DNA of 62,896 nt, the filler included, from Trichosphaerium sp. ATCC 40318 (lineage: Eukaryota; Protista; Tubulinea): the NCBI GenBank assembly GCA_038496445.1. It is 3 parts of 3 records of this genome, joined end to end, with 100 filler letters (N's around TTAATTAATTAA, not from the genome) between each part and the next. Parts side by side here need not be neighbours in the genome. Positions count along the whole stretch, not along the records: positions 1 to 26,745 come from JALMLS010000419.1; 2 more parts are not named here. One strand, written 5' to 3'. A model generated the notes under the pieces. That model was not told the DNA's origin and did not search any database. It saw only the letters and a list, made by a program, of their open reading frames with translations. Made by a program: the position numbers and the translations under genes. This document shows, piece after piece, positions 1 through 62,896 of the stretch. How positions within the stretch are numbered: the first letter of the stretch is position 1; each line of letters opens with the position of its first letter.

Positions 1-2371
1 TACCAAAGACTTGGACAAACAATCCATTAAAGCTCGTATGTGTATTGCAAGGGAAAGTAAAAGAGTCGTGGAATTGTTTAGTGAAATTGCAGCAGAATTT
101 AAACACCTTGAATCGCTGGTACGTTTAGTCAACAAAGTCTGTTGATTGCTCTCAAGACTACCAGCAATGTCATATATCCAACTAATGATATTTTCTGTGT
201 ATACGTTCTAATGAGTAATAGACAATTAAGGACTTTGTAGTCACACCAACTATTGTACAGTAAGAAAACTACCTTTTATTACTTACTTTTTTCAAGACTT
301 CTTTTGGTTGGCTTGATGAAGTAATGGCCAAGTGCCCTATCATTTACCTTAGGATTTTCAGCGAGACTCCTTTGGGCAACAAACTCCTTGAATATAGCAG
401 GCAGTACAATACAATCCTTGGCAACAACCAACAATATGTTGATAACAATAGGCAATTGCAACGTTTGAAACGCTTGGTGTGCACCATAAATACCACAAAT
501 AACGATCTGTTCAAACAGCTTGATTTGAAGGAGTAAGTATTCCTTGTTTTTGACTTAATGAGTACTCACCAAACTCAAAGATTGGTTAGCCTAGAGCTAA
601 ATACCAGAGGCATGACAATAAGTCAAAAATCAATGCTTGCTTCATTCCAAAAAATGTCAAACCTAAAGACACTTCAATTCCATTTGAATAATGAAGTAGA
701 CGGTGGGCATAAATTGATTCTACCACAAGTAACGTAAGTATCCTTGATTCACCATTCACTTTAATCTAAAGAATATTTAGAGCATTGAAGATTTGTGCTT
801 GTGATGAAGCCATAATAGCACAGTTTACAGTACCTAATCTGACTGTACTCTCACTTTATAAAATTCACAGTGATGCCTTGGTACAGGTGTGTTACTTTTA
901 CCCCACCATGGCGTAACATCTAATACTGTTGTATTTATAGGCATTTCCTGAGATCATTAACAAACTTAAAATATTGCAAGTAAGACAAAGTCAACTACCA
1001 GAATGTATTGAATCGAATACACTTCAGATTTTTGACTGTGACTACTGTCCAGAGCTTGTAGGTTACTAAACACTATTAACCTATCTATTGACTCTTATGT
1101 TTTGTAGAGAAAGCTTAGCACACCTCATCTTAGGAAGGTGCATGTGTTACAGCATATTTTGGACACAAATTATCCAGAGTTACAGATTGGCTCATTTACA
1201 TTTGCTCTGCAGTCGTATTTACAATTAAAAGAGCTGTTTTACACTTCAAATATGCTCCCGCCATCACTCAAAGTTGTTCACTTGAAGTCACTAGTGCACA
1301 ATGAAGAACCCATTAGTACTCCTGCGTTGCTATCATTAGAAGCTATTTCATTGGAAGATGGAGATGGTGTTTGCAATGTTAATAACTTTCCAACTGTCAA
1401 GTACCTCACTTTCAGTAATGACAGGTATAATTGGTCAGTGTCTCATGATAAAATTGAGTACATTAAAGTAAGAAAATCTACCAGTGACTCAAACAAAGAA
1501 AAGTATCCGTTTTCAACTGTAGATTGTCCATCACTGGTATGTTAATTCTTACACAACCTTGTGCAATTTAACACTGGATATAGAAAGAACTGTATATTTC
1601 ACAAACTGTATTTCCTGCGTTTTCACAGAGAACAAGAAATATAAGACACCTTGAGATCAAAAACACTTCTCATTATAAATGCCGAGCAATCAAAAAACTT
1701 ACAAAACTTGAAACGCTCATCATTGAAGGTGTTGATTGTGGATCTGAAATGTTCATTTCCAGTACAAGTCTCAAAACGTTAGGTATGTAATCAATTCAAC
1801 ATTATTGTTACTCACATAACTTGTAGAACTGAGATCTATTAATACTACAACTGTAGCATTAAAGACGCCTCAGTTATGCTTTCTATCTTTGCACTATTCT
1901 CAAAAGGTTACCACCATTACTTGGGGTAGTACACCTATGCATAATCTCAAGACAATGTTGCTTTTTGGAAATGCACTTGACGACAGCTTGTTCATAGGAC
2001 CTTTTGATAACTTTCCATTCCCTTCTTTATCATTTTTGCATCTGCCTAGTACACGTTTTACTTCAGTGACATTGAATCAGATTGAAAAGAATTGTCCTCA
2101 CATCAAAATGGTACAGCCATTGTACACTGTGTATATGACTCATAAATGATTATAGATAAACTTCTTTCAATATGGAGTAAACAAGGAAGAACAAGCGATC
2201 ATCAAACGGATAACAGGACAAAAGATATTTAAAATTAATCATTCAGATTTGCCAAAAGCACAAACACAACAACCTTTACATGTTAAGGCGCAGGAGTATA
2301 TGAAGATGTTGGATACAGAAACTTGGACACCATTTACCACTTTTAAAGAAAAATCAGAATATTATGGTTAA
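1..2371 (+). CDS. Multi-exon leucine-rich-repeat-like protein, 5' end outside the window
   Basis: Chain of short ORFs separated by ~45-55 nt GT..AG introns with LxxLxL-type repeats (e.g. LKELFYTSN, LKTMLLFGNAL, FPSLSFLHL). The last exon reads INFFQYGVNKEEQ...SEYYG then TAA at 2369-2371. Confidence 0.55.
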
Positions 2372-2630
2372 AGAACCAGATAATAAGATAAAGACAACAA
2401 ACATCAATTTCCACAAATAATAAAAGCACAGTGTTTTATTAGTTAGGTTTTTATTTTTAGTTCAAAACCATTATGCAACTCTTTTACAATAATGACACGT
2501 GTTGAATACAAGTTGTTACGTAATAATAATTTATTATATCTAAGCAGATTATCATTACATAACTGAATCTTGTAGGTGGTAGTACTTCATTATGTCTTGT
2601 GCATACCTTCCAATTTGAAAAATGTTGTAT

Positions 2631-3242
2631 TTAATTGTTTTGGAGAGGATTCCGTAGTTCATTAGTTAGCCACTCCAATCCCTCGTATAGCCCATCACCA
2701 TTTATTGCACAAGTGGCTTGAATATGCCACTTCCTGGTACATAAACGCTTAAGTCCGAGTTTATCCACTATTTCTGAGGGACTCATTGCATTTTGTAGAT
2801 CTTGCTTATTAGCGAGAACAAGCAATACAACGTCTCGTAGTTCATGTTCGTTAAGCAAACCATCTATTGCTTCTCTTGACTCTTCAATACGATCTAAAGC
2901 AGCAGAGTTGATAACGTATATTATAGCGTTTGTGTTAGCGTAGTAGTGTCGCCATAATAAGCGCGATTTGTTTCGTCCACTGTGGCCTATATCCCACATT
3001 GTAAAGTTTATTTTATTGCATTCTACCGTTTCTACGTTAAAACCGATGCTAGGTATCGTTGTAACGACTTTTCCGAGTTTTAACTTGTAAAGGATGGTAG
3101 TTTTACCTACAAGTTCTACGTGAGCTGTTTAAAACGTCCCAAGATCAACGTCACCTGCATTGTCTAGTCCTAACATTATAATACGGCATTCCAATGGAGC
3201 CATCCCAAAAAGCCACTTAACCTTTGCTACTACGCCACCCAT
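2631..3242 (-). CDS. ADP-ribosylation factor (Arf1-like) small GTPase with degenerate G3/switch II; 2 exons (3242-3155, 3106-2631)
   Basis: Spliced translation [57 protein letters not shown]...[19 protein letters not shown]...LANKQDL...[19 protein letters not shown]. 48-nt intron at 3107-3154. N-terminal MG myristoylation start. Confidence 0.9.
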
Positions 3243-3562
3243 GTAAAGTAACAATAGGAATAATTGAAATGGGTGTAGATACTGACGTCGGCGTTTCATA
3301 GAAACTCTGCTGAGAATTTAGCAAAAATTACCTCACCGCATGGTACCCCAACGCGTCACTAGGAACGCGTACCAAAACTACTACGTGTCTTGAAAGCGAC
3401 GGTTTAACGTCACGTGCTCAGTTTCAAAAATAGCTTACTGATTCTCGAAAAGCAACAGCCAAGTTATGCGTATGCCTACCCACGTAAGCCGTTACGCATG
3501 TTAAGTCTTCAATAGTACAATTAAGGCTTTTTTTTTTCAATTCAATAAAAAAACTGACACGT

Positions 3563-4403
3563 ATGCGTTCTCTTCTTTGTGTAACGTTGGTGCTTTGCGT
3601 TCTCGCTATCTCTTTCGCCCATGAGCACGGTGAGCATGATCACGGCGAGCATGGTCATTCTCATGATGGATACGACCACGGCCACTCTCACGAAGCAGAA
3701 GAAGTGGATATCCCTCATAAAGCGTTCAAGATAGTAGCTGGCCAAGCAGGAACAGTATCTATGGAAGTAGATGATACTAAATGTACCATCTCGTGGGACG
3801 CAGCAGAAGGCGCAGATGAAGAAGGTAAACGAAAAGAAATGCAAGTAGCTGAATTTAACTCACAATTAGAGTGGATTGTCGAATTGGAAGTAAACGAGTC
3901 AGATATTCATTGTGAAGCTTACTCGTACGTCGTAATCTGCCAATCTGGAGATTTTGTTTCTTATGTAACGGTATAGGCCAATCGAGTCTCAAATCAAGTT
4001 CACAAGCTTTAAAGCTGACTTCCATGGCGTCGCGATCTCAGGAGGTGAAGTAGTGGTACGATTAAACATACTACCTTCATTTTATGTGCTAATGTTTAAA
4101 AATAGTCCATGATCGGCGAAGACGTTGAACATGATATCGATTTTGATGTCTGTACGTACCAAAGCTTTTTTTTATGCTTATTTAACGCTGTAATGACAAT
4201 CAAACGCAAGAAAACACCACGTTGACGCGTCTGAACCAAGTTTTATATTGTTCTAGCAGTTTTTCAACCGAAAAGAAATCAAAAAAATTTTAAAACCGCT
4301 CTAAAGGCCTTTTGTAGTGAAAAACAAAGACGGTTTCACTGGTGCAAAGCTAGGCGCTATTTACATCTTCCATGATGATATGGTTGGCTCTGACGAACTC
4401 TAA
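3563..4403 (+). CDS. MYDGF: MYDGF/UPF0556-like ER-lumenal protein with His-rich N-terminal extension, multi-exon
   Basis: Signal peptide MRSLLCVTLVLCVLAISFA. Spliced core AFKIVAG..KCTISWDAAEGADEEEWIVEL..IHCEAY..SQIKFTSFKADFHG resembles MYDGF as I recall it (AFDVRPGG..TCMFTYASQGGTNEQW..FTCTIW..YFTQFKAEVRG). The last exon ends SDEL then TAA at 4401-4403, a KDEL-like ER retention signal. Confidence 0.65.
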
Positions 4404-4912
4404 AGAAAAAAAAACACGTGGCGTAAACGAAAAAAATTGAAACAAAATAAAACTATCCTTTTTACAGAAAACAAAACGCTGTATGCCCATGAGGTATTTT
4501 TTGTTTGTTTTCTTCGTCTCTGGCCTTGTTCAGAGATAAAATACTTACTGAATAGTACACAAGTGAACAGTTAGTTTGCAGTACAAGTACTGAGACTGTC
4601 TTATGTGTACTTGAATTTAAAATGCTTGTGAGGTAGTATGGCGCACGTGAAAACATTATACTAGCGCCATCATTCTTCACATTTATAAATTTTTTTTTTT
4701 TACTCGCTTCCCAAACCACAACGAAGCATAGTCTTTTTTTGGTTTGAGATTATATATATTTTACAGCGCCTTCTGCGCTTCTTATTTTGTATTTACAGTA
4801 GTTTTTACACGTAGCGAGAGAGGAAGAGAATTCAAAAAAATTGTGAAACGATCTTCGTTTCAGCGTTGCGTTCTCGCTTGTTGGGGTTGTTTGGTTTTTT
4901 TTTTGTAGATTG

Positions 4913-5600
4913 CTACCATGCGCGTTTAAACTTCTTAAGCATTGCGTTCAACCCAGAATTCGTAGGCCGTGTCTTTTTATGTGAGTAACCAGTAGGAGAT
5001 TTTCTGAGTAATTTGAAGTCCTTGTTCGCTAGTATAGATCGTGGAGCAACGTATAAGTAGTCTGTTTTAACATCCTTTACACAAATATCTTCTGATATAA
5101 GATTTGCGTCTTGATCAAAAACAACTCTCTCTAATTGCTTAGGTATCTAAGAAGAGCAATGAGTACAAAGTACTGCAAGAAAAATAAAATAGGAAATGGC
5201 TTTCACGTGGACTTCTTTCGATGACAAAGTAAGTTTATACGCCATGGTATTGTTTTTTCGGTTAAATAAAGAAGAAAAGACCTGAGTACAAACTTGTAGA
5301 TTAACTTTTATGGTACTGAGTAAAGGACCAGTAAGAAAATACTCGTTCATACAGCAGTACTTTATATAGCTACTCAGCAGTTGTTTGTTTTAAGTCGTCT
5401 GTGTTTTTGAAAAAAAACGTACTTGTACTGGATCTGTTCGTATTCCAACGCCAATATCAAACGTTAATTTATGAGCCATGTGAGAGTCAATTACGGTTCT
5501 TAGTGTATTGTTTGATACTCTATTTCTCCTTACTTTAAGAGGTATTTGACTGTAATACTGCCCTTTCTCATTAGCAAAGTCAAGGCATAGGCATTTTCTA
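4913..5600 (-). CDS. Hypothetical multi-exon protein
   Basis: Several short minus-strand open frames bounded by GT/AG; last exon reads IPKQLERVVFDQDANLISED...AMLKKFKRAW*. No recognisable motif and the 5' end is uncertain. Confidence 0.35.
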
Positions 5601-6810
5601 AGTTTTAGCTCTTTTTGAGGACGTGTGGTCATCATTGGGAACGTTTTTTTGTATTGTTTTTTTTGACTTTTTTACTCAATGTGTTATCACTGAACACGGG
5701 CTACTCACTCTACGCTAGGACCATAAAAAACCTGTTTGGGGCATGTACTGTTACAGTTAGAATAAGCTCACAACAATTTCTTTTTCGGCAACGCCGGGAC
5801 CTCGTCGGTGTTTACAATTGTGTTTCTATTATTATAATAACAATGTACACTACTACTAAGTTTTTTTGCAGAGACAAAGGCTATATGGCAAGGTGATTTG
5901 TTGATTAGTTTTTTGTTCAATTGAAAAAAAAAAAGCACGTGTCAAAACGTTTCGAGCAGAAGAGTACGAGGAAGTGCCCTCTTTCAGGTTTGAAGGCGTT
6001 TTATGGCTTTTAGCTTATTAAAAAGAATTTCTTTACTATAAACGTACCTGTGGTTCGGATAAGTGTTAGTAGAGTACTGCGAAAGGGTGGATGAACCGCA
6101 GTATTTTTTTCTTTACTGCTGAAGTTTTCGTCTGAATACATGCCTATGTCTATACATGTGTAGCTTGTATGCCATCGCTTCGGAGTTGCTTTGTGTAAGG
6201 AAACGTGTCTATTCATTTCAATAATTAATAAGCAGGACTCCAGTGTGACGTAATCATCATCACGTGACGTGTGTATTGAACTTCGTAGCAAAAAAAGATC
6301 TCTACGCACCACCCCCGAAGTTTATCTTTCCTTTTTCACAGGTGTTATTCTTGTATGCAAGCGTAGGTTCGTATTAGAGCGACCGGGAAACAACAGCCAG
6401 AAAGAAAAAGTGAAAAAAAACTAAAAGCGCTCCGATAGGAAGTTGTTTTATAATGCTCTGAGGTACACTACTGGGTCTGCTTACTCCGGTGAAAACTCAC
6501 TACATGTTTGTAGCACGCTTGCTCTACAAAGTATGGGACACTGTGTGAAACAGTTTTATGAGGAGATTGTACCACTTTCAGCAGTGCTAGACAGTTGTGG
6601 TCAATGCCAATACAATGTAAACGGAGTTGTAATTAATACACTCGCCTTGACTCCCTGAAGCAAAAAACATTTACCTAATAAAATGACGTGAGTTTCTTTT
6701 GATGGTTGGGTTTGTATGTTATTGTACTTTATCAATATGTATTTCACGTGCCACTTTTTGTGGTTCTTTGCTATTGATTTTCAAAAAAGGCGAGCAAATT
6801 TTGTTGCAAT

Positions 6811-6926
6811 TAGATCAGTTCTTCTGAGATCCCAATCTGCAACTACGACGTTCTTTGGGAGGTAAGGAACACATCTGTCCCTGACAGATAGCTCAGGCGC
6901 AGAGCGAGCGTGTGTGGTTTATTTAC
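6811..6926. repeat. Split direct repeat B2 of the Ngaro element
   Basis: TAGATCAGTTCTTCTGAG...GTGGTTTATTTAC, repeated at 7126-7241. Confidence 0.95.
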
Positions 6927-7017
6927 ATAGCGAACACGTTCGCAAATGAAAAGAAAAATGTACAAAAACATAAAAAGAATTTTTAAAAAAAAAATTTTAG
7001 GGTGCGGTGGGAGGGTG

Positions 7018-7241
7018 ATTTCTACTCGCTATCTGAAGAGTTGTTGTTGTTATTGCTGTCAATTTGTCGTCGGATCTCTGGTCTATCCTGTTCAAACGTC
7101 TGAAATGTGCTTCATGTTCAGTCATTAGATCAGTTCTTCTGAGATCCCAATCTGCAACTACGACGTTCTTTGGGAGGTAAGGAACACATCTGTCCCTGAC
7201 AGATAGCTCAGGCGCAGAGCGAGCGTGTGTGGTTTATTTAC
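7018..7241. repeat. Split direct repeats A2 (7018-7125) and B1 (7126-7241), abutting
   Basis: A2 matches 11749-11856 and B1 matches 6811-6926; junction ...AGTCAT|TAGATC... Confidence 0.95.
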
Positions 7242-7246
7242 CCATG

Positions 7247-8322
7247 TCAATCTTCAAGCCACAGTTGAGGTTGACCTCCCTCCCCAAAAACATCGTAGAC
7301 GTTTGTCTTTCCTTGTAACAAACGTTGTGCCATAAGCTTTGGCACTATTAATCTATCTTCTCTGCTGTGTACAATATAAATATTGTACGCGTCTGAACTC
7401 CAGTCTCCTATGTATTTGATCCATTGTTCAGACACTCCTGCTGCTGCCGCATATGTGGCTCCGCCTCTTCTGTATGAGTGTTCTGCGTATTTTGTAGCGT
7501 CTCCACAAACCTTCTCTATTTGTTGTTTTGTCCATGTGACAAATTTGCTGTAATACTAATCCATCTGTTGCCTGATTTGTAACGCATCAAAGAGCGTGTT
7601 CTTGCTGGCTTTATTCTCTTCATGAGGGTATCTATCGCTTGTACCGGGCAAAGTACTTGTCCATCTAGTTTGGTGAAAGGTATCACGTGTTTTCTTTCTC
7701 TAAAGCGTATTGTCTTTGTTTTCCTTAGTGTGAACCACCATGTGTTATTCTCTTTGTCCATGTTTGAAGCTGATATATGTCTTAAGATGTCAAAGTCCGT
7801 TGTTTTCCTTGGAACTAGGTTTCCTATTCGTAAGAAACCCCAGAACGCTATCAATGCTCCTGTCCAATATACCAAGTCTCTATCCAGTCGTAGATCTATA
7901 TTTTGCCTAATTTGTAGTAAAATTGCTGGTGTTATCGGTCGCTTCCGTTCGACCTTTATACCTAAAGTCGATCGTAAACTACGTAGCATATCGTAGTATT
8001 GTATACAATCTGTGTGTGGGTCGTTATATCCTAAACGCTTGCAGAGCCACAACCAATGTGACAGATACACTCTTATTGTATCCGGGAGTAGCCCTTTGCT
8101 TGTGGGTGTTTCTTTCGCCCACATTGCTATAACTAATTGCAAATTTTTCTTTGAGATTGGCATCCACTCTTCTTCTGGTACCCCTAGTGTGATTAACGCT
8201 AGAATGACCGCTGTAATTGCTGATTTGCGGTTGTTGTTTGTGCTTTCAGGATACGCCGAACGTAATATCTTTGCTCGTTTTTGTTCAACTATCTGATTAA
8301 AATCTATAAAAGCAAAAATTAT
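7247..8322 (-). pseudogene. Tyrosine recombinase of the Ngaro element, frameshifted near 7550 in this copy
   Basis: AFWGFLRIGNL (catalytic Arg), LRKTKT and LCPVQA in 7516-8163. After a frame change it continues KFVTWTKQQIEKVCGDATKYAEHSYRRGGAT...IGDWSSDAYNIY (HxxR, W, Tyr). The frame is open from 8322 with no ATG until 8163. Confidence 0.88.
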
Positions 8323-9923
8323 TTAATAAAACGACCGTTTACATTCTGAAAACCCCGTTTTCCAGCAGCCTCTCTAAACACGTTCCACTTAAACCTACTC
8401 AGCGCGTCGGCAATAACGTTGTCTTTTGATGCTATCCAGTTTGTTTCTAACCGGAAACCTAAAGTGGCTGACCACAGATGGATATCGTATATCATTTTCA
8501 TCGCTGTTTTGTTCTTTATCACGAGTTTGTTTATGGCTGCTACCACCCCTGTGTTGTCCACCCACATATTTGCTACCACTTTATTTCTAAAGTGAAAACG
8601 CCATTCTTTAACTGCCATCCACACTGCGTATAACTCTTTAATAGTTATATGCCAAAGTTTTTCTTTCCCTGTGAAGGTATGGATCAGCCATCTTCCTTCG
8701 AAAAAGGCTGCTGCCGCTAAGGTGGACGCATCTGTTTGCAGGGATCCCTTTACCAGGGGCAAAGGTTGTAGCAATATCGCCTTGCCATCCCACATGTCCA
8801 TCATTAAGTTCCACCACATCAGATCCTTACGCATATGTTTTGTCGTAAAGATCCATTGTTCGTTGTTAGTTGCTCCTCGCATGCCGTCGTATATGCGCCT
8901 AAGATATGTGTGTCCACCATACACTACCTGTGCCGCAAAGTTGAGCGTTCCCGTGAGCTGCATCCATTTTCGTAATTTCGCCGATTTTTGTTTCAAGAAC
9001 CAAGCTATGAGTTTTTTGATCTTGTTACGCTTTCTTTCTGTTAATGTGATAGTTCTGTTTGCCATATCAAACTTGAGACCCAAAAAGGTCATCACCTGCT
9101 TCGGTCCTTCACATTTTTCTGACGTCATTTCAAATCCAAGTTTGGTCAATAAATTAACCAAAACTTCTAGCGCGTATTTTGCTTCTTCTGGTGATCCGGC
9201 TATGATTAACCAATCATCTAAATAGACAACATGAAAGCATATGCCCATGCTAGCGAAATATCGTGAAACTATGCTCATAAGGCGCACAAAAAGTTCTGGA
9301 GCGCCATTCCAACCGAAAGGAAGTCTACCATCGCAGTAGTATTTTCCATTCCATTCAAAACCAATGACATCATGGTCGTCGGGGTGTACTGGTACCATAC
9401 GGTACGCACAGTACATATCTGCTTTCGCCAGCCACAACTGTCCAGAATGGTCGCGTATGAAGGTGATGGCGTCTTTGAGTGCTGACAGCGTGAATTTAGG
9501 CGGAGGGAGAGCCAAATCGTTGATAGACAGTCCGATTGGCAGGTTTAAACAAACTATCTTTCTAATTTTGTTGCAAAACGCTCCGTTTTCGTCAAACTTG
9601 GGTATAGCGGCTATTTTGTTACATCTACGTATTTCTTTTGCTACATAAATCCAACCCTTGTTAGTTTCTTTTTCTACATCTTCGTTCACGAATTTTTTCC
9701 ATTGTTTACAGGTGTCACTGTTTTTAATCTGCAAGGTTGACACCTTCGTACCTGCAGGAACAATACGTACGCCTGTGCGAAGCCAGGAGGCAAGCCAAGG
9801 CCAATCAGGATCTTTGCTAAAAAGTTCTTGCCAGAGGTTAAAGCGTTGTGACATAACTGCTACTGAGTAAGGTAAAGCTTTTTTATTACTAACACTATTG
9901 ACCCTGACCTTTGCCTGTAATTG
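8319..9923 (-). CDS. Reverse transcriptase-RNase H of the Ngaro element (first ATG 9854; frame open from the gag stop)
   Basis: KADMYCAYRMVPV, LPFGWNGAP, YLDD, FLGL; RNaseH TDAS, ELYAV, WVDN, ADALSR. Confidence 0.95.
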   Translation of the reverse strand, partial: QLQAKVRVNSVSNKKALPYSVAVMSQRFNLWQELFSKDPDWPWLASWLRTGVRIVPAGTKVSTLQIKNSDTCKQWKKFVNEDVEKETNKGWIYVAKEIRRCNKIAAIPKFDENGAFCNKIRKIVCLNLPIGLSINDLALPPPKFTLSALKDAITFIRDHSGQLWLAKADMYCAYRMVPVHPDDHDVIGFEWNGKYYCDGRLPFGWNGAPELFVRLMSIVSRYFASMGICFHVVYLDDWLIIAGSPEEAKYALEVLVNLLTKLGFEMTSEKCEGPKQVMTFLGLKFDMANRTITLTERKRNKIKKLIAWFLKQKSAKLRKWMQLTGTLNFAAQVVYGGHTYLRRIYDGMRGATNNEQWIFTTKHMRKDLMWWNLMMDMWDGKAILLQPLPLVKGSLQTDASTLAAAAFFEGRWLIHTFTGKEKLWHITIKELYAVWMAVKEWRFHFRNKVVANMWVDNTGVVAAINKLVIKNKTAMKMIYDIHLWSATLGFRLETNWIASKDNVIADALSRFKWNVFREAAGKRGFQNVNGRFIK

Positions 9924-11748
9924 TCAGGTTCGTCTAGGCGATGGACATCCTGCTATCCAGTGTCCAGAGTTACTGCAGTTGAAGCACACATGTTCCATGA
10001 TGCAGTTGCCAGTTTTGTTGAAGCGGCAGTTGTTGCTGGCGATGATGTTCGCGTGGGAGCAGGCCATGTGGATGTTTTTAATACTCCATGGGTTGCGAGC
10101 GCTTGTTTTTTGCGCATTACGCAATTGTTGAGCTGTAGGACGTGGACGCTGAGGGCGCTGTGGTCTCTGAGGTTGTTGCGGTTGGTATTGCTGTTGTTGC
10201 TGGTAAGGTTGTTGCTGAAAACCCTGTTGCAGTGGCCCTGTTTGTACTCTACCTAGGTACATGCTTAAAAATAGAGAAGGAACCGTGTAGCTAGCGCTAG
10301 TTCTTTCCCAGTAATAACGAACGGCTCTATCAAAAACAAGTACCTGTGCCCATGGGTATAGACAAAGTAATTGCTTGAGCTGGTCCTGATACGCTTGGTG
10401 TCTGTTGGCCATAGCCTGCGTAAGTAGCTTGTGTTTGACGTTCTCGTTTATTTGGGCCTCTATAGTGACCAGCCTGGCCATAAGGTCTGGGGCGCTTGTT
10501 ACGGAGAGAGGTTTTGACGCTTTTGTTAACGATCGTGCTGATGAGCTATGAAGGTATGTGAGTGGTGCCACATACTCTGGAAAGTAAATAGGTTTGTTAA
10601 TACCAAACCTGACTACTCCTGAAAAAAGCGGAGCGTCCGCAAAAAGCATTCGCCATTTTTTGGCTTCTTCAGCACTTACCGCTGTAAGCTGCTGCTGCGA
10701 TACGAAAGTTGAGCCTAAAGGGTATGCTGTCCCGCCTGGCGCTGCAACTGACGTGTTAGGGAAAGCGGAGTTTAAATTAAAGCTACCTGGCGCGTTGCTA
10801 GGTGAAGGAGGAGGCGCAGACGGCGCAGTGTTACTTCCCTGCGTATTTTGCTGCAATACTGGGTTACCCGCATTCGCTTGGGCTTGAGGGTTGCTCGCTG
10901 GCACCTGTACCCCTATTTTGGACAGAAAAACATCAGCCTTTTGACGTGCGAGGTTGACGTTGTTAACCACCTGTTTAGCTTTCTCCCAGGTGGATTTAAA
11001 CGTACCAGGCTGTGCCTGTGGCTGCTGCATAACAGGGCTAGTCGTCGCAGAGGGAGCTGTCTGAGGAGCTGTGGCTTGTGTATGAGGTGCTTGAGCCTGC
11101 GCCTGCTGTTGTAATAACCTCTTGCGAATGTCTTCTTGTCGTTGTTTTGCACGAAGGGCTTCATATCGACTTTTTTCCTTTTCTGCTGCATCTAAAGCCT
11201 CCTGTAGCTGGGAAACCAGGGCATCGTTCGCCTTTTGTAAGGACTTGATTACATCTGACGATTCCAATACATTATCCGCTGTATGGAAATCCCCTGTGCC
11301 GTCTTTGAGTTCGCCAGTCGATGTGGCAAAATCATCATCTGAATCCGCGTCAGTATCAGAGGAAGAAGAGAGATTAGGCTTAGGTTTTTTGCCAAACGGT
11401 GAAAAGTTTTTAAAACGGCCTAAAAACGTAGAAGGAGTAGGGTTTGCGTCCAAAAGAATTTCGCGTAGTTTTTTCGATCTTGCTTTGTTAATTGAGAGAG
11501 AGAACTTGGTACCGATGTCGTCCCAGTTTGGGTACGATCCACCTTGGATTGATGCTGCCACGTGTTGGAAAATTTCTACTAAATCTTCCTTCGTCTTTTT
11601 CTCCATTGCATTCCAAAGGTTAACCCCTCTTATACGTCTGTCCGGATCTAAGTTATTGCGAAAGAATTCTACCAGTTGTTCCTATTGGTGGTTTTGTTGG
11701 ATCATTGCGGTCCTCTTCCGTAATTACATAACTGAATCCTTCTGTCAT
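9924..11748 (-). CDS. Gag-like ORF1 of the Ngaro element (ORF 11606-9924, probably extended by a 7-codon exon 11748-11728)
   Basis: WAQVLVFDRAVR motif typical of DIRS/Ngaro gag; C-terminal C..C..C..HVCFNCSNSGHWIAGC zinc knuckle (CX2CX4HX4C); Q/P-rich linker. Confidence 0.85.
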
Positions 11749-11856
11749 ATTTCTACTCGCTATCTGAAGAGTTGTTGTTGTTATTGCTGTCAATTTGTCG
11801 TCGGATCTCTGGTCTATCCTGTTCAAACGTCTGAAATGTGCTTCATGTTCAGTCAT
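11749..11856. repeat. Split direct repeat A1 of the Ngaro element
   Basis: Identical to 7018-7125. Confidence 0.95.
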
Positions 11857-12040
11857 AATTGCCGGCTAGTCAAATAAAACTTTGTACACCCTCTATATTG
11901 TATTGTTATTTCAAGCCCTTTTGTTGTAATTACTTTTAGGAACGTTATGATAAAGAAACAAACAAAAGGCGCAGTGAGGGTGCGGAATGTTCGAAAGTTA
12001 GCTGTTCAAGACAACTAAGCAATCTCGTTTATTTGCATTA

Positions 12041-12658
12041 TCAGTATTCTACTCCAGGTGTGCGGTAGCAAGTACAGTAAAATCCTCTATCTACATAGTC
12101 TCTGTATCGCAGGAAGTTAACCATGTGACAGTTCGCTTTAGATCCAAAAGGTGGAAGAGGAAATGTTACAATACAACAAATACAAAAGTACGGTTGAGGC
12201 TCTTGATGAGCATTTGTTGCTGGAGGGAAAGTGCTGTTTGATGGTGGTGATGCGTATGGAGGAAATGTGCCGTTTGTTGAAGGTGGGAACGTGCCATTTG
12301 TTGACGGCGGAAAAGTGCCATTCATTGATGGTGGAAAGGTACCGTTGGTGGATGGAGGAAATGTGCCATTTGTTGATGTTGGGAACGTTCCATTTGTTGT
12401 AGATGGAGGAAATGTGCCATTAGTTGATGGTGGGTATGTACTGTTTGATGCGTATGGAGGGAATGTTCCATTCGATGGTGGAGTTGGAGGGAAAGTGGCA
12501 TTTATTGATGGAGCGGTTCCATTTGTTGGTAGTTCTGTTGTTTCAGCATTCGAATTTGAGCTTCTACGTTCATTGCGCTCACGCGCACAAGAGGTTGATA
12601 AAACTGTTGCAATCACAGACAACAGTAAAACGATAGCTAACTCATGTTTAAAAAGCAT
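12041..12658 (-). CDS. Secreted Pro/Thr-rich protein with tandem NGTFPPST repeats and Cys-rich C-terminus
   Basis: Signal peptide MLFKHELAIVLLLSVIATVLS; about 12 degenerate 8-aa (24-nt) repeats; C-terminal CICC..C..CTC. Confidence 0.75.
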   Translation of the reverse strand: MLFKHELAIVLLLSVIATVLSTSCARERNERRSSNSNAETTELPTNGTAPSINATFPPTPPSNGTFPPYASNSTYPPSTNGTFPPSTTNGTFPTSTNGTFPPSTNGTFPPSMNGTFPPSTNGTFPPSTNGTFPPYASPPSNSTFPPATNAHQEPQPYFCICCIVTFPLPPFGSKANCHMVNFLRYRDYVDRGFYCTCYRTPGVEY

Positions 12659-13386
12659 TGGAGTTGTTGCTTGTACGGTTGATACTAAAGTGAATAGACT
12701 GTTTAGGAATTTTTGTGAACCACAGAAAGTGCATTTTAGGGAATACACTATCACGTGATAGAAAAAAAATGCAAGATGCATTTTGGTTACAAAACAGTGT
12801 ACTAGGTTGCTTGCACTCAGATTTGCAACAATTGCTTTGTACTAAGTTTATTTCCTAGCGAGAAAATAAGGAAACAAAGTGTTATCACTCTTGTCAACTG
12901 TGGAAACACAAAATAAAACTCAAGTATTTCCACTTGAAATAACACACTGTGTTGATCAATTTGCTATTAACATGTAGTACCCTTTTTTTTAATTCGAACA
13001 GTCTTAGTTCCAAAAGTTCCGAGTTTCTCCAGAGACTACACTCAAAAAAAAGGCATTGTTTGCTTGTTCGGATTCATATCAATTCGTTCAATATTGGCTT
13101 GATAAACTCATCTTTTCAGATATTCTCTTATTGTTAAAAAAGGCTCAAAAAAGTTCGAGTTTTCTCGAGAAATTATGTGTACTGGAAACGACACTGAAGT
13201 ACTTTGTTTGTTTCATTTAGTTGTAGACTAAACAACGTTATACTAATGCCATAATCACCAAATATGGCATTAAGAGTAAAGTAAACTGAACCTTGAAAAC
13301 AGATAGCTCAAACAACCAATGGTGAGTAATATCGTGTTTTGTAAAAAAAAAGTAAAGTACACCTTTATTCTTTACAATTGCAGGTG

Positions 13387-14298
13387 CTACATTTTTTGAT
13401 CCGTTGTGACTTCATATTGAGGTACATTATTTACAACGCGTCTGGTAACATCTCTTGAAATCTTACTACAATAGCGAATATACAACTTCTTTAAGAACTT
13501 TTTTTTTTCATCTTGATCCAATAAGTAGTTAATACCTTTATCACAAATACCTTCACAACCAGTCAAATCAATGCTAAAAGCGCCAACAAGGCCCATGATA
13601 CCTTTGCTTGTTATTCTTTCACAGTACCTCAATACAATACTTTTGACTCCTGACAATGCCAACAATCCATCGTCCTCTATTGGAGCACTGCAAAGATTAA
13701 TTGTATGAACACCTGATAGAGCCTTATAACCCTCTACAGTTATATCAGTGTTGTATCCACTCAAGTTTATTGTATGAACACCAGAAAGAGCTTTAAGGCC
13801 TTTGTCCGTTATTTTACAACAGTACCCTAGGTCAATCGTGTGAACACCATGAAGTTGTTTAAGACAATCATCTGTTACATAATCAAGTGCAATAAAAGAA
13901 CGTCGTCTGGTTTCTCTTCGATTCAGGTCAATTGTATGGACACCAGCGAGTGCCTTGAATCCATTTGGTGTTATTTTTATAGGGCGGGTGTAAAAAGTAC
14001 ATCTTAGAACAAGGTTACGGACACCAGCAAGTTTGGAAAGGTCTTCATCTGTTGCTCTGTATAATCGTAAAATAATTTTAGTATTTTTTAACAGTGGACT
14101 ACCGGACAGTATATCTAGTTTGTGTTTTACAGTATTTGATACTCTAATACAATGATAACCAACATGATTCTGGATTACATCAAATAACAGTTTGCATGTG
14201 AATGAAGATGCTATCTGACTTCTTTTTCCCATAAACCTGAAAATAATAGCAAGAATTTCTGGAGGTGTATCTAAAAAGGTATCCTGTTGTCTTGACAT
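13387..14298 (-). CDS. F-box plus leucine-rich repeat protein, intronless
   Basis: N-terminal FLDTPPEILAIIFRFM...SFTCK F-box-like motif; repeats GVHTIDLxxCxxITDxGLKAL. Confidence 0.8.
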   Translation of the reverse strand: MSRQQDTFLDTPPEILAIIFRFMGKRSQIASSFTCKLLFDVIQNHVGYHCIRVSNTVKHKLDILSGSPLLKNTKIILRLYRATDEDLSKLAGVRNLVLRCTFYTRPIKITPNGFKALAGVHTIDLNRRETRRRSFIALDYVTDDCLKQLHGVHTIDLGYCCKITDKGLKALSGVHTINLSGYNTDITVEGYKALSGVHTINLCSAPIEDDGLLALSGVKSIVLRYCERITSKGIMGLVGAFSIDLTGCEGICDKGINYLLDQDEKKKFLKKLYIRYCSKISRDVTRRVVNNVPQYEVTTDQKM

Positions 14299-15068
14299 GA
14301 TGGATTTCTTTGTCTCTTGTTTCAAAGTAAGGTTGTAAAATGAATCATAGTTAAACAATAACGCACTTTATCACACGTAGAACTTTTGTTTCAAGGTCTT
14401 GAGAACGGTATATTACGTAGAAATCTTCGCTAACAAAAAAAAATTTAAAAGCTGCACGTGCTGCTAAGAGAAAAACAAGAAAAACAATGCGTAACCCTCT
14501 GCAGCAACGAGAGAATACGTTTTAACACGATAGACAGGAATAAACGCGTAGTATAGTGTGGTAGACTGTAAATCAGTTTTTGAGACTTAAATTGATACTC
14601 GTTTGGAGGCCAGCACGCGAAAGAAACAGTTTGTTTGATTAAATCGTCGCTCAACTGACAAAGTTTGTATCATTGGTTTAACTAAGCGTACAATTAATGC
14701 TGTGATATCCTCCAAAAGTATCTTCAGAAGCGACAGCCGGCAGTACTGAAATGTGATTAACACCAAACAGATTGGTTCTTTGTCAGTCAACGCGTAAATG
14801 TTACTTAACAACAAATAAATAAGTACTAAACAATATCTCTGAGTAATTCTTATGTTCATGTATGTTTTCAGATCTATGCACATTGTAGGAAACGGAGTAC
14901 AATCAAAGGTAGAACGAGAATATCAACACAGCACCTCCCGCTAGTGTACTATTTATTCAAGGGTCCAAAATGGGATTGCATTTCACACTCACGTTTTCGA
15001 AGGCACTTGTTACAATTGATGAAGAATAAATTGTAAGGGGTAGCTGAACAAGTTCATGTTTATTTGTT

Positions 15069-16605
15069 TTACAATCTAAGAAGCACTTTTACTTCAACAT
15101 CTTCTTTCATAATACATTTAAGACTCAACTCGCCGTCAGGTCTCCAACGTTGAAGTGTTCCCTCTTTTTTACCATCTTTATAATTACATTGTGAAGCAAG
15201 TTGTCCATTAAGATGCCATGTCTTGAAAGTGTTGGAACGTTTTCCTTTCCTATAAATAACAGACGATTTTATTTGGCCATTATCATACCAGACCTGTTGT
15301 AATCCATTCTTTTCATCACTCCTCATAAAACACGTGCCTTTGATATTACCACTACTATACCACCATTTCAAATCACCTTCTTTTTTACCATTGTAGTAAA
15401 TGCATTGTCTCGAAAGAACACCATTGTCGTGAAATTGTTGATATTGTCCTTCTGGCTTATTATTCTTTGCTGTGTATCGCTCTTGTATTTCTCCATTTGA
15501 GTGCCATTGCTCACATAAACCCTCTTCTTTATCACGTTTGTAATACTTTTGTACTCGCAGTTGGCCATTCTCATGCCATTCTTTGAATACACCTTCTCTT
15601 TTATTGTTTTTCGAAAAGTACTTCATTTGAAGCGCTCCTGTCTTGTACCATTGTTTGGTTTTACCATTTCTCATACCATTACGCATTCTACAACGTATAT
15701 GACGTTTTCCATCATCGTAAAAGTGCTGATAAATGCCATGGTAGTCTCCGTTTTTCTTTGTGAATTTTTGAGTCATTTTACCGTCTTTGTTGAATACTTG
15801 ACATAACCCGTCTTCTTTTCCCTCTCTGTAGGAGTATATGGTCGCTAAGGTTCCATTACTATACCAAGTTCGGCCATAGCCATTCTTCAATCCGTTTCCC
15901 ATACGAAACTTTGCTTGCTGTTCCCCATTCTTATACCAATGGCGACGAACTCCGTTTTCTTCAGAATCAATAAAACGTGTTCTCACAGCAAGTTTACCAT
16001 TATCATGCCAGCGAAACCACGTGCCATGTTTTTCGAGAGAATCATTAAAAAGAGTACGTGTAGCTGCTTTCTTAGATAATAAGGACCTAAAACAATTTAT
16101 TTAGAATACAAGGTTTTAGAGAAAGTCGGACTTGATGTTCGAAATGTTCGAGAACTTTTTTAGATTTCCCAAAAAAATTCGAAAACAATTTCTAAAACGC
16201 ACCATTTGGTAAAAACTTCCTTGTCAAGCGACACTATATATTGTTGTATTTCTGGTGGTAATAACAGAACGGGTAAATCGTCTTTAAGATTTTTTAGAGA
16301 CAAGAACTGTCTTCTATCGCCTTTTCTGCAAAAAACGTATTAGACGCGTAAAGCGAGTATTCTCCACGTTTTTCCGTCCTTCCACGGAAAAACAAACTGA
16401 CTTTCGAGCAACCGCAGCGCGAAAGATGCTGTTGGCGTAAAGCTAGCACGAAAAACAAATTGTTGACGTACTTGAGTTCTTTAGAAGTTGCGTAGCTTAC
16501 CATTTATTGCTCTTGGGGTAAAAATACTTTGTCGGTTTTTGCCAGCAAAAATCCTTGTTCACTAAAATCCTCCAAACTACGCAAAAGTTCTCTAAAAACT
16601 ACCAT
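15069..16605 (-). CDS. MORN-variant (YwqK-like) repeat protein with N-terminal F-box-like segment, multi-exon
   Basis: More than 12 repeats of WYxNGxxxxxxxYKxGKxEG. The upstream exon LLLPPEIQQYIVSL joins in frame via intron 16087-16202; further 5' exons are approximate. Confidence 0.75.
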
Positions 16606-17788
16606 TGCGTATACTGTTGTTATAGCATAAGTAACATTGTCCTATATCTATTTCAGCGTCGGTAGTGAATTATCCGCCATGATGTTTGGGTGTATTCAGG
16701 TAATAACACGTGACATCACAGTGTTGTTGTTTTTTGCTTGTCTTGCGATATAATCTACACTTGTAACTATTCTTCATTATAAGGGTCACTATTTTCAAAA
16801 AGAATCACGTGTTGTCTCCATTCTACTCGAGGAGTGCGGCGCTCCGCGAATACTCGTGGTACTACACCTACACAACACAGCAAGCTATCTAAAACAAATA
16901 CGCTATCAACGCTTGATACATGTATTGTATCTGCCGAGATCCTAAGCCTTAATATCCCCATTCATACGACTTAATCACATGGCATAAAACAGTACGCAGT
17001 TTGTCATGGCGTGTCGTTTAGTGTACATTACAACATTTTCTGGTTTAACAAGCTTGTACACAACTTATCACGCGTTACAATTCATAAAGGATCTTCTACA
17101 ACACTTCGTTTATCGTACTAACGATTTCAGTAGCGAAAGTTTCACAAAACGACCAATCAATAGGCGCGACGTTGGATTCAACACAAAGGGTATGTATTTA
17201 AGTGTCTGCCCGGTGCTTGAATTTTGCGTGTCACTGCATGTGTATTGTGACAACTCCAAAGATCCATAACTGAAGCCACATCTATTTTATTGCCCTAGCA
17301 CTAATCTTGTAGACATTTCAGAGTCTTACAATGACTACAAGTGTGCATTACTACTAAACTCTCAAATTTCAGTTCGCGGGAAATGTATGTCACTCATTTT
17401 AATGACATTGATATTCTCAATGGGGTCTTGTATTGAACACTCTACGTCACTTGCCTATACACCAACCATATCACGTTATTTTGTATTATCTCAGGTGGTG
17501 CGTGATCAATTCATGGACACTGCTAAAAAAAACAGAAAAATGTGGACGCTGTGAATTTCGTCATGTCCTGGCCTATCAAATGCTTCAATATGAGATTTTG
17601 CTGTTTGTATACAATATTGAGCATGATTCCCATACCTGTAAAAAAGAAACAAACAATTAAAAGTTGACTGCTGTGTGTATGGTTGCGTTGAAAAAAGTTG
17701 AAATTCTTATGAACCGGGAGTTTCTTTCTTATGAACACGCCAGTGTATATTAACAACCATTTATTTGTTAACAATAGATGGTAGACCA

Positions 17789-18801
17789 TTATTTTGTTGT
17801 TTGAGTTTCATTAATTGCTTTTGCAAGCCATTCCAGACCCTAAACGTAATTAGCAAAAAACAAAAAAGTTGGAAAGTAGTTAATTAACAACTGAATAGCG
17901 TCACCTCCATCAACCCGTCTTCGGTTACAGCGCTACATGCTTGCATGTACCATTTTCTACTGGTAGGCCACATATTTATACCCAGTTTACCAACGACCTA
18001 ACCAAACAATTACAAAACAAAAAAAACAAAAAAACAAAAAAAAAAACCCCAGAACGTACTGTTTTTGTTGACATTGCATCAGGAAGATCTATTGTGTATG
18101 CGTTAATATTAAAACTATAAAAGAAAGATATAATATCTAGTGAAACTATGTGTACCTTGTTTATTTGCAAAGAATAAAATAGGAATTTCTTCAAGTTTGG
18201 CGTGGGTTTTGTAAGTATGTTCTAATTCTTCTTTGATTTGAGCAATACGCTCTTCATTTGTGTCATTACTATCAATAACAAAAATAATACCATCACAACC
18301 TACAGAAGGAGTTTTGTTGAGTCGACCGTTAGCGGAGAGCTATATTTACCTTCGTCGTATAGAATACGGTATGTTCTGTGTATCTATAGCGGTGATAAGT
18401 GAAAGAGTTTAGTTCTAAAGGTTTAAGCGTTTTACCCCATTTGTACTACCTAATTCGCGTCAAAAGCTGATTTTGAGTTCTTAGCAGTGGTTTTTAGCGT
18501 GCCGTACAATCAAAAGAAGTAATTTTTACATTGCTAGTTACAACTGACTCTACATTTAAACCAAGAGCGGAAATAGTATTAACAACTTCCCCTATCTTGT
18601 ATTCCAGCATTTTAATACATTTTCGTTACATTGTATACAAAGTACCTGCATTTTGTTCAAAATAGTTGTCTACACATTGTCAGTACTATTTTAGCGCGTA
18701 AGGTGTACTTTTCCAGCTGCATCTAAACCAACTATAAATATCGTCTTTTGGTTTGCCCATTGTCGGCCAAAAGCCTTGTATTTACTAGATGTGAGGCCCA
18801 T
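17789..18801 (-). CDS. Divergent Arf/Arl-family GTPase split by about 8 short introns
   Basis: MGLTSS...IFIVGLDAAGK|TTILNKMQ|IGEVVNTISALGLNVESV...GCDGIIFVIDSND...ILFFANKQ|DLPDAMS...WYMQACSAVTEDG...GLEWLAKAINETQTTK*. Confidence 0.8.
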
Positions 18802-18929
18802 AATACAGAACACAGTTTTTTAAGGCTTTTTAGAAGATGACGACGTTGCGTATTCACTGATTTAGATTAAGTTGTGTTTAGTGGATGCCTTGGCACGTTT
18901 GCTTGCAATCTTTTGTTGTCTTGACTTTC

Positions 18930-21100
18930 AATTTTGTTTACTAGGGTTTTTTACACATTCTACACTGTTGTAGTTAACATATTGTTGGCACTTTTTGTTC
19001 TTTGAGGGATACAATCTACACTTGTTTTTTTTTTGATCGCTCTTACACTCCACCATTTTCTTGATTTCCAAGTACTGTGAGCACTTAAACTGCGTTGTAG
19101 AGAAGTCATTGAATCTCTGGGCTCCAAACCATCCAAAGCCGTTTTGAATAGATTGCTATCAAGTTCTGATTTAGCAACAGAGTCTTCTTTTGACGAAGAG
19201 TCATCTTCAAAATCAGGTTGCCTAAAAAATGTGAGAAAAAAAAAACCCCGCGTTTTGAGGCTTGTTACTTACCTGGTGTTCAAAAAAATACGTGTTCTTG
19301 TTGGATTTGATCTTGATGTGAATTGACTATCAGCATAGTTTGTTTGCTTGCGCTTAGGAGGAGCCAATGCCAGGAGTTGTATCAAAATGAGCACATGAAG
19401 TACATTCCAAAATAGCCAATAGAATATTATTCTTGATGTTACACCACGTGTCATACCAACTCTATCATTTTATCATAAGAATAAAATAAGGATATTACTA
19501 GATCATCGATACGTACGCAAACCCAATGAAGAAACCATAAATACATAGTAAAAGCAGAATAACTGAACCAAGTCGTACTTTGATCTAGCAGATATGTAAA
19601 TAATATCGATGTATCCATCGTACCCAAAACAACTCCGTTGTTGCTGTTCCTTTGTTTCTCTGGCGTATATCTTTAACGCGCTTTTGAAGACGATATAGTG
19701 TTAAACTACAATAACCGAGGAGGCATGTAGAAGAAGCTAAATAAATAGAAGGACTAAAAAACCTGGCCCATGTAGGAAGCTTCATTAAGTTAACTTGTGA
19801 TGTTGCACTTGTTTTCGTACGATGAAGAACACTTCTAGGATTGAAAAGAATACTTGCTGTGCTATAAGAAATGTAATCCAAATATAAAAGGCCCACCTTG
19901 ATTAAGTTAGAGAAGAAACCTCAAAAAGAAAAAAGAATATCTTCAAAAAAAAAACGCACTTAAAACGAAGTAACCCAGGATTGATTTGAACTTTAAGTGA
20001 TCCCAATAAATTATGCCTATTAGAACTTACAAATACGGTCATACAGCAATCCGTACCACCAAAGAGCCATCAGAAAGAGAGGAGCAAGAACAAGCGGTAA
20101 AGGCAAAGTAAAAACTACACGTTTAAAGCTGTAGTGGTAAACTTTGTGTGCTCCCAAAGGATCGATTCCAAAGCTCAAAAACATAGCTAGCACGTGTTAA
20201 CAACACCATAAAATTACTTTTTTTCGTAGTACTGAAAATAGCAACCAAGCATAGTATCACACAAGATAAACCAACAGTAAGCTTACATCCCGTTCCAAGC
20301 AATAAATGCTGATACAGCCTTCAAGCAGTATTAGATTCGTTTCTGTACATCTCTTACCTGTACAAACCTAATACCGTATTGCAAAATAGGAAAATGAGAA
20401 GCGTAAAATGCCACACCCACATCCAGGGAGACTCCAAAGCATCCATATAATTATTCGATTCTGAGAATACATTGGTTTTTCAACACGTGGAATAACATAT
20501 TATTACGTTACCTGTCTCTAGTCGTATTTTAAGAAATCCCTTTACATCTAATACTGCGTCTATATCTTTAATAACGACTGTAGCTATTGGTATGTGGATA
20601 TCAGAACGATCAGAACCGTCTACATCGTACATCTCCTACAACAATATAATTAAACTTAGCGATTAAATAGGCTGGCATACATCACCAGGTGTGTCCGTTG
20701 GGAATCCTAACACGCCACATAATACACCAATAGCGCCTTCAGATTGTAAAAGTCTATACTTTTGTTCATAAGGCGCCTTACAATGGCGTATTAGAACGAT
20801 ATTGCCTAAACATGCCAACATTCAGAAAAATCATTTCTACTGTAAGAAAAAAAAAACTTCAAACTTGCCAGATATGTTGTTATGATGCTTCTCAACTACT
20901 AGCCCTTCAAAAGGACGGAAATGTATCGTATTCCCCTCGTATTCTTGAGGCCATATGGGGAAACTACTATTTTGTATTTCCAACGGCTCTATGACATATG
21001 CCCTGGACTCCACGTGCGAAATCAAGCCAAAAATAACTGTAACAAATTCAGTACTTGTGAAAACAAAATAAAAAGGGCGAAACAAAACCAAAACTGATCA
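18930..21100 (-). CDS. PA (protease-associated) domain plus multi-pass transmembrane protein, multi-exon
   Basis: GNIVLIRHCKAPYEQKYRLLQSEGAIGVL...DIHIPIATV (PA-like), then several hydrophobic helices and a Ser/acidic tail. Both ends are approximate. Confidence 0.55.
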
Positions 21101-21449
21101 ACACGCACTAATTATAGCCAATCCTCTAAGTACTATACCACGTGATAAACATCGAGGTATTAAAATCATCGTGTGGTTCGATAAATTCGGAGTCTGATGG
21201 AATAGGCTGTATTAAAGCCAAAAGAAGAGAAATAAGTCTTTCCTGCGCTCTTGTTAGTTTTGTGGATATCATGGAGACGCCAAATTTACCGAAAAGTAAA
21301 TTATTGTCGTAAAGTTATATATTAACGAAAAGTCTTTTGGAAATAAACGTACACTATTAATGTATTGTCAAGAAAGCGCTGCGGGGTTAGAAATTACTTC
21401 CAAACTGCTTAAAATCATGTGATTGATTTCGCTATTCCTGGTATTAAGT

Positions 21450-23644
21450 CAGCTTGCTAAGTCATTTTCTCATTTCCATTTTGTTCTCTATCAAGTGCTC
21501 ATGATCTATTTTGGTGTGGGAGGTGGTTTTTTGCATAGGTTGTTGTATACATATTGTTTTATTCAATGATATTTTTTATACACTTTGTTTTTTTGTTGAA
21601 GACTTCGAGACATACATATATGACTTTGAAACTTATTCTAGATATTCTTATCAACTCCAATGACTTCAATATCTTTATCTTTAAAATAAGAAAATTAGAA
21701 TGGTCACTACAAGTGTCCTGGTAATAACCAAGGCTCAAACCAAAATATATTTTAAAAAAAAAGAATGTTGCTTGTTAGAAAGATTGACGTACCAACGTTA
21801 TTTATAGCACCATCGATTTCACTTTGCCATGTTTGTAAAATATCATAAGCGCTTTCTTTATGCTCAATCTTATCTAATCCATGCTCATGATCCTTTTTCA
21901 ATCCAATTGTATGCTTCAAAACAAGCAATATTAAAATAGTCCACACAGCAGACCAAGCAGCAGCTACACCAACAGCCAGAAGCTGAACGCCAATCAAAGA
22001 CGGATAACCTACAAACACAAAGTAAGATTCTCACGAACGCAAACAATCGAAGGCTTCAAAGAAGACTTCAGCATAAGCAACAACAAAACCAAAAAATTCA
22101 ACTTAAAAGATGGTACCGTCTATCCATCCACCATGAACTATACCAGGATTGATCTTCTTTGATGCAACGAAACCGATAGCGATACTACCAATAACTCCTG
22201 TTATACCATGAACACTGGAAACATCCAGAGCGTCATCTATATGAAGCTTTCCTAAAGTAAAAAATCTCAGCGAACAACAAGTTAAGATATGCCATACCTT
22301 TAATGAGCCAAACAGCAAAAAACGAACCAAGTCCAAGTATCAAGCCAATGACACTTGCACTCTGGTTTGATACATATCCAGAACATGGCGTAATGCCTTT
22401 AACAAAGTTATTAAACAAAAAGTCACGTGAAAGAGGTAAAAAGAGTTTACCAGCTAATCCGCCAACAACACCATTCAGTACACTAACCAGAGATGGATTT
22501 CCTTGAAGTGTCGATATTAATAACCATACTGACCCTGACATTGCTCCAGCTATTTGAGTATTGACAATTGTTCTTGCAGCTAAGCTTCCAGAACTCAATG
22601 CGCTTCCAGCGTTGAATCCAAACTAAAGAAAGAGTCATAAGAAAACATACGTCATAAAAATTCGCTTAATTACCCAGCCAATCCACAACAAAGCTGCTCC
22701 AACAGTGGCAAGAGGTAAGTTACTAGGTGGAAATTCTCCGTGGTGAATATGAAACCCTTCACGTTTACCAAGAACTACAAAAATGTTAGAAATAATATCT
22801 CACTTAATTTTATGAACCTAGTGCCGAAATGAATGCTCCTAATCTTTTGGTTAGTTTGACTTATAACTTTGACTATATTTATACCTGCTCCAGCACTTGT
22901 ATGGATGACAATACCTCCGGCAAAATCCAACGCATGCATACGATGCAACCAGCCACTATTTTACGAAATTGTTAGCGATTTTTTGGGGTTTTGTTGTTGT
23001 GTACTTGTGTCCCCATATCCAATGAGCTAGTGGATAGTACACTATAATCTCCCATAATATCGTGAATATCATGAATGACTTAAACTTTAGGCGTTCAGCA
23101 TAAGCACCTACATAACAATTAAAGTTAAAAAACAAGTGTCTTCAAAAAAGAGTTGTTTGTCATCATACCTGTCATCAACAATGGCGTGATGGCAGCGAAC
23201 ATCATCTGAAACGCTCCAAATAATTCACCTGGTATAGTCGGTGCGTATTGAGATAAACACTTTGTATGTGATAAGTTAAGGAACAAGAAATGTTTATGAT
23301 TTCCAATCAATCCGGCCTACATTTTATCAGCAAAAATTTTTCTTGTTGTTTTGTGGTTCCCGCTCATAACCCCAGTTATTTTTTTGGTGAAATTATGGTT
23401 TATCACGTGCCTGGTCAGGTCCGAATGTAAGAGAAAAGCCAAACAAGTACCACATGGTGCTCAATACTGACAAACCGCCCATGACTTGAAGAGAGATGCT
23501 AACGCTGTTTTTAGACCTCAGGAGGCCTGCTTCGAAGAGAGCGAGCCCAGGCATCATACCAAGCACGAGAACAGTTGCTGTAGCTACCCATGAAGTATCT
23601 CCTGGACTAACACATTCAACAGTTGAATTTCCACTCATAAGCAT
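21450..23644 (-). CDS. amt: Ammonium transporter (Amt/Mep family), multi-exon
   Basis: DTSWVATATVLVLGMMPGLALFEAGLLRSKN, FQMMFAAITP, AERLKF, YYPLAHWIWG, DFAGGIVIHTSAG, LLWIGW-FGFNAGS, GITPCSGYV, DDALDVSSVHGITG (twin-His). The 3' end is approximate. Confidence 0.92.
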
Positions 23645-24161
23645 CGTGGAAGGTCTGACGAGCGTAATTTAATGGTGCTGATCGCTATTAGGAATAATTG
23701 TGCGTTTATCCGCTTTTGTAGTAAACAATTATTAAGAGCGGTGCGTACGCGGTATCCACGCTGAGTTGCAATGGTTTTGAACGTTTAAAAAGTAGTGCGA
23801 AAAGTTAAGCCATTCTTAGTCGTAAAATAGACCTGACGTTACTATAAGTGACATATTTGGCGTAACGAGTTGTATGAGTGATACATGTAAGTATGTTCAT
23901 GTTAAAAGAAGTTGTAATAAACGAAAATAAAATAGTGTGATAAATGGCATACTAACGTTATTTTCGCGTAGACAGGATGATTGATGACGTTTGAAAGTAG
24001 TTTGGGGTTTTGTTGAAAAAAATAAAACTAGTATTTGACAAAACATGTCCAAACAGGAGAAACTAAAGTCTACAAAGCTTTGTCGAAAAACGCCAGTATC
24101 GTTAAGCTTCAACAACAACTTAACGCGTAGATAAAGTTCGTTTTTGTACTGCAACTTGCGC

Positions 24162-25508
24162 ATGATTTTTTGCAACCTTAGAAACCCTTTTCTACGCGTT
24201 GCAACGCTACTAGTAGTACTTATTAGCTACGTCTATACCGGAAACGCGCAAATAATCAAAAAAATACCCGTAATAGACGCAAATGAGGTTAGTTTTGTGG
24301 AATTCCAAGAGAAATGGGCTTCCGAAGGTATTCCAGTGATCATAAGGAACGCTATACCAGAGATCGGAAAGGAAAGTGGTCAAACTCCTCTACAGTTCAT
24401 AGACACTGAATGTGGTCATAGACCATTAATGACTGAGTGCAACGACAACGACATTGACGTTAAATACTACGCCGAAGAAACAGTTGGAAACGAGTGGGGA
24501 GCATTGATCGACGCAGATCTAGAAGAACTCAACATAGAAACTGTAGAACAGTTGATAGCAACTCAGAAGATACTATCAGTTGCAGGTGGAAGACAGTTAT
24601 ACCTACACGACACTGCTATGTCTTGTCTTTGTCCTGCTTTGTTCAACAAGATTAGAATGCCAAAATATTTTTATGCTGATTTTCAGCTCACATATGAGCT
24701 TCTAGATAGAGTTATAGAAGTACTTGATAGTGACCCTGATTATAAAGAAGCAGTAAATAACGCATCAGGTAGTTATAGGAATAGGTATGGATTTACTGTA
24801 AAGAAAATGAGAGCAGAAGCTCATCCTTCTTTGTTTATTGGTCCAAAAAGTACTCTGACTAGACTTCATGTTGATTCACGTATGACACAGTTCGGAATGG
24901 CTCTCCTTGAAGGAAGAAAACATTGGAGAGTTACTAAGCACAGTACTGGAAGGTATTTGTATCCAACAGAAATAGACAAGAGAGCATCGTATGTCGATTA
25001 CGGATTCTTCAAAGTTGATCTATTTTCTCCCGATCTCGAGAAGTTTCCTGATTTGGAAAAAGCTACTATTTACGATGCTGTACTAAAACCAGGTGAGTTT
25101 ATGTATATACCAGCTGGCGCACCACATCAAGTTGTAAACTTGGATGATACAGTAGCTTGGTCCTGCAATTTTGTAGATCATAACAACCTTAAATATCACA
25201 TTGATAGTTTGAATGATATGCCAAAAGCAGCTAAGGCTATTCATAAAGCACAAGGATTTGATTCGCTAAACTCATTAAATGCAAAGATACTACAGACTCT
25301 TATCAAAGAAAAACTATTTACATATCCCGAAGCGAAAGAGCGGAATATAATGGAATATTGGAGTTCATCAAAGATTACAAATCTTTTGGCATTACAAGAC
25401 AGTGACCACGTCGCTTATGCACTAAACCAAGTGCTCAGTGACATCACTCTACAAGAAGTTGATAGATATGATGAGGAAGATGTCATTGATTTTGAAGAAG
25501 ATCCTTAA
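24162..25508 (+). CDS. JmjC (cupin) 2OG-Fe(II) oxygenase with N-terminal signal/anchor, intronless
   Basis: LFIGPKSTLTRLHVD, GRKHW, LKPGEFMYIPAGAPHQVVNL (HxD...H triad); hydrophobic N-terminus LRVATLLVVLISYVYTGNA. Confidence 0.88.
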   Translation: MIFCNLRNPFLRVATLLVVLISYVYTGNAQIIKKIPVIDANEVSFVEFQEKWASEGIPVIIRNAIPEIGKESGQTPLQFIDTECGHRPLMTECNDNDIDVKYYAEETVGNEWGALIDADLEELNIETVEQLIATQKILSVAGGRQLYLHDTAMSCLCPALFNKIRMPKYFYADFQLTYELLDRVIEVLDSDPDYKEAVNNASGSYRNRYGFTVKKMRAEAHPSLFIGPKSTLTRLHVDSRMTQFGMALLEGRKHWRVTKHSTGRYLYPTEIDKRASYVDYGFFKVDLFSPDLEKFPDLEKATIYDAVLKPGEFMYIPAGAPHQVVNLDDTVAWSCNFVDHNNLKYHIDSLNDMPKAAKAIHKAQGFDSLNSLNAKILQTLIKEKLFTYPEAKERNIMEYWSSSKITNLLALQDSDHVAYALNQVLSDITLQEVDRYDEEDVIDFEEDP

Positions 25509-25632
25509 CCATGAGGACGAATAAAACAATTTTGAAAAGATACTTTTTTTTTTGTCGATTTTAAGCCACAATTCACTAAGTCACTCGTTTTTTGTCGTTT
25601 AGATACCTGTTCCCGCTTGTGACTATATTTCT

Positions 25633-26745
25633 ATGGCTTCTCGTATCAACCTAAGCTTTTGGTACTTTCCTTAATACCCATTTACTTGCGGTTTATACGG
25701 AATAGGTGCCAAACACCCCAATGCGTGTTTTCTAAACTCACAAACGCGTTCTCCGACGCCGGTTTGGTGTGTCAGTACGGATAAAGTCACAAAGTCCTAT
25801 TGTAACGCCAATAGCGATGCAAAGCTCGTAAACTTGCATGAAGCGTCATGTGGAAGTTTTATTCTAGAAAACACTACACTATCCGCTCTTAACGATATAA
25901 TTGAGTCACCAGAGCTATCTGGAGTAACTATTGGTACGACAGCTCGTCAAAATGTCTTTTTATTAAATTCTCGTAGAATACAAACAAATAGACACTTCAA
26001 CAGACGCCGTGAGCGACAGCGTACGCGCACAGACTTTGTAAACCGGGCAATTCGTGTTTTTCTCAGTTGAAAATTCTTGTGTTTTTGACGCTTTAACGTC
26101 CGCTCTAATTTCCCGCCTCAGGTTCCGCACGTGCTTACGATACTAAAACCTACAAGTTTTGATGTTTCATTCTTCAATGATATGCTTGAGACGCTCAAAA
26201 AGAACGGAATACAGATTTCTAAGGTTCTTATTTTTTTATTATTTATATCTATGTTTTGTTAATGTGATAAGATTGTGAACCTTACCGATAGCGCTAATGG
26301 TTGTGATATATTTATAAGTATACCAAAGACACTCTTTGATAATACAAAACTAATGACGGAGCTCAAAAAGGAGCTGTTTAACACAGGTAATTAAGTTTAC
26401 GTATAAACTTAAAGCACATCTTAATTAACATTAATTAACTTCTCCCTCGTTATCGCACTTATGTGTTCTTATCCTTATATCTCCTATAGGTTTAAAATAC
26501 GATGTAGATACGATACTACAACAACAGGGCCTCGCAAGATCATATAAGCGCGTAGTACGTCATTAACAAAGCTCTTGTATCCGTTCTTCTTCATGTTTTT
26601 TCTGTATTAAACTACGAACTAGGTTTTCTTTTCTGGTGTAGAAGGAACTTTAACAGACACAAAATTTTGTGAGGAAGCAGCCAAGGTATTAGGCGTAGAG
26701 GATAAGGTACGTAATTTAGAAATTCTGTTTGAAGTTAATTAACAA
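25633..26745 (+). CDS. Hypothetical multi-exon gene truncated by contig end
   Basis: Short open frames with GT/AG boundaries (e.g. LENTTLSALNDIIESPELSG, FSGVEGTLTDTKFCEEAAKVLG); no recognisable motif. Confidence 0.35.
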
Positions 26746-26845
26746 NNNNNNNNNNNNNNNNNNNNNNNNNNNNNNNNNNNNNNNNNNNNTTAATTAATTA
26801 ANNNNNNNNNNNNNNNNNNNNNNNNNNNNNNNNNNNNNNNNNNNN
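26746..26845. other. Assembly gap with artificial six-frame-stop linker
   Basis: Ns flanking TTAATTAATTAA at 26790-26801. Confidence 0.97.
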
Positions 26846-29800
26846 CAAGAACTTGCGATGGTCAGAGTACAACAAATGGAATTTACTACAACATTGCAAA
26901 CAAGCATACTTACTATTGAAAATGCACCAACAACCGATCAGTTTTTGTACTTAGTAAGAAAACTACAACTAGAACAACAGTTGCCAGATGAAAATGTAAA
27001 GTTGTGGCTTGACTTTTTCAAAACGGCAGAAACGCTCGTAAATGACCAAGTAGAGACACCAGGTTCCACACCAATGCTATCTGTTTTTACCAACAAATTG
27101 AGTGTTGCTAGTAGCAAAAAAGCATTTCAAAAGGCACAAGTAAAACTCTATCGCGATATTGGACTAATTGCAGTATAGTACACTCCGAAGCTCAATGTGC
27201 AAAACGTACAAATTACAACCACAGGCAATAAAGTTGTAGAAATACCTTTTATTCCTCCATCGGAATATGTGCGATTGCTAATGTATCATTTGGAAGACAG
27301 AGACAGCATAAATGACAACTCAAAGTATCCGTATATGGTAGACAGAGCTGACATAAATGGCGAAATCCACAACATTCAAGTATTTGAAGGTCCAGAAACA
27401 TCCCAACGATATCGTGACATGTATCTTGATGTTGAAAAGATAAAGCAAAACATCAGACTTGCAGGTACTATTGTTTTTGTACAATTGTCATTTACATATT
27501 TACCTAAGCTTACGTGTGTCATGATGACTTTACATATGACAAAAAAGACAGTTTTGGGCCAATGTATCTAGTCATCTGGAACATGCCAAACAGTGAGGAA
27601 ATGCAAGGAAAAATGACTCTGTTTGTGCTTCCCACCAATGTAATAATGGAAAGCGCAATGAAGTATGTTGTAAACGACATTGCAATGATGTACAATGGTA
27701 TCGAACTTCACAGTCCAAAATTGAAAAGAGTACGAAGCAAATAATTTGTTTTAACAGCTTTTGATTGTGCCCACTAACTGTTGCAGACTTTTAAAGAGTA
27801 CTTGAGATTGGAAAAAATACTTGGAGACATGCCAGGGACTTGCAAAGTTCTTTGTACGTTAGAAACAATTGTCTTTGAACTATGCTAAGTTTACAGCTAT
27901 AAAAAACCAAGGTTCCAACTTGCCTTGTCGTGTTTGCGACATCTCTAAGATTGGATTAAAAAACCCACGAACAACATACAAAAAGAGAACAAAACAGCAA
28001 GCAATGGCCATATACAATGATCCTAACATGTCTCATAAAAGCAAACTCTATTCATTGTGTTTTAATGCTTTTGTACGGCCAAACAATTATTCAACTATAC
28101 TGATTCTTTTAGTCTCCATTTTTGTTTCTCCCTAATTTTGACATTTTCCAACACTCTCCTTTTTGTCCATTTCACAATATTTTATTGGGTGTTGCAAAAG
28201 GAGTATTAATAGGCACACTTGAAATGCTTGTAGAAAAATATTCTAAGGCTGTTCAAAAGCAAATAAACAATACCATTGATTGGTACAAGAAACAAAAAAC
28301 ATGTTTCTATCAAAAAGTGCGTTGTTGTTTTTGTACATGTTGATAACAATGAATGTGTAGAAGTAAGCCAGTATGGGATAAACAAGGTGACTTGTGTTTG
28401 GTAGAGCATGGTTGGGATGGAGCTGATACGAGATCTTTTTTGCAAATGGCATTGTTTGTGTTCAAGCCGTTGTGTTCTAAAGGAGTAATGCGTACATGGT
28501 ACGAAACAACATTCAAAACAAACAAAAAAAGTCATTGTTTTAGGTGTGCCTTGTTAGGTTATATTGCTCTCATGTCAAGGAGTTTTTTACAAGAATCTAA
28601 ATTGAATCAGGGCTGAAACTAAACAAGGCTTTGCCTTAAATATGAAGGCATTTTTTTAAAATCAGGCATTGATGGCAAAAATCAGGCATTCAAAAATGGC
28701 AATGCCTGATTTTGCAAAGGCAATGGCAACAAAGGCAAAAATCAGGCATTGAAATAAGGCTTTGTTGGGCAATGCCTTAATTGTTGCAATGCCTTGTTTT
28801 TTTTAGGCAATGCCTGCCCTAGTTTTTTTATGCATTGCCAGCCTTAAATTTATAGGCACCAATTAGGCATTGGTTGTGTACACATTGTACATTAAGGATA
28901 CATTGGTTTAAGGTAAGTCTCCACCACACCAACACTTCATAAACATTTTTTTTCATTTACTACTGACGTTTTATATAGACGACGTCACCACGCGCTTAGT
29001 ATTTTATGGATTCTAACGAAACCACCGCCATTCGAACCGCAGCACCCAAATACACCCACAACAGTAGTACAGGTACTTTAAACCATTTTTCCAGTCCGCG
29101 AAAATTATACCAATAATTTGTTAATTTTTTTTTCTAGCTAAAGGTTTTTTTTCACATGGAGGACATTGAAGTTTTTTGTGTTTTGTGTACTGTACTTTAA
29201 TAAATGAATCACTATTGTATGCTTATATAAAGCCTTGTTTTATGAGTATATGATGCCTGGGTTATGCCCAAAAATTGAGGGCAAAAATGCCTCATTGTTG
29301 CACAAAAAATGAGGCATTATTGGACCAACAATGCAGGCTATTTTAAGGCTAATTAGTGAACCAGTTGCTTGCTATTTGGCCCAAATATGAGGCTCCAAAG
29401 CCCAACATTACAAGGCAATGCCTCATATTTGCTCATTTTTTTTGGCAAAAACAAGGCAATTTGGTGAAAAATAAGGCTGTATTTGGTGGCAAAAAAAAGG
29501 CTTTTACAAAAAAAGCCTTATTTAGTTTCAGCCCTGATTTGGTCACACATGCAGCCTCCAGTTTACGTAAACTAGTGAAAGAAAATTTACCAAGCAAGTC
29601 AAACAACATTTTTCGCTACTAATGGTTGAAAAAGATGTAAATGTCACAACACCTAACTTCCACGTATTATTACACCATGAAGATGCTATAAGAATGTTTG
29701 GGATGCCAAAACATTACAGGTACAATGTAAAATAGTGGCATGCTTTTAACATTTACACCAGCACGTATAGTTGTGAATCAAAGCACAGAAAAATCAAAAA

Positions 29801-30873
29801 TTGGAAAAGAAGCACCAAAGGGTGTACAAAAAACCGGTATTAGCTTAAGCCAATGTGAATGTTGTTTACAATGTGTTAGAGATATAATGGCAAGAGAAAG
29901 TGATTCTATTTCCTCTTATTTCGCTGGAACTTATGATAAGATGATGAACAAATTATCCAGCAACAATCCAGTAGAAAATGATAATCGCTCCAAGTTTATT
30001 TATTTAGCTGATAAATTGCTCAACATACCTGCAGTAAAATGGACCCTTCGTACCATACCTTTTACAAACATAGTTCATTAATTGCATTTTTAGATAAGAG
30101 AACACTTATTCGCTTTCAGTTTTTGTCCCAATCATTAAAAACTGCATTGTACAATGACACTATTGAACGCAATATTGATAACAACTTACAAATTGCAACT
30201 TACAACACCGCCAAATGTGCTAAAAGAGAATTATGTGTGTGTGCTTCTAAAAACACTTGTTTCAAGACATGGAGGCCTCACAAGTTAGAAACGAGAAGTG
30301 ATTGCATATACATTGAAACGACTGCTTTAGTACAATTGCACGCACAAGGAGAAGTTTATGTTTTTGGCCGGTACCGTGTTAACAAACCATTCAAAATGAT
30401 TACATTAACTAAGTTGAGGGGTAGATTGTTTACAATAAAAGATGTTCACAACAGATACGATGAAACTATGGAACTTGTGACGTACATGACAAGCAGTTGT
30501 TGTAACAATTAGTGTATTAATCACCTGTTAGAATCATTTATAATGAAAATGATCCATGTGCCTGTGTTCCATTATCCATGGTGTACAGAGTTGAATGTAT
30601 CATTCCATTCTATGATGAAAAGAACATTTACTTGGTGAATTATTATCAAAGAACTATTCCAAAATAAATCGTTTGTTACTAATTCATAAAGTTGGAATTA
30701 TGGACAAATTATGTCAAATTCCAATTAAAGTGGAATATTATGGGAATTCCTCCAAAAATCCTGGCTGAAAGAGAAATGAATGTGAGAATTCTTCATAAAT
30801 TACAACAAAAATCCCTAAAATGAAAGAATTTAGTGGGATTTATGTCTAAAATCTCACTTTCATTTTACCACTG
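26846..30873 (+). mobile_element. 3' part of CMC(EnSpm)/Plavaka-like DNA transposon family A; intron-rich transposase ending at 30667, putative terminus ...CATTTTACCACTG at 30873; interrupted by a MITE
   Basis: Motifs PFIPPSEYV, GPETS, DDFTYDKKDSFGPMYLVIWNMP, LGDMPG, PCRVC, SPFCPFHNILLGVAK, TPNFHVLLHHEDAIRMFG, CESKH resemble CMC/Plavaka DDE transposases. The terminal 65 bp match the end of the MITE at 54195-54260. Confidence 0.75.
28608..29536. mobile_element. 929-bp non-autonomous TIR element (MITE) inserted in a transposase exon, 2-bp AT target duplication
   Basis: TIR CAGGGCTGAAACTAAA(C/T)AAGGCTTT; many AGGCATT/AATGCCT subterminal repeats. Removing the element plus one AT restores the frame QESKLN-LVTHAASSLRK. 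Confidence 0.88.
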
Positions 30874-30982
30874 AAATCAACCAACCAACAAACTGTCCAA
30901 CCAATCAATAAGCCACCAGGTACATACAAACGGACGTTTGTATATTTTCGGCGAACCAGCTTGCACAACTAACTTTTTTCCC

Positions 30983-33900
30983 CTTTTAGCACATTTGGCG
31001 GTGTTGTAAGTTGCAATTTGTAAGTTGTTATCAATATTGCGTTCAATAGTGTCATTGTACAATGCAGTTTTTAATGATTGGGACAAAAACTGAAAGCGAA
31101 TAAGTGTTCTCTTATCTAAAAATGCAATTAATGAACTATGTTTGTAAAAGGTATGGTACGAAGGGTCCATTTTACTGCAGGTATGTTGAGCAATTTATCA
31201 GCTAAATAAATAAACTTGGAGCGATTATCATTTTCTACTGGATTGTTGCTGGATAATTTGTTCATCATCTTATCATAAGTTCCAGCGAAATAAGAGGAAA
31301 TAGAATCACTTTCTCTTGCCATTATATCTCTAACACATTGTAAACAACATTCACATTGGCTTAAGCTAATACCGGTTTTTTGTACACCCTTTGGTGCTTC
31401 TTTTCCAATTTTTGATTTTTCTGTGCTTTGATTCACAACTATACGTGCTGGTGTAAATGTTAAAAGCATGCCACTATTTTACATTGTACCTGTAATGTTT
31501 TGGCATCCCAAACATTCTTATAGCATCTTCATGGTGTAATAATACGTGGAAGTTAGGTGTTGTGACATTTACATCTTTTTCAACCATTAGTAGCGAAAAA
31601 TGTTGTTTGACTTGCTTGGTAAATTTTCTTTCACTAGTTTACGTAAACTGGAGGCTGCATGTGTGACCAAATCAGGGCTGAAACTAAATAAGGCTTTTTT
31701 TGTAAAAGCCTTTTTTTTGCCACCAAATACAGCCTTATTTTTCACCAAATTGCCTTGTTTTTGCCAAAAAAAATGAGCAAATATGAGGCATTGCCTTGTA
31801 ATGTTGGGCTTTGGAGCCTCATATTTGGGCCAAATAGCAAGCAACTGGTTCACTAATTAGCCTTAAAATAGCCTGCATTGTTGGTCCAATAATGCCTCAT
31901 TTTTTGTGCAACAATGAGGCATTTTTGCCCTCAATTTTTGGGCATAACCCAGGCATCATATACTCATAAAACAAGGCTTTATATAAGCATACAATAGTGA
32001 TTCATTTATTAAAGTACAGTACACAAAACACAAAAAACTTCAATGTCCTCCATGTGAAAAAAAACCTTTAGCTAGAAAAAAAAATTAACAAATTATTGGT
32101 ATAATTTTCGCGGACTGGAAAAATGGTTTAAAGTACCTGTACTACTGTTGTGGGTGTATTTGGGTGCTGCGGTTCGAATGGCGGTGGTTTCGTTAGAATC
32201 CATAAAATACTAAGCGCGTGGTGACGTCGTCTATATAAAACGTCAGTAGTAAATGAAAAAAAATGTTTATGAAGTGTTGGTGTGGTGGAGACTTACCTTA
32301 AACCAATGTATCCTTAATGTACAATGTGTACACAACCAATGCCTAATTGGTGCCTATAAATTTAAGGCTGGCAATGCATAAAAAAACTAGGGCAGGCATT
32401 GCCTAAAAAAAACAAGGCATTGCAACAATTAAGGCATTGCCCAACAAAGCCTTATTTCAATGCCTGATTTTTGCCTTTGTTGCCATTGCCTTTGCAAAAT
32501 CAGGCATTGCCATTTTTGAATGCCTGATTTTTGCCATCAATGCCTGATTTTAAAAAAATGCCTTCATATTTAAGGCAAAGCCTTGTTTAGTTTCAGCCCT
32601 GATTCAATTTAGATTCTTGTAAAAAACTCCTTGACATGAGAGCAATATAACCTAACAAGGCACACCTAAAACAATGACTTTTTTTGTTTGTTTTGAATGT
32701 TGTTTCGTACCATGTACGCATTACTCCTTTAGAACACAACGGCTTGAACACAAACAATGCCATTTGCAAAAAAGATCTCGTATCAGCTCCATCCCAACCA
32801 TGCTCTACCAAACACAAGTCACCTTGTTTATCCCATACTGGCTTACTTCTACACATTCATTGTTATCAACATGTACAAAAACAACAACGCACTTTTTGAT
32901 AGAAACATGTTTTTGTTTCTTGTACCAATCAATGGTATTGTTTATTTGCTTTTGAACAGCCTTAGAATATTTTTCTACAAGCATTTCAAGTGTGCCTATT
33001 AATACTCCTTTTGCAACACCCAATAAAATATTGTGAAATGGACAAAAAGGAGAGTGTTGGAAAATGTCAAAATTAGGGAGAAACAAAAATGGAGACTAAA
33101 AGAATCAGTATAGTTGAATAATTGTTTGGCCGTACAAAAGCATTAAAACACAATGAATAGAGTTTGCTTTTATGAGACATGTTAGGATCATTGTATATGG
33201 CCATTGCTTGCTGTTTTGTTCTCTTTTTGTATGTTGTTCGTGGGTTTTTTAATCCAATCTTAGAGATGTCGCAAACACGACAAGGCAAGTTGGAACCTTG
33301 GTTTTTTATAGCTGTAAACTTAGCATAGTTCAAAGACAATTGTTTCTAACGTACAAAGAACTTTGCAAGTCCCTGGCATGTCTCCAAGTATTTTTTCCAA
33401 TCTCAAGTACTCTTTAAAAGTCTGCAACAGTTAGTGGGCACAATCAAAAGCTGTTAAAACAAATTATTTGCTTCGTACTCTTTTCAATTTTGGACTGTGA
33501 AGTTCGATACCATTGTACATCATTGCAATGTCGTTTACAACATACTTCATTGCGCTTTCCATTATTACATTGGTGGGAAGCACAAACAGAGTCATTTTTC
33601 CTTGCATTTCCTCACTGTTTGGCATGTTCCAGATGACTAGATACATTGGCCCAAAACTGTCTTTTTTGTCATATGTAAAGTCATCATGACACACGTAAGC
33701 TTAGGTAAATATGTAAATGACAATTGTACAAAAACAATAGTACCTGCAAGTCTGATGTTTTGCTTTATCTTTTCAACATCAAGATACATGTCACGATATC
33801 GTTGGGATGTTTCTGGACCTTCAAATACTTGAATGTTGTGGATTTCGCCATTTATGTCAGCTCTGTCTACCATATACGGATACTTTGAGTTGTCATTTAT

Positions 33901-34775
33901 GCTGTCTCTGTCTTCCAAATGATACATTAGCAATCGCACATATTCCGATGGAGGAATAAAAGGTATTTCTACAACTTTATTGCCTGTGGTTGTAATTTGT
34001 ACGTTTTGCACATTGAGCTTCGGAGTGTACTATACTGCAATTAGTCCAATATCGCGATAGAGTTTTACTTGTGCCTTTTGAAATGCTTTTTTGCTACTAG
34101 CAACACTCAATTTGTTGGTAAAAACAGATAGCATTGGTGTGGAACCTGGTGTCTCTACTTGGTCATTTACGAGCGTTTCTGCCGTTTTGAAAAAGTCAAG
34201 CCACAACTTTACATTTTCATCTGGCAACTGTTGTTCTAGTTGTAGTTTTCTTACTAAGTACAAAAACTGATCGGTTGTTGGTGCATTTTCAATAGTAAGT
34301 ATGCTTGTTTGCAATGTTGTAGTAAATTCCATTTGTTGTACTCTGACCATCGCAAGTTCTTGTATGTTCACATCTTCGCAATAAACATTTTGACAGTTTT
34401 CTGCAGTAAAGTCAGCGGTTTAGTTTGATTTATGGGTATTTAGCTTACCATGAGCTGTGTGCAAGGGTTCTTGACGATTCATTATCAAAGGTACACTATC
34501 AATTTGATTAGTCGCATTGGACATGAAATCTGGTTTCTCTACACGTGGAGAAGCTAAAAAAAATGATTAAACAGCTTTAGCAAGTTAAATTAAGTACGTA
34601 ATAAATTGAACGTGTTAGATTCGACCGAAGAATTGATTGGCATGGTGGTATTGATTGCTCTTCCTTTGTTGATTATTTTTTGCACAATTTTGTTGCCTTG
34701 ATGAATAGCAGTACGTTCATGTCTCGCTCGATTACTTCGACATAAACGTTCATTACAAGCTGCACAAGTGTACAT
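30983..34775 (-). pseudogene. Family A transposase gene with N-terminal C2H2 finger; MITE-interrupted and 3'-truncated at 30983
   Basis: Starts MYTCAACNERLCRSNRARHERTAIH at ATG 34775; same catalytic-core motifs as the left arm. Confidence 0.75.
31673..32601. mobile_element. Mirror copy of the 929-bp MITE in the right arm
   Basis: Reverse complement of 28608-29536. Confidence 0.88.
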
Positions 34776-34878
34776 GTAACTGAGATTCAAGAAAACAAGA
34801 GAATAAAAAATAGCGTTTATTAGTTCCCATCTTATTATTTTGATTACTTCTATTGATTGTAAGTAACACACAATTACA

Positions 34879-37280
34879 CTAATGTACACATACCATGTCA
34901 TATTGATACTTTGCAAGAGTCTTAATAGCCGATAAGTAAAAACCAATAATGTAAACGGCTTAAAACACGTGACGTACCTTTGATTGGTTAACGGCATATT
35001 GAAAAGCTGCTTTGTCAGCTTCATCATCAACAGTTTCAAGCGCTTGTTCAGGGTTAGACATGAATGTTGTCACAAATTGGGGTTTGTGTAAACAACATGA
35101 ACATGTCAAACTTGTATCTATTTTCAGAAAACTGGCATTTGAGACTTTCACTTTCGCATCAATCAAGTAAGTGTCATTGTCGGACATAAAAGCCTCATCA
35201 CTACAATCACTATCTGTCAAGTTTTCTTTGTCACCGTCATATTCATCTCTGGTAGAGTTTTTTTGTAGCACGCTAAGCAAAGCTATTTCTTGTCTACGCT
35301 CTCTTCTAAAAATAGCAATGCGTTGTTGATGCTTGTACAAAATGCCATGTGCATACCATCCTTGTACATGCCCAATTGCTTTTGAACCTATGTGAATACA
35401 AGTGTTAATAACTATAACATAGAAGAGCTCGCATACAATTTGCAAATTCACTTTGATACTTAGTTTGTATCTCCACATCTGTTTTAGTAACATGTAAAGG
35501 TAAGATGGTGTACGTTTTGCCTTTGAATCTATCAGTAGGGTGTTCAGCTTGCAGTTCGATGGACTTTTTTATGTATTTTACTTGTCTGCTATAATGTGTT
35601 TTGTGCTTGCTTAAGCGGATTAACATCCAATCTTTGTACACAATTCTAAATTCAATCAAATGTTGTTTAAAAGAGAATAAAAAAGAAACAAGAACGTACT
35701 CATTGTACAAGACTCCAGGCTTGATGATAACTTTTAAACCGACCATATTATTTCCGTGTAAGGCCCAATGGATTATTAAAAACGCCCAAAGCACATAATC
35801 CATGACAGTCGCACATGAGCAAATCTCCTTCTTGCAAGCAAAATATTCCATCTTTTGGGGTATCACGTGTTGAGTTAAGCTCCAACACGTTCAACAAAAA
35901 ATGTTTATTTGCTTGATAACGAACGGTTGAGGTGTTGAACTCCAATTTGTGCTCGAGAGGCTTCAATCTCGGGTATTCCTTCAAGGTACTGCTCAATTGG
36001 TTTATGAACTTGATTTTGTTTTGGACTGTTTCATCAATCTAATAAAGGATTAAAAAGTGTTTGCAAACGCTTTCAAAAGAACCTTTTTTTGCATTGGAGA
36101 AACCATGCGTCTGAGAACTATTGTCCAAGCGCTTTTTTTGTTTTTATGGTTAGTTATATCCAATTTGTGTCTGACTCCTCCTGCACCATTATTATTGTTG
36201 TGGCTGCCATGAAGCGCCCATATAAAATTGTTGCCTGTTAAAGTGTGCATTTTTTTGGTTCCTGTAATAGACTTATCTTCAGCAAATGTCAAACAATATC
36301 GATCAGAAAGTACCTTGAATTGTGATCGTTTTTAAATTGCATTTATCAAAATCTTGTAATGTAAACCCAAAACAACTGATGCCGTTTGTTTCATTTACAT
36401 GGCTGTTTGCTCCACCATCAGTGTGAAAGCGAATGCCTTTGCAGCCTGGAATGTATTCCTAGTTTATTGTAACAAGTGTTTGGTAAACTCACGTACTTTT
36501 AAACTGATGGAAAGAGTTCCTTCTTCCTTGAAAGTATTGCTATTTGCATTTTTGCTCATGGCCAAGTGCAATTCAATTAATGGTTTTAAATAAATAATGT
36601 CTTGTTCATCAGTTTCTGAATAATTGTACATATGTTGATTGCCGGCCATTTTGCCAGAAAATGGAACTATCCAAGAAGAGTTGAAGAACCAGCTTCTTTG
36701 TTTTTTGACTTTGTACCCAGTAAACACAGATTTGCCATCTACGGCAAGCAACTAAACGGGACTAAGTGATTTAATAAAAAACCCAAAAGTACATACCTTA
36801 TGACGCAATAAACTAGCATTTTTTGTTGCAAATTTTCTGCAACAATCAAGTAGATGAGATATATTACTACTAGCAGCCATATGATACAAATATATGCCCC
36901 TCACCAAACCGCTGTTTAATTTTTGACATTGAGCCTTTATGATTTGTTTGCCTTTCAATCCCATATTCACGTTTAATCTAACGACAATATTGTCCCTAAA
37001 ATTTGGTCTGTTGTTGTTGAGTGTTGGCATTGTTGTTTCTCGTAACGAAACGGCAGATCCTCGCATTTTTAAATTGGCAACAGCTTTTCGCACAATTGTT
37101 GGAACCAATGATATACTTTTTCCAGGTTTTGTACTATTAGTAGCCATGTGTATCGCTTCATCGTGAATCTGTAATATCGTAAAAAGGCTTTGTCTTTCAG
37201 CCTATTCGTTTTAGTCAAAAACGTGGGCAACAACACCAAAGTACCTGTTTAATAGCGGAGATGTAATTTTGGGATAAATG
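34879..37280 (-). CDS. Transposon-linked AlkB-like 2OG-Fe(II) dioxygenase plus conserved C-terminal domain (family A), multi-exon, 5' end cut by a foldback element
   Basis: ISLK|EYIPGCKGIRFHTDG...GISCFGFTL...FIWAL...GAGGVRHKL...AWTIVLRR; then VGLKVIIK, IKKSIELQ, WYAHGILY, LTCSCCLHKP. Collinear with 45003-47856. Confidence 0.68.
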
Positions 37281-37450
37281 CAGGTCTGAAAATTATCATG
37301 GTATAATACCATATTTTGCAGTATAATTGTGGTTTATGGTACTACCTTGGTATAATCACAAATTATACCATAAAATTATACTGCAAAATATGGTATAGTA
37401 CCGTGATTTTTAGACATATGGTATAAGACTCAATATACCATGTTTTATAC
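37281..37450. repeat. Foldback / TIR-like palindrome
   Basis: CAGGTCTGAAAATTATCATGGTATAATACCATATTTTGCAGTATAATT pairs imperfectly with AATTATACTGCAAAATATGGTATAGTACCGTGATTTTTAGAC; repeated ATGGTA/TACCAT motifs. Confidence 0.7.
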
Positions 37451-37571
37451 TGTATCTATATTCATGGATTTTTATGATGTCAAATATTTTACAATGACTG
37501 TGTCGTGTTTGGTCTTTACTGTAGTATGTAAATAAAAAAAAAACAATTATATGAAGTAGCGTGAATTGCAT

Positions 37572-38735
37572 TTATTGAAACACAAAAAAATTACAACGTA
37601 TGTGGTGTTCATAGCTTAATGCCACTAGTATGAACCTATCCATCGCTTCATTCCATTCAGTAAAGTTAGAGACAGCAAATAAAGGTTCAAAAGTTGTCAG
37701 TGCTGCCATAGTATGGATGCGCGGCTGACAGTAAAGGACATTTGGATAGTACCAATCAGGTATTAACATATCTATTTTGTATTTGAGCCATTCGTAAACA
37801 AAAGGCCACAACTGATGAGTGGCTTGGTGAAGCTCACAAACAGTACAAAGCTGCTGACAACCAAATTCATCCATATTGAGATCTAAACAATGAAATTAAA
37901 GACAAATGGTTAATGTAGTTATCTTGGTACCTTCTTTAGTGTTATCCACATAGTCAAAAAGCTGCTCATCGGATATTTCAAATAAAATATCTTTTGTTTT
38001 CTTGTCGTAAAACTCGAGGTGATCTTCATCTTGAAAGTCAATGGCCATCACTGGAAAGAGTTTGTAACCAACAATAGCTGTTACAGAAACTAACAACAAT
38101 TTTTTGTTGGCCAAAGCATAGGTTGTTTTAGAAGTATAAAGTGTATCTTGAAAATAAAAAGAATTTTCAATCTCATAAGTGGCAGCGTTGGTAGTAAATC
38201 TGACAGTGACAACTTCTTCTTTATCTTCAGTGACTATTTTTCTTGTTCCTTTCAAGAACTGACCTTCTACACTGAAGTGAAAGACATCTCTATATTAAGC
38301 AAGTAATTGTTAAACTATAAAACCATAAACAAAAATTTCGTACTTGTATAACTTTACGCCAACTCTTATGTTCAATAATACTTTGATGCACCGTCCATAG
38401 TCAAAGGTAGCTCGTATTTCTTTGGTTTTTTCCTCATTATTTTTTATCCAAACTCCATGTTTGACCCAACGGCCATGGTGTTTAATAAACAATGGAGCCA
38501 AAAAATACGAACACACCAATGAAAAACAATGATCAAATTCAATGTCACAAAAACCACGAATCTTCTCAAAGATCTCACCAGGAATCATCAACAATTTTGG
38601 TTGATAAGGCTCAGCTACAATTGTAGTCAATAGTTTCTTTTGGGCATCATTTCTATACAAGTGTTAGTAACACAAAAGGTGACAGTTTGTATTTATATTT
38701 ATAAATAACGTACATTGAACTACCATGTTTTGACA
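37572..38735 (-). CDS. F-box-like hypothetical protein, multi-exon
   Basis: LLMIPGEIFEKIRGFC...FSLVCSYF F-box-like motif; consecutive exon-sized ORFs 38310-38660, 37896-38255 and 37572-37874. Confidence 0.5.
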
Positions 38736-38799
38736 TAGCCGCCTTTTCTATCACCTTGCCAATAGTATACCACAAACCTATTGATTCATTAAACTATTA

Positions 38800-39420
38800 A
38801 CTGATAAACATACACGCACTGAGAGGTGGAGGATATAATGGTGTCCGTGACAAAAGATCAAAAAGACACCAAGATTCAGTAAGATTGACTTTAAGAATTA
38901 CTATTTTCACAATTTTACTTCTCGTCATCTACATTTATAAGCTGATAGGTTGGTTTGCAAACAAAAAAGAGCGTACTGTTTCAGGTAAAGTAAGTTCAGC
39001 ATCCATGATAACAGCATCAACAACACGTGACTGTTTGTCATTGCTGAATTGATAAAAGTCAGAGTATATTGTTCTTGAACCATGAATTTCTCTTCCGGCA
39101 ACAGTACACACAGCATCACGAGATTTGTGAAACTGCAGTAGTGTATCCACAGGTTCATCAATAGGTAGAGCATCTTCATAAGTACTAGAAGATGTTAGCA
39201 GAGAAAACGAACCCAAAATTGCTAAAGTACTTGTGCTGAAATTGTCCTGTAGATATGACATGAATGTAAATGGAGCCAGGATTGATGCTTGTCACAGTCT
39301 GCAAGTGCTTACCAAAGTAATTACACAAAACAGTACTGTGTTGTGTCAAATCAGAGCGTGTGAAAGGTTCAACTGCTGAGAGCACTATTACTTTCATTTT
39401 TCTATCCATCTTTGGGCGTC
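38800..39420 (-). CDS. Hypothetical multi-exon protein
   Basis: Exon-like ORFs MDRKMKVIVLSAVEPF... and SYLQDNFSTST...VDAVIMDAELTL; no confident family. Confidence 0.35.
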
Positions 39421-39690
39421 TTGCAAGCCAATAATCTAAAATACAGAGATAAATGTTCTGAATGGCTTAAAACACTATAAAACTGACCGCGTACTTGTTA
39501 TTTGGGCGTTTACAAGTAAAATACCTAAAATAAAAAGTTAAATGGCCTAAACGGCGTAAAGTGCTATAAAACTGTGCATACACCTAAGATTATTGTTATT
39601 TGGGCGTTTATAAGTAAACGCCTTAAAATAACAATTTAAATGACCTAAAAGGGCGTAAACCAAGAACACATACCTAAAGCAGGCGTCTAT
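39410..39690. repeat. About three diverged ~85-100 bp tandem repeats
   Basis: Recurring TTGGGCGTTTA(C/T)AAGTAAA..CTAAAATA...AAATG(G/A)CCTAAA..GGCGTAAA core. Confidence 0.55.
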
Positions 39691-39849
39691 GATGGTGAAT
39701 AGTGAAAACAAAAAACCCACAGTCAAAAGAGTTAAAAACGGCAAGTTTTTATAATTATATTTATTTGACAGGACAGTTTTCTATTAACCACATGTACCTT
39801 CTACCATGAAAATTAAATCTGTGAGTGCAAGTGAGTATACAACACTGCC

Positions 39850-42000
39850 AGCGCAAGGTTCCAACCTAAAACAAGCAATGTTAGGACAATGTCAGTAAAG
39901 AGTAACAATGAGTTAAAAAAATAAAGTAAGTCACCAGTCGTAGTGTGTAGATTGACCATTGCCTCACAAATAGCGTTTTGGTTCTTTTCTGCTACTCGCT
40001 GAGCAATGACAAATGGTTGTATTGGAAGAGGTGTTGTAGTCGTAGGAGCCTCTGTAGTTGGCGCTTCTGTGGTTGGAGTTTTGTAGTTGAATGCTTCTGT
40101 CATTGCGTTGTTGGCGCTACAGTTGTAGGTGCTTCAGTTGTTGGAGCCTCCATCGTTGGTGCATCAGTTGTAGGCGTATCTGTAGTAGGTGCTATAGTGG
40201 TAGAAGCCTCAGTTGTTGGCACATCCGTGGTAGGAGCTTCAGCGTTGGGCTTGAGTGGTCGGTGCATATGTAGGCGCTACAGTGGTAAGAGCCTTTGTAG
40301 TAGGTGTCGTAGTCATCAGAGCTTCTGTGGTGCTGTAGTTGTTGGAGCTTCAGTGGTAGGAGCCTTTGTTGTAGGCGCATTTGTAATTGCTGCCTCAGTC
40401 GTAGATGCCTCTGTAGTTGGTGCCTCAGTCGCGGAAACCTCCATAGTAGGCGCAATAGTAGGTGTTACAGTGGTAGGAGCCTTAGTTGTTGGCACATCCG
40501 TGGTAGGAGCTTCAGTAGTAGGTCCTCAGTCGTTGGCGCTTTTGTGGTTGAAGCATCCGTTGTGGAGCGTCTGTGGTTGGTGCTTCAGTGGTAGGTGTCT
40601 CAGTTGTTGGAACTTTGGTGGTTGGTGCATTTGTAGTTGGTGCCTCTGTAGTTGGCACTTTTGTGGTTGGAGCCATGACGTTCTACCTTACTTGAGTGAA
40701 AAAAGAATTTGAAAAAAAAAGTTTTAATTTTAAATTCTCGTACCACGGTGCGTTGTAATTGTCAAGCCAGCGACTATCCTGGTCATCAATCTCATACTCA
40801 ATGCCTTTGCTAGTGAAATCAACCTCACCAGGTGCTTTGTCTAGGTAAAAGGTGTCAACACCCACTGAAAAAAAACAATTATTCTCTTACCTCATCTGTT
40901 GTAGGCAGTTGGCGCATCTGTTGTAGGTATATCTGTTGTTGGAGTGTCAGTCGTTGATGCATCGGTGGTAGGCAGTTGGTGCATCTATTTGTAGTTGGAA
41001 CGTCAGTCGTTGGTGCATTTGTAGTAGGCAGTTGGTGATCAATGTTCTTTTACCTTGGTCCCTTCGTCTTTTGGTGCGTCTGTGTTGGTTTCCCATAGAA
41101 GTTGAGCTGGTGGCATTGAAGCTTTCATAGACATTGATACGACAAGGTGCAGCACCGCCAGCACAAGGTTCCAACCTAAAACAAGCAGATGTTAGGACAC
41201 AATGTCAGTAAAGAGTAGCAATGAGTAAAAAAAATAAAGTAAGTCACCAGAGAAAACAAAGCAGAATTTCCACGATCACTTGGTGTAGTCTGTTGTTGGA
41301 GCATCAGTCGTGGGAGCCTCTGTAGTTGGTGTCGTAGTCGTCAGAGCTTCTGTGGTTGGACCTCTGTAGTTGGTGCTGTAGTTGTCGGAGCTTCAGTGGT
41401 AAGAGCTTCAGTTGTTGGGGCTTCAGTGGTCGGTGCATCTGTAGTTGGAGCTCTGTAGTTGGTGCATCTACAAAGAAAGTTAGTTGCTTTAAAAAGTAAA
41501 ATACAAAGTACCAGTTGTTGGCGCTACAGTTGTAGTGCTTCAGTTGTTGGGGCTTATGTTGTTGGAGCATCTGTCATTGGTGCATCAGTTATAGGCGTGT
41601 CTGTAGTAGGCTACAGTGGTAGGAGCCTCAGTTGTTGGCGCATTTGTGGTAGGAGCTTCAGTCGTAGGAGCTCCTGTAGTTGGAGCCTCGGTCGTGAGAA
41701 CCTCCATAGTAGGCGCTTCAGTAGTAGGTGCTACAGTTGTAGGAGCCTCAATGGTAGGTGCCTCAGTGGTAGGTGCCTCAATAGTAGGGGCTTCAGTAGT
41801 TGGCGCATCTGTGGTTGAAGCATCTGCTGTGGAGCGTTTGTGGTTGGCGCTACAGTAGTTGGTGCATTTGTAGTAGGCGTTACAGTGGTAGGACCTCTGT
41901 TGTTGGTGCCTTTGTAGTAGGTGCTACAGAGGTAAGAGCCTTCGTAGTTGGAGTTTCTGTAGTTGGCACTTTTGTGGTTGGAGCCATGACGTTCTACAAA
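39850..42000 (-). repeat. Mucin-like 15-bp (TEAPT) coding minisatellite in two tandemly duplicated ~1.3-kb blocks, frameshifted
   Basis: GTAGGAGCYTCAGTN-type units. Block ends are duplicated (39851-39940 similar to 41160-41250; 40600-40687 similar to 41910-41997). Confidence 0.8.
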
Positions 42001-42099
42001 ACTGGTAATGCTGGTAAACCGCTTGCTGTATTTTAAAAGTGAGTTCATAATCATGAAGTGAAATTGATACGTACAAGGAGATGTAGTATGAACACGTCA

Positions 42100-44640
42100 T
42101 GCTTGTGATGTAATGGTACATCTCTACGAACACCCTTCTTAATAGGTATATCTCTATGTACACTTTGACTAGGCTTTGGTGGAGGCGTCGATGCTCTTTG
42201 CAGTTGAAAACCGCTATCAACTACAGGAGTTTGCTTCTACTTTGGGAACATGTTTTGCTTCTTCTAGTCGTCAGCTGAGGAAGTACACGCTGGTGCAGGT
42301 CTTTCATGAGGTGCTAATGTGTACTTTTGAGTCCAATATGTAATGGGGGTGGCATGATACAACAGGTTCTTTCTTTGGAGTTGGTTGTAACTTCATTTCC
42401 AATGACCCAGCTGACCCATTAACTTTTGGTTCAGTAGAACACGCATGAAGCAGTGTTTGGCCCTAGCCAGAGTAAGATCAGTTGTATCGAAGAACAAAAA
42501 ACACAACAAAACAGCAGAATAAAATATGCGTATAAACGTACATCTTTCCTCGCTGCTTTGCAATCAGTAGCATTCCCAGTAACAGTAGCAACGTGCAATG
42601 ACGACATGCCCTAAACCAAAAATAAGCACTATGCGTCTACACTATCTTAATCTACACTTACCGTATTATCGAGAACATCTGTAGCACCATACACTAGTAA
42701 TTCATTGACTATAACCTAAACAGAGGGGTAAGTTGTCAGTACTATAAACTCAAGTGCGTAAACGCTGTAATGGTATCTACAGCTTGAATAATCTCAAAAA
42801 TTACAAGTAGTAATTCGCACCAAATGTTGCTTTTGACACACAATACAGTCCAACCCTACATTATCAACCGTTAGCAAAATTATTACAAAGGAACCAAACC
42901 AAAAAAGTAAAAAAGTAATTGGTGCGATTTCTCATCACTGTTGAAGCTACATACGTCCTTATCTTGCCATTGATATCAACACCTTGCAATAAAACCACTT
43001 TAACTGATTCAACGTTACCACTCAATACTGCAAAGTACAATTTACGCCAAACCTTTACACGAAAAAAAAAAGTGAGACACACATTAATAATTCGGAACTT
43101 CTCAAGCTGATGGATATAACCCATTGAAAGAGATCCGTACCGCTTCTGTAGGTGCAAGGCCGTTTTCTTCAACTAAATTAAAAGGTTAACAATGCTCACA
43201 TACCAGAGTATTCAAAACAGTACCACAGTACTAAAGCAAAGGTAGTGATGTTGGAAACTTTGTACAGCAAAAAAACAGAGGTACCTCATTAAAAATGCCA
43301 CAAAAAAACCTAAAGGTATGACCCATGATTTACATCGGCCTTGAAGGTACACTGTTAGAAGCGCCAAACGCCACATAGGGTTTTTTTTACTGAAAACGTA
43401 CCAAATGATTCAAAGTATACAGAACCCACTGATGACCTTTTATAGTATTATTATGGCGTATATACGCTGTTTAAGGCTTACCAGAAAAATTTCAAGCTGT
43501 AAGCATAACGCGTGAACGAAAATACGCCTACCGTATGTAGTACTTGAGGTGTACTTGTCTTCCTAGCAAGAACTTCGAAGTACCATTCAATACCGTTATA
43601 CAGTTGCAAAACCCAATGACTTCCCATCTTAACAAAAAGAGTAAGAACGCTGTTGAACAACACGTGTATTCACACGTTATGTGGTTTAAGAGCAATATAG
43701 CTACTGTACCTTGTGGATCGAAAATAGGCACAAAAAAGGTAGATACTTGTGTAACGGCAGCCTCAGTGCCTGTAAGAGGTACTAGAGCGTGTGAGAAGAT
43801 AATAAAATGCGTGTATTCTTTTTGAAAAAAGATGTGGAAAATACTTACCTTTATGGAATTGTGAAACCGTTTCGCGTGGATAAGAAGTATACATCATCTC
43901 CAACGATTATTGGCGAAGAATCACTTGATCCATTATTAAACATCAAATCAACACCTCCTTCTCTACCGGGTACTTTCTCAGTAATTAGTATCATATCATA
44001 GAGCGCCTGCCATTTTGAACTTCTGTGCTCGCACGCCTAAATTTGTAAGCTATTGATAGTTGGCTTACTATCGCTTTTGACGCACTGTGACGATGTCAGG
44101 AGACCCAACGCGCCCGAACCATTTGGACGCTTCAAACGAATATTTGCACCCGTACAGTTCACCCTAGTTGCTGAATAGCGCTTCTTGCGATAGTTTGCTT
44201 CTTGGAGAACCAGAATGCGGGGAAATATTGGGCTTAACCACTTGACGACGTTACCTAATGAGCGTAAGGGATATTATCCTGTTAAATAATTAATTATTTG
44301 TCCAGACACGCTTTAAAGTTGCGCACCTGTGTAAAATAGCCTTGCACGTACATAAGGTAGTTTAGTGTTAGTTTTAAAGACATTTTGTTAAAATATATTT
44401 ACTTGATTATTCCGTAGCACGGGTATAATATCGCAAGTACTTAATAATGTGAGGGCGTACCTTTGGGGATCCTTTAGTTGTGTTAAGAAAGTGGTAGAAA
44501 ATCTTCCTTAACGCAAATACAGCTGAACACAGCTTGAGGTACGTGCAACCAGTTTTATTTGATGAATACCACCTAAAATCTCATTAGCGTTACTTGGTAA
44601 ATTATAAACCAAAGCAAGGTAAAGGTACGCATTATGGTTA
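42100..44640 (-). pseudogene. Multi-exon ankyrin-repeat gene, possibly continuing into the mucin repeats and possibly degenerate
   Basis: LYFAVLSGNVESVKVVLLQGVDING and GMSSLHVATVTGN ankyrin-like segments; upstream exon-like frames could not be assembled with confidence. Confidence 0.45.
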
Positions 44641-45002
44641 TGTAGGCCTTTTAACTCAAGTTCTAAGAGTTTTTTTGTGTGCGCAATTTTCCTCCAACTG
44701 GAGGTTTTTGTTCAATTTTGCCCGCAAGTGACTTGGCGCCAATGTGGTTTTTGCGCGTAGTCAGGACCATTGCGAGGCCTTAGCGCAAAAACTCTCCCAA
44801 TATTATTTTTTTTTTTTGAATAGTTCCAAAAAGTACTTAAACGTACACTCCACCTAAAAAAAAGAGATTTTAGCCATTCGCGTTATCTCTGATATTTTTT
44901 TTTCAAATTATTTGGTTTTTTTTGATTTTTCCTGCATTGCCGCGCGTTTTTAAATTTGCTTTATTTAGACTTAACAGCTGAGTAGGTAACAACGCTTAGC
45001 TT

Positions 45003-47856
45003 ATGTTGTCCGCACGAAATACATCTAAGAGGTATACAGAGGGTTTTTTTTATTGTGACTAAACCACAGCGTAGAAAGCGAAGTTTATCCAACTCCTTCA
45101 AAGCAACATCAAAAAAACCACGTATACAGGACTTGAAGGTAACATGCCATGTGAATGACATAAGCTGTAAGGTACAATTGTTTCATTGTGTAACGCTCAA
45201 ATCTTAATTACTCTCCTAGACACCAAATGCAAATGAACACGATGAACTTAAGCTGCAAAGAGAGAAGATAAAAGACGCTGTTATTGGTCTCAAAAGTCTG
45301 TTAGAACTTACAGTGGAAAATGGAGGAGGAACAATATTGGAGGAGCCGTGGGCTAAAGAATGTAATTTACATGCAACGCTTATGTCTAAGACACATACAA
45401 AGTGGATAGTGCAAAGCGTTTTGCCAGCAAATGTAAGATCTCCAACGGCAAACACATACAAAGAGCTTAATAAGGTACAGTCTCTTAGTATTAGACATTT
45501 CTCATTTTTTTCCAATACAGATAAAACGTAAAGGAGAGAAGCATAATATATCTAGTGCTGCCTTGGTACGTATGGCTTTGAAAGTACGAAAAAAAAGACA
45601 ACAAGGTACACTAACATCAACAACCAACAACTTATTGTTGCAACAGCGAAAAAAAGGCGTTCTGTTGTTCCTTATGGCACTTTACAACCAAGTATTATGC
45701 CACAAGATGTAGTCATGGCCTTTAATTACCTTAAATGCGATGAAATGCCTACTGTAAACCACTTTAAAAAAGGTACGAGTTGAACAAATATAAAATGTTT
45801 GTCTTCTAATTTATTTTACAAGACAATAATAAAAAAACTGATGAAGACACTGAAGATGTTGTAGTCACAAATGTTTCCAATTCTACAAAGCTGAATATCA
45901 ATTGGCAAGGATCTGTGTCAAAATTGTGGCTTACAACATACACTTTGCCGGATGAATTGCTTATTGTGTGCAGAAAGTTTGCTGAGAAGTCAAAAAATGA
46001 TCTCAAACACACTGTACGTAACCATCGTCAGAACCAACATTTTTACTTTGTTAGTTTTGGTCTAAGCCCGGTGATTTGTGGGAAGCAAACATTATGAGAA
46101 GATATAAAACTCAAAATTATGGTAAAGTAGTTTGTGTGACACCGTATTCCGGTAAGTAACTTACTTGGTTGGTATCGTGATTGACACAAACCATAAAGAT
46201 AAGTTTTGTGGAAACTCTGAGATTAAAATACCCATTCAACTGGATAAAGCTAAGTGGGATCAATTGCTGCCTATTATAGATGCCCATCACAAAATTACAA
46301 CCAACGCAAAAGCACTAAATGAAAGTGAAATAGCAGACATGGTTATAGAGTTAAAGGTGGGTTTAACGTATATCGTGTACAACGGTTAAATATAACTATT
46401 TATAGGAGTGGCCTACAGGTAAATCAGGCCTAAGAATGCACACAGATGGAGACAAAGGACAATTACATAGCCGCACTGGTATAACATGTTTTGGCTTTGC
46501 TTTGAAGGATGGAGGAAAAAAACCTATCAAAAACATCATCATACAAACAAGCACGTCAAATACAACCTATTTTATAAGAAATTAATGTATTTATTTAGAT
46601 GGTGGAAAGCTTAAAGTCAGCGAGACTAATTTTGTGTGGGCTTTAAGCAACATTGAGTTGGCAACTGGTGTACAAGATGATGGCAACGGATTTGGTCCAG
46701 GGGTTGTGCGACATTCCGTTGAAGTTATGGTCCCTAAAGGAGTTCGTTATTTTTCTTTGATAGTCAGACAGTTTATTCGAAAACTGCCCAAAATAACTGA
46801 TCTTGCTATCACAAAACAAAAGCGTTTGGTAGGATTATCTTCAAAATCTTATGCCACACACACATTAATGAAACACTCTTTATTTGTGTGTCCAAGCAAT
46901 CAACGATACAAAGCCAACAACCATTTCCTTTTATCCTCTCCGTATAAACTACCACAAGATGATGATAAAGAAACAATTATACACCCTGGAACTCTTTTAA
47001 TTTACAATCTACCTGGGTGCGTTTTTATTACTAATCACAAAGTTGTTTTAATATCTCTTCAAGTTTGTATGAAATGGGTTTGATTGCTTCTTATCAAAAA
47101 ACCTTTCAAGGACATACAGGAGTAGGTTTAAAAGTGGTGGTTAAAAAAGAATGTGTTGCCAAAGAGTACGTCAAGATTTTTCAGTTATGTTACATTAATT
47201 TTATTTGCAGATATTTTTCAGGCGAGTGGGCAGTTGTATATTCTACTGCAACTGAAATATCTCAAGATAGAGTTGAAGAGCTTATTAAAAAGTCACTACA
47301 GTTACAGCGAGAAAATGACAATGAAGATAAAGGCTGCACTTTTTTTATAACTCCTTGCACTTTATTGAAACATCAGGCTGATGTTGCCTATAATACACTT
47401 GGTTGTAAGAACGTGACATAGGTTTCCATTCTATTAACATTGTATCATAGGCAGCCGACAACTTGGCATTGTGTCAAGGTGGTATGTTCATGGCTTTCTT
47501 TATTATGGTAATCAGCCAGTTGTGGTTTTTAGAACGATCAAACGACTAGAAAATAACCTCTCTCTTCTCCTTAACTGTAAGTGTTGCAAACAGCGTCCGT
47601 TATTCTTGAACATCTTCAGTGATAAACCTTCTACCAAAAAGATGTCTGATGGAGAAATAATAAGTAAAGAAAGCTGTCATTGGAACACGATCAAACAATT
47701 AAATGGTATCATTTTTTTTGCAACTTTTTTTCTAATGCTTCTTTTACTACAGTATTACCAACACTAGTAAATCGTTTTGCCTACACAGGAAAGCTATCCA
47801 AAGAAGACAAGCGAAAATGTGACTGTACGTTGGTTGTAAAAGTATTAAACGTCTAA
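45003..47856 (+). CDS. Transposon-linked AlkB-like 2OG-Fe(II) dioxygenase plus conserved C-terminal domain (family B), multi-exon
   Basis: IELK|EWPTGKSGLRMHTDG (HTD at 46439-46447)...GITCFGFAL...FVWAL...GPGVVRHSV...RYFSLIVRQF; VGLKVVVK, IKKSLQLQ, WYVHGFLY, LNCKCCKQRP. Confidence 0.68.
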
Positions 47857-47956
47857 ATTGTTCATAGGTTTAGATAAATTGTGTAGGAAACAATAAATAA
47901 ATTTATGCTCATTAAGTGGAGTTTTTTTTCTTAATTGTAATTAACAACAAGCAACA

Positions 47957-50155
47957 ATGGCTAACGTGTATTGTGACGCTTGTAAGACATGGTATACGTG
48001 GAGACATTATCATTACAGACACTTAAAATCTAATAAACATACAGCGGCGACCATAAAGCTAGGTACATGTACAAAATACCTCAAATGTACTTAGTTAATT
48101 ATAGGAATGGGCAAACGAGGTAGAGACTTTTCTCAAAGAAACAATAACATTAGCAAAGCAAAGAAACGGATTAGAACTCATGATATTAATTTGGGAGATT
48201 CAGCAAATGCCAGTGAAAGTGTCGACCACCTGCTTGCTTTTAATCTATATGATACAGATTGTGATGCCAATAGCAATGCAATAAGTCACAGTAGTGACTC
48301 TGAAAGTAGTGCGGACAGTGGATTCAATGGCACCGGTGATGAGAGCAATGAAAGCAGTGTCAGTGACGAGTTTGTGGAACCAATATATTTAAGAAGAGAT
48401 GACAATACGGAGCTACCATGTACAACTCTTCCACACTTTTTAAGTGTTGATGGTGAGGCTATGCGCAGTGGTGAGTTAATTGTAACAATTAGTGTAGCAT
48501 TTAATTTGTTTGTTAAAGAATTCGAACAGTTGTCTGATGAGCAATGGAAAAAAGAACAAAAGCCTCCAGATTTTGAGCCAAGTGATGATTTTAACTCTGC
48601 CTCTCCTCAACAAAAGCTTGGTTATTTGTTGTTTGCGCTAAAGTTGGAACACAAACTGTCTTTGGTTTTGTGTAAAAAAATTTTAGAGCTGTTCAATACT
48701 GCCTTGGTTCTTTTTGGACTTGACACTAATGGTATGTAACACACCACGTTGTGATTATCTCTTATGTTGGCTTTGTTAGGCACTGTGTCTGTTTCTGTAA
48801 ACACATTGTTGAAAGAAATTGCTACAAAAGTACATTTATCAGACGTATATGTCTTTGTCCTTGCTTATTGTTTTATACTAGTTTTTGCCTCAATTCCCAC
48901 CTGAAATAATATCAGTGGACAAGAAAACCAAGTCAGACAAAGTTGTATACACGACACAAGTTCCTTTTTACTCTCCATCAGAGCATATCAAAAGAGTGTT
49001 GTATTATTTGCCCACAAGAAAAAGCATCACTGAATGTATAACTGATGGACCAGCCACAATGCACACGCACTATGAAGATGGAACTACGAAAGCAGAGAAG
49101 GTATACAAAGGTCCAGAAACTGGAACCAATGTGAAAAAAGTGTTTGCAGATGTACTTGATGTTTATGAGGCAGACAAAGACAACACTATTTTACTCCCAG
49201 GTACACTATACTTATCTTTTGATTGTCTACTCACCGTTAATCAATAGCATATATAAGCAAGGATGATTTTACATACGATAAAAAAGACAGTTTGGGGCCT
49301 TTGTATATGGTTGTTTGGAATTTACCTAACAGTGCCAGTGCTACTGGAAAAATGTTGTTGGCTGTGTTACCGAAGTGTTTGCATGAAGAAGATCTATTGG
49401 AGCATGTTGTAAATGATTTTTAAAGGTGTACAATGGCATGAGATGTTACATAAAAAGTGAACAAAAGGTACGTGCCAATTTTATTGTTTTTTTAATTTAA
49501 TCCAAAAATAGTACTTCACAGTGTATTTGAGGTTGTCTAAGATATTGGGTGATTCACCAGGCTCAAATAGATTGATATGTACAAAAATCCTTCATTATTG
49601 ATCAACTTATGTTACTTTTAGCAATGAGGAGTCCAACATCTCATTATCCTTGCCGAATATGTAGAGTGCCAAAAAATGCCTTTCAATTAATTACAGAAGA
49701 CAATGAGATTGTAACAGCCACAAGAAACACACACCAAATCCTCACCATGGCGCATGAACACTCATACAGTGATCACATTAAAGATTGTTTTAGCATTCAC
49801 AGGCAGGTGAGCAACAAACCACGAATTTAGTTTTACTTTAGATTAACTGGTATTTTTTTTTTTTTTAGTCTCCGTTCAGTAAACTGTTGAACCATCACTT
49901 TGACTTTTTTTTGGATTCTCCCTATTGTCCATTTCATAACATCATATTGGGTATAGCTAAAAATGTTGGATGCGGCATTGGCTAAAATGCAAGAGCTTCA
50001 ACAAAGAAACTTTTAAAAAAACTCTAAATCGTAGGATCAAGTATGTTAGAAAACAAAATACAGGGTTAGGAAAGTATGTACATGTTGTTGACTTGATGTA
50101 TTGATTCAAAGTCATTTTAGAATGAAGGCAGTGTGGAATAATACAGGATGTTTAG
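47957..50155 (+). mobile_element. Family B CMC/Plavaka-like transposase gene, multi-exon, with apparent frameshifts, truncated by contig end
   Basis: MANVYCDACKTWYTWRHYHYRHLKSNKH (C2H2); PFYSPSEHI, GPETG, DDFTYDKKDSLGPLYMVVWNLP, LGDSPG, PCRIC, SPYCPFHNIILGIAK. Collinear with family A. Confidence 0.75.
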
Positions 50156-50255
50156 NNNNNNNNNNNNNNNNNNNNNNNNNNNNNNNNNNNNNNNNNNNNT
50201 TAATTAATTAANNNNNNNNNNNNNNNNNNNNNNNNNNNNNNNNNNNNNNNNNNNN
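50156..50255. other. Assembly gap with artificial six-frame-stop linker
   Basis: Ns flanking TTAATTAATTAA at 50200-50211. Confidence 0.97.
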
Positions 50256-50760
50256 GGTCGGGCCCCAGACGCATTCAAAACGGGCGAAAGCGCCTGCCTC
50301 TTCGGAGGACGTGGCGCTGCTCGAACCATACAAGTCGGTCCTTAGGATGAGGCGGGCCCAATCGAAAGTGCGGATTACCTTCCAATTTCGGGACTTTGAC
50401 AAGCATTAAGGCGGACAGCGCGTGGCCGGGAGTTTGGCTGGGGCGGCACATCCGCTATAGGGTAACACGGATGACCTAAGGGGAGCTCAGTGGGGACAGA
50501 AACCCCACGTAGAGGCCAAGGCTAAAAGCCCCCTTGAGCAAGAGTGGAGCCATCGCTCTTGCACCCTAACGGGAGGCCTAGAGATCCCTCGTGACTAGTC
50601 ATGTAACCTGACACTGGGGTGACAGAAAAATTACCATAGGGATAACTGGCTTGTGGTCGCCAAGCGCTCAGAGCGACGCGACTTTTTGATTCTTCGATGT
50701 CGGCTCTTCCTATCCAGGTGTAGCAGAATGCTCCAAGGGTTGGATTGTTCACCCACTTAC

Positions 50761-50804
<44 letters not shown>

Positions 50805-51180
50805 TTACCCTACTGGTGGGCCTATTTTATTAACATGCGCGTCGTCGGTAGCGATGCCTCAGTACGAGAGGAACGGGCATCGGTGGCCTCTAGTGTCCGC
50901 GGACGTCCGAGAGGGCGGTTCGCGAAGCCACGCCATTGGGAGTACGGCTGAAGGCCTCTAAAGTCGGAAACCCAGCCGCCAAGAGCCGCGCGGCGACATT
51001 GTCGTTGCTGCGCCTCCTCGAACGAAAGGCTTCGGCCCGCAAAGGTTCTACACTATGGCACAAGTAGCACGTCTTAGCAAACGCCCGCAGGGGCCCCGTA
51101 AACCACGGGAACTCGAACAGGGTCTTAGGGCATTTACTGTTGTAAGCTAGGGAGTCGCTCAAGCCTTCGGGTGCGACGAC
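50256..51180 (+). rRNA. 3' fragment of large-subunit (28S) rRNA, inverted copy
   Basis: GGGAGTTTGGCTGGGGCGGC, GGGATAACTGGCTTGTGG, GAGCTGGGTTTAGACCGTCGTGAGACAGGTT, sarcin-ricin loop AGTACGAGAGGAAC. 50256-51295 is the reverse complement of 55043-56082. Confidence 0.93.
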
Positions 51181-53228
51181 CTGCTGAGGCAGAGGCCCGA
51201 CTAAATTGTATTCAAACAGCTGTATTCGACAATCTTCATTGTATTCTTCTCTTTCTTCATATCAATGCCATCCACTCATACGTGATTTTTGAACTTTTTC
51301 ATTTGAAAAAAATGGTTTATGTTGATCAAAGTCATTTCAAACGACATAATCTTATTTTTGTTAAAACCTTAAAAAAAAGTGTACAAGACTCTCACTTATC
51401 CAATTGGTAGAGTTTTTTTGCTTTTTGAGCTGTTTGTAACATTGTATCTTCCATTTCAACATCTGCGAAAAGTACCAAAAAAGTCATTTTTTTCTTGCAT
51501 TTCATTGTTATTAAACATGTTTCATATTACATTGGTTCCAAACTTTCTTTTTTATCATAAGTAATTGTCATGACACAAATAAGCTACTAAAGGTAAGAGA
51601 GTGTGTGATAAATGATAACAATGTTAGAATACCTGTTAATTTGATATTGTTAGATATATTAGATACATCATCATACATTTTTGTATCTAATTCCTGTTTC
51701 AAGTTTAGAAAAAATGTGTATTTTTTGTACATCTCCATTTTTCACATGAAAAGTGCAAAGACATAGTCTTTGGGATTGATAATCTCTTTTAAAATTGTCT
51801 CTGACTTCACAATGAGTATAATTGTACTGCTATGTCAGATACTGGGCTGTGAAGCCCAAGTCACATTAAATTGGCTAAAACAGAAAATTCTTTTACAAAA
51901 GGGTCAATAGTCTTTTTACACACAAAAACCACTTTCAATGCATTTTCATGGCTGCAAGTACTTTTAACAAGTGAAATGGTTTGACTGTTACTTACTTTAA
52001 ACCACTTCTTTAATGTGATCAGTTTTATGATATAATAATGCCATTTTATTGCTTGCACTTGTTTTTCAAGCCTTGTTAGTGCAATCATTGGCATTTCAGC
52101 CTATATTAATCATTATTAATGCATTTTTTGAATTGAGACATGCAATGGCACCAAATGCTTCCAATGCAAGAAAGCCTCTATTTTTAACATTGATTGGTGT
52201 TGGCACATGATATCAACTGATACTTCAATGTAACCTGCATGTCAGTGTTTGGGTCAAGTTTGTTTAATTCACAAAATTCTTTCAAATTGTTAGAAACAGG
52301 GTTTTTACACAACATTGGAGGTGTGAAGTGTTAAATCGTGTTTTAGGGAGAAAAATGGAAATATATGATCAAATTATGTATACATCTTCATTGTGTTCAA
52401 ATATGGACATAGTGCAAGGTGTTTAGTGTATTTAATATAATAAATGTTGTTACGCCTTAAACTTCAAAAACTTAAACAATACAAAAGGGTGCAATCTTTA
52501 TTGATACATGTTTAAAAACAACTTTGACATATGAGCTAATAAGTTAGATGGTTTTTTTAGATGTTTTTTTTTGATTCAAGTGACTAACACTAAAATTAGG
52601 ACAATAACACAGAAAAATTGAAAAAATTGATTGTTTGAGTGAATGTACATTATGTATTTTCCCTCTAATTTTTTTTTCAGTTACAATAAACACTAAAATA
52701 TGTTGCTTACCCCTAAATCTAATTAACACATTAAACAACAGTGGCTACATACATTTACAATTGCAAATGTGTTTCATAACTATGCACAGGCAAACAACAC
52801 TGACAATGCTACACAATATTAACAGTACTCAGAATGCTAAAAATACACACATAATGGTCACTGCCATAATCACTGCCATGGAATGACAAACTTTCAAACA
52901 TTGCATCTTCTTTGATGAGATCAAACACAAGTATGTCATCACTGGTGTACATTTTTTGGAGAGACTTTAGATGAATGATGAAAAAAACAAATGGAGCTTG
53001 CCTTTTTGTTTGATTTTTCTTTGTTGATGAACAGTTCAATGCTGTTTTAGACACAATTTGTTAACAAGAATTTAGTGATGGAGTAATTCACCTTGGTTTT
53101 GAGATGAAACCATGAAGAATGTGATTCATTCTAGAAAAAAACATATGATTTAAATAAAAAAAAAATGGTTTTTATGAGTTTGTGTAATGGCTTCTTTGTG
53201 TTGTGTTTGCACTTTTTAGGTGAAGGTA

Positions 53229-54260
53229 CAGTAGTAAAATAGAAATGGGAATTTTTAAGTAATCCACCCTGTTTTCCTATGGGAAAAGTAGATGGAAAAA
53301 CTCTTCCTTAATTCCCATTGAATTTATATGAAATTCTGTAAGTATTACTCATAGAATTCTTAGAATATTACTTTTGGAATTGCATATGTATTTTATATAG
53401 AATTCTCTATGTATTCTTTATAGCATTTCTTAATGTATTTTTTGTAGATTTCAATAAAAAATACTTTATAAATTACACAAAATATTATTCAATACTTTGG
53501 TTCAGATTTAATGCAAAGTCATTTTATTTATTGATCATTACAAAATACAAACATCTTAAATAACACGTACAAGTTAAATACATCGTGTCTTCATAAACGA
53601 AAGAAGTAATTTGATTGCATTTGGTTTTGAGAGCCTGAACAATAATTAATGCGTTTGTAAATGCTAAATTAAGAACGCGTAGGGTTTTTTGATAAATTAA
53701 GTGGAAATAAGCTTTAAAAACAACGTACTTAGAGTTAATGCTTTAAATACATTCTTTAATGGTGTAATAAGGCTGTTGCAATGCTTTAATCATCCTAAAA
53801 CAGATAAGTAAGAGATATTTATGTTTAAGTGATTTTCCAAACCACCTAAAACGCGTTCTCCGTTACTTTTTGGATTAATGCACTTTAACTTGTACCATTG
53901 GTTTTTTCACCTTTAATAATAGCATGTGAATATTGTTTGCTAGAAAAACCTATGTACCTAAGGTGTCAATGGTTTTTTGCAAATATAAAACTAAACCCTA
54001 ACCCTAACTTAATTTGTACTTTCATAAACCTCAACCCTAGCCCTAACCCTAACCCTAACTAAATTAGTACATTATTTGGTGGATTTTGTACAATAATTCT
54101 GAAAATTCTGTATTTAAGGGAATATTGTGGTAATTTTATCAAAAATCCTGCCATAAAAAAAAATAAAAATAAAAATTCTTCACAAATTACCTTAAAAATC
54201 CCTAAAACAAAGGAATTTAGTGGGATTTATATCCAAAATCCCATTTTCATTTTACCACTT
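53229..54260. mobile_element. ~1.03-kb MITE related to the family A terminus, TA target duplication, containing telomere-like repeats
   Basis: TA|CAGTAGTAAAATAGAAATGGGA ... TCCCATTTTCATTTTACCACTT|TA imperfect TIRs; the right end matches 30808-30873. Confidence 0.65.
53993..54060. repeat. Interstitial (CCCTAA)n / TTAGGG telomere-like repeats in two short clusters
   Basis: AAACCCTAACCCTAAC...CTCAACCCTAGCCCTAACCCTAACCCTAAC. Confidence 0.7.
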
Positions 54261-55157
54261 TACCTACCCACTTCCAAAAAACTACAAGGCTACAACTCAA
54301 CAAGGTATTTTTAGACAATGTTTAAACATTTTCATCCAAATAATGCCTTGTGTTTTACCAAAATGCTTAGTTTTTGCCTCATCAAAAAGACAACTACAAA
54401 GCAATGCCTTGTATTTGATAGAAAATGCTTGTATTTGGTACACAAAATTACAATGGTTTTGTTTGCATATTTTAAAAAATTATGCCTTTAAATTAGAGCA
54501 TAATTCATGCATCAATGTTTTATTTTAAAAGCAAAAAGGAAACATTGACATAGTTTACAATGCTTAATAAATCAAAACATTTGCTCAATTTCTGTATTCT
54601 TTATCTTTGTGTTGGTAAAATTGAAAAGGTTTGTGCTAGCATTTGGCAATAATATGTCTTGACTTATGACAGTATCCACAAATTTCTGTTCCATTAATAT
54701 ATTTCTGAGAAATACATTTTCAAGATAGAGTTTAGAGTTTTGAGTTCATACTAATTGCCATTTTGAAAATACATAGAATTTTTGTTGAGGTGTTTGGGTA
54801 TTTTGTTAGAATACCAACAATGAGATTAAACACACAATAATCCAATTATGGCGTCAACAACTTGATTGTTTTAATGGAAAAAAAAATATGCAAAAAAAAT
54901 AAATATGTTGTTGAAAGTGTTTGTTTTAAATAAACAAGAGAAAAAATTTTGTCTAAATGTGTTATTGTAAACTGTCAGTTGCTGGCAAATGCAATTTTTA
55001 CATCAATTTTGTAAACTAAACTATCTATGTTGCTTGTTTGGTAGTTCAAAAATCACGTATGAGTGGATGGCATTGATATGAAGAAAGAGAAGAATACAAT
55101 GAAGATTGTCGAATACAGCTGTTTGAATACAATTTAGTCGGGCCTCTGCCTCAGCAG

Positions 55158-55533
55158 GTCGTCGCACCCGAAGGCTTGAGCGACTCCCTAGCTTACAACA
55201 GTAAATGCCCTAAGACCCTGTTCGAGTTCCCGTGGTTTACGGGGCCCCTGCGGGCGTTTGCTAAGACGTGCTACTTGTGCCATAGTGTAGAACCTTTGCG
55301 GGCCGAAGCCTTTCGTTCGAGGAGGCGCAGCAACGACAATGTCGCCGCGCGGCTCTTGGCGGCTGGGTTTCCGACTTTAGAGGCCTTCAGCCGTACTCCC
55401 AATGGCGTGGCTTCGCGAACCGCCCTCTCGGACGTCCGCGGACACTAGAGGCCACCGATGCCCGTTCCTCTCGTACTGAGGCATCGCTACCGACGACGCG
55501 CATGTTAATAAAATAGGCCCACCAGTAGGGTAA

Positions 55534-55577
<44 letters not shown>

Positions 55578-56294
55578 GTAAGTGGGTGAACAATCCAACC
55601 CTTGGAGCATTCTGCTACACCTGGATAGGAAGAGCCGACATCGAAGAATCAAAAAGTCGCGTCGCTCTGAGCGCTTGGCGACCACAAGCCAGTTATCCCT
55701 ATGGTAATTTTTCTGTCACCCCAGTGTCAGGTTACATGACTAGTCACGAGGGATCTCTAGGCCTCCCGTTAGGGTGCAAGAGCGATGGCTCCACTCTTGC
55801 TCAAGGGGGCTTTTAGCCTTGGCCTCTACGTGGGGTTTCTGTCCCCACTGAGCTCCCCTTAGGTCATCCGTGTTACCCTATAGCGGATGTGCCGCCCCAG
55901 CCAAACTCCCGGCCACGCGCTGTCCGCCTTAATGCTTGTCAAAGTCCCGAAATTGGAAGGTAATCCGCACTTTCGATTGGGCCCGCCTCATCCTAAGGAC
56001 CGACTTGTATGGTTCGAGCAGCGCCACGTCCTCCGAAGAGGCAGGCGCTTTCGCCCGTTTTGAATGCGTCTGGGGCCCGACCTCCGGAGTAGAAGTGTTA
56101 CACCTTTCGTAAAAAACTACTTCCTACCCTATACCTCCAGTGCCAAGCCCCTAAGCGTGGTGAGAGTCAAACTCAACAGGGTCTTCTTTCCCCGCTGGTA
56201 GAAAAGTCGCCCGTTCGCGACTCTGTGGTTTCGCCACGGTCGGCGTAGGGACAGCGAGAACCTCATTCATCCATTCATGCGCGTCATTAGTTAC

Positions 56295-56344
<50 letters not shown>

Positions 56345-58956
56345 AACCCGTGCTTGGGTGAAATTAAGCACCGCAACTTTCAAAGCACTGGGCAGGAGTC
56401 ACCCTTTGTCAGACCTCAGAGGAGGTATCAAAGGGCTAAGTTTTAAGTAAACAGTTGGGTTCTCTAAGCTTCTGAGAGTTCCGCCATGATCCGCTTGTGG
56501 ACCTCTTTGCAGGGACTGTGCGCCGTTCCCGAAGGGGCTACACTGAAGTAGCGCAGACGCACGTCGTCCCGGGTCCCGGTCAGCAGAGCCAGCCCTTTTC
56601 CCGAAGTTACGGGCCGCGTATGCCGACTTCCCTTACGCCGTTTACACCGTGCAGCGCCAGAGGTGACTAACCTAGGGGACCTGATGCGGTTTTCGGTACG
56701 GTATGAGCCTGGAGGACACTGAACACCCGAAAGTGTCGGCTTCGGAGAGGAGCAGCCTCGTGAGAACGAGCTCACCAACACCCCTAGAAAGCAAAAGTGC
56801 TTTCCCATTAGCTACCCTCGACTCTTTCCCTTCGCCGCTTTACGTGGCTCCGGGGAGTTTCCCTCGAATAGCTTAGGCGCGGGAGAAGGCCCCGCAGAAG
56901 TGTGGTTGCTCGCGTGCGCTCTCTCTCTCAGTGTTGCCACTTCTAAAGCAAATGCATCCTCCTTACCCATGCCCTGGATTACTCACCAGGTTGCCTTTCG
57001 CCGAGTTGAAAGCATCGCAGACTTCCACCAGTCTTCAGAACCGTAAAGTTCGTCTGAACAAGGTGTCGTCTGCCAGCATCAAACAGTATACTCTATTAGG
57101 AGCTGGCTTAGGACCGGCTAACTCGCAGCTGAATGCCATCACCGCGAAACCCTTCCCCACTTGGGCGACCTGGCTGTGATAAACACTGTTTCACCAGGCT
57201 CCAATTGCTACTACCACCAAGATCATCACTGCTGGTGGCTCCGGGTGGACGCCACCGCCCCCCTTCTACGCCACCAGCACGCCGTCCTACCGCACCCTGG
57301 GCCGAGCCGGGGCGATCGCGCAGCGGCGGCTAAGGCAGTTTAGCGCCATCCATTTTCGGCGCGTCCCAATTCGGCTGGTGAGAAGTTACTCACTCCTTAG
57401 AGGATGACGACTTCCATGTCCACCTTCCAGCTGTCTAAACTGGAACACCGCCTTCGTTGTCTTGGTTACTGCCTATTCGGGCGCCTTTGCTGCTGCTCGC
57501 GTTTAAAACCGTCTCGTCAGTCCTGCTTATCAAGACCGGCCCAATAGGGGTCCACCGTCTCGGTGACCACAGCCATTCGGCCTGTGGTCGGTCGCCTCTT
57601 ATGTGTTTGATAATAGGTCGATGGCAACTTTGGCCTCCGATACCTCTTTCCAGTGGCTCTACGAGACGAGACCGGCGTCACGGACCCCCTCTATCCTTAG
57701 GGATACTTCGAACGGTACCAGCTACGTTGGCAGCTCGTTTGGTCTCTCGCCCCTATACCCAATGTCCGGCGAGCGATTTGCACGTCAGCAACGCTACGGG
57801 CGTCCAGCGGGATTTCTCCCGCCTTCCCCCTTTTCGGGTATAGATCGCTACCTTTCGGGTATCGCCCAACGTACTATCGCCTGCCAAGAGAACAACGCCG
57901 GAGATGGCAAAGTGTATCTACTTTGGTGTGACGTGTTTTTAATTACTTGCGTAACAAAAACATGATAATAGCATAGTCGGTTTTTTATGTCGATCTTTGC
58001 AAACTTATACATGTGAGTGTAATACGTTTGTTTTTTTATAAAGAACTTGACGGCCTAGGAGCTTATCCTTGGCTTCATTTCTGTGCGGGTTGGAGGTTTG
58101 ATCTCTCACCCTCGCACGCTCGGCGAACTCCTTGATCCGTGTTTCAAGACGGGATACACGGAGGCCATGGCCCAATAAGGGCATAGAGCCTCATTGAGGT
58201 TGTGGACGATGAATGACGAGCTTCGTTCCTTTCGGAAGAAGACGTACATTCGGAGGTTTCAGTAATTTCAGTGAACCAACATCATTTAAAGGTTTAAAAG
58301 TGCTTTTTGATGTCCTTTCAACCAAACCCACGTTTTTATGCTTTTCAGCTTGTAGGATGGTGTGGACAGCACGATTAGCCAGTATGACTTTTTTGTGTTG
58401 GTCACCTCTATTACCTTCCCCTCGACGTTTTGTTTCATTATAATCTTCCAGGGCACAAGGCCCCGGTCGCTTTTCCCTCGCTACAAGAGCGTCTGCCATG
58501 TGCAGATTAGGTGCAGGGCACCTACGTACTCCGTGCCATTTGTACCCTTGCCGGCTTCGGGTCTTTTAACCCTCTATCGAGGAGTGCTGTTTCAGTCTTC
58601 CCTCACGGTACTGGTGCGCTATCGGCCACCTCCCGATACTTAGCCTTGCCGGGTAACCTCCCGGTAACTTCGTATGGCACGGCCAAACCATACTACTCCT
58701 GGACGATGGGACTCTATTTCCTCAGTTGACAGCGTACGGGGCTCGCACCCTCTACGGCTACGACTCGTGCGTAATTCCCGTCAACGTCTGGAAGAGCCAC
58801 CACGCCTTAGCCCACAACTCCGATGCTAGGCTCGGATTCAGGCTTGAGCTTGTCCCCTTTCGCTCGCCGCTACTCAGGGAGTCCCTTTTGGTTTCCTTTC
58901 CTCTGCCCCAATGATATGCTTAACTTAGGCAGGTCGCCAAGTGTAACTCAGGACGC
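55158..58956 (-). rRNA. Large-subunit (28S) rRNA, divergent, with AT-rich expansion segments
   Basis: 5' GACCTGCCTAAGTTAAGCATAT; CCCGTCTTGAAACACGGA; GGGAGTAACTATGACTCTCTTAAGGTAGCCAAATGCCTCGTC; peptidyl-transferase and sarcin-ricin motifs. Ends are approximate. Confidence 0.95.
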
Positions 58957-59159
58957 AGGTTGTGTTTTTTTAATGCTTTCAGTATATAGAACCAACCTTC
59001 CCTCTAAAGCTTCGCTTAAGTAAGCTAGGCATGAGTTCTGGAGGAACATCACTTCCGGCAATTTATTTAATTAGTTGTGGCAACCACTTTCTTTTTTTAG
59101 AAGATTAAGTGTGTACACCATACGCAGCACCAAATAAATTTAGTGTTTGTTTTGCTGGC

Positions 59160-59322
59160 GTCGCTGAGTCACGCTCCTTTGCCTGTGATTCGTGAGAATA
59201 CAGAACGCGGCCTGAGGCATTCGGCAATGCCACCTTCAGATGAGAGCGATTCCGGTGGCTGGTTTCATAGTGATCCATGGCCTTCTTCGGGGGAGGTGCC
59301 TAACCGTTCACCGACAAGGTTT
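59160..59322 (-). rRNA. 5.8S rRNA, highly divergent
   Basis: GC-rich island between AT-rich ITS1 and ITS2 with variants of conserved motifs: CGAAGAAG (canonical CGATGAAG), GAATCGC (GAATTGC), CGAATGC (CGAACGC). Confidence 0.7.
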
Positions 59323-59563
59323 GGTTTCTTTCGAAAATCTTGACGTTCTTTATAGTCGTGCCACGACTGTGTTTTGGTTTGCCAAAATGGCGGTTGTGGA
59401 GCTGGCAGATATACAAGATATCACCACAGCAGAGGATGATTACATCTTCAATTACCGAAGTAAGATCAGATTTACCAAACCAGAGCTGATACTCCAATTT
59501 TTTTTCTTTTAAACTTGGTTAAAAGTTGGTTTAATTGCTTCTAAGGGTTAAATACCAATAGTA

Positions 59564-62221
59564 TTGATCCTTCAGCAGGTTCACCTACTGAAACCTTGTT
59601 ACGACTTCATCATCCTTTATGAGCGCAAGTTCGAGCAGGTTCGATAACCGGCAAGCCGGTCGTCCCCCCTGGTCTCACTCGCACCCACATCGGTCGATGC
59701 GACGGGCGGTGTGTACAAGCAACAGGGACAGATTCCAGGTGCGTTGATGACACACCTGTACGAGGCATTCCGCGTTCGTGGCTACAGTTACAGCAACCAG
59801 TCCCTAAGCACGCATGTGTCTTTTCGGAGAAGCAGCATTGAGCACACTTAACATCCAAATCGACCACACGGTGCGCTTTCATGTATTTTTTTTATGAACA
59901 TTGCAGAAACTTACTTCATAATAAAGTTTGCCTTGGTAAAGATATATAATCTTCCAGGTCAAAGCATTTAAGTGAAGAAGAAACCTTATTTGTTAATTTG
60001 AAACGATCCACAGCTCTTTCAATGTTTACACTAAGGAAACGAGTCCAAAGATGTAAGTTTTCATCTAACAGCGCTTCTCATCTTAACATTAAAGGAATTT
60101 AACTTCCTAAAAAGCCTCGACGAGGGGGTTAACTCTTTATATTAGGTTCAGGACAGACTTTTGTTATGAAGGTGGTAGTTTCCGAAGGTGCGTTTAAGTG
60201 TAGTCGTATTTAGATAATAAAATCTGAGGTTTAACTCGCTGTCGTGAAGAAGTGTTCTGGCGGTTTCAGGGCTTGCCCGGATGCCTGTTCGGCCCAGGAA
60301 CCCGTTGAACTAAGCAGTGTAGGCCGCGTGCGGCCCGGAATATCTGGGGGCATCCCGGATCTGTTATAGCCGCCGCTTCTTACGACTTTTCGCCGTCAGT
60401 CCTGCACAGGGGTCCCGCACGAGGCGGGGGAATCAATGTGACAGTAGCGATCTCGCCCGTTATCGGAATAAACCTGACAGATAAGTCCACGAGCCTAAAA
60501 CGACCATGCACCACCGTTAGCTAACTCGGAAAAGACCCTTCAGTCTGTTCGTCCCCTTAGAGCGTCCGATCCCGGTAAGTTGTCGCGCGTTGAGTCAAAT
60601 TGAGCCGCAGCCTCCAGAGCCTGGTGGTGTTGCTCCGTCAATGCCTTTAAGTTTCAGCCTTGCGACCATACTTCCCCCCTGGGCCCGATTACTTCGGTTT
60701 CCCGTGGGAACGGGCCCCGAGCCTTGGTTTGCCCGGCGCCCATTCAGTCGGCATCGTTTACTGTGGAGACTACACGGGTCTCTAATCCGCTTCGCTCCCT
60801 CCACCATCGTTCTAGATCACCGGCCACGCCCTTGCAGAGCGCCTTCGCTTCGGGTAGTTTGGATCAGGTCAAAAGATTTCACTCCTCGCTGATACCACAC
60901 TCTCTACCCCGTACGCACCTAGTAATCGTGTGTTCTTTATTAGTGTGAAGACTAACTCAAGGTTTTTTCTCAAAGTACTTTTGTAATTCACAATGTTTTT
61001 ATTCCCTTAATGAAGAACATAAGTTTTCACTCAGACTTGCATATCAGGATATTGTTTATACTTGGTTAAAAATGAGACTTGAGCGTCGCACTTGGTAAAG
61101 TGTTGTTTTTTTGTTTTTTTAAAGCCCAATTCCAGGATGCTGGTGGGTGGCATAGCGGCCGAAGCCTAAACTGACCTTGCGTTTGAGCGAAGCCATTTAT
61201 GCCTGGTCGGGCGATGAAAAAGAGTCGGGGGGTTTTGTCAAGGAGTAAACTCCTATATAAACCTTGTCCCTCTCAGCTGTGTCGTTGTTTGGACTGCGAG
61301 CGCTTTAACAGCAACAGCAAAAGTATAAGCTTTCGGAGTGGGTGTTACCGCGGGTGCTGGCACCCAACTTGTCCTCCAATAGTTTCTCAGGGCGACATTC
61401 AGTTGCCCCTCATTGCGACGACCGGTTTAAATGCCGGCCTCGTTACACTCAGTCGCTGGCTCGATTTGCAATCAATGGCCAAGTTACGCGCCTGCTGTTA
61501 CCCGTAAGTACAGGGGCCGTATCTAATGCCCCTTCTCCGGGAACCGAACCCTAGTTCCCCGTTACCCGTCACTGCCGCGGTAGGCCGTTACCCTACCGCC
61601 TGGCTGATAGGTCGGCCGCCCTTCCGACTCGTGGAGGGGGAGAACTCTCAACTTTATATCGATATGATCTTTTTTATGAAAAAGCACATTTGGGCGAAGG
61701 ATCGAGATTGAACAAAGTTTCATTTTTCTTTCACCTAGTTTCACCTTAAGTAACTTTACATTATTTTTTAGAAACATGTCTAGTCAGAGAGAACTCCTCG
61801 TAACTCCATCGCATGCCCCAACGCCGCTCTTCCCGACGGAGTACGGACGCCGCTTCCTAAGGGGAGGCTGCTTCCCTTGGCGAACCAAGATGGGATCGGG
61901 TGATCGTCCGCTCCTGAGCGTTGGATGCGACCGATGGGTCCTTGCAGCAGAGGGGCCCATCGGCAGCGCTAGGCGCATTACGTATTAGCCGCAGGTTTCC
62001 TTTAATCCCGGTTATCCGCGGGGGAGGCCACGAGTTTTGGTTATAGTGCGTTTAGGAAAACAAGTTCCTGTGTGCAAAATGACGTGACCATTATTAGTCT
62101 TGTCGGGTGGGTTACGACCGTTTTAAGGAGCCGTTTGCGGCTCCGAGGATACCTCTTTGCTGAGCTTGCATGGCTTAATCCTTCGAGAAAGCTTATCACT
62201 CCTGGCAGGCTCAACCAGGTA
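59564..62221 (-). rRNA. Small-subunit (18S) rRNA, about 2.66 kb with long AT-rich expansions
   Basis: 5' TACCTGGTTGAGCCTGCCAG...ATTAAGCCATGCAAG; GTGCCAGCACCCGCGGTAA; AAACTTAAAGGCATTGACGG; TGTACACACCGCCCGTC; 3' AAGTCGTAACAAGGTTTCAGTAGGTGAACCTGCTGAAGGATCA. Confidence 0.96.
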
Positions 62222-62896
62222 CCTTTTGCATCAGAGTTTTTAAAGCAGACAGCTGCATTTAAAATAATTTCTCATCAGACCAAAGGAGGTTGAGGTTTTT
62301 AGGTGGTTTTTTGAAGAATGAACTTCATAAGAAACCATTCGATCTTTATTCCTATTCTCTTTCAAGGAGGATGTAAGATGAAGGTCTTTTTGATGAACAT
62401 CACAAATACCTGGTGCCGGACAGTACCAGCCTTTCTTGTTGGAGAAGAAGCTGGTATGTCTTGGTTATGGTTTTTATGGCAAGAGATGCTCATAGAGCAC
62501 ATTGCCACAACAGCATAGGGTTGTGTCTTTTTAAAGGACTACTTTTCTTGATGAGTCATGCCTATTTTTTTTACTGAGTAGCCCTTGAGGCATCGTCGGT
62601 AATAGCTTGCAACTGCATCATTTTTAATACACTCTTTTTTTTTGTTTTTCTTTACTATTCAAGTACTTGGACTGTGCCTTTCCTTGTTAAGCCTTCAAGT
62701 TGTAGCAATTAGCTACACTTGCTTTCATTGATGTACTTGGCTTGTGTGCCTTTCCATCAATTTGCCTTTCACATTTCTGCTTCAGGCTCACATCTATTAT
62801 TTAACCCAAGTACTTGATACTTTTTTTCCATTAGGTTTTTTTATAAGATATGTTTATCTTACAGTCTTTACGGACTATTGGAACACTTTGGTTCCT

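What the first reader, a model, noticed from the sequence alone, without database searches (positions are those of the whole stretch)
9852..9935. Gag-pol fusion by UGA-CAA-UUA stop-codon readthrough in a YR retrotransposon
Seen: gag ends ...CCT AGA CGA ACC TGA (9926-9924), followed by CAA TTA CAG GCA..., 23 stop-free codons in the same frame leading to the RT ATG at 9854. Known: stop-CARYYA is the canonical tobamovirus-type leaky-stop context, and DIRS/Ngaro ORFs are usually described as overlapping in different frames. Inference: programmed readthrough produces Gag-RT-RH and sets its stoichiometry. I am not aware of this being described for Ngaro elements.
Basis: partly seen in the sequence, partly recalled or inferred. 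Interest (0 to 1): 0.75.

Follow-up and report, generated by a model that had tools for sequence, protein, structure and literature searches.

The report
Conserved leaky stop joins Gag and RT
A tyrosine-recombinase (Ngaro-like) retrotransposon, in what is probably an early-diverging fungus, keeps its gag and reverse-transcriptase genes in one reading frame separated by a single UGA; all 11 diverged sister lineages in the same genome do the same, so the reverse transcriptase is very probably made as a Gag-RT fusion by occasional read-through of that stop.

Summary
On the minus strand, gag (11606-9927) ends in TGA (9926-9924) followed by CAATTA. Twenty-three sense codons then lead, in the same frame, to the RT/RNase H ORF (9854-8322).

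The stop is not a copy-specific mutation. All 17 related copies in this genome, from 11 lineages with RT identity down to 31-36%, have TGA (never TAA or TAG) in frame with RT and a 17-24 codon open linker.
- The linkers hold 0 stops in 235 codons. About 14 are expected, and 14 and 19 occur in the other two frames.
- Intact lineages C341 and C85 have no ATG before RT residues 62 and 101.
- Codons beside the stop differ synonymously between C396 and C341.
- The RT-YR junction changes frame between lineages, which serves as an internal control.

None of 12 more distant elements from other sources has this layout. Their gag lies in another frame or is fused to RT.

CARYYA follows the stop in only three lineages, and a 3' RNA structure is not supported overall.

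Programmed UGA read-through is the best explanation, at about 0.75. It is inferred from comparison, not shown experimentally. I found no description of it for DIRS/Ngaro elements in the papers I could read, but the founding Ngaro paper was not available.

The parts
11749..11856 (-). A1, the 5' member of the split direct repeats
   Evidence: 100% identical over 108 nt to A2 at 7018-7125
9927..11606 (-). gag ORF, 560 codons, Q/P-rich
   Evidence: ORF list and translation. It is 58% identical to the gag of sibling C341 and 31-40% identical to other lineages
9939..9989 (-). CCHC zinc knuckle at the Gag C-terminus
   Evidence: Pfam zf-CCHC, residues 540-556, E 0.009, below the cut-off. The C-x2-C-x4-H-x4-C pattern is visible in the translation and is kept in lineages C341, C398, C26, C368 and C38
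9924..9926 (-). gag stop codon TGA, the proposed read-through site
   Evidence: TGA sits at the homologous place in all 17 copies and 11 lineages
9918..9923 (-). CAATTA hexamer, a CARYYA-type (type I) leaky-stop context
   Evidence: It is identical in C341 and reads CAATCA in the C398 group. The motif definition comes from PMC3542737
9855..9923 (-). 23-codon open linker between the stop and the first ATG of the RT ORF
   Evidence: Linkers of the 11 lineages hold 0 stops in 235 codons, against 14 and 19 in the other two frames. LPYSVA is kept against C341 with silent changes in 4 of 6 codons
8322..9854 (-). RT/RNase H ORF, 511 codons, stop TAA at 8319-8321
   Evidence: RVT_1 E 1.7e-18. Weak RNase H-like hits. 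Matches to retroviral and Ty3 RT chains in the PDB
7519..8322 (-). N-terminal part of the tyrosine recombinase, in the -1 frame relative to RT
   Evidence: It aligns with the intact YR ORFs of the siblings
7250..7555 (-). C-terminal part of the tyrosine recombinase (H-x-x-R and the catalytic Tyr region), in a different frame from the N-terminal part; the frame changes at about 7532-7545
   Evidence: Siblings C341, C398, C26, C30 and C85 have one continuous YR ORF. The C398 YR hits Phage_integrase at E 1.3e-5
7124..7241 (-). B1 repeat
   Evidence: 100% identical over 118 nt to B2 at 6809-6926
7018..7125 (-). A2 repeat
   Evidence: 100% identical to A1
6809..6926 (-). B2 repeat, the 3' end of the element; a 91-nt spacer (6927-7017) separates it from A2

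Best explanation
The 5-kb element at 6809-11856 (minus strand) is a Ngaro-like tyrosine-recombinase retrotransposon. Its full-length RNA is translated from the gag AUG. Most ribosomes stop at the gag UGA and make Gag. A minority decode the UGA with a near-cognate tRNA and continue through the 23-codon linker into RT/RNase H, making a Gag-RT/RH fusion. This sets a low Pol:Gag ratio, as in gammaretroviruses. In this copy and its two nearest lineages the stimulator is probably the hexamer right after the stop (CAATTA or CAATCA, the tobamovirus/yeast CARYYA type), with no need for RNA structure. Shown here: the layout, its conservation, the coding constraint on the linker, and the lack of an RT start codon in sister lineages. 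Inferred: that the bypass is translational read-through, its efficiency, and the role of the hexamer.
For: (1) All 17 copies in 11 lineages of the family in this genome have TGA, in frame with RT, followed by a 17-24 codon linker. Seven lineages have both ORFs intact, with 386 or more open codons 5' of the stop and 507 or more from RT position 1.
(2) The seven lineages with intact ORFs form one very deep group in the RT tree (99/99 support, path length about 2.7 substitutions per site; still one group with 48 further proteins). The stop has therefore been kept as TGA although one transition would give TAA. RT ORFs mostly end in TAA or TAG.
(3) The linkers hold 0 stops in 235 codons. The expectation is 14.3, and the other two frames hold 14 and 19.
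(4) Between C396 and C341, the codons for P-R-R-T before the stop and for LPYSVA after it differ by silent changes, while TGACAATTA is identical at 9 of 9 bases. The linker is therefore translated.
(5) The first in-frame ATG after the stop lies at RT residue 62 in C341 and residue 101 in C85, both with intact ORFs. In the decayed copies C38 and C509 it lies at residues 43 and 134. In all four it lies inside conserved sequence.
(6) Internal control: the RT-YR junction uses all three relative frames among six lineages.
(7) LTR retrotransposons in the same genome use overlapping -1 frames ending in TAA or TAG, so the in-frame TGA is a property of this element family and not of the host.
(8) The C398 group has at least 5 separate insertions that are 99.4-99.7% identical, and all carry the TGA. 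Elements with the stop therefore transposed recently.
(9) CARYYA stimulates read-through of UGA as well as UAG, and works in S. cerevisiae (PMC3542737; PMC3609751).
(10) The position after the stop is C in 6 lineages, A in 4, T in 1 and G in none.
Against: There are no RNA, ribosome-profiling or protein data for this organism, so read-through is not shown. CARYYA is present in only 3 of 11 lineages, and the other contexts (CTGCCA, AATGTA, AAACTT, AACGTG, AATCTC, CTGTTC, TGCTTC) match no defined motif. A 3' structure is not enriched overall (Mann-Whitney p = 0.13 against control windows); only C398 and C30 stand out. In the fungal LTR element Tca2, an in-frame gag-UGA-pol junction did not drive read-through in yeast reporters (PMC2194720), so an in-frame stop alone does not prove the mechanism. 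The window copy does have an ATG at the RT start, and its YR is frame-broken, so this particular copy may be inactive.
Confidence: 0.75

Rival explanations
1. RT/RH is translated separately from gag. Possible routes are its own ATG (9854) on a subgenomic, internally promoted or spliced mRNA, or termination followed by re-initiation. On this view the in-frame relation is incidental.
For: The window copy and four other lineages (C398, C26, C368; C30 and C41 have an ATG inside the linker) have an in-frame ATG at or just before the RT start. Tca2 has an internal promoter at its gag-pol junction (PMC2194720). Pyrimidine-rich runs ending in AG occur near the end of the linker in C396, C341, C398 and C38 (read). 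YR appears to need some such route, because its conserved N-terminus lies upstream of its first Met.
Against: Separate initiation explains none of the following: the invariant frame, the invariant TGA, the stop-free linker (0 stops where 14 are expected), or the amino-acid conservation starting directly after the stop. C341 and C85, both with intact ORFs, have no ATG before RT residues 62 and 101.
Confidence: 0.13
2. The stop is bypassed in frame by a non-standard route: selenocysteine insertion at UGA, or an unknown mechanism as proposed for Tca2.
For: The host genome has a tRNA-Sec candidate with anticodon UCA, scoring 61.7 bits against a gathering score of 47. The stop is always UGA. Tca2 needs a bypass that is still unexplained.
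Against: No SECIS-like match in 6500-12000, even at E up to 10, and none in the whole window at gathering score. ARAGORN does not call the tRNA. Sec at a linker has no evident role. UGA is also the leakiest stop, which explains its conservation more simply.
Confidence: 0.05
3. The TGA is a nonsense mutation in a dead copy of an element whose ancestor had one fused gag-RT ORF.
For: This copy has a frame break in YR. Fused gag-RT ORFs exist in distant relatives (L064).
Against: The TGA is at the homologous place in all 17 copies and 11 lineages, including recently amplified ones. The terminal repeats of this copy are 100% identical.
Confidence: 0.01
4. TGA is a sense codon in this organism's nuclear code.
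For: None beyond the conserved in-frame TGA itself.
Against: There is no other in-frame TGA in the 1,071 codons of gag plus RT, nor in the long ORFs of the siblings, the LTR elements or the HSP70 genes. TGA does end some ORFs: the C85 RT ORF and window ORF 12041-12781.
Confidence: 0.01

Closest known systems
Gammaretrovirus (MuLV) gag-pol read-through
   Same: gag and pol are in one frame, separated by one stop codon. A minority of ribosomes read through and make Gag-Pol, which sets the ratio of structural protein to enzyme (summarised in PMC3542737).
   Different: MuLV uses UAG-G plus a compact pseudoknot 8 nt downstream. Here the stop is UGA, no significant structure follows it in this copy (z +0.2 to +0.4), and the element has no protease or DDE integrase. 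It uses a tyrosine recombinase.
Tobamovirus type I leaky stop (UAG-CAA-UUA; CARYYA)
   Same: The six bases after the stop are identical to those of TMV (CAA UUA). The motif also acts on UGA and also works in yeast.
   Different: The stop is UGA rather than UAG. The setting is a retrotransposon gag-pol junction, not an RNA-virus replicase. Only 3 of 11 lineages of the family carry the motif.
Candida albicans Tca2 (Ty1/copia) gag-UGA-pol
   Same: A fungal retroelement with gag and pol in frame, separated by UGA. Pol is made from the gag-pol RNA (PMC2194720).
   Different: Tca2 is an LTR element with a putative pseudoknot, and its junction did not drive read-through in S. cerevisiae reporters. 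Its context is not CARYYA.
Classical Ngaro / DIRS elements (animal and fungal)
   Same: The order gag, RT/RH, YR; split direct repeats A1...B1-A2-B2; no methyltransferase, protease or integrase (PMC3783388, PMC9210276).
   Different: Published descriptions and all 12 outside elements examined here have gag in a different frame from RT (overlapping by 25-270 nt in 4 of them, not overlapping in the others) or, in one case, fused into a single ORF. None has an in-frame single stop.

Membership tests
Ngaro-like YR retrotransposon | pol ORF with reverse transcriptase plus RNase H | tested here: met
   RVT_1 E 1.7e-18. RNase H-like hits are weak, E 0.01-0.02. PDB RT/RH chains match at 3.5e-9
Ngaro-like YR retrotransposon | tyrosine recombinase ORF (R...H-x-x-R...Y) instead of a DDE integrase | tested here: met
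   The intact sibling YR (C398) hits Phage_integrase at E 1.3e-5, 25.4 bits, just under the cut-off of 27.1. The H-S-Y-R-R-G-G motif is visible in the window copy, whose ORF is frame-broken
Ngaro-like YR retrotransposon | split direct repeats A1 ... B1-A2-B2 | tested here: met
   A1 and A2 are 108 nt and 100% identical; B1 and B2 are 118 nt and 100% identical; B1 abuts A2. A 91-nt spacer between A2 and B2 departs from the textbook picture
Ngaro-like YR retrotransposon | no methyltransferase domain (this separates Ngaro from DIRS and PAT) | tested here: met
   gag, RT/RH and YR fill the interior of the element. No MT family was hit
Ngaro-like YR retrotransposon | RT groups with named Ngaro references rather than with DIRS, PAT or VIPER | tested here: inconclusive
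   The clade is sister to unnamed elements with a Ngaro layout, one of which has a GDSL/SGNH fourth ORF. No named reference sequences were available
Type I (CARYYA) read-through signal | stop codon followed at once by C-A-R-Y-Y-A | tested here: met
   TGA CAATTA at 9926-9918. The motif also follows the stop in C341 and the C398 group
Type I (CARYYA) read-through signal | measured read-through above background that depends on the hexamer | not testable with these tools
   This needs a reporter assay or ribosome profiling
Type II/III read-through signal (stop plus 3' stem-loop or pseudoknot about 8 nt downstream) | a stable structure beginning about 8 nt after the stop | tested here: not met
   Window copy z is +0.2 to +0.4, and C341 z is +1.1. 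Only C398 (z -4.2) and C30 (z -2.2) stand out. Overall p = 0.13 against control windows
Selenocysteine recoding | a SECIS element in the mRNA, and a tRNA-Sec in the host | tested here: not met
   No SECIS match at E up to 10 in 6500-12000 or at gathering score in the window. A tRNA-Sec candidate does exist in the host

The most novel reading that the evidence does not exclude
An old, diversified clade of Ngaro-like tyrosine-recombinase retrotransposons makes its reverse transcriptase only as a Gag-RT fusion, by programmed UGA read-through. This expression strategy has not been described for the DIRS order. Within the clade the stimulatory signal has turned over: a CARYYA hexamer in some lineages, hairpins or still undefined contexts in others. 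The family would then be a natural series for studying how leaky-stop signals evolve.
Probability: 0.55. Interest if true: 0.65.

Novelty: new variant of a known kind. Interest (0 to 1): 0.58.

Why it matters
Gag-pol read-through is a textbook strategy of gammaretroviruses and a few LTR elements. Tyrosine-recombinase retrotransposons (DIRS, Ngaro, PAT, VIPER) are consistently described as having overlapping ORFs, and how their RT is expressed is essentially unstudied.

Here one genome supplies 11 diverged lineages that all keep an in-frame UGA. That gives comparative evidence about as strong as sequence alone can provide, with an internal negative control in the RT-YR junction.

If confirmed, three things follow.
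- Recoding is extended to a fourth major retroelement order.
- A Gag-RT fusion is shown to be functional without a protease to release RT.
- There would be a set of natural UGA contexts, some CARYYA and some not matching any defined motif, to test in fungal read-through assays.

Tried and rejected
- **Copy-specific nonsense mutation.** Rejected.
- **TGA as a sense codon.** Rejected, because no other in-frame TGA occurs in the long ORFs.
- **Family-wide 3' RNA structure.** z-scores of the 60 nt after the stop do not differ from those of 154 control windows (p = 0.13). Rfam finds nothing in the element.
- **Close relatives in other organisms.**
  - The word search found RT relatives at 32% identity or less, plus one 52% fragment on a 1.1-kb contig.
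  - The metagenome scan found 33% or less.
  - The full HMMER profile search found 37% or less, with P0153 as the nearest outgroup.
  - The TGA layout could therefore be tested only inside this genome and against 12 distant elements.
- **Host identification.**
  - The JmjC ORF search found nothing.
  - HSP70 is only 63-68% identical to that of animals, fungi and plants alike.
  - The atlas search with Gag was uninformative.
  - At least 57 Zn2Cys6 domains and short introns point to a fungus.
- **Literature.** No held paper links Ngaro or DIRS to read-through. Goodwin & Poulter 2004 is not held, and Poulter & Butler 2015 was not looked up. One search was mis-specified and useless.
Full report
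**1. The observation**

All features are on the minus strand.
- A 560-codon ORF starts at 11606 and ends ...CCT AGA CGA ACC TGA, with the stop at 9926-9924.
- The next six bases, 9923-9918, are CAATTA.
- Twenty-three sense codons follow.
- The ATG at 9854 opens a 511-codon ORF, ending in TAA at 8321-8319, that carries a reverse-transcriptase domain (RVT_1, E 1.7e-18).
- That ORF also gives weak RNase H-like matches and matches retroviral and Ty3 RT chains in the PDB.
- Both ORFs are in the same frame. The first has a CCHC zinc knuckle just before its stop.

**2. What the element is**

- Two pairs of perfect direct repeats bound a 5,048-bp unit. A1 (11856-11749) equals A2 (7125-7018). B1 (7241-7124) equals B2 (6926-6809). 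B1 abuts A2. This is the split-direct-repeat layout of Ngaro-type tyrosine-recombinase retrotransposons.
- A recombinase follows RT/RH. Its C-terminal part carries the H-x-x-R motif. In this copy the ORF changes frame at about 7532-7545.
- Five sister lineages have an uninterrupted ORF, and one of them hits Phage_integrase at E 1.3e-5.
- There is no room for, and no match to, a methyltransferase, protease or DDE integrase.

I file the element as Ngaro-like on structure. Placement against named reference elements could not be tested.

The host genome is 70 Mb in 642 contigs, about 36% G+C in this window. It has short introns and at least 57 fungal-type Zn2Cys6 domains. It is therefore probably an early-diverging fungus. 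Its HSP70 is only 63-68% identical to anything in the database, so no close relative is available.

**3. Is the stop a private mutation?**

No. Protein searches of the window's own genome found 17 copies that include the junction. They fall into 11 lineages, whose RT identity to the window copy runs from 71% down to 31-36%.

At the homologous place every copy has the same three features:
- TGA, never TAA or TAG;
- the same frame as RT;
- an open linker of 17-24 codons.

Seven lineages keep both long ORFs intact, with 386 or more open codons 5' of the stop and 507 or more from the RT start. One lineage, the C398 group, has at least five separate insertions that are 99.4-99.7% identical, and all carry the stop. 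Elements with the stop were therefore transposing recently.

In a maximum-likelihood RT tree the seven lineages with intact ORFs form one group (99/99 support) with a very long internal path, about 2.7 substitutions per site. They stay together when 42 of the best profile-search hits and 6 of the earlier outside proteins are added.

**4. Is the linker translated in the gag frame?**

Four observations say yes.
- **No stops in the linker.** The 11 linkers together hold 0 stops in 235 codons. Base composition predicts 14.3, and the other two frames of the same DNA hold 14 and 19.
- **Silent changes next to the stop.** Between the window copy and C341, the codons for P-R-R-T before the stop differ only silently. 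So do four of the six codons of the conserved LPYSVA after it. TGACAATTA itself is unchanged.
- **No start codon for RT in some lineages.** The first in-frame ATG after the stop lies at RT residue 62 in C341 and residue 101 in C85, both with intact ORFs. In the decayed copies C38 and C509 it lies at residues 43 and 134. In all four it is well inside conserved sequence.
- **An internal control.** The RT-to-recombinase junction sits in all three relative frames among six lineages. Frame conservation is therefore specific to the gag-RT junction.

LTR retrotransposons of the same genome have gag and pol overlapping in the -1 frame and ending in TAA or TAG. The host does not impose in-frame TGA on its retroelements.

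**5. Relatives elsewhere**

- The closest RT proteins in the large databases are 37% identical or less, apart from one 52% fragment on a contig too short to show the junction.
- I read the gag-RT junction of 12 outside elements.
  - In four (L049, L052, L053, L065) gag lies in another frame and overlaps the RT frame by 25-270 nt.
  - In seven it lies in another frame without overlap.
  - One (L064) has gag and RT fused in a single ORF.
  - None has an in-frame single stop.
- This agrees with published descriptions, which say that these ORFs frequently overlap (PMC9210276; PMC3783388).

**6. Mechanism**

The best-supported reading is programmed read-through of the gag UGA. It would give mostly Gag and a small fraction of Gag-RT/RH.

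For this copy and its two nearest lineages, the hexamer after the stop fits CARYYA (CAATTA, CAATTA, CAATCA).
- This motif is sufficient for read-through in tobamoviruses.
- It also works on UGA and in S. cerevisiae (PMC3542737; PMC3609751).
- Consistent with a motif that needs no structure, the 60-90 nt after the stop are no more structured than shuffled sequence in these two copies (z +0.2 to +1.2).

The other eight lineages have different contexts. The base after the stop is C in six lineages overall, A in four, T in one and G in none.

Hairpins starting 8-10 nt after the stop stand out only in C398 (z -4.2) and C30 (z -2.2). Over all lineages the junction is not more structured than 154 control windows (p = 0.13). 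I therefore do not claim a structural stimulator.

**7. Rivals**

- **Separate translation of RT** (own ATG, internal promoter, splicing, re-initiation) is the main rival, at about 0.13. This copy has an ATG, and Tca2 shows that an in-frame gag-UGA-pol junction can carry a promoter and fail to give read-through in reporters (PMC2194720). But separate translation explains neither the invariant frame, the invariant TGA, the stop-free and conserved linker, nor the lineages without an ATG.
- **Selenocysteine insertion** deserves mention because the host has a convincing tRNA-Sec candidate (61.7 bits against a gathering score of 47, anticodon UCA). No SECIS-like element is found in the element, even at E up to 10.
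- **A private nonsense mutation** is contradicted by the data above.
- **A reassigned TGA codon** is also contradicted by the data above.

**8. Novelty and limits**

- Full-text searches for Ngaro or DIRS together with read-through or stop codon found nothing relevant.
- The founding Ngaro paper is not in the library, and the 2015 review was not looked up. An earlier mention cannot be excluded.
- The mechanism belongs to a known kind (gag-pol read-through). Its occurrence as a conserved trait of a clade of tyrosine-recombinase retrotransposons looks like a new variant.
- All evidence is comparative. No expression data exist for this organism.
- The window copy itself has a frame break in its recombinase, so it may be inactive. 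That does not bear on the conserved junction.

Noticed in passing
G000:C5:742868-742954 (minus); L099:1501-1587: A tRNA-Sec candidate scores 61.7 bits against a gathering score of 47, with anticodon loop CUUCAAA (anticodon UCA). ARAGORN does not call it. The probably fungal host may use selenocysteine, which is rare in fungi.
   Followed up: partly
window 8300-8325 (minus) and the homologous sites in L004, L006, L007, L009: Just 3' of the RT stop, at least the window copy, C341 and C398 have a pyrimidine-rich run ending in AG. In every lineage read, the conserved N-terminus of the recombinase lies upstream of its first Met, and its frame relative to RT varies. In the C398 group it is in the same frame as RT after a single TAA. 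The recombinase may come from a spliced subgenomic mRNA. This is untested.
   Followed up: partly
window about 7532-7545 (minus): The recombinase ORF of this copy changes frame once, although its terminal repeats are 100% identical. This is either a very recent disabling change or an assembly indel.
   Followed up: partly
L060 and L062 (G000:C160 and C94): LTR retrotransposons of the same genome have gag and pol overlapping by 13-22 nt in the -1 frame, which is a frameshift layout. This contrasts with the in-frame TGA of the Ngaro-like family.
   Followed up: partly
L064 (metagenome contig FXBE01001701.1), 184-2772: A distant relative has gag (with a Cys/His-rich motif) and RT fused in a single uninterrupted ORF. 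Many proteins in the HMMER search also carry 170-660 residues ahead of the RT domain.
   Followed up: partly
window 12041-12781 (minus), repeats at 12211-12474: An ORF just 5' of the element holds a 24-nt tandem repeat, with copies 61-76% identical to the reference copy, that encodes octapeptide repeats. It has no Pfam match.
   Followed up: no
G000, many contigs: Zn2Cys6 hits come in pairs with equal scores on different contigs. C30 and C541 are 99.9% identical over 4.5 kb. The assembly may contain two haplotypes or a recent duplication.
   Followed up: no
window 6927-7017: A 91-nt unique spacer lies between repeats A2 and B2. In the textbook Ngaro layout these two repeats are adjacent.
   Followed up: no
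window 13387-14358, 15069-15986, 24144-25508: Host ORFs flank the element: F-box/LRR, MORN-repeat and JmjC/cupin. The JmjC ORF has no database relative at E 1e-10 or better.
   Followed up: partly
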